DNA from: Mizuhopecten yessoensis
Taxonomy: Eukaryota
Assembly: GCF_002113885.1 (NCBI RefSeq)
Contig: NW_018404833.1
Location: 463,235 to 527,234, forward strand
DNA length: 64,000 nt
Reading direction: 5' to 3'
Part shown: piece by piece, positions 1 through 64,000 of the stretch
Layout of the letters: the number at the start of each line of letters is the position of its first letter
How positions within the stretch are numbered: the first letter of the stretch is position 1
Program-made: the position numbers and the translations under genes
The notes under the pieces: model-generated
Told to the model about the DNA's origin: nothing
The model's input: only the letters and a program-made list of their open reading frames with translations
Database searches by the model: none

Positions 1-685
1 TGTAAGGGCGTGCATATTACCAACGGTGGTACATTTGCTAAGCTATCTGGTTAAAATGGTACAACTTAGGAGGCACATACGCGTCACCTTTAAATTTAAT
101 TTGAAATTATCATACTTGTAAGTACAGCATATCATCTCATTCTAGTACGTACAACTTATTACTACGTACACAATAGTATACTGTGTGAAGATACTCTTGT
201 ACGTACACGATGGTAAGCTATAAGTACCACAATGAAATATTATGTTGTACATACAAGATAGTTAAACAGTTCCAACAATATATATAATACCAAAATAATT
301 GAATGGATATGTTAAGTCGATTATACATAATATTTTCAGCCGAAAAAACCCGTTATCGTTCTTGTATAATGATATGATCAATATCGCCCGGGCGCTAGGG
401 AAGGTTACAATAAAAAGTATTAATTTTCAGATTATCTATAACGAGCGGTCAATAATATAATTATGCAACTTATGCTAGTATATTTCCGCCGAGCGTTGCA
501 AGTTGCAACTTGGGGTTTTGCGGAGGTGGTAAAATAAAAAACACACTTTAGGGTCAAGATACAAAGTAGACGAGCGTAGCGATGCCAACAAATATTGTTT
601 TAATAAAGAAAATATAGTAAAAATATCAGATAACGGAAACCCACAATATTTGCTAGGATGCCGTATGGGATGTGTGGGGCGTAGC

Positions 686-853
686 NNNNNNNNNNNNNNN
701 NNNNNNNNNNNNNNNNNNNNNNNNNNNNNNNNNNNNNNNNNNNNNNNNNNNNNNNNNNNNNNNNNNNNNNNNNNNNNNNNNNNNNNNNNNNNNNNNNNNN
801 NNNNNNNNNNNNNNNNNNNNNNNNNNNNNNNNNNNNNNNNNNNNNNNNNNNNN
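686..853. other. Assembly gap (168 N)
   Basis: Run of N. Confidence 1.
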
Positions 854-1586
854 CCCCCCCCTTAATCCGCGCCTGCTGACTCCGTGAGTCTTTAAAAATT
901 TTCCCACGGTCACTTGCTCTGCGGACGGCGCACTTAGCACGTGTGTGCTGCGCACGTGATAAGTGCATGGTCTGAGCTTACTCGGCACTTCCCCAGTTCT
1001 ACTGTCCAATGAGCACGCCGAACTGACATGGACCGTACCAAGTAAGTACGTGCTCCGCACTTACAACGCACGTTGTTACACTGATTTCTGCAGTATATAT
1101 AAAAGCCGAGCCGAGCATCTTGAGGCAGTAGCAGCAGCAGCTGGGACTTCTGGAGAATCTCGGAAGGTCGTTCTATTACCCCCTAATTCCTGTAGGAATT
1201 ATATATCCCCCACACCCACACACCCGACATTGGGTGGGAAAACTCACGTTCATCGCACTTCCACGCACGCACAACATGCGAGTGAGTAAGGACACCGTAC
1301 GTGAGCAGCACATGTAAGTACGGCCTCCGTACGGTAACGTGGCAATCGCACGGAGATCGTACGTTGTAAGCAAGTTGTAAGCACGTACAACTTCACTTAC
1401 CACGTGTGCGACGTACAGTGCACGCAACCGCTCACGGCCAGGCGTGGCGTGCGGGCCACGTACTTACACCTTGCGCAACCGTGCGAGTGACGTACTCTCT
1501 CCCTGCTCTTGCCACTCCCTCCCCACGTCGTGGCCGCCCCAAAAAACGTACGGACTAAAAACACGCACGGTGGGTGTAACCGGGCC
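854..1586. mobile_element. Non-autonomous DNA transposon end (PIF/Harbinger-like), left part lost in the gap
   Basis: ACGT/CACG-rich body, higher in GC than the flanks, ending GGTGTAACCGGGCC|TTA. Confidence 0.5.
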
Positions 1587-4500
1587 TTAAGACACGAATA
1601 TTTCATACAAACGTTTCTAACTTGTTTTTTTTATACGCTAGTATTTTCAAATCAGTTATCTATGCTAAGAGTACACGAAGTCCAATGAACTTTTACTCTA
1701 TTGTAACAAAATTATCTTTTATCCACAAATAGGATGGTACTTGATTGGCAATTAGTCACCTTGTCATATACACAATATTCAGTAGTGGTAATACACAGCA
1801 TCGATTGTCGGCAAGTCACCACACACAGCCATCGTTATTCTGGTGCTGATGTGGGCGAGTTCAACAGATCAAAATTAATGGAAATTGCATCAGAGAAACG
1901 AGCTCATTTCATATGCAATACGTGTTGATTATCATGTTGGGTCTGTGAAGATAAGACGGAGAAACTGTAGCAGGGTAGGCTACGATTTTGGCGTCGAGCC
2001 TTGTTGCATATTTTAATCTCAAACATTGAAACAGTTTTCAAAGATAGGTTTTTATTATGTCTCAGTCTCATAGGTTCGTCTCTGTTTTTGGTCAACGCCG
2101 TTCCCCAGTTTGAAATTGATGATATTTCTTATAAATATACGGTTTTAAATGACAAACAAATCTTTGTCGATCTGAACATCTGGGCTTGTTCCGTTGAATT
2201 TAAGAAAAAGGAAATAAATTCAGGATCACAAGACATATTTATCACATTGGCAATAGTTTTGGCAAATAACCAATACACTGCAGGATGTTACAGTTTCTAA
2301 TAAAACATGCATTACCACATGCTAAATGTCTATACCCAACAACATTGGTGTCTGTTCTGTTAAAATTGAGTTTATACCCATACAATGTTGAATATATTGG
2401 TATATTTCTGCATAGAATTATATATATAAGTATCTGATACATTGCGTGTGTTTAGACTGGATTGCCTGTCGTAGTATTTCTACTCTCCGTTACGCTTTGC
2501 TTCGAGATTACAAATTATCAAAGAGCGCAACCTGAGGAGGGAAATGGTACTAATTTAAACATATTTTATTGACAACATATTGACAAAGGGATTAGTCGGT
2601 AAGTTTTTCCAACTTATCAATTGACTTCTACCGTATGGTACTAAGCTAGGTAATCCAGACTAAATGTGTGTTCTGTATTTCCTGGGTAAATCGTGATGTA
2701 AATGGATACACTGACGTAATTTTCCCTCCTGATGAGGCCAATCCCATCAATAATGTGACTTGAACTAGTGATGTAAACTGCTGAACGGTGCTTGACTTTC
2801 CTATAGGAATTATTTTCCTGTTCTGAGGGCAAATCTGTCATGACTGTATAATGACACTTATAAGCTTTTTGTGGAATGAAATAATCTACTGCGGATCAAT
2901 ATTCAATATCGAAAACCATTATGTCACAATGATGTTCCATAATTATGTGAGAGGACGAAACTCTTTATACAGACATGACCCCGTTGCTACCTACAACTAT
3001 AGTGTCCCTGTCAGAAATAATGGAACAAAATTCCAACCAAAAATTCAAACTCGATATGTATTTCACTATATCTTGTGTTATATACACAATAAAGTAGTAC
3101 TGTAATTATAACCATCAACGGATTGACCGGAAATGACCATTGTGTATGTTATTTGTTTCGCATTCATTCACTGTATATTGCTTCTATCTTTAGTTGTGCA
3201 CTTCCGGTTTCCGGAATAAATTGTGAAGTTTTAGATCGCACTGCAAGAGATCACTTTTTTAATCTTTGCAGTTCACTCGTAGCCAACCAAATGCTGTTTG
3301 CGATTTTGACTCAAAAGGTCAGCACTGAAACCTTCACGATGAACAGGCCTCGCTGTCGTGTTCTTGGTGGGTAAAGTGGAGGATGGACAGAAAAAGTCGA
3401 CATTAAAGAACAAGCTTCCATCTCCGTCTTGTGTTTGTTTTGTTTTGTGTATTGCTAGATTTGATTTCTGTATAGTGCTCACATTGATTGTGTGGTATTG
3501 AAATGTAATGTAAATATAAATTGAATGTATCTTCTTAGTTAATATACAGTGCTGGTTTTGACTGCATTTTTGGTATTTGAATACACTTTAGTATATGGTA
3601 TCTTGTCGTATATCATAATTTACTGTAGGTGAAATATTTCTTATGCTATTTAAACGTGTACTGTATTCTGCTAGATCTGACTAAATTCTTTCTATATAGC
3701 GATGGTTTTATCTTTAATATTGTACCGTATATTCATTACTGCTTATGATTGTCTATTCATTATTTCAATTTTGTTTTAATTTTCTATTGAACTAAAAAAA
3801 AAACAATACCTACAGTGGTTTATCTGTTTTCAAATATAACATTTTCGGGTATAAATCCTGGCAGACCTGCAGATGTTTATGCAGGTCTTGAAAGGCTTTG
3901 TCAGGCTTGCCTGAAAGCAACATGAGATTACTGGGTCCGACCTTATTTCATGCTGCTTGTGTTATTTAATTTAATATACTTCAGTAATATACTTATTATA
4001 TAATTGATATTTATTTTAGATTTGAGCTCCATTATTTAAAAGATCATTACTTTTTTACAATATCATAATTACAGCTTTGTTTCTATTTATGACTTCATTG
4101 TCTTTTTTTAATTCACACTATATTAGTGTATATCCTGTAAATTTTTACACTTTGCTACATTAGCATATATGTACATTACACAAGTATAGTGTCTTAACTT
4201 GTCTTTTGTAACACGTGTGTGACATTCAAGTGTGATATCATATGCTCTACTGTATAATTTCAGCATATCTAATTTGAATTGTTGTCCTGTTTTTATATTT
4301 ATTCATAAGTACTGTGTTCTTGTTAAATTTTATATAGGTTTTGTCGCAAGAATAGCACTACAGTGCTAATGTTATTATGTTACATGTATATGCGACGTTA
4401 AATAAAGCTTCTTGAATCTTGAATCTTGAATAAACGAACAACTGTGATCCGACCGGTTCAACAGTTTAAATGAAAACCGCCCTGGTAAATCTTATTGGTT

Positions 4501-7500
4501 GGCTTTTGTCTTCTTATATCAACACATTTCTTTGTTCAACCAATAGCGGAGAAAACACTGTATTGGGATAGACTTTCAATTCTGATTTCGTCCTTGTGAG
4601 TATGGTACTGTGATTTTCTAGTGTGGGAAACATTTGCCATATCCCAAGGGGACTAACGTTCCATCAAGTCGGCTGTCTGCCTATTTCGACAAATCTAGTC
4701 CCATCCGTTATCTGAGAAGTGATAATCTAAAAAGCATACCACTGCAGAGACAGGCACATGTGTTTCTTATAGGAAATTGACGAAGTGCAACCTATTTGAA
4801 GTGCCACGTTCTATTTATTTTCATTTCATCCAAAACCATACACTTGTATTTTCCTTTTACAATTCTAATTTTAAATTTGATTGAGGAAATTGAATTGTCA
4901 TATTTGCACACTACCGATCGACTGGTTCATTAGTCGTATACAGAGTTGTCAACTTGTGCGAGGAATAGTAAAATCGATTTCTGAATTACGGTTGTTTTGG
5001 GATTACCTCGTGCTTCAATGGGGAATACATTTTGATTCTTTTTGTTTTTGTAAAAGAGGTATCACACCATGGTAAAAGTAATTAAAATTATTTTTTAAAA
5101 AGAAGAATTTGACATTTGTCGTAACGTTATAATCTCAGTTATTTGATTAGGTATCCCGCGGGGACTGTTTTCGCTCGCTCTTTCCGCTCTTTTGTCGGGG
5201 GCTTGAGATGGCAAATTTAATGAACGACTTATTCTTACTCATGTATTGCTTACTGCCATTGTGTGCTTCACAATCATCACGTGCTCTCAGTGTTAAGGTA
5301 TACGTTTGCACTCAAATCACGCGAATCTTCAGATAGTCAATTTGTATATAAAGATATAGATATATAATCTTCATTGAAATTGAATCTGTAGAATATCTCT
5401 TGAACTTCTTTATTATTTCCTCGGTGGGTATTGTAATGCAGAGATAATTGTAATTCACAAAACGGTATAAGGATTTCCGGAAATGGGCCCAGCTTTCCCA
5501 TTGAAACCTATCGGTGATATTTACCTTCATGTGATTAGGACTCTGAAGCCATGTCGTGCTACAAATGTAAGACCAAAACGCGAGTTTTTGGCACTGCCGG
5601 AGGTACGTCAGTCTCTATTGCATGTTAAAGAAAAACATGTTGACGCCCCGTAAAAACATGCACTTATATATAAAGATAGTTCGGCTTGCGCGCACTAAAA
5701 CATGCATTCTGGCGGTACTGAATCACGATTACACTTCTCAGTGGCACCAATCATCGTCAAAAGTACTTCACACTTCATCTGTCGAAATTAATGCAGATAT
5801 TTTCTATAACATTTGCTAGTAAGTCCTTATCGTCAAATACAGTTGATGACGTATGAAATGTCAGCAGATATTTTTACAATGATAAAATTAATTACTATAT
5901 TTCTACCTACTGAGTTGTATAATAACCCTCGTGATCTGAAAACGTTCCTACTTTGACTTGTGAAGATCATAGAAATACCCATTGATATCTATTTAGACGT
6001 CTATATGGTATATAGGACACAATCATAATACGATCAGTAACATTATTGCAATTATAATAAGGTTAGGTCATATATGGACGGATAAAAATAACCAATAAAC
6101 AATATGGCAGAAATTTAAATCTGTTGTCGGAACAAACAACCCGTCACACGCAATAGAACGGCACTAACGTTAAATGTTTAAATCCTAGATGAAGGGATAA
6201 ATATAACTTTTGTCAAATAGCTAAACTTATTTTTATTATGTTATTTTCTCCGAGCTATCAATAATGAATACAAAATCACGTGTTCATTAATAGCTAACGC
6301 AATTAGGACCGGCAATCAAAACCTCGTACCTAATAATAGCATTACTTCAAACACGGACTTGGTCACGAGATGATTTAGTAATTTAAACACGTTGTCGGCG
6401 ACCTTAGTTGTCCTAAAAATGGAAGAATTGTTTGACGTTGTAGGCATTCTATATCGTTGGTTAGCAAGATTTGTGTGAAGCGTGAACGCTTGGTTGTTGT
6501 GTAGATACCGTCAAGATGCAAGCAATATGAATAAAGAAAATGTGGTGTTCCGCCGTTGTCCAATACATCATTCGGTCTCTTTTGAGAAGTTAAATGTATG
6601 TACAAGAACAATCAAGTCTAAGCGAAAACTAGCCCCAGTTTCATAAAAAACGAATTAACTAAAGGAATATCCTGAAATAATATTTGGTGTAAGTTTCTCC
6701 ATATGAAGGCATTAGTATTCGTATTCAGAAAAAAATTACTAAAGTGAGAAAATATTTTCTTAGTTACAATATGGTGTTTTTTTTCTCTCGAGAATTTCAA
6801 GTCAAGAAGTTTCCTTATCTTTGAAGTAAGGGGAGTTAGTACACCGGGCCAGGACTAGTTCTAATTTCGTAATTGTCTTCAACACTTTAAGAACGTAGTA
6901 CTTCGATCGTCACAAAGAAATACAAATAATGTGATTGAAAATTCATAAACATGGAAACAAGCTATTTTAGGCACTGCCGGAGGAATGCAAGCTTCGAATG
7001 TTTTTTACTGAAATAAGTTAACACTAGCTGAAGCATGCACATATATATAGAAATATTCCAGCTTGAGCGAATTCTTCGCACTTAAGATTTGTCCTGATTT
7101 CCAATGTTCCCATCTTTCCTTTCAAATCGTCTAATGCTGTGTCTCATATAGACACTCTTCCTCGACTGTGCATTGCGCCATTACCGGTAAAAATGATTAG
7201 TCTAGTTTTCAGTTGTAACAGAATTGTTCTCAAATTAAGCTAAAAACTAGCGGATGATAGGTAGTCAACAGATTGAACTCCAAGGTATACATATATTCCT
7301 AGTACGCGCGTGTATGTCTATTTCAGCGTGTCAGTAGTTTAAAAAGAAGTTTAAAAACGGATCGATGTCACAGTTACGAAGTTAATTTTTCCAATTGAAA
7401 CTGGGGAATCCAATTGAAAAATCTTGTTGATAGTCCTTTCTGTAACAATCTAACATTCCATCAAACATTGTTGCAAGTTTGAAATAACCAGACGAAAAAA

Positions 7501-7719
7501 CTTTGACCTTATTTTTCAGCAATATCTTGGGACTGTAGCTTCTCAACATTGTCCATTTTGGTCATCCGAACACTAATATTTTGTGTAAACAAAATTGTAT
7601 ATTTACATTCTGTGTTGCATTTGCCTATATGTCGTTAGTAAACCAAATTGCAGTATATGAGACTGTATACTATAATTTACAGTGATACGGCCAGTGTAGG
7701 AATACAGCTGGTACAAGGT

Positions 7720-8260
7720 AAACAAACATGGCCGCCCGATACTTTCGGTACCAATAGGCCTATAGTCGGAAAACATTCTGGGTTCGTTAGCATTCTATTT
7801 ATCTGTCACCCAAATTGCATTCATATCGACTGTATACTGCATCTGGTAACAGTTCAATGCTTAAATAATATTCTGAAATGTTTTCATAATTTTACCATCA
7901 ATTATTATTTCATAACAACGCTACGGCAGTGCATGTCCTCTATGTTTATCTTAAGAAAAAGAACATCGACGATGTCTTCGAAAGCTACGATGCTGAACTG
8001 TTGGATTCAATTTTGGCTACATTATACAATGAGGTTCGCGCAAAAAAAACCTTAAGATTTTTTTTTTTTAATTTTATTGTTGAAGCATATAATAAAACAG
8101 TAATGGGCTGTTGTGCTGGTAAATATGATGTGATATGAACCTGAAAAAGTGATATTAACCTCGGCGAAGCACAAAAGTCCATAATTATATAATATCTCAC
8201 ATTATGACGTCACAAAAAGATGATAGGATGACGTCACATATTCACAGCATTGGCAAAACG
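7720..8260 (+). mobile_element. Crypton-like (DUF3504/tyrosine recombinase) remnant
   Basis: TAVHVLYVYLKKKNIDDVFESYDAELLDSILATLYNEVRAK resembles the N-terminal region of Crypton ORFs; the ORF is truncated. Confidence 0.5.
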
Positions 8261-8882
8261 GTATTTAATTGATATTCCCCGAATAAATAACCACAAATGT
8301 GCGCATGAATATGCTTCGGTTAACTTCACGATAAAACAAATATCAAACTTAAACCCAATAGCTTATACCCAAAACATTTAATCATATAACAGGTTTCATA
8401 GATATCTTATACAACCTAGTTTGATATTCACGTAGTTTTAGTTTGTAGTCTTTTTATGTCGTTTTGGTTGTTGTTTTCAAATGATTGAACGCTTGTCTCC
8501 TTGATGTGGTATGTGAGGACGTGTTCTGAATACGTTTCACCATGCATCCAGTTTTGTCAGCTCTCGTTAGCTTAATTTCAGAAAATTGTCTGCAGAAATA
8601 TGAACTTTTTTTGTATTGATTATATGAAGGAGATACTTTTGAGTCCGGGGACACGTATGTTTGTTTGTGTGTTTGTTTTTAGATTTAAAAAAAAGTTATT
8701 ATGAAATATCATTGATTCAACCTTGTGTTTTATTTAGGGAGATGAAGCTTTATACATCAGTGCTCCCCCGGCCTTGTTTACCCATCATATTATAACATAT
8801 ATACATGTATTACTATAATTAGCAATTGTCGGTAGCAGCTATCGAGCCTTTAATATCCAACCTAGGGAGGGATGGTGGTTAG

Positions 8883-8992
8883 TGACGTCACGGCTACATG
8901 TACAGTGGCTGAATATATGAGAGATGCCTGTCTCACTCCCGGCAAATTGTCACAAGACGTAGGACGCTTTCCTCTCACTGCAGCAAGTAAGT
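8883..8992 (+). promoter_or_regulatory. Candidate promoter (CRE plus TATA-like) and short non-coding exon ending in a strong donor
   Basis: TGACGTCA at 8883-8890, AATATATGA near 8912, CAA|GTAAGT at 8987. Confidence 0.35.
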
Positions 8993-9599
8993 TTTTTTCA
9001 TCTATACGTAGCATGGTCTATGTTATTTAATCCATCACAAGTGTTGTTTTTTGTCTACACCAAATATTATTAACCGTGTATGTTGTGGGTCTATTTGATT
9101 TTTTTCAGAAGAAAAACAAATAGAAAACGTTTGACAAACTTTAAATTCGATAATGATTGTTTATGTTCTTGATTCTACGGTAGCTTCTATTACAGTTTTA
9201 ACATTTTTTTCTACTTGCACAGTTAAATAACCATTGCAATATAAGTTTGTAATTAACACGCTCTTTGTTCTGTCGTAAATTATCGACAGTCGTCTGTGAT
9301 GTATACTATATATCACTGGTAAATATACAGCACGCACCTTGTTTACACCAAACTTAATTACTGGTACAGGACACATTTTCTGGTATCATTTCTCCTCGAG
9401 AACATATTACTTACTCATATGTTAATTGTTTCACTGACTGAAATATAAGTAATATTTATTTAAAAAAATACTTCCTAAAGACCGCATATTACTGCATAAG
9501 AATGTTCAAAACTAAACGTTTAATTAGTTTTCATTTTAACATCATTGAAGAAAAAAAACTGCTTAGCAAATCAAACATGTTACTTCTATTGGTTGTCCC

Positions 9600-9782
9600 C
9601 AGGCCGGTTCATACCAAAATTCTTAAAAACGGTAGTTGATGTTCCCTGCTTAACGTTCAGCACGTAGGGAAATGGCATCAACTGGTTCACCCGTTGTCAA
9701 TATATTATGACCGAGCGGAATGCTGTGCTGGGTTCCTTCGGCATGGTATTTCAGTGAGATAGCACTATAAAGTCGGCATCCG
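9600..9782 (+). mobile_element. SINE fragment (Meta-domain-like)
   Basis: CATACCAAA...AAAAACGGTAGTTGATGTTCCCTGCTTAACGTTCAGCAC...TTTCAGTGAGATAGCACTATAAAG resembles the recalled MetaSINE core. Confidence 0.55.
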
Positions 9783-9824
9783 TGTGCAGTCGTAAGGTGT
9801 TGCAAGGGGTGAAACTAGTTTAAG

Positions 9825-10447
9825 ACAAGTGCCTATTGACTAGTCTACTGGCCGCGTGAGTAGTGCCCATTGACTCATGTATATACTGACTAGTGTCTAC
9901 TCGCTACTATCTAACGACTAGTGTCAAATGAAAGGTGTTAACTGACTAATGTCTAATATGTAGAGTAAATTGACAAGTGGCTAACAAGTTGCTACTGGAT
10001 ACAGTCTAATGGCCGGTGCATATTGACAAGTTTCTTTTGACTAGTGTTTCTTTACTCTATTTTAATTACTAGTATCTATTTACTAGAGTCTATGTCTACT
10101 GACTTGTGTCTATTGACAAGTTTCTATTGGCAAGTGTCTATTGGCAAGTGTCTACTGACTAGTGTCTATTGACTAGTGTCTACTGACTAGTTTCTACTGC
10201 CTAGTGTCTATTGACTAGTGTCTATTGACAAGTTTCTACTGCCTAGTGTCTATTGACTAGTTTCTACTGGCTAGTGTCTATTGACTAGTTTCTACTGGCT
10301 AGTGTCTACTGACTTGTGTTTACTGACTAGTATCTACTGGCTAGTGTCTACTGACTCTTGTCTACTGGCTAGTATCTACTGACTTGTGTTTACTGACTAG
10401 TGTCTACTGTCTAGTGTTTATTGACTAGGCCAGGTGTCTATTGACTT
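9825..10447. repeat. 14-bp minisatellite, degenerate at the left end
   Basis: GACTAGTGTCTA(C/T)T units. Confidence 0.9.
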
Positions 10448-12689
10448 GAGTTAAATGATCATGACTAATGTGTAAAGATAAATGGTTATTGACTAGAAAC
10501 TTATAGCTGCATGGTGTCCAATAACAGATTGGTACTCGCAGACTGCATTCAATTCCTTCTGAAACTGTTGGTTCAGCCTCTTGTACTTGAAAAAAAAAAT
10601 TCTCCGTCATACCTTGAAAAGCAACGTTCAAAGTATTCCTGCGGGTGCGCTCAGAACTAGAATGTTACAAATTACATGACAAATGTCAAAAGGCTTCAGT
10701 AAAAACGACTCTTTAGGGTCATGATTCTATTTCAGTAGAATTATATCATCTATCTTGCTCAACTGTGGCTCTATTTGACTGAGCGGCTGACGGCACTAAA
10801 ATCTTTATATCAAATCTCTGTCTGTATGTTCAGTGAATATGTCAACTCCGAAGAAATAAAGCATAATAATATTATACACCTAGTAATGACAATTTGGACG
10901 AATCGATGCAGAACAGTGATGGAAGACATGCGAACACGGCTGTCACTAGCTTGTTCATTTTTTTCTATCAATTTTCAACTTTATACAGATTTGCTTGAAA
11001 TATCACACGCTTCTTCAGTGCAGTATCTGACAAGGTGATCGGAGATCATGCTCAAACCTTGACGCCGAAATACCGGAATCTGACAAAAACACGTACAAGC
11101 GTCAGTCATTTTTGATGACGTCATTGATTACCACGCCTTCGAGGATACACGTATACATGTATCAACGTCGCGCGTGAAATTCACCTCAGGTTGCCCTATG
11201 CATGATACATATATGTACATAATTAAAAATATGCATTTTTCTATTTCATTTTTTTTTCTGAAATTTATTTCGATACGTTAGTTAGTACAGAAAAACATGA
11301 CTCCATACTATGAAAGATACATGGCTATAGATAGTGCTTATCATTATTATGAAATGATTATAACAAAAACTGCGCTCTACTTACGAAACTCTAAATGAAC
11401 AACTTGCAAGTACAAAATACATTGTAATTATTTTGATAATATTGCGTGATTTCTGTGAACTTGAACGGCGCAGCAGGTATATGAAGACTTTAAAAGATAT
11501 TTTCAGTTCGATACAGGTTTGAAAACAACAGCTTTACTCAAGTCTAAATAATACCCTCTAACCAAATATCATGATAATCGTGATTGACACGTTTTACCCC
11601 GAAGCCTGATAATCGGATGGTGACACATGTTTATTTCATATCTCCGGGTAAACAAATAGGTTTTGAAATTGAAATGGCCACCTCATCTATCAGAGTTACG
11701 TTCCCTGGGTGAACGGTTGGCATGACGATATGATGGTAATGGCGACAGTGAACATACTGCCACAAACAGACGTGTGTAGTTTATAGCGTAGACATCGTGT
11801 GAACATGACCTAGCCGAGTCGTCAATCAGGGTCAACAGCTTGCTTACAATAAGTGTTTATTAATTGGATCATTGATTTTACGTGTAGTAGGAAAAGGGAG
11901 ATGAGAATCAATCATAATTATCGACAAAAGTGTGAACTAATTATTGAATATTTTCTCGAGTAAGAAGCATAAGTGAACATGCTTTTAATTTTTGCCTCAC
12001 GGATGAAATATTTATAAATATTTTATTAATTACATTTAAATCAAGCTTCACGCTGAATACAATGTGCGCCAAGCATTGTGTCTCGATCACGTGTTATTTG
12101 CATTATGTTAATAGCAACGTTGGGCGCCATTTTTGTATATGAACAATATCATTTGTTCGTTTTCTGTGGTGGTAAAAGACATTTGTTCACAAAGCATTGC
12201 CAAGAACAAGTGGTTAAATATCCTATTACAAAGTGACTATCATGGAATGCTCTCGCTCACGCACAATACGGACAGACGTCAACATTTCTATTTTTGGGGA
12301 CGACGCATTGAGTTATAGGACATATGTTTAATAGGACGCGGTAAAGAGATTGGACTTTTTATACATAATCCATGGAAATATTCCTTGTCATTTTCTGTCA
12401 AATATAACTAAATAATTAAATCTTGCTGGTAACAAGCATTTTCATTGGCTTAAAAAATTATGTTATCAGCCTATAACGTAAAAAATGACGTCGCCGTTTG
12501 TAACGTTGGCTGATACAGCGGCGTAACAATTTCTAAAAGAAAGCAGACCATCAATAAAAGTGGATTTCCACAGGGATTGTGTAAAGTAGATTAAATTATA
12601 AGGACTAACATGAATATTTTTTTTTATTTTATGGAGCTATAACACAAAACACCGGATTAATTTCTCATCATAAACCGCTTCGCTGGGTT

Positions 12690-13580
12690 CCACTAAGTAA
12701 TAGAAGGAAAATCAGAAAAGTATCCCTATTCTTTACAATTAAAAACGGTACAGCTCCAAATTGTTTGTGTGACACCATACCAGATAGCATTGGGGATATT
12801 TGCAGTTATAACCTAAGAAATTCCCAACATTTAAGACAACCAAACTTTATGCTTGAAACTATGCGCAATTCTTTTTTCTCGTCAACTACAAAAATGTGGA
12901 ATGACCTAGATATATTTATAAGGAATTCGCCTTCTCTCAGTTCATTTAAAACAAATATGAAATCAAAAGGTACAATACGTAATAAATGTTTTCTGGTATG
13001 GGGTTCCGTAAATTAAATATACTTCATTGCCGTTTGAGAAACTGTGCGAGCTCTCTTAACTATGACTTGTTTAGATCAAATTTATCTAATACAGCTGAAA
13101 GCGCATAAGGTAATCCATGTGTCTGTCCCCTATTCACCCTGCATCGAAATCTGTTAATAAGAGAGCTACAACAGTATCGTGATGATTCAACTTTAGATTT
13201 GCTCCTATATGGCGATCATAAATTCAGCAATGATGAAAATACCTCAATTACAAAATCTGTCCAAAATTATATCAGCAAATGCAACCGGTTTGGCTGAATG
13301 TGATCATCTTTCTCTATCACTCTTTCTCTCTCTATCATTCTTTTTTCTCCTACCCTACCTATTTTACTATCCTTTGCTTCGTTTCTCTATCCGTCTTTTC
13401 TTCCTCTTTATTTTCTATTTCCATATAAAAACATAATTTATATATATTGCGTAAATTACCTTATCAAGTTATTGTTTATATTCATGTATTTGAAGAAAAG
13501 GACTGTCAAGTTGTGAAAACTTGTGTCCAATTCTTTTGTAAATATTTATTTGCAATAAAATATGTTTAAATCAAATCAAG
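12690..13580 (+). mobile_element. 5'-truncated CR1-clade LINE (decayed ORF2 C-terminus, 3' UTR and tail)
   Basis: YNLRNSQHLRQP...RNSFFSSTTKMWNDL...SPSLSSFK, then LNILHCRLRN..SSLNYDLF; ends AATAAAATATGTTTAAATCAAATCAA. Confidence 0.8.
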
Positions 13581-16500
13581 TACGCTCAGTTTTTTGTGTT
13601 ATACATGTATCTCCATAACATAAACTTCAAGTTAATCCTTAAATACTGCAATCTCTTTCTGCTCGCAACGCCGCATGAGATTACTTTTCGCGTTAAAAAC
13701 AAGGAGACTGGTTTGAATTTCAATCTTCCACGAATATTTATTCCAATAATAGTAATAATCAATATTGAAAAAAAGTTTTGTTTCAATTGCAAATTGAGTA
13801 TTCACGAATCAACCCTATAAATTATACGCGAAAATATACCTATAGTGGCAATCAAGACGTCACGTGTGGTTTAATAATGACGTTACAGGCTAGACCAAGA
13901 CGTGATGAAAAATACTTAGAAGATTACATCGTTGAAATATGACGATGGTTAAATAACAGATTTATCGTATATTTTTGTTTCGGGGTAGAAAGGATCTATC
14001 ACGGAACATCATTGTCTCGGTACATGTAATTGTTGGGATGGAACTACACGTTGTTCCGGAAACATGATGACGAAAGATCACCGGGACAGTCGACAAACCA
14101 ACGTACTCAAAAAGGTTCCGGAGCATGACTAAATCTACGGTATCACGCGTGTGTCCTACACATTTCTCTAGTCGTATGCACGGGGGTTTCATGTTCACCA
14201 GCCCGGCCCTAATTCTAATCCCCTTCACTCGGTACCTTTATGTAAAATATGTGTTCTATTTGGAGTAAGTGTTTTGTTGAGTTTGTTTTACGTATGTCGT
14301 TTTAAATTATAGCTGAAATAATAGTACAAAAAAATAATTAATGATATTATGGAAAACACCGATGTTTTGCTTAAATATTTTGTCAGGAGAATAGTTTATT
14401 ATGCTGACATTTTTATTTTGCAAAAACATTGAACCTTGTAACTTTGTTTTGGGAAAGGGCGTTAATAATGGCGTGATAAAATTTGCCTGTAATTTGTGGC
14501 AAATCTGTAATGTTTTCGACCTGATTTGTTACGTCCCCAAACTATGTGTTGTTCAGCAGACTGTGTTACAGAACACCTGTCACCACAGAGCTGCCAAACA
14601 ACGCAATTACTGATTATCATATCATTGTTCAGGACGAGGTCTACGGCAAAATTGCTCAATGTTAAAATAAGTTATCACTAGTGTATAATATAAAACCGAC
14701 GTATGTCCCAATAAACAGTATTATAATGACTGTTGATAAGTCAAACCAAAGGTTGCTATAGCGACTGACTGATGTAAGTAGTTCGAGCCGTGACGAGCTT
14801 AACAAGAGATGTCTCGATAACTACAAATGGAAAATTTGATTATCTCCCCTTATTAGTGAATCTTCCAGTGCACTGTTCTAATTTCCCTAATTGTGTGGAA
14901 TGTATATCACAAATTCAGCTACCAAATGTACTAAAGGTTAAACAATGCAAGTCTAAATCATTATTTGCAACTTAATAATGCCATTCTCAAAGTGAATTAA
15001 GCCGTTCAGCACGATTATATCAAATGCCGTGACATAACAGCCTAAAAAGATCAATATACATCCACAAGAAAACAATATAGAGTGTCCCTTAATATTGGTA
15101 CTCTCTTTGTACCTACATACATTTCGGCTAAAGTACAGAATACCGTGTGACGTTTCAACACTTATAAATACTAATGACTTTAAGTACACAAATGTCAACA
15201 ATTGTCTAGTTCAGCGATCTCTGTCGTGTAAAGCGTAGTTGGACATTCGGGTTGTGAACTTGGAACTATATTCTGTTAGTGTATGTGTTACTGTTCTGTA
15301 ATAGACCTTGATCACGGACTTTGACAACGTAATCGATCTAACAATAGCACGTATGAGCGCGTGAATGTATGCACTAGTTCATCACGATCGCGTAGTAATT
15401 TCTGAGTGGTCAATCAGACGACCGTTAACCGACAACAAAAGTCGCGTGAGGTTTATAAAGCATCCTGGTGACAGTAGAATATCGTCTTGATAAATCGGAT
15501 TATCCATAAAGCCCATTCCTATGTTTACAAGTAACTAGTGTATATTATATTTGTCAAGAAAATGAGATCAGTAATTTGTCGTCGAGATTATGAATGGAGC
15601 AGGGCACGGGACTTCTGTTTTCTCTCACCTTTGAAAGATGTATTTACAGAAGCCCAAACAGGTCACAGAGAAAATAATACTTCAACATAATAAGGACATT
15701 ATTACCTAAAACCCGTGAAAACAGCTGCTCTTCTAGTAAAATTGTAAACTGACTGCACATTTCTCATTTGTATATGAAGCCCGGATGACAATTGTTAATG
15801 GCGTCAATGACCCTGACTGACCCCAAAACGTCATAAAATGACTAAACGAACAAAAGCTTGACCCCGAAAGGTCACTATAATTCCCCTGTTATTAATCTCG
15901 TATTGAAGACCTACTCTCTCGTCGTAGTGTCAAAAACGGTATAACGAGATACTTTGTAGTCGTTATAACGACATTCTGTTCTGATGCGTAACACCCTAAG
16001 ATGTAGACATGCTGCACGCGCTGAACAGGGAACAGGAATTACCTTTTAAGGTTACAGTTATAACATGTGACTACATGTAATATGCTTATATAACACTTAA
16101 TGTTCGATGTGTTCAACAGTGTTCGTATACTTGTTTTTCCGGGGGACTGTATTTTGCACACTTGTATTGCGTTACGCGTCGCAGTCACATCTCATACAGC
16201 CTTGACTAAGCCTTCTCATGTCCGGAAAATATTGATATGGTAATTGATACAAGAAAAGCCTCGGACTGGACAGTTTTAAAGAATAACTAAGGAACGTTTA
16301 TGCTGATGTTTAAATGGCAAACAGAACACGGGATTTTATTATATCACGATCTGAATTCAATCTAAATCTCTAGAAATGTAAATTGTACGAAATACATGTA
16401 TTGATGTTAAAGGATGGCAGCAAACTTAACTATCTACTATTACCTCGTCACTATTAAAACATATTTGCTTTAAGTCCTTTTAAACCAAAATGCATTCCAT

Positions 16501-18363
16501 AATATTCACATGTTGTGATGCAATCAGTTACATGTTTGAAAAAAGAAATAAGAAAACAGAAAAATCTGCCTGAGTCGAACTCTGGACTCTTATATTGCAA
16601 AGCTTTAACACTTAACGAATGTTGCCATCTAGGGATGATACAAATGCAGGGCATCGGTATGAGTGTCAATATGTGGGTGGCAAAGACTTCAAAAACAAAG
16701 AATTTGTCAGGAGCGTTACTCTAAGCCAGAAAAAAACTCCTTTAGTTTGTTTAATCATTCATATAAAGGGAGAATACTATACTCCAGGTCAGAGAATCTA
16801 TGAGTGGGACTCTTCTTAACAATTATAATTGATGCAGAGATACATGCACCCTTAACCTTATTCTGCTAATAAGATAGAAATAAAATGTAAATTAGAGGAC
16901 AGTTCAGTAGGGGTCGCCCACGTGCTGTCTGCGTGATCGGCCGGAAGTTCTAGTCATATTGATGGACTTGTCTGTTCTATTGTGTCTATATTAAGTATTA
17001 CACGTCAATGGAGACTGGTTATTTTACAATAAGTTTGGTGATGCTGACGTATTTGTGCGCGGAAACATCACAGTCTGCCTCCAGGTTGGGTATCACATAC
17101 TAATTGCGAGCGTTTGGGGACAAGTTGATGCGGAATCATATATAGAGACGCTGTTTCTATTTCATTTGTATACATAACCATGTACCGCCAGTAATTAAGT
17201 CTGAACTGCCGAAATTGTCGTATTTGTTGAACAACGTAACGCTGAAAGCGATTAACCAATGTATCTCGGTGGGCGTACCGGTTTGATGATTCAAATAACA
17301 AATGCCATCATTACTGGAGAGCACGCCATTATCATGTATAATTGTCGAGCGGGCATGTGTTACGGCTTGTTCTATAAGGTGATCAAACATAGGTCGTTAT
17401 ATTGATGGTAAATCAGAGAAACAGAACATCGCTATAATGGCCGTTCGGAATGCGTTTACATTGTCTAAAACTGACCTATAAATGTAGATTTCACTTTGGT
17501 TCGGACTTTTGGTGTCGACAAGGGAGCGACACTATAGCATGCGCTCTATAGCAGCAGCTTTGTGTAGAGCTAAATGTAATAATTAACAATGGCGGAGTTC
17601 AGAGGACATTCGCTGGAACAAAACCACATGACTCCTGTCAGCGTCTTGTCCCCCGAGATTCAACTAATGCCAATATCGTCCACTTTTAAAGAATTAATAA
17701 AAATAGAGATAATTCAACCTCAATCTCGTGGGAGTTATGTCTATGTTACCAAAATATCGTTTGTTGCCTCGAGTCTCGCGAGAACAATGCAGAAGCGCTA
17801 GTCTCTGCTAGGTCTCTTTTGTGACGTCACGAAGTGACTTCTGGTTTGGCTTTGCAATTAGACACGACCGTTAAAACATGAATGTAGTTTTGCAAATAGC
17901 TCTCGGCGCTCGATTATAATATGAATTTGTTATCAGTAATAGATATGCCCTTTTATATCTTTCCTATACTGCGGTCAAAGAGTACTTACATTATAAAACA
18001 GCCACCTATTCAACATTAACACGAATATTTTAAAATATTTCAATTCCTACTCATGTTGGACTCAATGTAATTACCAAATGTAACCTGTTTCATTTGCCCA
18101 TGAAATTGACCAGCCTAAAATGTACTGCGCGTTTGAATAACGCAGCAGAAAATGTCGTATTTAATCTTATGAACGTAACAAAAATTAAATATGACATTTA
18201 AAATTTGTATTTTGGTATTGTTTCTATGTTATTTGGATGTATTGAACTGCCAGTGTACATCATCCTGTTGTATGGTGGTCCTTCAATTACGGATTGTATT
18301 TTTTTAAATCAACTTTCTCAGGGTCCCAATACCCATTTATGACATACTCGCTCTGTTACAGAA

Positions 18364-19798
18364 ATGACGACGATGGTGCCTCACGTGATGCTTGTTCTTT
18401 TCCTGGTTTGCGGGGCGGGTCTCGCCCAAGGCAATCCTGTGCTTGCCAATCCTTACATCATTCAATTTCTTCCTCTGCAGGATCGCTGTCTATTCATCTG
18501 CAACATTTGTTTCGACAAACAAGTAAGTTGTAACGCCTTTGAAAAGACCTTCGTCTAGTTTCCATTTAGTATATAATATTACAAAACCTTAATTATTCAT
18601 CTTTAAAATGCAGTGAATTGTTCGACTTGTCTTCTATGTCATATTTGCCGGAAATGATTTTATAAAACCTCGCTCATATCACCACGTGATCTTCTATATG
18701 CTAATGTTGGTAATCTTAATTTCTGTAAAGGTTCCTCGTTTTATAAATTTGAAACCCTTGTAGAATCTACTTGTTTCGTTGCTCGACCTTGAACATTTTC
18801 TATTGCTAGTACATGCCTTTCTAAATTTGGGCACCAAACTTGATTTGCATACTCAATTAAAAGTATGGATGTTCGGTAAACGTTCCTCCAGGGTGTAGTT
18901 GAATCTATCAATGTTTGTATTTCCCACGTGCATCATTTTACGGATTGAAGTGTAGCTACCAGGTGTCTGGCCATTTTGTTAAAAATGAAAAGACGTCTAC
19001 CGTAGAACGTCGCAATCTTGTTTTAAATTTGTTGATCTAAAAGCTTTTGAATCATCAGCGAAAAGGTAAGTATCCGTTAACAGTTGGCATATCATTAATG
19101 TTTAATTAAAAGAGGTAGTTCTAACACTGATCCCTGTGGAATACCGCTTATTAGGGAATGGTCCAGCAATACCATATTTTGCGAGTTTATATATCAATCA
19201 AATGCAGATTCAGATTCTTATTGTCCTTGTGTTTTACAACACATCAGAGAAAAGACATAAACTATACTGTATTTACAAAACAATACAATGACATACACAA
19301 TAGTATACATGTACATTATGAAAAGTAGTCGATAAACAGTCTTGGTCTTGGAAAACATAGCGAAGCAAAATAGGGCAATGCTTTAAAAATTCTCCATCGG
19401 TTTCGTACCCTTTTCATCATCAGATTGTGCAATCGTATTGAGACTTGTGGCGATAAAAAAAAAGTTGACGCAAGGGCATGCAAATGGAAGGAACGACAAC
19501 TATGATTGCAGTTGGTTTTAAGACATCTACATTACAATATTAATATTGAATGTCACATGATTTGCATTGTTATCTGAAGATCATGTAAAATACTTGTACT
19601 AATAATATTCTCACTAGTGTAGCCCACGTGAAATTTGTATCATTTCAGATTCCATTGATGGGGGTTTGTGCCAACACCGTTTGTCCGAAAATCAGTAAAA
19701 GCTTCTTTGAAGTCAATCAGTGGATCTCAAAACGGTGTCAAAACTACGAAAGTCTGCAAGCCGCCTTCTTTCCTCAAGACACACAGGTTCAGCTTTAG
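18364..19798 (+). CDS. Secreted 6-Cys neuropeptide precursor, eclosion-hormone-like (102 aa; exons 18364-18522 and 19649-19798)
   Basis: An acceptor ttacag sits 2 nt before the ATG. Signal peptide MTTMVPHVMLVLFLVCGAGLAQG. Donor caa|gtaagt at 18523 and acceptor catttcag| at 19648, phase 0. Mature peptide NPVLANPYIIQFLPLQDRCLFICNICFDKQIPLMGVCANTVCPKISKSFFEVNQWISKRCQNYESLQAAFFPQDTQVQL. AATAAA near 20334 and 20514. Confidence 0.82.
18640..19155 (-). mobile_element. Degenerate CR1-type LINE reverse transcriptase fragment inside the neuropeptide gene intron
   Basis: Minus strand gives SGIPQGSVL, INDMP, YLFADDSK and LRLPTLAYRRSRGDM, with frameshifts and stops. Confidence 0.8.
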
Positions 19799-20676
19799 AC
19801 CAACGAGAACGAGGCTTTGCCAGAATGAGGCTGTGTATTTCCCGATTGATCTCACCTTCTCATTACATAAAAAACCCGTTTTCCTTAAAGGAAATCTTAG
19901 TGCATTACTATACGAAAAGTCTTAAAACAATGTACCCCAATAGTCCGGAAACCGCGCTTCCGAGGAACTCAATAACATTTCAGTGGCTTTTCCCTTCTCA
20001 TTAATCCGGAGAGGGAAACCAAAGTGATCGATGAACAAAGTTCTTCAGTATATTTAGAACTTTAATTTTAGTTAAATGTGTAGAAAAATGGATACCCGTT
20101 GTAATGGTAAATGGCGTTTTGTGGAAAACACAAGACATACAGTTTTTCACAATCTTATTTGTTGGAGGATTGGTGATAAATAAGAAATTGTCAGACAAAT
20201 CAGACAAAGATTATTATTCGATTACATTTATACATCAATGAACTGATTTGTTCTAAAGGTATGAATTGTTGCCGAACAAATTATTCGGCTATGTAAACGA
20301 TATAAAGAGTAGAAGCGCGAGCTCAAATATGACAATAAAATCCAACTCGAACAATACTTAACTTATTAAGAGCTTCACAAATGGAGGCGTTGTTTCATTT
20401 GGCAATTTGTATGTTTATATGAAATAGAAAATGTACGGGTTTAAGTTGATCAATTTTCGTGTACGAAATATATGCTACGTCACGTGTATTTCCTTTCAAA
20501 AAGGCTTCATACTAATAAACATTATGTTTTGAATGGGAATGTGAACTTTGGTGATTAATTAAAGATTTATTTGCAAGGTCAATAGAACACGTAAAAATGG
20601 TTTGTTGAAGGTTTAAAACATTTTAAACAAATAAGGGGACAATTAAATTGTGACCATGATATATGTGTCAGGCGGC

Positions 20677-23600
20677 ATACATCCTTAACCCCAAAACAGA
20701 TCACACGTACCCTGTGTAAGGTAACATACATCCTTAACCCCAATACAGATCACACGTATACCGTGTAAGGTAACATACATCCTTAATCCCAATACAGATC
20801 ACACGTATACCGTGTAAGGTGGCGTACATCCTTAACCCTAATATAGATCACACGTATACCGTGTAAAGTAACATACATCCTTAACCCCAATACAGATCAC
20901 ACGTATACCGTGTAAGGTAACTTACATCCTTAAACCAAATACAGGTAACACGTATACCGTGAAAGGAAACATACATCCTTAATCCCAATACAGATCACTC
21001 GAATACCGTGTAAGGTAGCGTACATCCTTAACCCTAATACAGATCACACGTATACCGTGTAAGGTAACATACATCCTTAAACCAAATACAGGTCACACGT
21101 ATACCGTGTAAGGTAACATACATCCTTAACCCCCAATACAGATCACACGTACCATGTGTAAGGTAACATACATCCTTAACCCCAATACAGATCACACGTA
21201 TACCGTGTAAGGTAACATACATCTTTAACCCCAATACAGGTCACACGTAAACCGTGTAAGGTAACATACAGTTGTGGGATCGCACAACGTTACACGATGT
21301 GCGGTGTGCGCACGATGTGTGCACGGTGTGTGAACGATGTGTGCACGATGTGCGAACGATAAAAATCTGGGCGATCAAATCTTGCGCACATTTGTGTGCA
21401 CGACGGACGAACGTTGTGCGATAACAATCGTGGTTGGTGCAAATTGAGGAATGCCTTAACAATATATACGGTTTCGTGTTTAAACATATAAACCTGATTT
21501 TTACGTATGTTTCTATATTCTACCTACACCTATAAACTTATCTTTATATCTATACTTTCTTAAATTTAGAAATTGTGTTTTTGGTATTTTTTAAAAGACC
21601 TTAATCGACACCTGTGAAATCACAACACAGTCCCGTATACAGGTAAACATAGCCACTAGCCGTCTACATGTACCTGGACGGTAGTTTTCCCCCGCCCGGG
21701 GCGCTTACGTACTTCGTCGGGTAGGGCCAGGGGTGTGAAAACACAGGTGAAGGGGAGCTATAGGCAAACCGAATGCAAATAACAAATACTAAACGTCCAG
21801 CTGTGTTTTCATTACGGTTATACGGTATCGCATATCAGCTCTATGTGTCAGGGACAGGCCCGGTCAAACCCCGGTAACTCATCAAATTGTTAATTACATA
21901 TTCTGTTACCTGGGCGCGAAACCCATTCTTGACAGGCTAACGGTCACTGTAATACTGTGTTACACGCATTGTACAACTACATAATCTTCATTACTTTGAT
22001 GAGATATTACAATAATACATACAGTTTCCATTATTGCATACGAGCTTTCCGTATTTTTTTCATTCCGTAATATTGATCTACAAGTTGTACCCAATCGCCC
22101 CGGTGTGCGGAGAGAAGCACACAACGGGGGGAACGATTGTTAAATCGCACAGTTGTGCGCACCATGTGTGGACGATGTGCGGACGGTGTGTGAACGATGT
22201 ATGCACGGTGTGCGCACGCTATTTTTGGTGCGTTGTGCGGTCACACAACTGTACATCCTTAACCCCAACACAGATCACACGTATACCTTGTAAGGTAACA
22301 TACATCCTTAACCCCAATACAGGTCACACATATACCGTGTAAGGTAACATACATCCTTAACCCCAATGCAGGTCACACGTATACCGTGTAAGGTAACGTA
22401 CATCCTTAACCCCAATACAGATCACACGAATACCGTGTAAGGTAACATACATCCTTAACAACACAGATCACACGTATACCTTGTAAGGAAACATACATCC
22501 TTAACCCCAATACAGATCACACGTACTCTGTATAAGGTAACATACATCCATACATCTTTAACCCCAATACAGGTCACACGTATACCGTGTAAGGTAACGT
22601 ACATCCTTAACCCCAATACAGATCACACGTACTCTGTATAAGGTAACATAAATCCTTAACCCCAATACAGATCACACGTACTCTGTATAAGGTAACATAA
22701 ATCCTTAACCCCAATACAGATCACACGTACTCTGTATAAGGTAACATAAATCCTTAACCCCAATACAGATCACACGTACCCAGTGTTTGGTAACATACAT
22801 CCTTAACCCCAATGCAGGTCACACGTATACCGTGTAAGGTAACGTACATCCTTAACCCCAATACAGATCACACGTACTCTGTATAAGGTAACATACATCC
22901 ATACATCTTTAACCCCAATACAGGTCACACGTATACCGTGTAAGGGAACATACATCCTTAACCCCAATACAGATCACTCGTATACCGTGTAAGGTAACAT
23001 ACATCCTAAACCCCAATACAGATCACACGTATACCGTGTAAGGTAACATACATCCTAAACCCCAATACAGATCACACGTACCCTGTATAAGGTAACATAC
23101 ATCCTTAACCCCAATACAGATCACACGTATACCGTGTAAGGTAACATACATCCTTAAACCAAATACAGGTCACACGTATACCGTGTAAGGTAAAATACAT
23201 CCTTAACCCCAATACAGATCACACGAATACCGTGTAAGGTAACATACATCCTTAACCCCCATACAGATCACACTTACCCCGTGTAAGGTAACATACATCC
23301 TTAACCCCAATACAGATCACACTTGCCCCGTTTAAGGTAACATACATCCTTAATCCCAATACAGATCACACGTATACCGTGTAAGGTAACATACATCCTT
23401 AACCCCAATACAGGTCACACGTATACCTTGTAAGGTAAAATACATCCTTAACCCCAATACAGATCACACGTACTCTGTATAAGGTAACATACATCCTTAA
23501 CCCCAATACAGGTAACACGTATACAGTGTAAGGTAACATACATCCTTAACCCCAACACAGATCACACTTACCCCGTGTAAGGTCACATACATCCTTAACC

Positions 23601-24318
23601 CCAATACAGATCGCGCTTGCCCCGTTTAAGGTAACATACATCCTTAATATACAGATCACACGTATACCGTGTAAGGAAACATACATCCTTAACCCCAATA
23701 CAGAACACACGTATACCGTGTAAGGTAACATATATCCTTAACCCCAATACAGATCACACGTACTCTGTATAAGGTAACATACATCCTTAACCCCCATACA
23801 GATCACACTTACCCCGTGTAAGGTCACATACATCCTTAACCCCAATACAGGTCACACGTATACCTTGTAAGGTAAAATACATCCTTAACCCCAATACAGA
23901 TCACACGTATATCGTGTAAGGTAACATACATCCTTAACCCTAATTCAGATCACACGTATACCGTGTAAGGAAACATACATCCTTAACCCCAATACAGGTA
24001 ACACGTATACAGTGTAAGGTAACATACATCCTTAACCCTAATTCAGATCACACGTATACCGTGTAAGGAAACATACATCCTTAACCCCAATACAGATCGC
24101 GCTTGCCCCGTTTAAGGTAACATACATCCTTAATCTCAATACAGATCACACGTATACCGTGTAACGTAACATTCATCCTTAACCCCAATACAGATCACAC
24201 GTATATCGTGTAAGGTAACATACATCCTTAACCCTAATACAGATCACACGCATACCGTGTAAGTTGGCATACATCCTTTACTCCAATACAGATCACACGT
24301 ACCCCGTGTAAGGTAACA
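20677..24318. repeat. 49-bp satellite (about 54 copies) interrupted by a MITE
   Basis: Unit CATACATCCTTAACCCCAATACAGATCACACGTATACCGTGTAAGGTAA. Confidence 0.95.
21269..22251. mobile_element. Non-autonomous DNA transposon (Tc1/mariner-type TA TSD), 983 bp
   Basis: TIRs CAGTTGTGGGATCGCACAACG ... CGTTGTGCGGTCACACAACTG (19/21 match); TA duplicated at the satellite position AACA-TA-CATCC. Confidence 0.88.
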
Positions 24319-26241
24319 CCCTAGCACTGGGACGAACCGTGCACGCATACGTTTGGCGCATGTGATATTTTTTGGAATGTCACCCTGTCTTCTTTATCTT
24401 TGTAAAACGAGAAAGTAACATTGAAAATGTTCACATCTTTCTCAACCAATCAGATAACGAGATTTTAACAGAAGTTATAATAAACATCCTTAACCCTAAC
24501 GCAAATATCTTGTATAATACAGCATCTATCGTTAGCCATTTACTACCCTCAACCTTTACCATTACCGGTCAATGAAAAGTATTAAAAAAATTAAGAAATG
24601 TTTTTGAGACCGAATGTTTTATTTCATAAAACCACTAGTGGCAAATATCCATAAAGTTTAGAACTTATCAATTCGAAATCAGATATGTTATAATCCGATT
24701 GAGATCAGCTGTTCGGACGGACCACACCACCAGTAATACGTTGTAGACAGCAATCCACCAATCACCAGCAGCGGTCAAGAGCCGGCAAACTAGCACCAAA
24801 ATGACCAGTACAACTAACCGTGTGGATAGTTCTTTAAAATATAGATCTAAGAGAAAGCACCGGACACGACCAAATACCAGATATTGACCATTAGTTGTTC
24901 AATATCGACCAACTACATAAAGCTGACACACACAACACACATAACATCACCGGTCAAGTGTACATTGATGTATTTCTATTCTGACCATGACAACAAATAC
25001 GGGTAAATAAGGTGCAAACACCGAGGATATAATATATCTCAATGACGTCATTCCATCGACCATTCCATAATCGACAATCCGAGTCATTCTTTTCGGAGTA
25101 AGGGCCAAAGAATGTGAAATAGTGAACAATTAAGACTATTAAGTATTAAATACATGTTATGATATATGTTTGAGGAAAATATTACTTTAAATGTTAACTT
25201 GAAATACAAGTTTCCCTTACAATACTTTTTATTGTTTGCAGCGTATATTAGAGATTTAACAGAAAAGTTGATGGCGTTATAGGTTTTTTAATTTCCGCAT
25301 TAAGGAAAACAATATGAGAAACACAACGGTTTCCAGGTGTACCAAACGGTTAACAGATACGACCTAAAATATACGTGCGATGATGGGAGCCTTGGTAAAG
25401 AGCTCCTAAATGTACAGAATAAGGACCCGGCAGGAACAGTCTGCTTTAAGCTATAGATCTAACTCATTGTTACTTTGTATGTGTGTTAACTTTACATGAC
25501 TGTGTATTGAAACGAGATCGATCACAACCCAGCACTTCCGGTCGATTAATGTAAACATTACAATATGCAGTTTACAACATACAACTGTATCGTGCACACA
25601 GGTATTAATTATCTGACTGATTAGAGGTCATCAACACAAGGGGTGAACTATTGGGTGGAACAATACGAACATTAACTAATTGGTTCTAATTGCATTAAAA
25701 CTTACAATAAAATAACAACAAACCCCAAAAATATAAGCAAACAAAAACAAAACTAATTGAACACAACAAAAGGGCGTTAAAGGTGTATAACGTTTGACAG
25801 TGAACGGAAGACCCCAGTAAGACGATGGTGATGTCAAACAACAATACCTATAGGATCCTACATGAGTTTCCATTTCATATGAGATTTATAAACGAGTCTA
25901 AGAATTTTTCAATTTAACGAGCCTCTGGCGAGCTAAAATGAAAAATTCGTGACGAGTTTCATAAATTTCATGTGAAATGAAAACGAGGGTAAGATCCTTT
26001 TATCACATAATCAAGATTTGTGGCATTTATTCGTGTAAAACGACAATTTTTTATGTAACCTTGAGTGCGTAGGTCTATGACGTAATGTACAAATGTACTT
26101 GTCATAAATATAACGTGACGTCACAATTGAAACCAATCGAAACTAACAACCAATCAAAGGGATGAAAGGTCATATTACATGGGTTAATAGTCACTGGATA
26201 ACACAGTACATTATGTGATGAACCTACATACATTAGAACTC

Positions 26242-26386
26242 ATACAGTTACTTCGTAGATAGGTCGCTATACAGTTACTTCGTAGATAGGTCGCTATACA
26301 GTTACTTCGTAGATAGGTCGCTATACAGTTACTTCGTTGATAGGTCGCTATACAGTTACTTCGTAGATAGGTCGCTATACAGTTAT
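26242..26386. repeat. 27-bp minisatellite, about 5 copies
   Basis: ATACAGTTACTTCGTAGATAGGTCGCT. Confidence 0.9.
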
Positions 26387-26759
26387 CGGTACTCATGACT
26401 TCTCCCTTCTGTGAACATTGAAGCCATGACTGACCACCACTCTTTGGCACTGTTTATAATCGACGATACATGTCTCAGAAGGACAATAGAAGGCTGCAGC
26501 ATATCTCTATTCTAATTCTCTAAAATGAAATAAATACCAAAAACAACCTGTGGATTTCACATGCGCCGATTTAAGCGGGTTACAGGCGTCAGATGAATCA
26601 AAATCTTTTAGTTACACAATCAAGACCACCATTGGCAGAATTTTATTTTATTACAACAAAGATGATTCTTCCACAATCAAGTGTCACTATGTCTGTATCA
26701 AGAATAACGATCCTTACCCATTTCAGGTCGGCACACATTAGACATACTTTCTCGACTTC

Positions 26760-27745
26760 ATAGTCCGGATTGACGAAGTTCTACTGTAAACAGTACAGAT
26801 AAACGAGGTTCTATTGTATACAGTACCAATTAACGGAGTTATGTTGTACATAGTCCCGATTAACGAAGTTTTACTGCACACAGTACGAATTAACGAAGTT
26901 CTACTGTAAACAGTACAGATTAACGAAGTTCTACTACACCTAGTCCAGATTAACGAAGTTCTACTGTAAACAGTACAGATTAACGAAGTTCTACTGTAAA
27001 CAGTACAGATTAACGAAGTTCTACTACACCTAGTCCAGATTAACGAAGTTCTACTGTAAACAGTACAGATTAACGAAGTTCTACTGTAAACAGTACAGAT
27101 TAACGAAGTTCTACTACACCTAGTCCAGATTAACGAAGTTCTACTGTACCTAGTCCAGATTAACGAAGTTCTACTGTAAACAGTACAGATTAACGAAGTT
27201 CTACTGTACCTAGTCCAGATTAACGAAGTTCTACTGTAAACAGTACAGATTAACGAAGTTCTACTGTACCTAGTCCAGATTAACGAAGTTCTACTGTAAA
27301 CAGTACAGATTAACGAAGTTCTACTGTACCTAGTCCAGATTAACGAAGTTCTACTGTAAACAGTACAGATTAACGAAGTTCTACTGTACCTAGTCCAGAT
27401 TAACGAAGTTCTACTGTAAACAGTACAGATTAACGAAGTTCTACTGTACCTAGTCCAGATTAACGAAGTTCTACTGTAAACAGTACAGATTAACGAAGTT
27501 CTACTGTACCTAGTCCAGATTAACGAAGTTCTACTGTAAACAGTACAGATTAACGAAGTTCTACTGTACCTAGTCCAGATTAACGAAGTTCTACTGTAAA
27601 CAGTACAGATTAACGAAGTTCTACTGTAAACAGTACAGATTAACGAAGTTCTACTGTACCTAGTCCAGATTAACGAAGTTCTACTATACACAGTACGAAT
27701 TAAATGAAGCTCTTTAGTGTACACAATCTGGATTAACGAGGTTGT
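26760..27745. repeat. 30-bp satellite with alternating A/B variants (60-bp higher-order unit)
   Basis: CAGTACAGATTAACGAAGTTCTACTGTAAA alternating with TAGTCCAGATTAACGAAGTTCTACTGTACC. Confidence 0.95.
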
Positions 27746-27789
27746 CTATTCGCAGTCCGGATTAGTGAGGTTCGTCTTGATATAGTCAA

Positions 27790-28345
27790 GATAAACATAC
27801 GAAGTTATACTTTAAAAGGTCCGTACTGATAAGGTTGTAATGTACATACTACTGTCCACAGTCCGGATTTACGAGGTTCTTCTACATGTATATACAGTCA
27901 AGATAATCAAAGGTTTCCCGTACACAGTCCGGATTTACGAGGTTCTTCTACATGTATATACAGTCAAGATAATCAAAGGTTTACAGTACACAGTCCGGAT
28001 TTACGAGGTTCTACTTAAAAAAGGTCCGCACTGATAAGGTTGTAATGAACATACTACTGTACACAGTCCGGATTTACGAGGTTCTTCTACATGTATATAC
28101 AGTCAAGATAATCAAAGGTTTACCGTTCACAGTCCGGATTTACGAGGTTCTACTTCAAAAAGGTCCGCACTGATAAGGTTTTAATGTACATACTACTGTA
28201 CACAGTCCGGATTTACGAGGTTCTTCTACATGTATACCGTACACTGTCCGGATTTACGAGGTTCTACTTCAAAAAGGTCCGCACTGATAAGGTTTTAATG
28301 TACATACTACTGTCCACAGTCCAGCATTTTGAGGTTCTGTTGTAC
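27790..28345. repeat. Composite tandem repeats related to the adjacent 30-bp satellite
   Basis: Recurrent ACAGTCCGGATTTACGAGGTTCT with two alternating spacers. Confidence 0.85.
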
Positions 28346-28506
28346 CTAATGTTCTATTTTACCTAGTGACATACAGCACAAATTAAAGCTATGATGGATT
28401 TTGCGAGAAAACCTATAATTTTCTAATATACAGGAAATGTACAGCCTGGACTGCGTAAAGTAAGTAACGCGAGCCTTATATAACAGCGTCACCAATGCAT
28501 AGCTAG

Positions 28507-28672
28507 CAGTGGCGGATCCAGAGGGGTTTTTTGGGCTTCAGGAAACCCCCCCACCCCGAGAATTTTCTTTAAAAATCATGTATTTTCACCATTTTCCTCA
28601 ATTTTTCCCCACATGGACACCCCCCCCGGAAATTTGGAAACCCCCCCGGATAGGTCTCTGGATCCGCCACTG
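28507..28672. mobile_element. MITE, hAT-like termini, 5-bp TSD
   Basis: Perfect 17-bp TIR CAGTGGCGGATCCAGAG / CTCTGGATCCGCCACTG flanked by GCTAG on both sides. Confidence 0.85.
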
Positions 28673-29094
28673 GCTAGCAAGATTATTTCTTTATTTCCTC
28701 CAATTTGAAGAGTTACAAAGGACCATGCTATACCGATTGTGAATTGGTTTATTACAGAATTATCTTTCTCGGGGAAGCGGATTTGAATGTTTAAAAACTA
28801 CCCAATTGCATAATTGTATGTAAGATCAATTAGAGAAACGTAGCTGGTTGTTCAGTGTTTCATTGAATTCAATTCCATGATGTGAAATTCAGTTGAGATC
28901 TGATTTGTACCTTCTACAGCATACTAAACATTACAATGTGTGCAACTCACGGAGTTCCCAAGATTCGTTAATACTAGTTTAATATCGAACAACTTATTAT
29001 ACGAAAAAGATAAAAGTGTCCGTTACATTTCTCAAAAGAGAATTCAATCTGCCGAGAGTATGGACATAAATCATACAAGATACATAACAATTGT

Positions 29095-29485
29095 ATACGT
29101 CATATATAAATTAGATAGGTTGTGTATAGGTTGTATATCATTCATGTTAGATATAAATGATTCACGTCATATATAAATTAGATAGGTTGTGTATAGTTTG
29201 TATATCATTCATGTTAGATATAAATGATTCACGTCATAATTATATAAATCATACTCGTTATATGTAAAAATCATACACGTTATATATAAACGATACACGT
29301 AAGATATAATACACGTTATATATAAATCATACATGTTATATATATATCATACACGTTATAAAAATCATACACGTTGTAAATAAATTATACGCGTTAGATA
29401 TAAATAATTTATGTTATATATAAAATTTACGCGTTATATATAAATAGCATACAGGGGAGAAATTAACATGTATAAATCATACAGT
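29095..29485. repeat. AT-rich degenerate repeats
   Basis: A duplication of about 70 bp followed by ATATAAATCATACACGTT-like units. Confidence 0.7.
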
Positions 29486-30298
29486 GAATCTATACATTGT
29501 AACTCACAGTCGTGCTATTTATAATTAAATATATTTGTAAGCAGGAGACAAAAAACAAGGAGTTCATGCAGAAAAATATTTTGAAGCATTGTATTGTAAA
29601 TGTAGTGTGTGTTAACAAACCAAGAGCATTATTACCAAAATAAATAGCTCTCCTGATTCCGAAATCGTACATTGATGATACGTAGAAGGAACGATGAGAT
29701 AATGATGCGATAATTGAGAGTTTTTCTCACAAGCACGGTCGTTTGCATGAGTTTCGATTCGTTTTGAACTTTAAATCTTCAAAGAAACATTCGGCGAGGA
29801 AAGCCAAGCGTTTACCTAGGATGGCGGACTAGCTCTATCAATTGTTTTCCACAGTTTTCCCTTCAATCACAATGCTTTGTCGCTATAACGGGACTTTCAC
29901 GGGACTTCGGCAACGTATCGTCTGCTCGAAGGTATGAAATTGACAAACGTTCTAACGAGGTGATAATTGCGGGAGTCACGTGCGGCAACAAATTCACGTA
30001 GTTTTGGAGACAGCACGAAAGATTAACTGGACTTCAAATGTGCCGAAAATCGGTTTACACGTAAACACTTCCACTGATGACTGCAACATTTAGCACCCAG
30101 ATCAAACCAATATAGAAAATTACTGATAAATTGCATATAATAATTAGCTGAGTAAGAACACGCCGAAAAGTCGACAGTCTACAAGTCTCTGTCGCACAGT
30201 TATTGGCGAAACATGCCGGCGACATGTGTTTAGCAGAAGTGATTCTTGCGTGTTCTAGCGCGTCCTGTCTCCTTAATTTATCATTTCTCTTCCCAAAT

Positions 30299-30310
30299 TA
30301 TATAAATATA
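30299..30310 (+). promoter_or_regulatory. Probable TATA box of the bHLH gene
   Basis: TATATAAATA about 80 nt upstream of the ATG; E-box CACGTG near 29977. Confidence 0.5.
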
Positions 30311-30383
30311 GTATGCCAATCTTCTGACGGTCAAACAGACTTGTATTCATCAGAAACGACATATCCAGATCAGTCGGTCTTGC

Positions 30384-31067
30384 ATGAATCTGGAGTTCAA
30401 TTCATTTGGGAGGTCACCTCATTCTGATATGGACATTCTACATAAACGTATTGGAAGAAAACGAAACGAGCGGGAAAGACGCCGGGTTCAGGGAATCAAT
30501 GATCTTTTAGTTAATCTAAAAGACAAGCTTCCGATAGATTGGACGTCTCCAAAAATGAGTAAGCTCGAAATTCTTCGAAAATCGACGTCATACATAAAAC
30601 TTCTGATGGAAATGACCCTGGATGAAGAATCGGAAATACCATTTGACGGAAATCTTGACGTTTTCGGTGAGCAACAAGAGTTTCAAGGACAAAGTGTATG
30701 TGGATTCAAAGACGAGACGTTTTCCGGAAGTTCACACTCTTCGTTGTGCTCCGTAGGAACTCTAGCCTCGTCTTCAGGAGAATTGTCATTAGTATCAAAT
30801 GACGAATCGGTTGTATCCGATAGCTTAGAAAGTGCATGTGCGTTTTCTGGAAATTGTTTTCCAGTATCATCTGAATCAATGTCAACAATATCACAAGGTG
30901 TGTTTTTTGAAAGAACGCAGATGTCACCTTTGTTTACCTGTAATTATCAACCAACAGCAACGCAGCAACAGTGCGCGGCAGTGTTGGAAACAAGTATAGC
31001 TGATCTTGTGGTTTTACACGACTCTGAGATGTCAACAACTGGGGTGATCGATGTCAACAATCTCTGA
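30384..31067 (+). CDS. Intronless bHLH transcription factor, achaete-scute b (ASCL3/4/5-like), divergent
   Basis: 227-aa ORF with RKRNERERRRVQGINDLLVNLKDKLP-IDWTSP-KMSKLEILRKSTSYIKLL; Ser/acidic C-terminus; TATA upstream and AATAAA downstream. Confidence 0.85.
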   Translation: MNLEFNSFGRSPHSDMDILHKRIGRKRNERERRRVQGINDLLVNLKDKLPIDWTSPKMSKLEILRKSTSYIKLLMEMTLDEESEIPFDGNLDVFGEQQEFQGQSVCGFKDETFSGSSHSSLCSVGTLASSSGELSLVSNDESVVSDSLESACAFSGNCFPVSSESMSTISQGVFFERTQMSPLFTCNYQPTATQQQCAAVLETSIADLVVLHDSEMSTTGVIDVNNL

Positions 31068-33589
31068 TACCTTTCCGGTCTTAAGTAAGACATTTTAATT
31101 GTATATATAACAAGCTAGTGTTAACACAAGCAAAGTGTTAATTACACTTACCGGGACCAATCTAACAGTGCTGCGTCAGGAAATAAGTGTTACAGTGTTT
31201 TGTTCTTTATGTAAAAACTTAAAAAAGGGTGTTGCATAAATAAACACATGTATTGTTGAGGTTCGTGACTCTGGGATGTTCACAGTAGGTTAGGATCGAT
31301 GTTAACAGACACTGATATCTCGACTTATGACGTTTTAACAAACGAAGTATTAATTGTGCTTGAAGGGAACAATCAAACAGTGCTGCATCAGGAAATGAGT
31401 GTTACCGGAGTTTGTATTTTTATGTAAACAGTAATATGGACCGTTACATGTACACAAATAAACATATATAATGTTGAAGTGCTTTTTCTATTCTTTATTC
31501 GATACCATTTGATATGTTGTTCTGATTAAAGGGAGACTACTCGCACATATTTTTCATTAAATGTGCATCGGTTATGTTCATCATGTATACGAGACCCCTT
31601 TTTTTTTTTTAATATTACAAGTAAAGCGATCCATGCCCCTGTGCATGTGTTCATGTTTTAAAGCATGATATATTATAAAAGCTTCAAACTATTAACTTAA
31701 TGCTTATAAGAAAATCTTGTCTTGTTAGTAGAATGATTCTCTACTTCTGGAAGAGAGATAGAAAAAAAGCTATAAAATCGAAGCTCTCGTAACTGGTATT
31801 AGAAAACCGACAATAAACCTGTTCTGGCTGGGAGAATTTAAAAATAACTGGCGAGGTTACCTGATGATCAAACCTACTTAAATCGGACCTCGTTAGTTTA
31901 AATCAATTTTATTGCAACAAAAGACAAATGGATTGGACAAAAGTTATTGCAACTTACTTACGTCCTTTCCGTAACAGAAAATATATATACAAAATTAATG
32001 TGTCACGTAATAACCTAATACAAATTTATATATGTATATACATATAAGATATTAAAGATGGGTTACAGCAAAAGAGGTAATGATAGGATTAGGGACACCA
32101 ACGTATAGTTTTTAAATATGTATTCGGAGAGTTTACTTGAGATCGCGTGTGTGATTTTCCCAATCGAGTTGACGTAAGTAGTATACCTAATCTATACACA
32201 CATATCCTTCTGCTTTTCTAAAGTTCAATCACATTCCGTGCCGCATTTGCCTTTCTCCTGTGTCACTCCAAGTCTTTCTGTGAATTCCTGCCTTACATAC
32301 TTAGCCGACTAGATTAGGAAAACCGGACACGCACTCTTTGTCATATGGAAACGGTTATGATATTGATGGACGCTCGTTAATCCAGAAACCTATGTAAACC
32401 TAAGTTCATCTGTGTCCCTTTGTTAGTATTGTGAGGTAAATTAACCCTTGTTATAAAAAGCGTGTGTCTTTTCCGCATTTAAAGTAATTCGGAGCACTTG
32501 TTGATTTGTTATTACTAAGATATGTTTGTTAATACTTGAACTTGTGAATTTCCTTTATATTTGAAGGTAAATTATTTCAAAGAAGAATGGATTCTAAAAA
32601 TGAGTATTTTTATTGACTTTTTCGAATATTGAAAGTTCGTTCTGTGTAAGTCTTGGAAACAAGAAATGAAAAGTTTATTGAAAACGAAATTGTGAGATAA
32701 ATTTGCATGCATAAATCAGTGAATCACCATGGTCAGGTTTCGAAGATTTCTGTCTCACAAACATACTGCCGGTTTTCTTTTGGTTGAATATTTCCCAGTG
32801 TTTACCTGTGCATTCTTTGATAATATTTTAATCATTATCAATAATTTGTTTAGCTTCACAATATCGTCAACTATTATATAAAGAGAGGTGTCGACAACAT
32901 TTTTTTTTTTAGTTTACATTTTATAGATTAATAGCAACATCACTGATGTAAATGAAGAATACTAGAAAACCAAGTACTGATCCTTGCGCACACCTACCGT
33001 AATATCTTTATTTGAATATTACCTGTCTTAATTAAACTAAGTTTTGCTGCTGTTTTAATGACAACTTTCACACAATTTAATAGCTTTCCGAGATATACAC
33101 CCAGACTGAGATACAATAAAGATTTTTTTAAATATATTTTTTCATATTTTATTACATCAAATGTAATGATTATCAAACCTATGTGTTTACGTATAAGTGA
33201 CGATAGGGTAAATGGAGTCTTTGGCATTTTACCTTGATCAGCAAAATAAACAGAACATCTTTTGAAAAACTCAGACTGTAAATGTGCATCTCCTCGTTAA
33301 CAAATACAACTGTTTAATAATTCTTCTAATCTTCTTTGTTTTTGTTTTTAATTTTAATTTCGTATCCTAAGCGGTAGGACGAGTATATTTGTACAATGTT
33401 ACAATTCACCCTTGACTTCACCGACGTGTATACGTAGTTACTCAGAGGACATTACGACTCGGAGAGTTACCTCCCTTATATCAATCTGTAGGTTTGAGCA
33501 TCTGGAGCCAGGGATCCGAACAATTTACTTGGTCACCAGCGGCGACAGACCACAGTAACATCTTGCGGGAACTTAATTAATTCCAATGG

Positions 33590-33790
33590 AAATTCAACAA
33601 ATGCCTCCCCTCAGCCCCCAGGGGGCAACACCTACCGTTTATACAAAACTTATAAAAGTTTATTTTTATTTATAATAAAAAAACACCAAACGCTACTATT
33701 ATTATTTTAAGGAAAATTTGACGGACGGACGACGGACACTGCGGTATGGCATTAGCTCACCATGGTCCTTCGGAGCAGGTGAGCTAAACA
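33590..33790 (+). mobile_element. 3' end of a Helentron/CvA-like element
   Basis: (GACG)n microsatellite followed by the hairpin AGCTCACC...GGTGAGCT and an A-run. Confidence 0.6.
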
Positions 33791-34424
33791 AACTTTACAA
33801 ACAGGCATATCTAGTGGCAAGAACTCAACAATACAGATACTAGCATTGGCGAGTACAACAGAGGCCCGATTGCAGCTTTCATGTAGAACTGTACGGACTC
33901 TTCTTTCTCTCTCTTTTAAATTAGATATATACTAAATTAAGCATAATATCTTATAGAATGAAAGCACACTAATATAAAATTTGTATATGGTACACGGAAG
34001 AATGAGAGCTCGCTTGTATGAGGACGAGATAATGTAAGCTCCTAATCATAATGGATACCATACACTTGCTCTTTTCCTAGTGTTCAGGGTGACATACAGT
34101 ACTTCACGTTTTTTTCTTCATAAATGGGGTGCATTGGTTTGATTTTTTGGTTTACAATGCATAAGGAATTTCTTTTAATAAGTTCTATGTTTGTTGTTCA
34201 AAAAGTGCTCCCTAATCATAACTTAAAACTCTGTTCATTGCAACTGATCCATGTCCTGGGATGTTTTTTTCGTTTAGGAACAAAATAGAAGTAAATATCA
34301 TTCCAGGAATTTCAGTGGTGTACATTCAACTGTTTTCGAATTTACTCTACGTGAACAAAAAGAGCACTGATTATCTTCACAAAACAACAAAAAACATTCT
34401 TGAGAATTTTCTGAAATACATTTA

Positions 34425-34630
34425 GGGCCCGTATTCATGAAACCTTTCTCAAGCTCCCGGCTAAGTACTTTGTAATTTGCTTAAATATTTGAAACAGATT
34501 TTGGCTTGATGTCTCTCTAAAATTCATCAAAACCGACGACAAAATGTGTGTTTTTTTTCCATTTATTTATAACTGGAGCAAGAAATTGGGCTTTAGCACA
34601 GGATATGAGTTTGAGTATGAATACGGGTCC
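34425..34630. mobile_element. MITE with GGGCCCGTATTCAT termini; related element at 37765-37990
   Basis: GGGCCCGTATTCAT ... ATGAATACGGGTCC. Confidence 0.6.
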
Positions 34631-36085
34631 TGTGGGATACATACAAGATCTTCCTAGTGCATTTTTTTTTTTTATAAAATACAATAACTAATCAGTTTTT
34701 GCTCAATAATTTATTCCACAAAATGTTGTCTCTTATTTTTTCTCCAATGTATTATGTTGCTTGTTGTCAACATTTTATAAATGTCTGTGCACGTGGCATG
34801 CATATAAACAAACAGAAAGAACGGAAGTGCATTTCCTGCTGGATATACGATCATACACCCTGTCACAGAGTGAAAATGCAACTAAATATAATATCACGTT
34901 TAGACCTGGTGTATCATACCGCACGTTTGAAAGCCATGCTTGTTGTACATGTGGTGCAATACAGAAGGAAGACTTAAAACATTTTAAAATTTGAAATTGC
35001 TTTCTACTGGTGATAGAATATTCTGATTCTATACGGCTTCTAAAATTACTAGACACTTATTGGTAACAAACAACGAATTCAGAAATCTGAAACAACTGTG
35101 TTTCAAAAACGGAACTACAGAATGTCAACACATAAGGAACCATTTGAAACAGATCAGACCAAAGTCGTTTTCTTAACAAAATCACACTGGTCCTGTATAG
35201 AATAAAACGAAGCTGAAACCATTCGACAAAAACCTCTAAAAGATAACATGACATTCAAAACTACTACGTGATCAAAAGAAAATGCAAGGCTGAATTTTGT
35301 TATGCAAATGTTAATAAGCAACCGTCCTCCTCAAACGTGATACATCTCCGTTGGAAACTTTCATCAGCCGATTACTTCACAAAAAAATATATTTAAAGAC
35401 AACATAAATGTTCCATTTGATCAGTCTTTAACGCAAGAGCTTACTCACCAAATATAATGATATATTATTGGATTTTGAAAAATACTTACGACAGGTTGTG
35501 TTAATGTCATGCAAAATGTTGCTATCAACAGTGATTAACACCTTTCACTCAATCAATTTTTAATGAGGTAGACCGGACATGTATGCTCTGGAAATCAACT
35601 TAAGTTGGAAAATGTTCCGAGAATTTAAGTTATCACCACTACCAGATACATCAGTTATTAAAACGGAACCAGTTATTAAAATGTGGGTCTGTTTGATTGT
35701 AGGGCCTTGTACATCTATTTCAAACTAGCACATTGTAAACATGGGATTCAATCATACAAGGTACATACATCTCCTGGTGAATGACAACAAAAAAACGAAA
35801 TTCTTTATGAACACTACATAAAGACCTTGCTAAAACAAACTCATGAAGTGTATACCAATGGACTGAATAAATCCTGCCCAACTTTCATTGTACCAGTTTC
35901 CTTCTGGCAAGATCTTTAATAAACACTACTCCACGACGGGAAACTTTTGTTGAGTGTAAACATTTGCAGATTTCATGGTTACCAAGGAATAATGAATACG
36001 ATTAAAGCAAATTTTTTTACAGTCACACAAAATCTTCATTATAGCCAACAGTCTTACCTCAAAAACCTTTCATCAGCAAAATAAT

Positions 36086-36930
36086 ACAAGAGGCCCAGAG
36101 GGCCTGTATCGCTCACCTGGATAATAAAGCAACCATTGGAAATTATTCTTAATACATAAAATACCTCCAATGGTTCAGAAGAAGGATTTTAAAGATTTAA
36201 ACCTCAAAATCACCTATTGTGCCCAGCAGTTCTGCACCCAGAGGAGCTAAACTCTCTTTTATACAAAATTTAGTCCCCTTTTCCCAAGGATGCTCCAGGC
36301 CAAAGTTGGATGACATCCCTCAAATCGTACAGAGGGAGGAGGATTTTGAAAACTTAAACCTCCAATTCCCTTATGGGGCCCCGCAACTCTGCACCCAGAG
36401 GCGCTACACTCTCTACTATTACAAAATTAAGTCCCCTTTGCAAAAGGATACTCGTGGTCAAATGTGGATAAAATCCCTCCAATGGTACAGAAGGAGAAGG
36501 ATTTAAACGATTTTAACCTCAAATTCCCCTTTTGAGCTCCGTCGCTCTGCATCCAGAAGGGCCACAGTGCAGAGGGGGCACACCTAGTGTTTATACAAAA
36601 TAAAGTCATCTTGGCCCATGGCTGCTCAAAACCAAATTAGGATAAAATCCTTTTATCCCTATGGTAAGAGAAGAATATGTTAAAGGTTTTACCTCAATTT
36701 CCCCTATTGGCCTGTCTCCTCTGCCCCCAGGGGGTCCAAACTCACCATTTGTACAAAATTGAGTCCCCTTTGTCCAAGGATGCTCCAGACCAAATTTGGA
36801 TGAAATCCCTCATTCCCTATGGTAGAAAAAGGATTTTAAAGGTTCTACCTTTATTTCCCTATTTGGACCCGCCCCTCTGCCCCCTTAACATAAAATTGAG
36901 TCCCCTTGTAAGAAGGATGCTCTAGAACTC
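36086..36930 (+). mobile_element. Helentron/CvA-like non-autonomous element with internal tandem repeats of about 165 bp
   Basis: 5' end ACAAGAGGCCCAGAGGGCCTGTATCGCTCACCTG; about 5 diverged units containing AAAATT..GTCCCCTT..CAAGGATGCT. Confidence 0.7.
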
Positions 36931-38840
36931 TCCAACATTACAGTAGATAACAAAACCAACCAACCACATGTAGTGATAACACATACTTCTAAGGATTTAT
37001 ATATAATAAATATGCCACTATAACAAATTCAAATGGATTTTCAAGTATTCCTCATGAACACATATATAGCACCATAAGGCTTTCTATAAATGCCTGCTCA
37101 ACGTCATCACAGTCTATCAAATACCGTGTAACCTGCCTACAGAAACATTCACACTAACCAAACAATCTATTACACACACTTTCTGAAAGAATATGAACAG
37201 ATATATAAACTAGCTTTTACTTGAAGCAAGGCCTCACATATACCTCTGCTCCCAACATATCTGAACGATTTGGAGAACATCCACGAAATGATGGCCAATA
37301 TGTGCTATGGAAACCTGATTTACACTTAATCTAGTCTTCGAATTAAAGGTCAAAGGTCAAATTGAGGCCACATTGACCTCGTTTTAGGACATGACAAGCT
37401 GCCTTTACATGATGTACCTATAGTTTGATGACCATTAATGAAACAGCAGCTGAGATGTTCCAGAACATCTGAGTACTTGATGTCAAAGGTCAAAATGAGG
37501 CCACAGTGACCTCATTTTAGGATGTAACACACCCCTTTTGTGCTATGTACCTATGTACAAAGTTTGATGCCCATGTATAAGACAGCAGCTAAAATATGCT
37601 TCAGAACCTACAGTCTGCACGGATAGGCCGACAAACAGATGCATGCACACGTGCAAGTACTAATTATACCCCAGGGGGTGTAAACATATGCAGATTGCCT
37701 CTTTATTGTCCATGTTGGTCATCTTAAAGCAGTTCTATGCGAAATTGACAGCGTATAATTACCTGGGCCTGTATTCATGAAACCGTTGTCAAGCCAAATT
37801 TCTTCTTCCCGTTATAAATTGTTAACAAATCTTATTTTGTCAATTATTTTTTTTAGAGATTTTTACCCGAATACTGTTTTCAATGTTTACATTTGACTTT
37901 TTGATCGTCGGACATGATTTAAGCCAGTTACAAGAAAGTTGGTTTGAGTACAGATTCCATGCTTGAGCATGGTTTCATGACTATGGGGCCAGAACATCTA
38001 GCTGTCCATTTAATCAATGAGTTTGGCTCCTTTATTTTGGTGTTATGCTTTCTTTTATAGTACATGTGTGAGTATTCCACATGCATACATATATATTTCT
38101 TATGTATTATAAGACAACACAAATGTCTTTTCATTTAAACATCGTTCATAAAAAGGACACAATATTTTAGAAAACATAATTAGATGCATGGTCACATATA
38201 ACTTTGAATTATTCTGTATCACCAGGGTCCAACACCACCAACACAATTGGGTTTGCTTGAAGCTGAACTAGATCTGAATTCCCTGTATACCAGTATTGAA
38301 CAACATGTTAAACTTCAGCTCAAATTTAGTCTGAGGCGTACTCAATGTGTTGTTGGCATTGAGCCAATGTCTGAAATAATTCATACAACAACAAATATTT
38401 AATATATGTACACAAAACTATCTAGAGGAGTGAACAACTGTGGCGTTTTGGCAAGACCTACTGTGTACTGTAATATGTTCCAGCAGCAGCAGCATTTTTA
38501 CAATGTAGATGAAAAGTTTTAAAATGTAAATAAGTTTGAAAATATTAAGTTTAAATGAGTTATATTCAAAAGGAACAGAAAGAACAAAACTTGTGAAAAT
38601 TGAAGAATTGAAAAAGGGCACCTGTTTTTACACTAGAAGTTTCCTTTGACATTATCAGTTGGTAAACCAAATAAGAAATCTGTACATCAAAAAATATCAA
38701 GGATGTTGCTAGAAATTGCTTGTTCTTCATCTTATCATATATATTTTTGAAAGATCAAAGAAAATTATTGTTTGTTATTAATAAGCATGATCACAAAGAG
38801 TTCAAAATTAATAGTATTAAGGCTACCCTACCCATTTTAA

Positions 38841-38923
38841 CCCTTTCACCCCTATGTAACTTTAGTAGACTCTACCATGCATTGATATGGATGAGTCAAT
38901 TATGGTCTACAGTGGTGAAAGGG
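38841..38923. mobile_element. 83-bp TTAA-flanked MITE (piggyBac-like)
   Basis: TTAA|CCCTTTCACC ... GGTGAAAGGG|TTAA; a second copy at 46232-46317. Confidence 0.75.
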
Positions 38924-40106
38924 TTAAGATAACGCTGCCACAAAACACTTAGTGCAAGCTCTTGGTATTCATTTTACTACTCAACACATTTACTCGAAAT
39001 TGATATTCACTCGAAAAAAATAAGAAGGCAAATGTGTTGGGAAAATATTGCCATAAAACTTGCAGTACACAAAATGCTAGAATTTAAGCGATCAATAATG
39101 TATTCCATGTGGATATGTTACAATATTTTAGTTTCCAGACACGTCGGGTGAATTCCAAATGTATTGATTCTAATAACCATCTTTTTTCCCAAAACAGCAC
39201 AAAACCTGTGTTTCTGCTTTCCCTTTCTATCTTAGATTTCAGACCCAAACATATCTTTTGATACTTATTTTAACATTAGCTGTTTTTAAACTTAAAAAAT
39301 ACAGACTCTTTATAAACTTTGTACAAATATTTTTCCAAAATACAAGTTTAAGCATTCTATTTGGTTTACTAGTATTATAACAACATCTGAAAATTTGAAA
39401 AGATTAATTCATAACAAGACATTGGCAACTAACCAGAAAAAAGTGGTTAAATAATTCAAAGATATAATCAAACTGAATCACTGAAATTTTCAGTGCAATG
39501 AATTGCTGTAAAAATTAAGTCCTCACGCTAAAATTAATTCATTTTTTTTAACATTTTTCTGAGAGGGAAGTTTTTGGATTTGTCTTGGATTTGTCTTGAA
39601 GGAAAATTTCAGGGAAAGAAACAAGTAACAGGGAAAGAAAATAGAAAAACAACATAAAGTTCTTTGATCTGAAGAATACCTATAATGTTACTACAAATAA
39701 ATACTAATAAAAACAAGAACATAAAAATATATAATACTACAATGATCACCATTTAATGAGATTGGTAACAATGAGATAATATACATAACAAGCATGCTAC
39801 TAGAATAGTAACAGCTAAAACCTTACAACCCTTCAGAAAAATATAGCCAGTTAACTCTACTACTGTAGCCCTTCAACAGTACTGCGTTTGTAGCTATTAA
39901 CATTATAAGACTAATCTCAAATATTTAATGACCTACAAACAACAGGTACAGTGGAACGTCAATGATTTATAATCCAGCCTTCTTGATTGGTAACTGGAAC
40001 AATTTAGTATAGGAAAGGGCTAATTTCTCCCCTCAAACACTGGCATGGTTTTTGGACAGCCCAATCAACATTGGATTGATTTATGAGGCACTATTAAAGT
40101 ATATTA

Positions 40107-40878
40107 TCAATGACAGTTACTACTTAAATGACAGTTAATATTTAAATGACAGTTACTACTATCAATGACAGTAACTACTTTAACGACAGTTACTACTTTA
40201 ATGACAGCTACTACTTTAACGACAGTTACTACTTTAATGACAGCTACTAATTTAATGACAGTTACTACTTTAATGACAGCTACTACTTTAACGACAGTTA
40301 CTACTTTAACGACAGCTACTAATTTAATGACAGTTACTACTTTAATGACAGCTACTACTTGAACGACAGTTACTACTTTAATGACAGCTACTAATTTAAT
40401 TACAGTTACTACTATTAATGACAGTTACTAATTTAATGACAGTTACTATTTGAATTACAGTAACTATTTGAATGAAAGTTACTCCTATTAATGACAGCTA
40501 CTAATTTAATGACAGTTACTACTTGAATTACAGTTATTATTTTAATGACAGTTACTATTTTAATGACAGTTACTACTATCAATGACAGTTACTACTATCA
40601 ATGACAGTTACTACTTTAACGACAGTTACTATTATCAATGACAGTTACTATTTTTAATGACAGTTACTACTATCAATGACAGTTACTACTATCAATGACA
40701 GTTACTACTTTAACGACAGTTACTACTATCAATGACAGTTACTATTTTAATGACAGTTACTACTATCAATGACAGTTACTATTTTAATGACAGTTTCTAC
40801 TATTAATGACAGCTACTAATTTAATGGCAGTTACTCTATCAATGACAGTTACTACTTTAATTAAAGTTACTACTATCA
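40107..40878. repeat. 18-bp minisatellite (about 43 copies)
   Basis: AATGACAGTTACTACTTT. Confidence 0.93.
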
Positions 40879-41729
40879 AGACTTTCATGAATATTCCATT
40901 TTATATTTATCATTAAAATCTCATGCTCATGTTCGTTATTACTTTTTGTCAATAACATTATCATGATTTATTAAATACATATTTAATACCACTTAATAGA
41001 TAATTTGTATATGGGACTAGGAAATGTAAATATGATACCGTATATGACATTAAAACATTTTGAAATATTTCAATGACTTTAATATGTCTAAATATTGTAA
41101 AGAATTATGCAAAAATATAATCAATAATACCTGTTATAAATACCTTTAATAGACTTTAATGTTTAACGATTAAATAATATTTCATAACAATTATATTTTT
41201 ACTTCACTTGGAATGTTACCACGTCTGGATCCAAGCCCAGCCTAGAATATATGGATTACAGGTGGTAAATATAAAAAAGAATGCACAACCAAACCTCGAT
41301 ATTAACACCTGGTGTTTCCCTTCCAGCTAAGTTTGAGCTTAATTTCTCGTAAAACTATATATGTACAACACCACAGAAGAAAAAAAATTAATCTCCAAAC
41401 CAGATACCTTTTTAACAATCTTATGTTCAGTCATTAATGGGGTATAAGTAATACATGTCCTCAGTATTGAAATGTAACAAATATAACACCACCTGTTTTA
41501 TATAATCACTGCTGGATCGATAGCTGTGCAGTGTAATCACAGGTAACAAATTGTAAGGTGACAACACAGTAATGATAACAATTCAACCAGCCATTGCATG
41601 GAAATGTAAGCACAATATAAAATCTGTAACAGAGCCGAAAATACAGCATGTATCGAGGCAACAGAAAAATTCTTATTTAACACAGAAAAAAAACTTTCTT
41701 TTTGTTTGTTTTTAAAGATGCTGACTCCA

Positions 41730-41885
41730 TCATGTGGCACCGTGTTTGGACACCTCAAACAACCCTCGTTTGAAGAAAGTCTCAAAGTCACACAAAACTT
41801 GTTTGGTGAGATATTTGTTGTTGGAGGAATGCAGGGAACAAGATGGCGTTCTTTGACAGATGGACAAGAAATTCTGCATGTACAA
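41730..41885 (-). CDS. KIF16B: KIF16B terminal coding exon
   Basis: ttacag| LYMQNFLSICQRTPSCSLHSSNNKYLTKQVLCDFETFFKRGLFEVSKHGAT* (TGA). Confidence 0.92.
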   Translation of the reverse strand: MYMQNFLSICQRTPSCSLHSSNNKYLTKQVLCDFETFFKRGLFEVSKHGAT

Positions 41886-44800
41886 CTGTAAACAAAGCAG
41901 TAAACAATAAATTAATCCTATATAATTAAGGCTGTTGAAATATTGTGTGTGAAGTACAAAAATTACTACCCTTCATTATTTTTCGTAGGTTTGCTAAAAT
42001 GATATAATTTCACATCAGAGGCCATCGCTACAGTAACGACAAATTTCTTTGCTGTAATATTGCTAGTTGTATTTTTTTGCAGTATCTAGAAATCCATAGA
42101 AACAAGAAGCAAAAAGGGAAAAAAACCTCTAGTATTTTCAGTACGAGTTGCGACAGTCACTATTTTCTGGAGAGCTCCAACAAAGGAACATCTCCATTTC
42201 TACCTTACCTTGACAAATTAAAGGGCGTATGCAAAAAAAATACTTTTACATGTTCCCCCTTCCCCCATGAATTCCACATTTGGTGAATTTAATGATGGAA
42301 GAACATTATTTTAGGAAAGGGTATGAATTTATGAAGTGGACGTGTGAAATTAAGAAGAACATTATTATTCTTGATATATATTGTTTCTATTTGTCACAAC
42401 ACTCCGAAACTGTGCATTTTTATCTCTGTCTATAAGTTCTTCACAGTTCTGGTCTAAGTGCATGCGTCAATGATGGAGTATTTCTCGGCCACTTGAACTG
42501 TTTCAACCTGGATATGTAAAAAGCACTCCAGTTCTGTGTCTTTTGGAATATTTGACGATGTTTATCAAAAATGTTGAATGGGATACAACTCTAAAGTAAA
42601 TCACAGTACTTAATTTAAATGATCTTCACTATAATTTGGAAAAGAAAACTAATATGAAATTATTAACATACCTCTAATTGTTTCTGCCTTTCTGCCACTA
42701 CCTTTTCAGATCTACTGAACAGTTTCTTTGGAGGAAAGACCAGTGAATTTATCTGTAAAAGAGCAAATTTAAATATAATCTGAGTCTTAATAGTCTAAAA
42801 GTCGAAATTAACATTTCTTTGAATATAAAAAGTGATAAATATTTCTATGATAATCGGGGAGTTAATTATTCTAGAAAGTGATCAGAAACATGACTACCCC
42901 ATATTGAAATAAACGATCATTTTTCAGAAAATATTTTCAAACGGCGGAGGAGTTTCTAACAAATTTATGTCTTATGAAGCTTGTAAATACACGTTGAATG
43001 TAAAAAGAATGCTAATTTTTGTTTACAAACAAACCTCAGGTATTTTGCGTTTCCAGTCTTGATGTACCTGTCGAAACCTGCTGTATCTACGATAAATTGT
43101 CCAGGAATCATCTCCAATAATGACCTGGAAGTTTGTAATAGACTTTTTATCAAGCAGCAATTTATTTTAATTTTTGTAAGGAATCCCAGACTCAATTTCT
43201 TTAAAGCCAGCCTGTCTCATTTTAAAGCCATTAATTTATTTACACAGTTAGGCATAAACGGTTTGTTTTCAAGAACTTTTTTAACTTTTGAAGTTTGAAA
43301 TTGAGGGTGTGTAAATTAAACAGCTACAGATATTTATATATTTTTTTTAAACAAAAACATTGTTATATATGAATCCTTTAAATTCTTTTTGTAATAAAAA
43401 TTCACATTGAGAACTCAAAAATATTTTTAACACAAAAGAAATCTTTGGAGGATAAAGCATGATTGACATTGTTATGTCCATGTACAATATTTGATCGTTT
43501 ATTATTTAATTGATATAAACACAAACAGTACAAAAAAGTTCTTACTTTCACTTCATATTCGTAATGGTGGTCAGATCCGTAACCTTGGAGACGGTACGTT
43601 GGAATCGTAACCTTCAGTAGATTTAGGTCACCGGACAGAGTGAGACTACTACCTAGGGGCTCAATCTGGGAAACAAATTAATTGATAATGATAAAAGTAA
43701 TAACTATTTCAAGGTTCTTATATACCGCTTTATCACAACCTAGGTCCTAGGACATCTCAAAGCAGTTCAAAAATAATTATCCGATAGGGCCTTTGCAACC
43801 AGCCAATATCTTTCTAAATTCCTTGGGGAGCATACAGCCAGTGGTGCAATTTCGGCGCTCACAGCTAGCATTCAACATTTCAAGAACTGCCCAACCACAT
43901 ACACATTTACAGCTGAGTAGAACGAAACAAGCATAGAAAAGTATCTTGTTTAAGGATACAACACAGTGCCGTCCCGTGACGTGACTCAAACCCGCAACCT
44001 TTCGGTCAGGAGCCTGACATTCTACCACAAGACTACCATACCTCCTAATAATAATTCATTTTTATTTTCTGTGCAAAAATATAATTCACTATATATAATT
44101 CACCACTCAAAGTTGGGAAATGAGGAATTCTCTCCCCCACTCCTATGTTCACACTTTCCTCTGTTGAAGAATGGTAAAGTCAACATAGAGCAAAATTTAA
44201 CTGCCACAAAGACATTTAGTCTTAAAACAGCTGAGGGTGAATCCAACACTGGGCTAACTCATATTAAAGGCAAGATGGCAAAATTCTGGTGGGGAAAAAA
44301 TCTTGCAGGCAAACTAATTCCATGTCTAATATTTAATGCCAATTAAAGGTGTAACTGCTTTCATTTGCATTAACAACATAACAATGTATAAATTCCAGAC
44401 TAGTCGACTCAAAATTTAAACATTTCATAAAAACTCTGTAAAAAGTATACAGATGACAGTACTAGTATATGTGTTTGGTGAAACTTTTTAACGACAAACC
44501 TGAATATATCATTTTCCCTTTTTATCTCAAATATCAAAGTTTTTTATTAGTCCGATCATCTTTTATTTCTAATTCAATGCAGATGTAACAAACATGTCAT
44601 TAAGAAACATTTTTAGTAATCCTAATGACTATAGGATACATTGTTTGGTTGTAACACATTTGAAAGACAATGTAAAGATAATGTTAAGATAATGTAAAGA
44701 CAATGTAAAGATAATGTAAAGACAATGTAAAGATAATGTAAAGACAATGTAAAGATCATGTAAAGATATAGATAATGTAAAGATAAAGATCATGTAAAGA

Positions 44801-47800
44801 TAATGTAAAGACAATGTAAAAGTAATGCAAAGATAAATTAATGTAAAGATAAACAAAAGATTTTTTTTAAAGTACCAGAAATACCATCATAATTTTATCA
44901 AAAGTAAAACCTGTTCATTGATTGGTGTTTCTATATTTCAATGATGATGTCACAACACATGGCTGTTGTAACTTTATTTTATCAAGGTGACTCAAAGTAA
45001 TCATTACACTTCTCCCATTAAAGGATGTATTCCATTCTTAAATCTGAAAACTCACACAACATCTTGCTTTTTATCCGAGTTACGTGTGATAATAATACAT
45101 TGGGAGAATGATTTTAAAATTTTGAACTTACACTGTGGCGACGAGGTGACCCTGTGCCATCCTGTCCCGTGTCTGATGACTGAAATACAATGTGCAAACA
45201 GGGTGAGGAATTGGACTGGAAATATCACTGATATGTTCAAAAGAAGGAAACACACAACAGAAACATTTAGGTATACATAAAATCAATGTAACAGTGAGTT
45301 TTTCAATTCATTTCAGTGTTACTACACTACACAGGTAGATTGATAGACTGACCGTCACCGTCCTAACAACACAGGTTATGAGACAACTCTATCCACAGAG
45401 AGTGGAACCATAGAGCTGTACTACTAGACTTCAAAATGTACTCACCATTACTGAAGCATAAGGGTTAGACTTGCTGGAATTTGCTGATTTGGATGGTTTT
45501 CCATTGCTGAAAAGACAATGTTTTAGACCTTAATTCAAAATAATTGTCTTGTCAAAAGTATCATGCTAACGATTAAATAGTCAATAAGATTTGTTTATCT
45601 ACTTCAAAGAAAAAGAAACACCAGCTAGTTATTATCGAGTTCATTGCAAATTATAGATTTCTTTTTTTTTCTTGTGAACAAAATCAAAATAAACTGAAAA
45701 ACGTCCAGAAGGAATACTGAAGGAAAGATATAGCGATCAAAATTTGTATGTGTGTAAGTGTTCTTCACCTGTAAACAGAGTTTTATTTACAAAAAAAAGC
45801 TATTACCATATCTGACTTGCAATTAGCTGACAGGAGCTTGAGGCACATAAATATAATCTCTGACTCAATTTTGTGTGGAGGTAGGATTGGGATTGGGGGG
45901 TGGGCTTATTACAGGACAATGGAGTAGCATTTCTAGTTACTTCTACTTGGCTATCAAAGATATGGGTGGGGTTATAAACAAGCATGGGCGTAATGCTGGA
46001 TAACAATGGTAGACACTACTGGTCAGTTGTGTTACTGGCCCTTTAATACATGGTACTGAGAATAGCACAGTCAAACCTGTATTAAGTAACCATCCTTAGC
46101 ATGGGACATTCAAACAGTGGTCTCTTAATGAAGGTGGTCTCTCAGTACAGGTTGAAATCATACACTAGGTGGTCACAATACATACTCACCAACCAGAGTA
46201 AATGTTTAGAAACATACAGGTGGTCTCTTAACTCTTTCACCCCTATGTAGCTTTAATGAACTCTACCATACATAATTGATATGGGTAAGTCCATTATGGT
46301 CCACAGTGGTGGAAGGGGTAAGGGAGATGTGGCTGTACCTGATCTTCTCTAGCCTGGCCTTCAGCTGACGCACTTCTCGGTTGTGCTGTTCCTTTATCTT
46401 CTGTATCTCCTCCGCTCTGTCCTGCTGCTCCTTCTTTCGCTCCACCTTTCTCCTATTCTCTCGCTCGACTTTCTCTTCAAACATTCTTCTCTTCACCTCC
46501 TGCTCAACCAAGGCATTTATTCTACAACAAAATTAATCTTGCTGCGTAAGATTTAGCCTGAAAATGTACAACTGACCTAGGTAATAACTAGGAATTGTAT
46601 TGGACTTGCTGAATCCTCCTGCAAATATTGCAAATATAACCACTGTTAAAACAGAGCTGTGAAAATATCGATTAAAACCAAATTGGGTCAAATAATGTAA
46701 TTTCTCTTTCCGCTAGACTTTTTTTTTTTTTTAAATCAAGTTAATGTACCCGTTACTTTTTAAATTTCCTTCCTAATATCATGTTAATTGTGGTGATTCA
46801 TACCATAACAGATTTCAGACTAGACCAAAGTTATTTCAATTGTACGGTAAAAGTGGCAATTTTTGCATGGGGAAATGTTTGCATTGTGTCATTAAGCTGA
46901 TTGTGGTGTGGTAATCTTCACATTGGTAATTGTTCTGAAACCTATACATTCTATACACCTATTGTCTACCAATAAATATTCTATACACTTATTGTCTACC
47001 AATAAATATTCTATACACTTATTGTCTACGAATAAATATTCTATACACCTATTGTCTACGAATAAATATTCTATACACTTATTGTCTATAAATAAATATT
47101 CTATACACCTATTGTCTATGAATAAATATTCTATACACCTATTGTCTACGAATAAATATTCTATACACCTATTCTACGAATAAATATTCTATACACCAAT
47201 TGTCTACGAATAAATATTCTATACACATATTGTCTACGAATAAATATTCTATACACATATTGTCTACGAATAAATATTCTATACACATATTGTCTACAAA
47301 TAAATATTCTATACACATATTGTCTACGAATAAATATTCTATACACCTATTGTCTACGAATAAATATTCTATACACCTATTGTATACGAATAAATATTCT
47401 ATACACCTAGTGTCTACAAATAAATATTCTATACACTTATTGTCTACAAATAAATAATCTATACACCTATTATCTACAAATAAAAATTCTATACACCTAT
47501 TATCTACAAATAAATATTCTATACACCTATTATCTACAAATAAATATTCTATACAACTATTATCGACAAATAAATATTCTATACACCTATTATCTACAAA
47601 TAAATATTCTATACACCTATTATCTACAAATAAATATTCTACACACCTATTATCGACAAATAAATAATCTATACACTTATTATCTACAAATAAATATTCT
47701 ATACAGCTATTGTCTACAAATAAATATTCTATACACCTAATATCTACAAATAAATATTCTATACACCTATTATCTACAAATAAATATTCTATACACCTAT

Positions 47801-50800
47801 TGTCTACAAATAAATAATATTCTATACACCTATTATCTACGAATAAATATGCTATACACCTATTATCTACGATTAAATATTCTATACACCTATTGTCTAC
47901 GAATAAATATTCTATACACCTATTGTCTACGAATAAATATTCTATACACCTATTGTCTACGAATAAATAAATATTCAAGTGTGGATATTTTCAGTCTAGT
48001 TCACTCAACAGGAAAAAACGCATACCTTTCCACATTGCAAAATTTTTCACTTTTCCATTAATATTTTCTGGATTTTATTACAATTTTTCATTTATTTTCA
48101 ATATACACAGAACAGTCTAAATCGTGGGTTTCAACGTTTACTGTCATCACAGTCGACACACGTACCTCTCTTGTCTCTCCATCTCCTGCAGCTTGAGTAC
48201 CTCATACTCGATCTTGTCCATTTCGGCATTCCTCTCCTCCTCAAACCGTCGTTGTTTCTCCTCCAGATCTGATCTCCCTGCCTCCATTTCCTTCCTCAGT
48301 GCTTCTATCTCCTGTAGAAATTATGTAATTAAAACCTCAAGATAGCAACCTCCAGTAAACAATAAATATTTCTTTACTGAAGCAGTTTTGAAAATACGGT
48401 ATTTCAGGAAACATTACATATTTTTATTTTTATACCTCTAGTGAAAATCCTATAATCTGATTGGTCGAAACAAATTATTCATTTTACACTGTCACATTCG
48501 CTACAACATTGAGTCAACGGGAGATTGCTTCCCAACGCCCTAGCAACGGGTGACAGTGTGTGTAACAGTGCAAAATAGTAACCGTGCAAAGAAGATGCGC
48601 AAATGGTTTGTTTCAACCGACATTTTTTTGCTTGCGAATCATCACGCATGTAGTTCTGCAGGTGCTCGTCGGTGATTAGTTTGAAGATGTAACGCTGAGA
48701 TGAGTGAGATTTCCAAGCGCTTCATTCATGTGATAGTCAGAAGAAACAATCGGCCGTCTGCTCAATGAAGTAAAGAATGGCAAGATTTGCAGATGTCAAG
48801 TTTGGTGATTTGGATAAACTTTTGACGACGGATAAGAACTCTAAAACATGCAGCGTACCATCAAACGAACATACAAAAAGCAGTTGGAATTGATATGAAA
48901 AAACAAGTGTTTTTGGGTAGTGAAACAAAAGGACACTATCACCGATGATATGAAGAAGCTTTTGGTAACTCCAAAGTCTGTTTCAACAATTAGATTGTAG
49001 ATGATGATATGAAGAAGCTTTTTGGTTACTCCATAGTCTGTTTCAACAATTAGATTGTAGATGATGATATGAAGAAGCTTTTTGGTTACTCCATAGTCTG
49101 TTTCAACAATTAGATTGTAGATGATGATATGAAGAAGCTTTTTGGTAACTCCATAGTCTGTTTCAACAATTAGATTGCCTTTAGGTATTATAAAATAAAT
49201 ACTACAATCATTAGAGTGTGACAGTGCCTATATATGTGCAATCGCACATGACATCACTTTTCATGACATTATTTGTGATTGGCCAAGTCAAAATGTTAGA
49301 CAATTTTAAGCTTAAGATTGTTTCATGATCCTGGGGCCTGGTCTAGTGAGCGTCAATATTTCACAATACTAAATCAATGATACTAGTTTTAGAAGCTACA
49401 GATTATATTTTCTTTACAACATCACAATGCTTCCTGCAAAATGCAGTACTTTTCTCTTGAAGTGTTGATGCACTCCAACTTGCTCAATGATATCAAACAG
49501 CATTATGTTACATCTGAAATATTATTTTTATTTTTTATTTATTTTAAATTGGTACATAAGTGGTTAAATATGAATCTGGAAAGTGATGTTGACCATGACT
49601 CCATCTTGTTACTGCCTATGTTATTGGGCAGTTGTGATTTATTTTTTAGTTGAAATATGGTGTTCTGGGCATATAATTAAGACAGTTGGCGGTATTATTT
49701 GTACCTAGTGGAATTTTTAAACAAGTGATCTATGAGTTTCTATTGTATGTTGCACAATATTAAGCAAACAAATAAGTCCCTACTTACCTGCATCTTCCTC
49801 TCCAGTCTGGCATCTTCAGACAGCCTCTCCCCACTGTTTTCTTCTGCTTCACACAATGCTGTAGCTTCTTTGTTCATCAGTAACCTTTAGTTATCCAAAT
49901 ATACAGAATTCTTTACACCAATGTCAAGCACCCTTATCTTTTTGAGTTTTGTTTTTTCCCCGATATTGAGCTCAATGACATCACTTTAAAAATAACAATT
50001 GTACATTTATAACAATAAGTGATTTTAAAAAATTGTTTCTAAATACCCTGGTAAATTGAAATTTACATCAACACTTGTTTCATTTTGTTTCATTTTTTAT
50101 CTTATCACTTACCTTTATTAATTTTTTATTTGATTTTTTTTTCTATAAGTGATCAGATAAAAAAAAATGAAAAAAAATGAAACAACTGTTAATGTCAATT
50201 AACCATGGTATTTAGAAACAATTTTTAATCTAATTTAATTTAATTTGATTTATCAAAGCATTAATTATCAACATAAAATTTCCCTTGCAATATTAAATTT
50301 TAACCAAATTACATTTTATGGAATATCAATATTTGTTTCAAAATTGCCTCTTCCTTCAAGGTAATTTTTTTTGTAAGAATCAAATTTTTGTAATTCTTAT
50401 TTCCAAAATAAAATTTTCTGCAAAAACACAACCTGCAAAATCTTAGCCAATTAATCAATCTTTACTATAGAAACTTGTACAATGTACAATTGTCATTAAA
50501 CCTGAAATCTGTGAAAACCAAATCCTGACAAATTGACAATTTTAGCAAAGTTGCAAAAATCTAATGACAGTGAAAAAAGCACAATTTTAAAAGATTTTCT
50601 AGAGAAATATTATTAGAAGACATCCAAACTTTCTATATCATTTTAATTTTTTTGATCAGATTAACTAAAAGATAACTTCAGATATACCAGTAATGCCACT
50701 TATGGTATGTTGTGATATATACCTTTCTCTTTCTGATTGTATTGTCTTCAGCTCCTTTTTGTAGTCAGTTTCCACCTCTATGACCTTGTTACTGATATCG

Positions 50801-53800
50801 GTCAGCGTCTTACTGACCGCTTCCTCGTCCAGCATGTTGGCGGTCAGCTTCTCCTGCCTCTGCCCTATTTCCTCCAGCTCCCCTGTGGTCGAGTCCACCA
50901 CCTCACTCAATTTATCATCACAGCACACCAACTCCTTATCAATCCTGTTGACCGATTCACGTGCACTGGTCAAAACCTTTTCCTTTTCTGAGATTCTTTG
51001 TAACATTGTCCCTAACTCCTCATCAGAGCTGAGTATTACATCGTGTTTCTTAGACTCTATTTCTTTCAGTTTTTCTTTTTTCTTTAGCTCCATTTCATCC
51101 ATTTCCTTTTCTATGTCGTCAACTAGCTCCTTCTCCTCACGAGTGACTCTTTCTTCCTCCTCTTTCAGAAGAGTTCTTGCCATTTCTAATTCATGTTTTT
51201 CATGTTCAAATTTCTCTCTTTCTTCATCACTCATATCCTGCAGGTTTTGTTCCCGTAACTTATGTTTCCTCTCATGTTCTGACAAATCCTTCCATGCTTC
51301 CTCTATATGCTGGTTCTTGACTTCAATCATTTCAAAAGGAGGACGCCATTTATCCGTCATAGCTTCTTTATCTTTTTCCCACTGAGCGAGAAACTCACAT
51401 TTGTTCTGTTCAAGTGACAGGTTTTCTGATTTCACATCATTGTTATTATCCAGTATAGAACTTTTTCCAATTTCAAATTTAGATTGCATGTCTTTTAGTT
51501 CATTCATATCAGCACTTAATTTCTGTTCAACCTACAAAANCACCCCCCTTAAATGGCAAATGGCCTTCTTTTGGACAAATGCAAGTAATTGAAATCAAGA
51601 TGGATTGTAACTCTATAAATGTATACACGTCCACAATGTCAAGTATATATGTGACACTCAGCAATCCAAACAGGTGCTCACATACTTACCTGTGACTTTT
51701 GACACATGAGATCCTTGACCTTAGCTGTGACCTCTACCTCAGTGTCAGCCTTTAACTTGTCTAGTTCAGCTCGTCTGCTAACCAGGGCCTGGAGCTGTGA
51801 CGTCTGCTCCTCGTGTTGTCGGCGAATTTTCTCACTTTCCTGTTGCATATAAAAAATACCCTCGAATCATGAAGATCTTATTTGGATAGTTACATTCTGT
51901 ACATAGTATTCAGCAGGTGTCCTGGAAATCATAAACTCAAAAATATACAGTTAACCTCAACATTGTACTGCCATCTTACCGAAACCAAAACAAACACCCA
52001 TTTATATTCTGAAATTCAAAACGTGTCATTATCTTTTTAACAAATAAAAATTAGAAAAAGAAAATCAAACTGAAATTTTGACTTGTGAAATCATTTACTT
52101 TTGAGTGGAATTTATTTTTATTGATTTTTGAGATAATGTTCATTCACAATTTCTTTTGTTTCACAATCATTTTGTTTTATTCAGAACAGAAAAGACACAT
52201 GAAATCAAGCAATATATGTTATAATGCTAAAAAAATAATCTCAATTACCGAAGTTGCTCTTCATTTCAAAATTGATTTTTTTTACCTTGACATAGATAGA
52301 AATATTCATTGCTTTTTTACATAAAATTTAACAACAATCTGTTTCTTCATGCATATGAATTGGAAAAATGTAGCATTCCTTTTATTGTAATTGGACAGAT
52401 ATTCTTCATTTAGGAAAAATTAAAGTATTTTTATAGGAAAAGCAGCCTGTCTTGGGCTATAAAAATAGACCAAAAAAACCACTGATAAAATATACCTGGT
52501 CAAGGTTCTGTGTTTTGGCTGCAGCTTGCTGAGTAATGAATTGTTCTTTCTCCTCCAAAATCTTCAACTTTTCTCCAATGCTTATTTCCTGGAAGAAAAA
52601 AAAGATGTTATTTTATCACATTCTTTGGACAATGAATGCAGTCTGTAATATTGACTGTCAAATATGGGATATGACAATTAAACATTTTTCAATATATTTT
52701 CATCTTGCTTGATGAACCCCTATGGAAGTGTATTTAAGGAAGAAACTGGAATACCCTGGTAATACCGACAGGGATGTGACCCTAGACCATTTTATATCCA
52801 ATCACGAAATACAATTCCTACCATCTTGGTGAAAGACGACTGTGTCTACCAACCACCTTGACTTTTAGTAAAGACAACTGAGAACATCAATCCTTGACTT
52901 TGTATATAATTCAAATATTAAGCAATCTTTCAATATTTCTGAAACAACTCATGAGTAATGCATTGATCAGTGGCATTGATACATTAATCAAGTAAAAACA
53001 GAAAAACAGGCCAAAATTATAAAAGTAAAAACTCAAAAACCACAAGCAAGTAGGTAAAGAAGATCCAACTATATAATTATGATATAAATGGTATACAGTG
53101 TACTTTGTCCATGAAAATTACAGAATTTCATGCAAGCTTAACATGATAAATGTAAAATCATCAAACAGTTTGCATATCATTAAGTGCAAACTTCACAAAG
53201 GAAGGTACTATACAGTGGTGTCCCTTGATAATTGTCAATTAAAAATTCTGACATTTTGGCTCTTTATCTATTTTCTCTTTTGTGATGTCAATAATGTAAT
53301 CTGGAAACCATTAATGCCATTTCATTAAGATTTAAGTAAGACAAAATTAGTCATAATAAATGAGTTGTAAATCAATGCACAAAAATATGACATTGATGTA
53401 TTAATAGAGTTTCAAGATATAGTCATGTGACAAATTTAAACCATGCATGATATTCAATAGACCATCATTATGGATCCTTTCAAACTAGTACTAAGTGGAA
53501 CATATACTTAACAGAATATGGGTTTTAACGAAACATTGCAGCAAAAAAATTGCCACCTTTTTACATAATAGGTAGATCTTCAACTTTCTAACATATTCAG
53601 GAAAGCAAGATCCCTGTATTAATGACATTTTGTTTCAAAATTGCATCTGATTTTTTTTTAACAAAATCTTCTACCTCATCAAATTGTTCCTGCATCATCA
53701 GGAGCTGATCCTGCTTTTCCTGAACATATTTCTCTAGGCTATCCTGAGCCTCGTCCCGGTCCTCATCTGCCTTCATGTGTCTCTTCTCCAAACGGCCAAT

Positions 53801-56800
53801 CTGTAATCTACAATACACAAGCATAGATATAAGTGGAAACTGTATAAGTGTGCAGGTGTGAATATATCTGTAACAAATTCTACAACACTCACACGATTTT
53901 CTTCCATTCCCATGTTTAACTGATCCATGGCACCTCAAAGCCAAGCAAAAAACATACCCTCAATTGAGGGGAACACATACCGTTGGAGGAATAAAAGATG
54001 CCGTATCAATATATCATTGTCAAAGATTCTGATATTTGAACAGTAAGATTTCAACAACAGTACTTTAAAAATGGAATTAGAAGGGATTACTTTTTGTAAC
54101 ATAGTGCACAACTTCATACTGAAAACCCTCCAAAATCATTCAAAATGGTAACAAAATGTTTCAAAATGGTAACAAAATGTTCCAAAATAGTAACAAAATG
54201 TTTCAAAATGGTAACAAAATGTTAACAAAATGTTTCAAAATGGTAACAAAATGTATCAAATTATTGAAACCATTACAAGAAAGAAAATAACATTTGTATT
54301 TTATTCCTCTGGAAATTTTAATTACTTCTTAGTTGTTTGGAAACAGGAGAACATAATTCACTTAAATGCCCAGGAACATGACAAGGTAATTCAGTTTCCT
54401 GCTTCCTGTTCACTTAACTTATTTTAGAGATTACCTCCCTTTGTCCATATTATTTTGGCCATAAATCACTAAATAGAAAACAGCATTCCCATTATACAAC
54501 ATCCTAAACTTAATATGATTCCCATCACAATCGCTAAGTTTCGAAAGATTGGGTTGAAAACTGTGAGACTAGTTGTAGTCACCAGTTTATTTAGAGAGAC
54601 AGACAGTCAGCATGATAGCATAATGCGTTCCTCATTTGATTTGGCAGGCACACAAAAGGTTGTGAGGTGAACATTTTCATTAATTTCATTTTTATTAAAA
54701 ACACATTTATATATAGCACAAATTAGGTCTTTGCAAACACTGACATTCTATTATTCAGTATATATATTGCAATGGTATGGTATATGCAGTAATATTTCAG
54801 AAATAATTAAATCATAATACATGTTATGTTCAATTAAATTTTTCATAATTACACTTCTCATCATAATGTTTTCTGAATTTTGATTTCAACAATTACACAC
54901 ATCTAATTTTGTTTTGTTTTTTGAATTGGTATTTATATTCAAAAGTTAAAAACGAATCCAGGAAAATCACCTAAAAAGCAAGCAGGTATCAACACAAGAA
55001 TTTATCTCCACAAAACAAAAGCTCTCAAAATTGTAAGGCTTCCAGTTTGAAAACCACACTCTGTAAGAAAAGCAGGTCTAAAGAGCTGTGGTTTTACAGC
55101 ATTCTGATATATTTTCTATGTAACACAATGGACAGAGGCATACTACAGAGGGGAAAAGCCAAGAGAAATACAATACAGTCTAGTTACATCTTTTTATTAA
55201 GTAATAAACTGAACCCTCAAATCAGGATATCTCCAACAATTATGCTTTATCACAGAAAATGTCTAACAGATGTTCCTACTTTGTGACTCTATGCTGTAGT
55301 AATGAGCATGTTCATATTAAAGGCATAACAAGTAAAAATTAAAACATTGTTTATTCCGACAACATATTCTGACAGTTAAACAACATATGAAGGCATTAGA
55401 AATGTGAAATATATGCAAGAAAGCAAGATTCTAAAAGCTTTTAAATTTATTGAAAGAGGTTCTGACTGAAGTATATACAAATATCTTCAACCTAATCAAT
55501 GCTCTTTGTCAAACATTCCAGTAATTGTTAGAGAGTTACTATTCTCGAAACTTTTTTCCCCATGCTAACTGTGTATTCACTTCAATAATAAAAAAAACAA
55601 GTAAGGAATTACCTGGTATGTTCTTTTAAATTTATAATTAATCAAAACCTTCAGATACATTTTAGTAATTGTTCTTAAAATTTGCAAAACATAAACCCAC
55701 ATACACAATGTAATTCAAAAAAAAATCCACTGAGTCTGATAACTTTGCTTCTTATAATAAACTAAAAAAAAAGAATTTGTAAAATATTGAACCATCACCT
55801 ACATGCTTGGTTTAACAGAAAAAATTATATCAGTGTGTTTTTGTTCATCCTGACTCGGATCAGATATATATATAAAGTTTTTGAGAAGGAACTGTAGCTA
55901 TGCCAGACCCTTACCAAGAACGGGAGTACACAAATATACCCTGACAGCTGGTCATCGTCTACATGTCAGCCAATGTATCAATTTAGGCACATGTTTGAAT
56001 TCCTTCCTTATCTCTTCTATCACTAAATTTTGATATTTTCGAAGCTAGTTTATTAACATATCCGGGTTTAACTCAACTTTACTCAGTTGAATAAATTAAG
56101 CAGCTGATCTAATGCAAATAACACTGATGCTCAATTCAAAGTTGCATTGAATTATTCATGATCTTTAAAACAACTTTCATTAAAATGTTAATAAACATCC
56201 AGTTCATTTGTCGATACTTTAATTTGTGAAATTTGCAGAAAAAGTTTTCCATACTTAAGTATGACACTAAAATGTATATAATTTTTATGAAAATTAAAAA
56301 AAAAATTTTTTTTTAACAAATTAATAATTGCCAAACAGTCTTTTAAATTGAAATTTTCATTTCTTGAATTTTATATATCTTAAGTGCAACTAGAATATTT
56401 TAGTAACTAGCACTGTGCAGATAGCTGTATAGATTCCACTACGTATCCACACCAGTTCTTGAATGTACCCAACGAAGGTCATGGGAAAAACATTCCATAA
56501 AAAGCTTAAACTCACACTTGAACATTGCGAGCACGCAAATATTGCATATTCCTGCGAACGAAAGCAACGCATGCCATTTACAAAACTTAATCATTATCTA
56601 ACACAAATGTTATAGACTTTTAGCGCTAAATCAGTATCTAACACAAATGTTATGGAGTGATAATTAACATCATTAAGAAAGTATCTTAAAGAATAACTCT
56701 ATCTACTGATTAAAATATTTTGGTCAGTGAAATGATATAGATCATCAATATTCAGCAAAAAAAATATGGTTTTAATTCAAGAAGCGACTCTTTGGTTATA

Positions 56801-59800
56801 TGTGAAAACATGAATTCTTTGATGATAATAATGGCACATGTGTTGATAGAAAATTCTGATACTTACAAATACAGCTTGGATTTAGCCAGAAGTATAATTA
56901 TATATATATAAATAAATGAAATAATTGACAGTACCATAGAGATAAGTAAAGGAAATATTTCATACCTGTATTTCTTAGATAAATTTGAGGAAACAAATTT
57001 GTTCCAAGTAAAAACTGAATGAAAAGAATATGTAAGATACACACTGAAAATGCTATAAATGTAAAATGAAAACTACATTTTGTAATTCTAAACAATTAAA
57101 TTAAATTAAACAAAAGAATGCTTTTTAATGCAGAAATGATGATAAAATGCTCTGATTATAATGAAAAACTTACCTTTTATCTTCAAGCTTGGCTAAATCT
57201 TCTTGATTATTCTGTTCCAACTCAAATCTGAAGCACATTTAAAATATTTTAAAATTGTTTTCGGAAAAAATAACGATACATTACGAAAGTGAACTCAAAA
57301 GTGATTTTTTTAGCTTTAATAAAAACATTCTCCGTCATCAAATATATTCACATTTAAATAACCAGGGTAAAACATCTTTAATGTACATATTTTTGGGTAA
57401 ATCTTAATCACTGTACAGTTTTAAAAGATAATTATGAATGAAATACAATGTATTAAATCTATAGGGAATCTTTTGTATAACAACAACATTTTACATTGAG
57501 TTTAAATGAGAAAGAACAACAAAAGTAAACAAATCAGTGATACCACATTAACTCCATCCATGTAATATGTTGAACACCTACCCTGCGGCCAGGAGGGAGA
57601 GGTTCTCAGAAGACTTATACAGGTCTGTCATGGAGTGACCCAGAAGGGATGTTCGGGAGAAACTCAATCCACACTAGAATTAAATAGAAAACAAAGTTAA
57701 AACAGTCAAAATTAATGTTTATTATGACCATAGCTTAAATAATTTGAATAAAAAAACACCTGAGTGGTGGCTTTAACATTGATATACAATGTTATACCCC
57801 CCTTTCCCCACTTTGACCTTTTAACCTTGACAGATGATCACCAAAATCTAAGCTAAGTTAGGGTTGTCCCCTGTAAGAAAGCAGTCACACCCAGTGTCCA
57901 TGCTGTCAGTTGCCAATGTAGCCACTGAATGTATGTAATTTAATTTGCCTTCAGTAATTCCAATCAGACTGCAAAACTGAAAACTCACTTCCTGTCCATC
58001 ATTACACATATCCTATCCATGATAATGGCATTGCTGCAACGCCAGAAAAAACATAGGAGTGGCACCGATGATGTAAGGAGTACTAAGTGTACTTACACTT
58101 TGACTTGGGACTGATGATGTAAGGAGTACTAAGTGTACTTACACTTTGACTTGGGACTGATGATGTAAGGAGTACTAAGTGTACTTACACTTTGACTTGG
58201 GACTGATGATGTAAGGAGTACTAAGTGTACTTACACTTTGACTTGGGACTGATGATGTAAGGAGTACTAAGTGTACTTACACTTTGACTTGGGACTGATG
58301 ATGTAAGGAGTACTAAGTGTACTTACACTTTGACTTGGGACTGATGATGTAAGGAGTACTAAGTGTACTTACACTTTGACTTGGGACTGATGATGTAAGG
58401 AGTACTAAGTGTACTTACACTTTGACTTGGGACTGATGATGTAAGGAGTACTAAGTGTACTTACACTTTGACTTGGGACTGATGATGTAAGGAGTACTAA
58501 GTGTACTTACACTTTGACTTGGGACTGATGATGTAAGGAGTACTAAGTGTACTTACACTTTGACTTGGGACTGATGATGTAAGGAGTACTAAGTGTACTT
58601 ACACTTTGACTTGGGACTGATGATGTAAGGAGTACTAAGTGTACTTACACTTTGACTTGGGACTGATGATGTAAGGAGTACTAAGTGTACTTACACTTTG
58701 ACTTGGGACTGATGATGTAAGGAGTACTAAGTGTACTTACACTTTGACTTGGGACTGATGATGTAAGGAGTACTAAGTGTACTTACACTTTGACTTGGGA
58801 CTGATGATGTAAGGAGTACTAAGTGTACTTACACTTTGACTTGGGACTGATGATGTAAGGAGTACTAAGTGTACTTACACTTTGACTTGGGACTGATGAT
58901 GTAAGGAGTACTAAGTGTACTTACACTTTGACTTGGGACTGATGATGTAAGGAGTACTAAGTGTACTTACACTTTGACTTGGGACTGATGATGTAAGGAG
59001 TACTAAGTGTACTTACACTTTGACTTGGGACTGATGATGTAAGGAGTACTAAGTGTACTTACACTTTGACTTGGGACTGATGATGTAAGGAGTACTAAGT
59101 GTACTTACACTTTGACTTGGGACTGATGATGTAAGGAGTACTAAGTGTACTTACACTTTGACTTGGGACTGATGATGTAAGGAGTACTAAGTGTACTTAC
59201 ACTTTGACTTGGGACTGATGATGTAAGGAGTACTAAGTGTACTTACACTTTGACTTGGGACTGATGATGTAAGGAGTACTAAGTGTACTTACACTTTGAC
59301 TTGGGACTGATGATGTAAGGAGTACTAAGTGTACTTACACTTTGACTTGGGACTGATGATGTAAGGAGTACTAAGTGTACTTACACTTTGACTTGGGACT
59401 GATGATGTAAGGAGTACTAAGTGTACTTACACTTTGACTTGGGACTGATGATGTAAGGAGTACTAAGTGTACTTACACTTTGACTTGGGACTGATGATGT
59501 AAGGAGTACTAAGTGTACTTACACTTTGACTTGGGACTGATGATGTAAGGAGTACTAAGTGTACTTACACTTTGACTTGGGACTGATGATGTAAGGAGTA
59601 CTAAGTGTACTTACACTTTGACTTGGGACTGATGATGTAAGGAGTACTAAGTGTACTTACACTTTGACTTGGGACTGATGATGTAAGGAGTACTAAGTGT
59701 ACTTACACTTTGACTTGGGACTGATGATGTAAGGAGTACTAAGTGTACTTACACTTTGACTTGGGACTGATGATGTAAGGAGTACTAAGTGTACTTACAC

Positions 59801-62800
59801 TTTGACTTGGGACTGATGATGTAAGGAGTACTAAGTGTACTTACACTTTGACTTGGGACTGATGATGTAAGGAGTACTAAGTGTACTTACACTTTGACTT
59901 GGGACTGATGATGTAAGGAGTACTAAGTGTACTTACACTTTGACTTGGGACTGATGATGTAAGGAGTACTAAGTGTACTTACACTTTGACTTGGGACTGA
60001 TGATGTAAGGAGTACTAAGTGTACTTACACTTTGACTTGGGACTGATGATGTAAGGAGTACTAAGTGTACTTACACTTTGACTTGGGACTGATGATGTAA
60101 GGAGTACTAAGTGTACTTACACTTTGACTTGGGACTGATGATGTAAGGAGTACTAAGTGTACTTACACTTTGACTTGGGACTGATGATGTAAGGAGTACT
60201 AAGTGTACTTACACTTTGACTTGGGACTGATGATGTAAGGAGTACTAAGTGTACTTACACTTTGACTTGGGACTGATGATGTAAGGAGTACTAAGTGTAC
60301 TTACACTTTGACTTGGGACTGATGATGTAAGGAGTACTAAGTGTACTTACACTTTGACTTGGGACTGATGATGTAAGGAGTACTAAGTGTACTTACACTT
60401 TGACTTGGGACTGATGATGTAAGGAGTACTAAGTGTACTTACACTTTGACTTGGGACTGATGATGTAAGGAGTACTAAGTGTACTTACACTTTGACTTGG
60501 GACTGATGATGTAAGGAGTACTAAGTGTACTTACACTTTGACTTGGGACTGATGATGTAAGGAGTACTAAGTGTACTTACACTTTGACTTGGCACTGATG
60601 ATGTAAGGAGTACTAAGTGTACTTACACTTTGACTTGGGACTGATGATGTAAGGAGTACTAAGTGTACTTTCCCTTTGACTTGGGACTGATGATGTAAGG
60701 AGTACTAAGTGTACTTACACTTTGACTTGGCACTGATGATGTAAGGTAGTACTAAGTGTACTTACACTTTGGAGTTCTTGTTTCATCTTAGCAGCCTCAG
60801 CAGGATGATTAAACCTGAACATGTTAGTCCTGCCAAGCAAAATCACAGCCCCTACAAAACATCAACATCACAGCCCCTTAAACAAAACATCAAAATCACG
60901 TCCCCTACAAAACATCAACATCACAGCCCCTTAAACAAAACATCAACATCACAGCAACTTTTAACAAAACATCAAAATCACAGCCCCTACAAAACATCAA
61001 CATCACAGCCCCTTAAACAAAACATCAAAATCACAGCCCCTACAAAACATCAGCATCACAGCCCCTTAAACAAAACATTAAAATCACAGCCCCTTTAACA
61101 AAACATCAAAATCACAGCCCCTACAAAACATCAACATCACAGCCCCTTAAACAAAACATCAACATCACAGCCCCTTAAACAAAACATCAACATCACAGCC
61201 CCTTAAACAAAACATCAAAATCACAGCCCCTTATTAAATTACAATGAAACTTGATAAAGAAGTCTTTAAAAACAAATTATCTAAAAAAGATAGGCGGCAC
61301 AGTAGTCTAGTGGTAGGATGCTGGATTTGTGACCGAAGGGTTGTCGGTTTGAGTCACAGCACAGCACAGCACTGTGTTGTATCTTTAAGCAAGATACTTT
61401 ACTACACTTGTTCCAGTCTACTCAGCTGTAAATGAGTTTGTGGTTGGGCAGTGCTATAATTGTTGAATGCTAGCTGTGAGCGCTAAAAATGGCAGCACCG
61501 GCTGTATGCTCCCAAGAGAGTTGAGAAAGATATTGGCTGATTGCAAAGGCCCTATAACCATGGATAATAATTTGTGAACCGCTTTGAGATGACCTAGTAA
61601 CTAGGTTGTGATGAAGCGGTATATAAGAACCTCAAATTATTATCATAAATTTCTACAACACATTCAAGCATCTTCATTACATTGCCATTAAAAGTGGTAG
61701 TTAACATACTTGAATGTATATATAAAGCAATGGACTTTAGTGATTATGATCATGATGTGGTAGGTGTAAATTATGATATTGTCACAGAACCTTACCTTGA
61801 GTAAGCTTGACTGGATCGGCGACCACTGAGCCGTTGATGGAGCACATGGCCCCCTGCAGTGGGTATAGAGTTACCTCCCCATCTTTATGGACAATCTCAC
61901 AGTGGTTCTCTTCGACATCTATCCCAGCTATCTCTGTGTTAAACATTAAATGTGTCATTTATCGAATGGTGTTAGACCAGGTATTAAAACTATTCAATAA
62001 GTTCTGATTTACTGCGACAAAGACTGCTACATAGTATGCTAACCATCCTTGCCATTGCAATAGATACATTTTTGCTAGAGATGCACTATCCTTTTAGAAT
62101 TCAGGTTAAAGCTGTAAATTTAAAATTGATCATTGATTAAAATCAAACCTGCTAAGCATCACTCCTACAAAATTAACTATGAACAGAATCTGTTTATGTC
62201 TTGACCAGTCTTAAATTCCAAAATTTAAAAGCTGATCACTTGATCTAAAGTGCGTATTGCAGAGTTATCTTCTCTTGTGAGCAGGTATCGATTGTAATAC
62301 GTCATTGGTTTGAGTGAGAAAATTACATCGTTTTCTCAAAAATTGATGACGTTACTCTCACAAACAAATGACGTAACAATCAATACCTGCTCACAAGAGC
62401 ATATAACTCTGCAATACGAAAAGACGGAATAGTCTTACAATGTCAGCCCATGTTTTAGTTCTAAACGTCTTTAGCAGAGGCCACATTGTAACCATCTTGG
62501 GTGTTGGATCAGGGAGATAATAGATTGCACATTTATGCATCAATACATCATATGGAGTTTCATTCGAATTTGGCAAGTAACTTTGGATACAAGTATCTGA
62601 TAAATTTATGGTGGAATAATGAATAAATTTAGAACAGAAACCATTTTCCTCAAGTTTGTTCACAGACTTTGTTTAACTAAAGAAATCCACAGAAACAACC
62701 GCAAGGGGACAACATATCAACTTCAAATTTAATTCATTTAATTTTTATAGTTCTAAAATAACTACATGTAGATGGGACTGATTCAAATACCCTCTGTGAA

Positions 62801-63259
62801 CCACATTAAAAACAATAAACTGGCAGTATGAGATATCTGATCCTTACCAATATCTGGCATCTCCTCCGAGTCCGGCCTTCCCACAATGGTACTTCCCTCC
62901 TGCAACCAAACATCCATAGCAATGGTACAAAAAGGGTTTTCAGATACTGATTCTAGATACTAAATGAACAATGAATTGAATATAAAATTCTGGAAAAGCT
63001 ACCAAATTCGTCAAATTGACAACGTTAATACATACAGAATAACAACAACTATTTTAGTGGTGATATCTGTTTCTGTTTTGTGAAGGAAGCAGGTATCGCC
63101 AGCTTAAATGCTGATTTTACATTAAGAGAGCTTGCTTACCTTTAGATGGTACAACATGATCCCTGTGCTGAGGATATCATCATCTATACCAATCAGGTGG
63201 GGAAGAGTAGAGTCCAACACCACACCGAGTCCCTCTTTACGTATGGCAAGTGTCTGGTC
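41730..63259 (-). CDS. KIF16B: Kinesin-3 KIF16B orthologue, 5'-partial (19 coding exons; FHA, coiled coil, C-terminal PX domain)
   Basis: Manually spliced exons, all GT-AG with consistent phases: 63140-63259, 62848-62899, 61796-61933, 60766-60851, 57582-57673, 57174-57227, 53675-53807, 52496-52588, 51690-51839, 50723-51531, 49788-49884, 48166-48311, 46339-46521, 45446-45506, 45132-45179, 43546-43665, 43035-43124, 42672-42752, 41730-41885. Peptides such as TLAIRKEGLGVVLDSTLPHLIGIDDDILSTGIMLYHLK, GAVILLGRTNMFRFNHP, RRYSRFR and FPPKKLF match the recalled KIF16B FHA and PX regions. An extra small exon in the coiled-coil region could have been missed. Confidence 0.93.
42672..42752 (-). CDS. KIF16B: KIF16B PX-domain exon 3
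   Basis: ttacag| INSLVFPPKKLFSRSEKVVAERQKQLE |gtatgt. Confidence 0.93.
43035..43124 (-). CDS. KIF16B: KIF16B PX-domain exon 2
   Basis: ttccag| VIIGDDSWTIYRRYSRFRQVHQDWKRKIPE |gtttgt; RRY phosphoinositide-binding motif. Confidence 0.93.
43546..43665 (-). CDS. KIF16B: KIF16B PX-domain exon 1
   Basis: cccag| IEPLGSSLTLSGDLNLLKVTIPTYRLQGYGSDHHYEYEVK |gtaaga. Confidence 0.9.
43700..44045 (-). mobile_element. tRNA-derived SINE, same family as 61292-61643, opposite orientation
   Basis: The reverse complement aligns by eye along the full length with the 61.3-kb copy. Confidence 0.8.
44663..44852. repeat. 11-bp minisatellite
   Basis: AATGTAAAGA(T/C). Confidence 0.85.
45132..45179 (-). CDS. KIF16B: KIF16B 48-nt linker micro-exon
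   Basis: tttcag| SSDTGQDGTGSPRRHS |gtaagt; symmetric phase 0. Confidence 0.65.
45446..45506 (-). CDS. KIF16B: KIF16B small linker exon
   Basis: tttcag| NGKPSKSANSSKSNPYASVM |gtgagt; this exon is needed to restore phase 2 to phase 0. Confidence 0.75.
46232..46317. mobile_element. Second copy of the TTAA MITE, nested in another MITE-like repeat (starting CAGTCAAACCTG near 46068)
   Basis: Internal sequence shared with 38841-38923. Confidence 0.65.
46339..46521 (-). CDS. KIF16B: KIF16B coiled-coil exon
   Basis: ttgtag| INALVEQEVKRRMFEEK...KARLEKI |gtacag; the INA.(I/V)E.EV.RR motif matches recalled KIF16B. Confidence 0.88.
46945..47975. repeat. 30-bp minisatellite (about 34 copies), intronic
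   Basis: ATTCTATACACCTATTGTCTACGAATAAAT. Confidence 0.95.
48166..48311 (-). CDS. KIF16B: KIF16B coiled-coil exon
   Basis: ctacag| EIEALRKEMEAGRSDLEEKQRRFEEERNAEMDKIEYEVLKLQEMERQER |gtacgt. Confidence 0.88.
48428..49215 (+). mobile_element. Crypton-like non-autonomous element containing a 60-bp x4 internal repeat (48945-49177)
   Basis: MARFADVKFGDLDKLLTTDKNSKT at 48777 resembles a Crypton ORF start; ends TTTTATACCTC / GGTATTATAAAA. Confidence 0.45.
49788..49884 (-). CDS. KIF16B: KIF16B coiled-coil exon
   Basis: LLMNKEATALCEAEENSGERLSEDARLERKMQ |gtaagt; the acceptor is a weak AAG. Confidence 0.72.
50723..51531 (-). CDS. KIF16B: KIF16B large coiled-coil exon (809 nt)
   Basis: E/K-rich ORF 50665-51507; ttgtag acceptor and gtatat donor; phase 0 in, phase 2 out. 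Confidence 0.9.
51690..51839 (-). CDS. KIF16B: KIF16B coiled-coil exon
   Basis: aacag| ESEKIRRQHEEQTSQLQALVSRRAELDKLKADTEVEVTAKVKDLMCQKSQ |gtaagt. Confidence 0.85.
52496..52588 (-). CDS. KIF16B: KIF16B coiled-coil exon
   Basis: ttccag| EISIGEKLKILEEKEQFITQQAAAKTQNLDQ |gtatat. Confidence 0.8.
53675..53807 (-). CDS. KIF16B: KIF16B coiled-coil exon
   Basis: ttgtag| LQIGRLEKRHMKADEDRDEAQDSLEKYVQEKQDQLLMMQEQFDE |gtagaa; lies inside ORF 53597-53944. Confidence 0.8.
54140..54258. repeat. About 21-bp minisatellite
   Basis: CAAAATGGTAACAAAATGTTT. Confidence 0.75.
57174..57227 (-). CDS. KIF16B: KIF16B exon
   Basis: ttcag| FELEQNNQEDLAKLEDKR |gtaagt; phase 2 at both ends. Confidence 0.85.
57582..57673 (-). 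CDS. KIF16B: KIF16B exon
   Basis: ttctag| CGLSFSRTSLLGHSMTDLYKSSENLSLLAAG |gtaggt; SMTDL..S.ENLS motif. Confidence 0.88.
58061..60770. repeat. 46-bp tandem array (about 59 copies, nearly identical) built from the KIF16B exon/intron donor junction
   Basis: Unit GACTGATGATGTAAGGAGTACTAAGTGTACTTACACTTTGACTTGG; same register at 58201 and 59581 (1380 = 30 x 46). Confidence 0.97.
60766..60851 (-). CDS. KIF16B: KIF16B exon (FHA end), flanked on both sides by splice-site repeats
   Basis: ttgtag| GAVILLGRTNMFRFNHPAEAAKMKQELQS |gtaagt. Confidence 0.92.
60838..61235. repeat. 25/28-bp tandem array (about 15 units) built from the KIF16B acceptor junction
   Basis: Units ATCACAGCCCCTACAAAACATCAAC and ATCACAGCCCCTTAAACAAAACATCAAA. 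Confidence 0.93.
61292..61643 (+). mobile_element. tRNA-derived SINE (Nin/Deu-like core, LINE-like tail)
   Basis: A-box-like TAGTCTAGTGG and B-box-like GGTTTGAGTC; core GGCAGCACCGGCTGTATGCTCCC; tail GCGGTATATAAGAACC..TTATTAT; a second copy at 43700-44045. Confidence 0.8.
61796..61933 (-). CDS. KIF16B: KIF16B exon (FHA)
   Basis: cacag| EIAGIDVEENHCEIVHKDGEVTLYPLQGAMCSINGSVVADPVKLTQG |gtaagg. Confidence 0.93.
62253..62418. mobile_element. Palindromic MITE (about 165-bp foldback)
   Basis: CGTATTGCAGAGTTAT..CTCTTGTGAGCAGGTAT.GATTG mirrored by CAATCAATACCTGCTCACAAGAG..ATAACTCTGCAATACG. Confidence 0.75.
62848..62899 (-). CDS. KIF16B: KIF16B exon (FHA start)
   Basis: gcag| EGSTIVGRPDSEEMPDI |gtaagg; carries the FHA G-R motif. 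Confidence 0.92.
63140..63259 (-). CDS. KIF16B: KIF16B exon (pre-FHA)
   Basis: ctttag| DQTLAIRKEGLGVVLDSTLPHLIGIDDDILSTGIMLYHLK |gtaagc. Confidence 0.95.
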
Positions 63260-64000
63260 CTAAAGTCATAAAGAAATAGAAATATCGTCAAAATTTGTGT
63301 ATAGTGCACACTTTTTTAAAGGAAAAATGAAAGTGTCAAGAAAGGGGTGTGCACTATATCCACAAGAACAATCCAAAACCAGTCCTCGGTCGCAACCATT
63401 TATCGTGAATTTTTCCAGGATTTTCGGAAATGTTTTTAAATATGCTTCCAAAGTGAGGTGCTTCCATATACTAATTATAATTAAATTCATAATTATGAGG
63501 GAATGATGTGTGCACAATGTACATATCAAGTGTAAACAATAGATACTCTGGCAATACCAGGTAATGGCTTGCACTTATCTGGGTGCATATGATAGACAAA
63601 AGATAGCGAAAGCAGCAATCGTGGTGGATGTAAATTTCAGAATGGCTTACAGTTCAATTTCACTTTTAAACATATAAGCCTTAAAATATGTTACCATATT
63701 TTATCTAGATCTATAAGCTTTAATACCTCTCTCTATATAAATGTTACTTTTTTGTTTTGACACATGTACTAAACATATCAGATGTTTACAAACTGAATTA
63801 CATTGTATTCAATTCACATGAAAATTCTTCTCACACTACCGGAGTATATACAATTCAATTGAGTACACTAATCAAACTGCTTATTGTGATATTTCTTCAT
63901 TCATCAATTCCTGGAAAAAACTTAAGTTTTATAAGACCAACTTCAGGGTTGTGTTGAAACTTTAAAAATATTTTAATATATATAATGTATTCATTTTATA

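What the first reader, a model, noticed from the sequence alone, without database searches (positions are those of the whole stretch)
18364..19798. Hidden spliced eclosion-hormone-like neuropeptide gene in an apparently non-moulting animal
Seen in the sequence: two exons joined by a canonical phase-0 GT-AG intron give a 102-aa precursor with a signal peptide and exactly six mature cysteines, spaced C-x3-C-x2-C-x10-C-x4-C-x17-C. Known (recalled): insect eclosion hormone has C-x3-C-x2-C-x12-C-x3-C-x10-C, and the Manduca peptide starts NPAIA and ends CEDFASIAPFL. This peptide starts NPVLA after the predicted cleavage and has CQNYESLQAAFF. Inference: a divergent EH-family ligand, presumably for a receptor guanylyl cyclase, in a probable bivalve. 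EH-like peptides outside arthropods have been reported, but their function is largely unknown. The altered spacing and a KR directly before Cys6 (possible two-chain processing) may mark a distinct subfamily.
Basis: partly seen in the sequence, partly recalled or inferred. Interest (0 to 1): 0.85.

Follow-up and report, generated by a model that had tools for sequence, protein, structure and literature searches.

The report
Orphan secreted six-cysteine scallop peptide
The predicted two-exon gene is real and transcribed in the Yesso scallop and encodes a small secreted six-cysteine peptide found nowhere else so far, but no test could place it in the eclosion-hormone family, whose two known mollusc forms lie elsewhere in this genome.

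Summary
Observation confirmed. Exon 1 (18364-18522) and exon 2 (19649-19798) are joined by a GT..AG phase-0 intron. The exact 18522|19649 junction stands in assembled contigs of two runs from two studies.

The product has a signal peptide and six cysteines spaced C3C2C10C4C17C. The gene is not wholly hidden. RefSeq lists it as uncharacterized LOC110446828 of Mizuhopecten yessoensis (141 aa). Its distal-exon N-terminal extension buries the signal peptide.

The EH interpretation is not established:
- Pfam Eclosion does not match the precursor or the mature part, while the scallop's own two-domain EH scores 7e-12.
- There is no significant similarity to either published mollusc EH type, both present elsewhere in this genome.
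- Three of five cysteine spacings fall outside the range seen in a published EH set.
- In favour: the three nearest language-model clusters are arthropod EH, though below the tool's threshold. C1-C4 align in register at E about 0.1.

No homologue was found in 5.8 or 1.84 billion proteins. EH in non-moulting animals is already published.

Verdict: a lineage-restricted secreted helical peptide, EH-like in layout, membership unproven (about 0.35).

The parts
8872..8986 (+). Distal first coding exon of the RefSeq model XP_021347819.1. It encodes 38 codons plus 1 base (residues 1-39 of the 141-aa model), has a GTAAGT donor at 8987, and is spliced to the acceptor AG at 18360-18361.
   Evidence: tblastn of P0001 on the window; sequence; donor and acceptor strings.
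18259..18363 (+). Proximal 5' leader of the unspliced-leader transcript. It holds an in-frame TGA at 18340, a short uORF (ATG 18272) and an out-of-frame uATG at 18339.
   Evidence: X1 contig runs colinear with the genome over 18259-18522; uATG and stop scan.
18364..18432 (+). Signal peptide (23 codons, MTTMVPHVMLVLFLVCGAGLAQG). An alternative cleavage after Ala21 is possible.
   Evidence: Translation; hydrophobic core at residues 7-15 in the Kyte-Doolittle scan; -3/-1 rule applied by eye.
18364..18522 (+). Coding exon 1: 53 codons holding the signal peptide, the N-terminal 30 residues of the mature peptide and Cys1-3 (C-x3-C-x2-C).
18523..19648 (+). Phase-0 GT..AG intron of 1126 nt lying between Cys3 and Cys4. 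It contains repeat-like stretches.
   Evidence: Joint 18522->19649 in X1 and X4 contigs; splice-site strings.
19649..19798 (+). Coding exon 2: 49 codons plus TAG. It holds Cys4-6, a KR just before Cys6, and the C-terminal CQNYESLQAAFF motif.
19799..20386 (+). 3' UTR. The X1 contig reaches 20205 and the X3 contig reaches 20386. AATAAA lies at 20334-20339.

Best explanation
LOC110446828 of the Yesso scallop is a real, single-copy, transcribed gene. Its proximal transcript encodes a 102-aa precursor.

Inferred mechanism:
- An N-terminal signal peptide directs the precursor into the secretory pathway.
- The released peptide is about 79-81 residues, near-neutral and rather hydrophobic.
- It folds into three or four short helices locked by three disulfides. 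Cys1-3 sit on one helix at i, i+4, i+7, and Cys4-5 sit on the next helix.
- It most likely acts outside the cell as a hormone- or pheromone-type ligand.

Its layout is like that of eclosion hormone. By every test available here it is not a member of the EH family as currently defined. It is not the orthologue of either EH-type peptide already described in molluscs. As far as protein databases show, it is restricted to this scallop lineage.

Shown: gene structure, splicing, single copy, lack of detectable relatives, failure of the family tests.
Inferred: secretion, fold, ligand role.
For: - Splice junction in contigs of two runs from two studies; exon-only share in 14 presumptive RNA runs.
- The RefSeq model uses the same two exons and frame.
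- Single copy in the 988-Mb assembly.
- Only itself is found in 5.8 billion proteins and in 1.84 billion representatives.
- No Pfam family at E<=10 for the 141-aa, 102-aa or 79-aa forms, against 7e-12 for the scallop's two-domain EH.
- No significant pairwise or profile similarity to scallop EH types A and B.
- Spacings x10, x4 and x17 lie outside the 12-13, 3 and 10-14 seen in the EH ligand set read.
- AF2 single-sequence model: helices at 15-26, 36-45, 49-59 and 63-70.
- pI 7.8, net charge +0.7, GRAVY +0.13, which is not the profile of a cationic antimicrobial peptide.
Against: - The three nearest clusters among 7.7 million in the ESM Atlas feature search are all arthropod EH, for the precursor and for the mature part alone. 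BLASTP and hhalign align Cys1-4 in register with mollusc EH-type peptides at E about 0.1. True but very remote EH homology therefore remains possible.
- Small peptides are often left unannotated, so absence from protein databases does not prove lineage restriction.
- The AF2 model is of low confidence (pLDDT 57.7) and gave no informative fold match.
- No tissue, peptide or receptor data exist. The peptide's motifs are absent from the held supplements of the scallop ganglia peptidome paper.
Confidence: 0.5

Rival explanations
1. It is a genuine but highly divergent member of the EH family. It would be a third mollusc EH type, made from a signal-peptide precursor, folded with the EH disulfide pattern (C1-C5, C2-C4, C3-C6), and acting on the scallop orthologue of the EH receptor guanylyl cyclase to raise cGMP. 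Two-chain processing at the KR before Cys6 is possible.
For: - C-x3-C-x2-C lies on a predicted helix.
- The ESM Atlas top three clusters are all PF04736 (0.86-0.84 for the precursor, 0.76-0.75 for the mature part), and a CHH-type cluster stands at rank 12.
- Cys1-4 align in register with scallop type A and with a three-sequence EH profile (E 0.11 and 0.085).
- By eye against Manduca EH as printed: N1, P2, A5 and Y8 match at the N-terminus, CAES-C resembles CANTVC, and after Cys6 C-E-D-x-x-S-I matches C-Q-N-x-x-S-L.
- The published mollusc type A EH-like peptide also gets no Pfam Eclosion hit, so the Pfam failure is not decisive.
- An EH receptor orthologue is listed for this scallop (PY_T05201).
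Against: - No Pfam hit.
- All atlas scores are under the tool's 0.9 threshold. Only 150 shared features (the tool expects 170 or more for true members) and only 4 of 10 top named hits agree, which the tool rates as 'probably wrong'.
- C4-x3-C5 is the same in every sequence read in the EH set but is x4 here. The C3-C4 and C5-C6 loops are also out of range.
- Shuffle tests with Cys held fixed give p = 0.09 to 0.65.
- An intron splits the domain between Cys3 and Cys4. In the scallop type A and B genes the whole mature peptide sits in one exon.
- The motif matches were found after the hypothesis was made.
Confidence: 0.35
2. It is a lineage-specific secreted cysteine-rich peptide with a non-hormonal role, such as defence, reproduction or gamete interaction, or shell or mucus matrix. 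The CxxxCxxC motif would be convergent.
For: - It is an orphan with no relatives.
- It was assembled in many small RNA data sets from at least 7 studies, at word depth 14 in one run. That is more than expected for a peptide made by a few neurons.
- It is absent from the held supplements of the scallop ganglia neuropeptide and peptidome paper.
Against: - It is near-neutral and hydrophobic, not cationic.
- It is predicted helical rather than knottin- or defensin-like.
- It matches no known antimicrobial or toxin family in Pfam.
- Tissue of origin of the runs is unknown because the metadata are coded.
Confidence: 0.1
3. The functional product, if there is one, is the 141-aa RefSeq form translated from the distal-exon ATG. 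The hydrophobic stretch would then be internal and act as a signal anchor. Alternatively the transcript is a young gene without a stable function.
For: - The RefSeq model has a canonical donor and acceptor and a good Kozak context at 8872.
- The X4 contig ends exactly at 18362, the first base after that acceptor. This is what a branch in the assembly graph between two isoforms would give.
- uATGs in the proximal leader could dampen translation of the 102-aa frame.
- No homologues exist to show purifying selection.
Against: - The X1 contig runs unspliced through the acceptor from 18259. An in-frame TGA at 18340 then makes 18364 the first possible start of this frame.
- A signal peptide followed by six Cys is a coherent secreted-peptide design.
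- The 39-aa extension has no Pfam match.
Confidence: 0.05

Closest known systems
Arthropod eclosion hormone (Pfam PF04736; e.g. Manduca sexta EH, AAA29310.1 as printed in PMC6660194 suppl. 18)
   Same: - Signal peptide followed by one 60-80-aa peptide with six Cys.
- First three Cys spaced C-x3-C-x2-C.
- Similar short motifs at the N-terminus (NP..A..Y) and after Cys6 (C-[EQ]-[DN]-x-x-S-[IL]).
- Nearest language-model neighbours.
   Different: - No Pfam match.
- Loops x10/x4/x17 instead of x12/x3/x10.
- Five more residues before Cys1.
- An intron inside the domain.
Mollusc two-domain EH (oyster Cragi-EH1/2, PMC8398477; scallop gene at G000:C4057, L001 1462-1866 minus strand)
   Same: Secreted, with six Cys per domain and C-x3-C-x2-C at the start. 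Present in the same genome.
   Different: - That gene has two EH domains separated by KR in one intronless ORF.
- Each domain is C3C2C12C3C11C and matches Pfam at 7e-12.
- The candidate shows no significant similarity to either domain, and the best local alignments are out of register.
Mollusc eight-Cys, RFamide-ending EH-like peptide (De Oliveira et al. 2019 EH ligand set; scallop PY_T10640 = G000:C3995, L012 1378-1716)
   Same: Core CL[YF]xCxxC aligns in register through Cys4 (E 0.11). It also lacks a Pfam Eclosion hit.
   Different: - That peptide has an extra Cys pair (CDPR.. and CC).
- It carries a conserved DDGP..CS.KY motif and a C-terminal RFGK amidation site.
- Its mature peptide lies in one exon and it is conserved across all mollusc classes.
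- None of these features is present in the candidate.
CHH/ITP/MIH family (Pfam PF01147)
   Same: Helical six-Cys neurohormones thought to be distantly related to EH (PMC8398477). A cluster partly carrying this family stands at rank 12 of the atlas feature search.
   Different: No Pfam hit. From my own knowledge, the CHH spacing is C-x15/16-C-x2-C-x12-C-x3-C-x8-C, which does not fit.

Membership tests
Eclosion hormone (PF04736) | Match to the Pfam Eclosion profile at or above the 25-bit gathering score | tested here: not met
   There was no hit at E<=10 for P0001, P0001:40-141 or P0001:63-141, nor for either exon alone. The window locus is not among the genome's matches. Positive control: scallop two-domain EH at 45.3 bits, 7e-12. 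Caveat: the published mollusc type A EH-like peptide also fails this test.
Eclosion hormone (PF04736) | Six conserved Cys with family spacing C-x3-C-x2-C-x12/13-C-x3-C-x10..14-C | tested here: not met
   The six Cys and the first two spacings are met. C3-C4 is x10, C4-C5 is x4 and C5-C6 is x17, and all three fall outside the ranges in the roughly 70 arthropod, mollusc, nemertean and phoronid sequences read in PMC6660194 suppl. 18 part 6.
Eclosion hormone (PF04736) | Significant sequence similarity to accepted members | tested here: inconclusive
   Against scallop EH types: BLASTP found none or gave E 0.11, hhalign gave E 0.085 (probability 0.7%), and shuffle tests gave p 0.02-0.33 (0.09-0.65 with Cys held fixed). 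The two accepted types compared with each other scored barely better (p 0.02-0.04), so the test has little power.
Eclosion hormone (PF04736) | Precursor architecture: signal peptide directly followed by one mature peptide of 60-80 aa | tested here: met
   A 23-aa signal-like N-terminus is followed by 79 aa with no propeptide. This holds only for the proximal-start transcript. The RefSeq form adds 39 aa in front.
Eclosion hormone (PF04736) | Disulfide topology C1-C5, C2-C4, C3-C6 in a helical fold | not testable with these tools
   The AF2 single-sequence model is helical but of low confidence (pLDDT 57.7), and no coordinates are returned. Fold searches were uninformative. No EH relative turned up in the PDB by sequence.
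Eclosion hormone (PF04736) | Activates the EH receptor guanylyl cyclase (cGMP rise) | not testable with these tools
   A receptor orthologue is listed for this scallop in PMC6660194 (PY_T05201_EH).
CHH/ITP/MIH (PF01147) | Match to the Pfam Crust_neurohorm profile | tested here: not met
   No hit at E<=10.

The most novel reading that the evidence does not exclude
The peptide is a third, undescribed class of EH-superfamily ligand in molluscs. It would have lengthened loops and an intron inside the domain, and possibly be cut at KR into a disulfide-linked two-chain hormone. Its N- and C-terminal motifs would be closer to arthropod EH than to either known mollusc type. It would signal through the scallop EH-receptor guanylyl cyclase alongside the two known ligand types.
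Probability: 0.3. Interest if true: 0.6.

Novelty: new variant of a known kind. Interest (0 to 1): 0.35.

Why it matters
If it is only an orphan secreted peptide, it is one of many lineage-specific cysteine-rich genes in bivalves. The practical gain is then a corrected gene model: the true start is probably at 18364, giving a signal peptide that the RefSeq 141-aa model hides.

If it proves to be an EH-superfamily ligand, scallops would have at least four EH-like peptides from three genes for one known receptor type. That would give a handle on what EH signalling does in animals that do not moult, and on how far the EH cysteine scaffold can drift. The general point that non-moulting animals have EH is already published, so it adds no surprise.

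Tried and rejected
- Exon-by-exon Pfam scan: only a chance HRM hit (E 0.054) on exon 2.
- The search for homologous proteins with exon 1, with the longer open frame around exon 2, and with P0001:40-141: nothing but the protein itself.
- The look-up of encoding contigs for P0001: not on record.
- Own-genome search for paralogues of each exon: none.
- Weak Pfam Eclosion hits elsewhere in the genome (L004, L008): chance or repeat ORFs.
- AF2 single-sequence models of the candidate (pLDDT 57.7) and of scallop type A (40.3): too poor for fold comparison. ESM Atlas and PDB fold searches returned only generic helical or insignificant hits. Atlas structure neighbours of the stored model were likewise generic.
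- PDB sequence search: nothing relevant for the candidate or for the canonical EH.
- Literature: LOC110446828 appears in no held paper. The peptide's motifs are absent from the held supplements of the scallop neuropeptide paper and of the EH evolution paper.
- Antimicrobial reading rejected as the main explanation because of the near-neutral charge.
- Kazal, saposin, attractin, insulin and CHH cysteine frameworks were considered from memory and rejected because the spacings do not fit and Pfam gives no hit.

Full report
**1. What is in the sequence**

The window is G000:C1506:463235-527234 of a 988-Mb assembly in 82,659 contigs. The organism is Mizuhopecten (Patinopecten) yessoensis, the Yesso scallop, as shown by the name of the only database protein that matches.

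- An ATG at 18364 opens a 53-codon stretch that ends CAA|GTAAGT at 18522.
- After an acceptor ..TTTCAG, 49 codons run from 19649 to a TAG at 19796-19798.
- Exon 1 encodes a typical signal sequence, with a hydrophobic core at residues 7-15. Small residues at -3/-1 allow cleavage after Ala21 or Gly23.
- The remaining 79 residues carry six cysteines spaced 3, 2, 10, 4, 17.

**2. Is it transcribed and spliced as predicted?**

Yes. Fourteen presumptive RNA runs from at least 7 studies hold 0.26-0.32 of the sampled words of 18250-19950. That is the share the exons and UTRs make up. Six DNA-like runs hold 0.79-0.89.

Contigs of four runs were laid on 17600-20900:
- The joint 18522->19649 (GT..AG, skipping 1126) appears in an 821-nt record of X1 (18259-18522 + 19649-20205, no mismatch).
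- It also appears in a 507-nt record of X4, from a different study.
- An X3 contig begins at 19649 and another reaches 20386. An AATAAA lies at 20334.
- One raw-read RNA run (X21) had no reads on the gene, so strand and transcript ends were not measured.

**3. The gene is annotated, with a different N-terminus**

An exhaustive HMMER search of 1.84 billion representatives with exon 2 found one protein, P0001. It is XP_021347819.1, 'uncharacterized protein LOC110446828', 141 aa long.

- Residues 40-141 equal the two exon translations.
- Residues 1-39 map to a distal exon at 8872-8986, with a GTAAGT donor. It is spliced to an AG acceptor two bases before the ATG at 18364.
- In that model the signal sequence is internal, which explains why the protein was never recognised as a secreted peptide.
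- The X1 contig runs unspliced through that acceptor from 18259. In that transcript an in-frame TGA at 18340 makes 18364 the first start of the frame.
- The X4 contig ends exactly at 18362, as expected if the assembly graph branches there. Both forms probably exist. I could not test this further because read laying is capped at one call.

All whole-precursor analyses used the public protein by reference (P0001:40-141 for the precursor, P0001:63-141 for the mature part).

**4. Relatives**

None were found.
- Three word-seeded searches of 5.8 billion proteins returned nothing or only P0001.
- The exhaustive search returned only P0001.
- Neither exon has a paralogue in the genome.
- Small peptides are often unannotated, so this shows absence from protein sets, not from other bivalve genomes.

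**5. Is it an eclosion hormone?**

*What the literature already holds.* EH ligands and the receptor guanylyl cyclase are published for non-moulting lophotrochozoans, including molluscs (PMC6660194). The oyster EH precursor holds two EH ligands separated by a dibasic site (PMC8398477).

*This genome carries both published mollusc types elsewhere.*
- The two-domain orthologue is at G000:C4057, a 134-aa intronless ORF. Each domain is C3C2C12C3C11C, and Pfam Eclosion scores 7e-12 with two stretches.
- The eight-Cys, RFGK-ending EH-like type of De Oliveira's ligand set (PY_T10640) is at G000:C3995.
- The candidate is neither of these.

*Tests of membership.*

| Test | Result |
|---|---|
| Pfam on the 141-, 102- and 79-aa forms | no family at E<=10 |
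| BLASTP against the two-domain EH | nothing |
| Smith-Waterman vs shuffles, against the two EH domains | p = 0.01-0.02 and 0.23-0.33; 0.09-0.13 and 0.65-0.67 with Cys fixed; alignments out of register |
| Control: the two EH domains against each other | p < 0.0005, and 0.004 with Cys fixed |
| BLASTP against type A | Cys1-4 aligned in register, E = 0.11 |
| Three-sequence EH profile by hhalign | same in-register alignment, E = 0.085, probability 0.7% |
| Calibration: type A itself on Pfam | no hit |
| Calibration: type A against type B | p only 0.02-0.04 |

The two calibration rows show that these tests have little power at this evolutionary distance.

*Spacing.* I read about 70 arthropod, mollusc, nemertean and phoronid sequences in the EH ligand file.
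- C4-C5 is always x3 (or CC-x2-C). The candidate has x4.
- C3-C4 is 12-13. The candidate has x10.
- C5-C6 is 10-14. The candidate has x17.

*Gene structure.* In the scallop type A and B genes the mature peptide sits in one exon. The candidate is split between Cys3 and Cys4.

**6. Evidence for an EH relationship**

- The ESM Atlas feature search put three arthropod EH clusters first among 7.7 million. Scores were 0.86, 0.85 and 0.84 for the precursor and 0.76-0.75 for the mature part alone. A partly CHH-type cluster stood at rank 12.
- The tool's own calibration calls scores under 0.9 a lead only. Shared features (150) are below the 170 typical of members. Only 4 of 10 top named hits agree.
- By eye, against Manduca EH as printed, short motifs agree: N1, P2, A5, Y8; CAES-C against CANTVC; and C-E-D-x-x-S-I against C-Q-N-x-x-S-L after Cys6.
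- These matches were noticed after the hypothesis was made, so they carry limited weight.

**7. Structure**

- The AF2 single-sequence model is helical, with helices at 15-26 (holding Cys1-3), 36-45 (holding Cys4-5), 49-59 and 63-70. Confidence is low (pLDDT 57.7).
- Fold searches in the ESM Atlas and the PDB were uninformative.
- A model of type A was worse (pLDDT 40.3).
- No EH relative turned up in the PDB by sequence.

**8. Properties**

The mature peptide has pI 7.8, net charge +0.7 and GRAVY +0.13. It has no N-x-S/T glycosylation sequon, no C-terminal Gly for amidation, and one internal KR directly before Cys6. This does not look like a cationic antimicrobial peptide.

**9. Verdict**

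- It is a real gene for a secreted, probably helical, six-Cys peptide whose layout resembles EH.
- Membership of the EH family was tested and not met on the profile and spacing criteria. The similarity test was inconclusive.
- I put true remote EH homology at about 0.35.
- I put an unrelated or unassignable lineage-specific secreted ligand-like peptide at about 0.5.
- I put a non-hormonal role at about 0.1 and the 141-aa form or no function at about 0.05.
- The 'EH in a non-moulting animal' claim is already in the literature, and the canonical scallop EH genes lie elsewhere, so interest is moderate to low.

**10. Could not be done**

- Searches of other mollusc genomes, because no such collection is available.
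- SignalP.
- Tissue assignment of the runs, because the metadata are coded.
- A second reads call for the distal exon.

Noticed in passing
G000:C4057:321618-321923 (L001 1462-1866, minus strand): This is the scallop's canonical EH gene. A single 134-aa ORF holds a signal peptide and two EH domains separated by KR (Pfam Eclosion 7e-12), matching the oyster two-ligand Cragi-EH. The scallop ganglia neuropeptide paper does not mention eclosion hormone, and this gene's motifs are absent from the held supplements of De Oliveira 2019.
   Followed up: partly
G000:C3995:1120116-1120454 (L012 1378-1716, +); also C79535:1038-1069 (L013): An eight-Cys, RFGK-ending EH-like peptide gene (= PY_T10640 of the published EH ligand set). 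Its mature peptide lies in one exon and it gets no Pfam Eclosion hit. An identical 32-mer on a 2-kb contig suggests a haplotig or duplicate.
   Followed up: partly
window 8872-8986: The distal exon of the RefSeq model contains a perfect CRE palindrome TGACGTCA at 8883-8890. Its 39-codon frame has no Pfam match and may be 5' UTR rather than coding.
   Followed up: no
window 18272 and 18339: Two upstream ATGs lie in the proximal leader: an 11-codon uORF and an out-of-frame uATG that overlaps the main start. They could dampen translation of the peptide.
   Followed up: no
window 30384-31064 (+): A single 227-aa ORF with a bHLH DNA-binding domain (PF00010, 2.5e-13), probably an intronless transcription-factor gene about 10 kb downstream.
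   Followed up: no
window 26741-27724 (-): A 328-aa ORF with only repeat-type Pfam hits (Spt5 CTD nonapeptide, NleG; no single stretch passing), so probably a low-complexity repeat protein or a spurious frame.
   Followed up: no
window 18028-18113, 18768-18862, 18911-19172, 19263-19297: Stretches upstream of the gene and inside the intron are covered by separate contigs at 95-99% identity and high depth (up to 220 in X3), with unrelated flanks. They are probably dispersed repeats transcribed elsewhere.
   Followed up: no
window 58061-60770: Another first-stage note (s1-517119) reports a 2.7-kb satellite of about 59 copies of a 5' splice-site-like unit. I did not examine it.
   Followed up: no

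What the first reader, a model, noticed from the sequence alone, without database searches (positions are those of the whole stretch)
58061..60770. A 2.7-kb satellite made of about 59 copies of a functional 5' splice site
Seen in the sequence: on the KIF16B sense strand the real exon ends ...CTCCAAAGT|GTAAGTACACTTAGTAC. The downstream array unit is CCAAGTCAAAGT|GTAAGTACACTTAGTACTCCTTACATCATCAGTC, so nearly every unit regenerates the last 6 exonic nt plus the same GTAAGT donor. The intron therefore opens with dozens of equally strong competing donors. Using the next donor adds 47 nt (frameshift), and reading on hits an in-frame TAA. Inference: either the first site is selected with unusual precision, or the array acts as a U1 snRNP-loading/decoy platform and a copy-number-tunable NMD switch for KIF16B.
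Basis: partly seen in the sequence, partly recalled or inferred. Interest (0 to 1): 0.85.

Follow-up and report, generated by a model that had tools for sequence, protein, structure and literature searches.

The report
Splice-donor minisatellite in scallop KIF16B intron
One intron of the Yesso scallop KIF16B gene opens with about 58 near-identical 46-bp copies of the exon's last 6 bases plus its splice donor. The repeat is real, but it is a known kind of repeat, common in this genome, and the RNA evidence I could get shows only the first donor in use.

Summary
Window 58060-60771 (sense = minus strand) holds a 46-bp tandem array of 58.9 copies at 99% identity. Its first unit spans the exon/intron boundary. 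There are 58 GTAAGT sites, counting the real one at 60765, and one further unit has a mutated site. The next donor adds 47 nt and shifts the frame, and read-through meets a TAA.

The gene is KIF16B of Mizuhopecten yessoensis. The NCBI protein maps at 100% identity and joins 60766 to 57673. One 1135-nt RNA contig leaves the genome exactly at 60766. Oyster, clam and Pecten proteins are colinear across this junction.

The array occurs only at this locus. It is absent from the same intron in Pecten maximus and in a more distant bivalve. In an independent DNA run the unit's depth is about 40-50 times single-copy depth.

This is a minisatellite whose first unit spans the boundary. That kind is already described: amphioxus 'mirages', and human F7, IFI6, CBS, LMNB2 and PDGF. 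In F7, only the most upstream donor is used. This scan has already noted at least eight such arrays on other DNA of this genome.

I found no support for a U1 decoy or an NMD switch, and these data cannot exclude one. Verdict: a new member of a known kind, low interest.

The parts
58060..60771 (-). 46-bp minisatellite of 58.9 units. The first unit takes in the last 6 exonic nt plus the donor. There are 57 spare GTAAGT sites.
   Evidence: TRF; donor list; unit census, 55 of 58 identical; no other locus in the genome.
60766..60851 (-). KIF16B exon of 86 nt, the end of the FHA region. It encodes residues 530-558 of the annotated scallop protein (..AVILLGRTNMFRFNHPAEAAKMKQELQS).
   Evidence: tblastn of P0017 at 100% identity; RNA contig piece 60766-60850; splice-site letters.
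60760..60765 (-). Authentic 5' splice site GTAAGT (context AGT|GTAAGTAC). Positions +1 to +7 are complementary to the scallop U1 5' end, which reads ATACTTACCTG.
   Evidence: U1 genes found and their 5' end read.
60715..60717 (-). In-frame TAA, reached if the transcript reads through the first unit. It lies inside the second GTAAGT.
   Evidence: Translation of the read-through.
60667..60672 (-). The only unit whose donor is mutated (GAAAGT, preceded by GG).
57674..58059 (-). Unique 3' remainder of the intron. The whole intron (57674-60765) is 3092 nt, and 2706 nt of it is array.
   Evidence: Sequence; exon mapping.
57580..57673 (-). The next KIF16B exon (CGLSFSRTSLLGHSMTDLYKSSENLSLLAAG), residues 559-589 of P0017.
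   Evidence: colinear with orthologs.
60838..61233 (-). Second array (28/53-bp period), upstream of the same exon. It copies the exon's acceptor plus its first ~14 nt, giving 13 pseudo-acceptors. The copy in use is the last one, AG at 60853-60852.
   Evidence: TRF; pattern list; RNA contig joint 61795|60850; the Pecten acceptor matches four further array units.
61796..61933 (-). The preceding KIF16B exon (FHA domain).
   Evidence: Pfam FHA; RNA contig piece 61795-61933; splice letters.

Best explanation
This is a young, locus-specific minisatellite. It arose in the Mizuhopecten lineage by tandem duplication, and then slippage or unequal exchange, of a 46-bp piece made of the last 6 nt of a KIF16B exon and the first ~40 nt of its intron. 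Every unit therefore repeats the 5' splice site.

The copies lie inside the intron and are removed with it. The spliceosome uses the first donor, the one next to the exon body, and joins it to the acceptor at 57673. That gives the conserved KIF16B reading frame. The spare donors are silent by-products that the cell tolerates.

Steps that are shown: the array, its position, use of the first donor, and its absence from relatives. Steps that are inferred: how the first donor is chosen. By analogy with human F7 intron 7, this would be a 5'-to-3' 'first site wins' selection tied to the exon. Predicted pairing between neighbouring donor copies in the RNA may also help.
For: Array anatomy, with edge units that vary and a uniform core, as real minisatellites have.

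The unit is found nowhere else in the 988-Mb genome, so it is not a transposon or a dispersed satellite.

The gene is KIF16B. Kinesin-3 motor exons lie upstream on the same strand. It has an FHA domain. Its PX domain's best solved match is KIF16B. The NCBI protein 'KIF16B isoform X2 [Mizuhopecten yessoensis]', on a contig of the same length as mine (601616), maps at 100% identity and joins 60766 to 57673.

In run X18 a 1135-nt contig lies on 63261-63139, about 62898-62848, 61933-61795 and 60850-60766. A further 174 of its letters do not lie on 60765-60525, so the transcript leaves the genome at the first donor.

Oyster, clam and Pecten proteins are colinear across the junction.

The same intron, at the same position, is 1609 nt in Pecten maximus and about 250 nt in GCA_029721355.1. 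Neither has an array at the donor.

In an independent DNA run (X8) the 76-nt cyclic contig of the unit has depth 602.6, against 12.4 and 15.2 for neighbouring single-copy contigs. That suggests dozens of uniform units really exist.

In RNA run X18 the unit contig has depth 3.7 against 9.5 for the exon contig. Per unit that is under 1% of the exon, a rough figure.

Published precedents: F7, IFI6, CBS, LMNB2 and PDGF (PMC1557585) and amphioxus mirages (PMC3087553).
Against: Use of the first donor rests on one assembled contig in one run plus the gene annotation.

All runs were kept as contigs, which drop rare forms, so minor use of the next donors cannot be excluded. In human IFI6 and CBS the two next sites are used.

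I did not see the 174 letters beyond the donor, so the join to 57673 is taken from the annotated protein, not from the contig.

Transcripts from later donors would carry early stop codons and could be degraded before they are seen.

The tool warns that contig depth is a poor measure, so both depth ratios are order-of-magnitude only.

The selection mechanism is an analogy from mammals and is untested in molluscs.
Confidence: 0.8

Rival explanations
1. The array is a regulatory device. Its 57 strong U1-binding sites in the nascent RNA would load or soak up U1 snRNP, and occasional use of a downstream donor would yield frameshifted, NMD-targeted mRNA. Copy number would then tune KIF16B output.
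For: All 57 spare sites have the same -6 to +40 context as the real one, and 7 contiguous pairs to the scallop U1 5' end. Every alternative donor leads to an early stop. Array RNA is detectable in two RNA runs at low depth. In human IFI6 and CBS the next two pseudo-sites are used (PMC1557585).
Against: No contig shows a downstream donor in use. The array is missing in Pecten maximus and in a more distant bivalve, so it is not a conserved element. Earlier notes report the same kind of array at many unrelated genes of this genome, and at acceptors and stop codons as well. That fits a mutational by-product better than a device. Array RNA per unit is under 1% of exon depth in X18, as ordinary pre-mRNA would give (rough).
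Confidence: 0.07
2. The long array is an assembly artefact. A short repeat of a few units would have been inflated to fill a gap of estimated size in a scaffolded short-read assembly.
For: The genome is in 82659 pieces with N runs. The 55 identical units in a row could not be ordered by short reads. No X8 contig was laid on the exon or on units 0-2, so the boundary itself is not confirmed in a second individual.
Against: In independent DNA run X8 the unit closes on itself as a 76-nt contig (46 + 30, the size expected if the contigs were built from 31-letter words, which I assume). Its depth is 602.6 against 12.4-15.2 for flanking single-copy contigs, about 40-50 units, and the unit occurs at no other locus. 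The edge units carry their own variants, as in real arrays. The RNA contig ends exactly at the boundary.
Confidence: 0.05
3. The downstream donors are kept silent mainly by RNA structure, not by scanning or exon definition. Each donor sits in a near-palindrome (AAGUGUA-AG-UACACUU), so neighbouring units pair donor to donor and hide the GUAAGU. The first donor escapes because U1 binds it before the second unit has been transcribed.
For: In the predicted folds, successive donors pair in two 7-bp stems with a small internal loop. Six generic units fold at -50 kcal/mol, z = -6.5 against shuffles. Exon plus the first three units folds at -31.1 kcal/mol, z = -3.0.
Against: This is prediction only. 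Repeats that contain a palindrome always beat shuffles. In the fold of the first units the real donor pairs with donor 1 as well. In F7, silence of the pseudo-sites did not need a special neighbouring intronic element (PMC1557585, section headings).
Confidence: 0.1

Closest known systems
Human F7 intron 7 VNTR (37-bp minisatellite; Borensztajn et al. 2006, PMC1557585)
   Same: The first unit spans the exon/intron boundary (4 exonic + 33 intronic nt there, 6 + 40 here). The authentic donor is followed by identical pseudo-donors, and only the most upstream site is used in normal mRNA.
   Different: F7 has 5-9 units and a weak site (UGG/gugggu). Here there are about 58 units and a near-consensus GTAAGT. 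The F7 mechanism was tested with 50 constructs; nothing has been tested here. F7 length polymorphism is documented; here it is only hinted at.
Human IFI6 (6-16), CBS intron 13, LMNB2 and PDGF boundary minisatellites (as reviewed in PMC1557585)
   Same: The splice donor is repeated in the following intron by a minisatellite: 25 pseudo-sites in IFI6, 15-20 repeats in CBS.
   Different: In IFI6 and CBS the two nearest pseudo-sites are also used. I could not test for that here. Here any extra unit breaks the reading frame.
Amphioxus 'mirages' (Adh3 and globin genes; PMC3087553)
   Same: Minisatellite-like tandem duplications of exon/intron boundaries at either the 5' or the 3' side of an exon. They are reported not to disturb normal splicing. 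Core units are homogenised and edge units diverge. Here both sides of one exon carry such arrays.
   Different: The host is a mollusc, not a cephalochordate. There are many more units (58.9 against 3-6 in the globins), and the exonic part is very short (6 nt).
Other splice-site minisatellites noted by this scan in the same genome (eEF2K, FZR1, ANAPC4, NHE, MPPE1, IFI27-like, thiolase)
   Same: Same genome and same architecture. Where RNA was laid, the first copy was in use.
   Different: A different gene and an unrelated unit sequence. Those are unchecked AI notes, and I did not re-test them.

Membership tests
Exon/intron-boundary minisatellite ('mirage' / F7-IVS7 type) | Head-to-tail tandem array with minisatellite-sized units | tested here: met
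   Period 46, 58.9 copies, 99% matches.
Exon/intron-boundary minisatellite ('mirage' / F7-IVS7 type) | The first unit spans the boundary, so the authentic splice site is repeated in the intron | tested here: met
   The array starts at 60771 and the exon ends at 60766. There are 57 further GTAAGT sites. The exon end is fixed by the RNA contig and the annotated protein.
Exon/intron-boundary minisatellite ('mirage' / F7-IVS7 type) | Normal mRNA uses the authentic (most upstream) donor | tested here: inconclusive
   One RNA contig (X18) and the NCBI protein use donor 0. No raw reads were available, so minor use of other donors is untested.
Exon/intron-boundary minisatellite ('mirage' / F7-IVS7 type) | Length varies between individuals (VNTR behaviour) | tested here: inconclusive
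   About 40-50 units by depth ratio in run X8, against 58.9 in the assembly. The measure is too rough to call a difference.
Exon/intron-boundary minisatellite ('mirage' / F7-IVS7 type) | Local, lineage-specific origin (not a dispersed repeat, not conserved) | tested here: met
   This is the only locus in the genome. The array is absent from the orthologous intron of Pecten maximus and of GCA_029721355.1.
KIF16B (kinesin-3 with FHA and C-terminal PX) | Kinesin-3 motor, FHA and PX domains in one gene, with orthology to KIF16B | tested here: met
   Motor exons upstream; FHA; PX best match KIF16B, 6ee0/2v14; annotated KIF16B of M. yessoensis maps at 100%.
Regulated unproductive splicing (alternative donor coupled to NMD) | Alternative junctions observed in RNA | tested here: inconclusive
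   None among the contigs of X12, X17 and X18. Contigs drop rare forms, and NMD would remove these transcripts.
Regulated unproductive splicing (alternative donor coupled to NMD) | The alternative site introduces a premature stop | tested here: met
   +47 nt puts a TGA 10 nt into the next exon. Later donors include the TAA at 60717-60715.
Regulated unproductive splicing (alternative donor coupled to NMD) | The regulatory element is conserved among related species | tested here: not met
   No array in Pecten maximus or in the more distant bivalve.
Recursive splice sites | An acceptor AG directly followed by GT, so that a 5' splice site is re-formed after each step | tested here: not met
   The consensus unit holds no AGGT. 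Its AG dinucleotides are followed by T.

The most novel reading that the evidence does not exclude
The array of 57 near-consensus U1 sites acts in cis on the KIF16B transcript. It might hold U1 snRNP on the nascent RNA, or leak into frameshifted, NMD-degraded products. Its variable length would then set KIF16B dosage between individual scallops. The matching acceptor array on the other side of the same 86-nt exon could add to that.
Probability: 0.05. Interest if true: 0.6.

Novelty: new member of a known kind. Interest (0 to 1): 0.2.

Why it matters
Taken alone, it matters little. It is one more tolerated boundary minisatellite in a genome where about one sixth of this window is tandem repeat.

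Its value is as a natural test case. One essential-looking, single-copy gene carries 57 intrinsically identical strong donors behind the real one and 13 pseudo-acceptors in front of the same small exon, yet it yields the conserved protein.

Together with the many similar arrays noted in this genome, scallops could serve as a natural panel for studying how the first 5' splice site is picked. So far that has been studied mainly in human F7 minigenes. They could also show why exon boundaries are so often caught in tandem duplication.

Tried and rejected
1. Reads across the whole intron. Read laying turns away stretches with a long repeat, so I did not send the array. I laid window 60525-63300, which holds the exon, its first five units and three upstream exons. 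The join to 57673 could therefore not be seen directly. The loose-end rows for the key contig were not among those listed.

2. Raw reads. All 23 runs offered were kept as contigs, so donor use could not be counted.

3. More scallop RNA fragments spanning the junction. Searching residues 465-654 of the annotated protein among proteins of similar length gave nothing at E <= 1e-30.

4. A closer relative. The Argopecten irradians and Ostrea edulis proteins were not on record for a locus look-up. The 61%-identical fragment P0001 sits on a 1.2-kb contig without the relevant exon.

5. Known RNA families. Rfam found none in 57000-62000.

6. Dispersed satellite or transposon origin. Rejected: the unit occurs only here.

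7. Recursive splicing. Rejected: there is no AG|GT in the unit.

8. No joined (spliced) model. I built and searched none. Exons were searched one by one by reference, and the public annotated protein P0017 was used for mapping.

9. Chance estimate for this gene alone. I placed about nine arrays at random in about 18 kb of intron with about 24 exons. About 0.4 arrays would then overlap a boundary by up to 15 nt. Two do, which gives a Poisson tail near 0.05. This is my own arithmetic, not a tool result. The coincidence at this locus alone is only mildly unusual. I did not test recurrence across the genome.
Full report
WHAT IS THERE. The sense strand of the gene is the window's minus strand. Tandem Repeats Finder reports one array at 58060-60771 with period 46, 58.9 copies, 99% matches and no indels. 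Reading the sense strand, I count 58 GTAAGT sites. They lie at 60765, 60718, 60626 and then every 46 nt down to 58096. The unit at 60672 has lost its site and reads GGGAAAGT. Of the 58 in-register 46-mers, 55 are identical. The three variants lie at the two ends of the array, and unit 0 has one extra A, so the first spacing is 47 nt. Only the last six exonic bases, CAAAGT, belong to the repeat. The intron runs from 60765 to 57674 and is 3092 nt long, of which 2706 nt are array.

THE GENE. Upstream on the same strand and contig lie exons with kinesin motor motifs. Their best solved matches are KIF13B and KIF1A, which are kinesin-3 motors. Inside the window there is an FHA exon. There is also a PX exon whose best solved match is the KIF16B PX domain, 6ee0/2v14, at E = 3e-6. 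A protein search returned 'kinesin-like protein KIF16B isoform X2 [Mizuhopecten yessoensis]', 1328 aa, on a contig of 601616 bases. That is the length of my own contig C1506. This protein maps back to the window at 100% identity. Residues 530-558 fall on 60852-60766 and residues 559-589 on 57673-57581. The FHA exon has no close second copy in the genome. I built and searched no joined spliced model. Exons were searched one at a time by reference, and the public annotated protein was used for mapping.

FRAME. The intron is in phase 0. Reading on unspliced gives 16 codons and then a TAA at 60717-60715, which lies inside the second GTAAGT. Use of the second donor would add 47 nt, and the next exon would then be read in the frame that has a TGA 10 nt in. 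Every later donor includes the TAA.

DONOR STRENGTH. The scallop has many U1 genes with the usual 5' end, ATACTTACCTG. The site AGT|GTAAGTAC pairs with it at +1 to +7. Position -1 is a mismatch. From -6 to +40 all copies are the same as the real site, so the sites are 'equally strong' as far as sequence goes.

RNA EVIDENCE. All public runs offered were kept as assembled contigs, none as raw reads. Read laying turns away stretches with a long repeat, so I did not send the array. I laid window 60525-63300, which holds the exon, its first five units and three upstream exons. I used three transcriptome-sized runs (X12, X17, X18) and one independent DNA run (X8). In X18 one 1135-nt contig lies on 63261-63139, about 62898-62848, 61933-61795 and 60850-60766. 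The skipped parts have GT..AG ends on the minus strand, so this is spliced RNA. A further 174 letters of that contig lie beyond 60766 but not on 60765-60525. The transcript therefore leaves the genome exactly at the first donor. I was not shown those 174 letters. The join to 57673 rests on the annotated protein and on colinearity with orthologs. In Ostrea, Mya, Pecten, Argopecten, Saccostrea and the bivalve of GCA_029721355.1, the two exon peptides abut with no insertion, or in Mya with a short one. No contig showed a later donor in use. Contigs drop rare forms, so this shows presence of the normal junction, not absence of others.

IS THE ARRAY REAL? The assembly is a scaffolded one in 82659 pieces, and 55 identical units cannot be ordered by short reads. 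The number 59 should not be trusted to the unit. But in DNA run X8, from a sample not flagged as the source, the generic unit appears as a 76-nt contig. That size is 46 + 30, which is what a repeat closing on itself gives if the contigs were built from 31-letter words, as I assume. Its depth is 602.6, while the neighbouring single-copy contigs have 12.4 and 15.2. The unit is found at no other place in the genome. The tool warns that contig depth is a poor measure, so I take this only as an order of magnitude. It means some 40-50 uniform units exist in a second animal. In RNA run X18 the same unit contig has depth 3.7 against 9.5 for the exon contig. Per unit that is under 1% of the exon, which is what ordinary unspliced RNA would give.

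ORIGIN AND AGE. In Pecten maximus the same exon ends ...CCGAAGT|GTAAGTAG at the same codon. The intron is 1609 nt, and its only repeat is an unrelated 40-bp one 58 nt further in. In a more distant bivalve (GCA_029721355.1) the intron is about 250 nt with no repeat. Between Yesso scallop and Pecten only the exons and a few flanking bases still align. The intron position and the AAGT|GTAAGTA context are therefore old, and the array is new in the Mizuhopecten line. The near-perfect identity of the units says the same.

THE SAME EXON'S OTHER END. The RNA contig also shows that the exon begins at 60851, after ...TTTTGTAG, and not at the CAG 21 nt further on. That acceptor is the last unit of the 28/53-bp array at 60838-61233. 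The array holds 13 further copies of AG followed by the exon's first ~14 nt. The Pecten acceptor region matches four of them at 95%, and Pecten itself has no such array. This 86-nt exon therefore has both of its splice sites amplified, and in each case the copy next to the exon body is the one used.

HOW IT MOST LIKELY WORKS. This is a tolerated by-product of tandem duplication. The copies lie in the intron and leave with it. The choice of the first donor is inferred by analogy. In human F7 intron 7, a 37-bp minisatellite whose first unit spans the boundary gives four to eight identical pseudo-donors. Only the most upstream is used, and the authors showed a 5'-to-3' oriented selection that later sites cannot compete with (PMC1557585). 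A possible local helper is that each donor sits in a near-palindrome (AAGTGTA-AG-TACACTT). The predicted folds pair neighbouring donors with each other: z = -6.5 for six units and z = -3.0 for the exon plus the first units. This is prediction only, and repeats with palindromes always beat shuffles.

WHAT IS KNOWN. The same paper lists IFI6 (25 pseudo-sites, two of them used), CBS, LMNB2 and PDGF as further human cases. In amphioxus such boundary duplications are called 'mirages'. They occur at either side of an exon and are reported not to disturb splicing (PMC3087553). I found no paper on molluscs. This scan has already noted at least eight such arrays on other DNA of this same genome (eEF2K, FZR1, ANAPC4, NHE, MPPE1, an IFI27-like gene, thiolase and three neighbouring genes), with the same conclusion. 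Those notes are unchecked leads. They gave me the two literature threads, which I then read myself.

CHANCE. The array itself is far beyond chance. Its coincidence with a splice site is less striking. Tandem repeats make up 17% of this window. By a rough estimate of my own, about 0.4 arrays in this gene would overlap an exon boundary by chance, against two seen.

VERDICT. The decoy or NMD-switch half is unsupported and untested. This is a new member of a known kind, of low interest by itself. It would be useful as one item in a natural panel of splice-site arrays in scallops.

Noticed in passing
window 60838-61233 (minus strand): The acceptor actually used by this exon (AG at 60853-60852) is the last unit of a 28/53-bp array that holds 13 more copies of AG plus the exon's first ~14 nt. 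Both ends of the 86-nt exon are therefore amplified. Pecten maximus has no such array.
   Followed up: partly
L017:24640-24766 (GCA_029721355.1, KIF16B ortholog): In this other bivalve the next exon's end plus its donor (..GCAGG|GTAAGT) is repeated 2.9 times with a 44-bp period. This is a small boundary array one exon further on in the same gene, so the tendency is not limited to the Yesso scallop.
   Followed up: partly
window 61362-61640 and 62199-62477: Two intronic stretches collect contigs at huge summed depth in DNA (10^5) and are also high in the RNA runs. They look like pieces of very abundant dispersed repeats or transposons.
   Followed up: no
window 58060-60771, each unit: Each donor lies in a near-palindrome (AAGTGTA-AG-TACACTT). 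This might favour hairpins and slippage in DNA as well as donor-to-donor pairing in RNA.
   Followed up: partly
window, whole: Tandem arrays with TRF score of 200 or more cover 10.9 kb of 64 kb (17%). Among them are large intronic arrays at 46948-47969 (30-mer x34), 40109-40874 (18-mer x42) and 22252-24318 (49-mer x42).
   Followed up: no
L011:5350-8040 (C1506, just upstream of the window): An N run of 2675 bases lies inside the motor-domain part of the KIF16B gene. I did not fill it or look it up.
   Followed up: no
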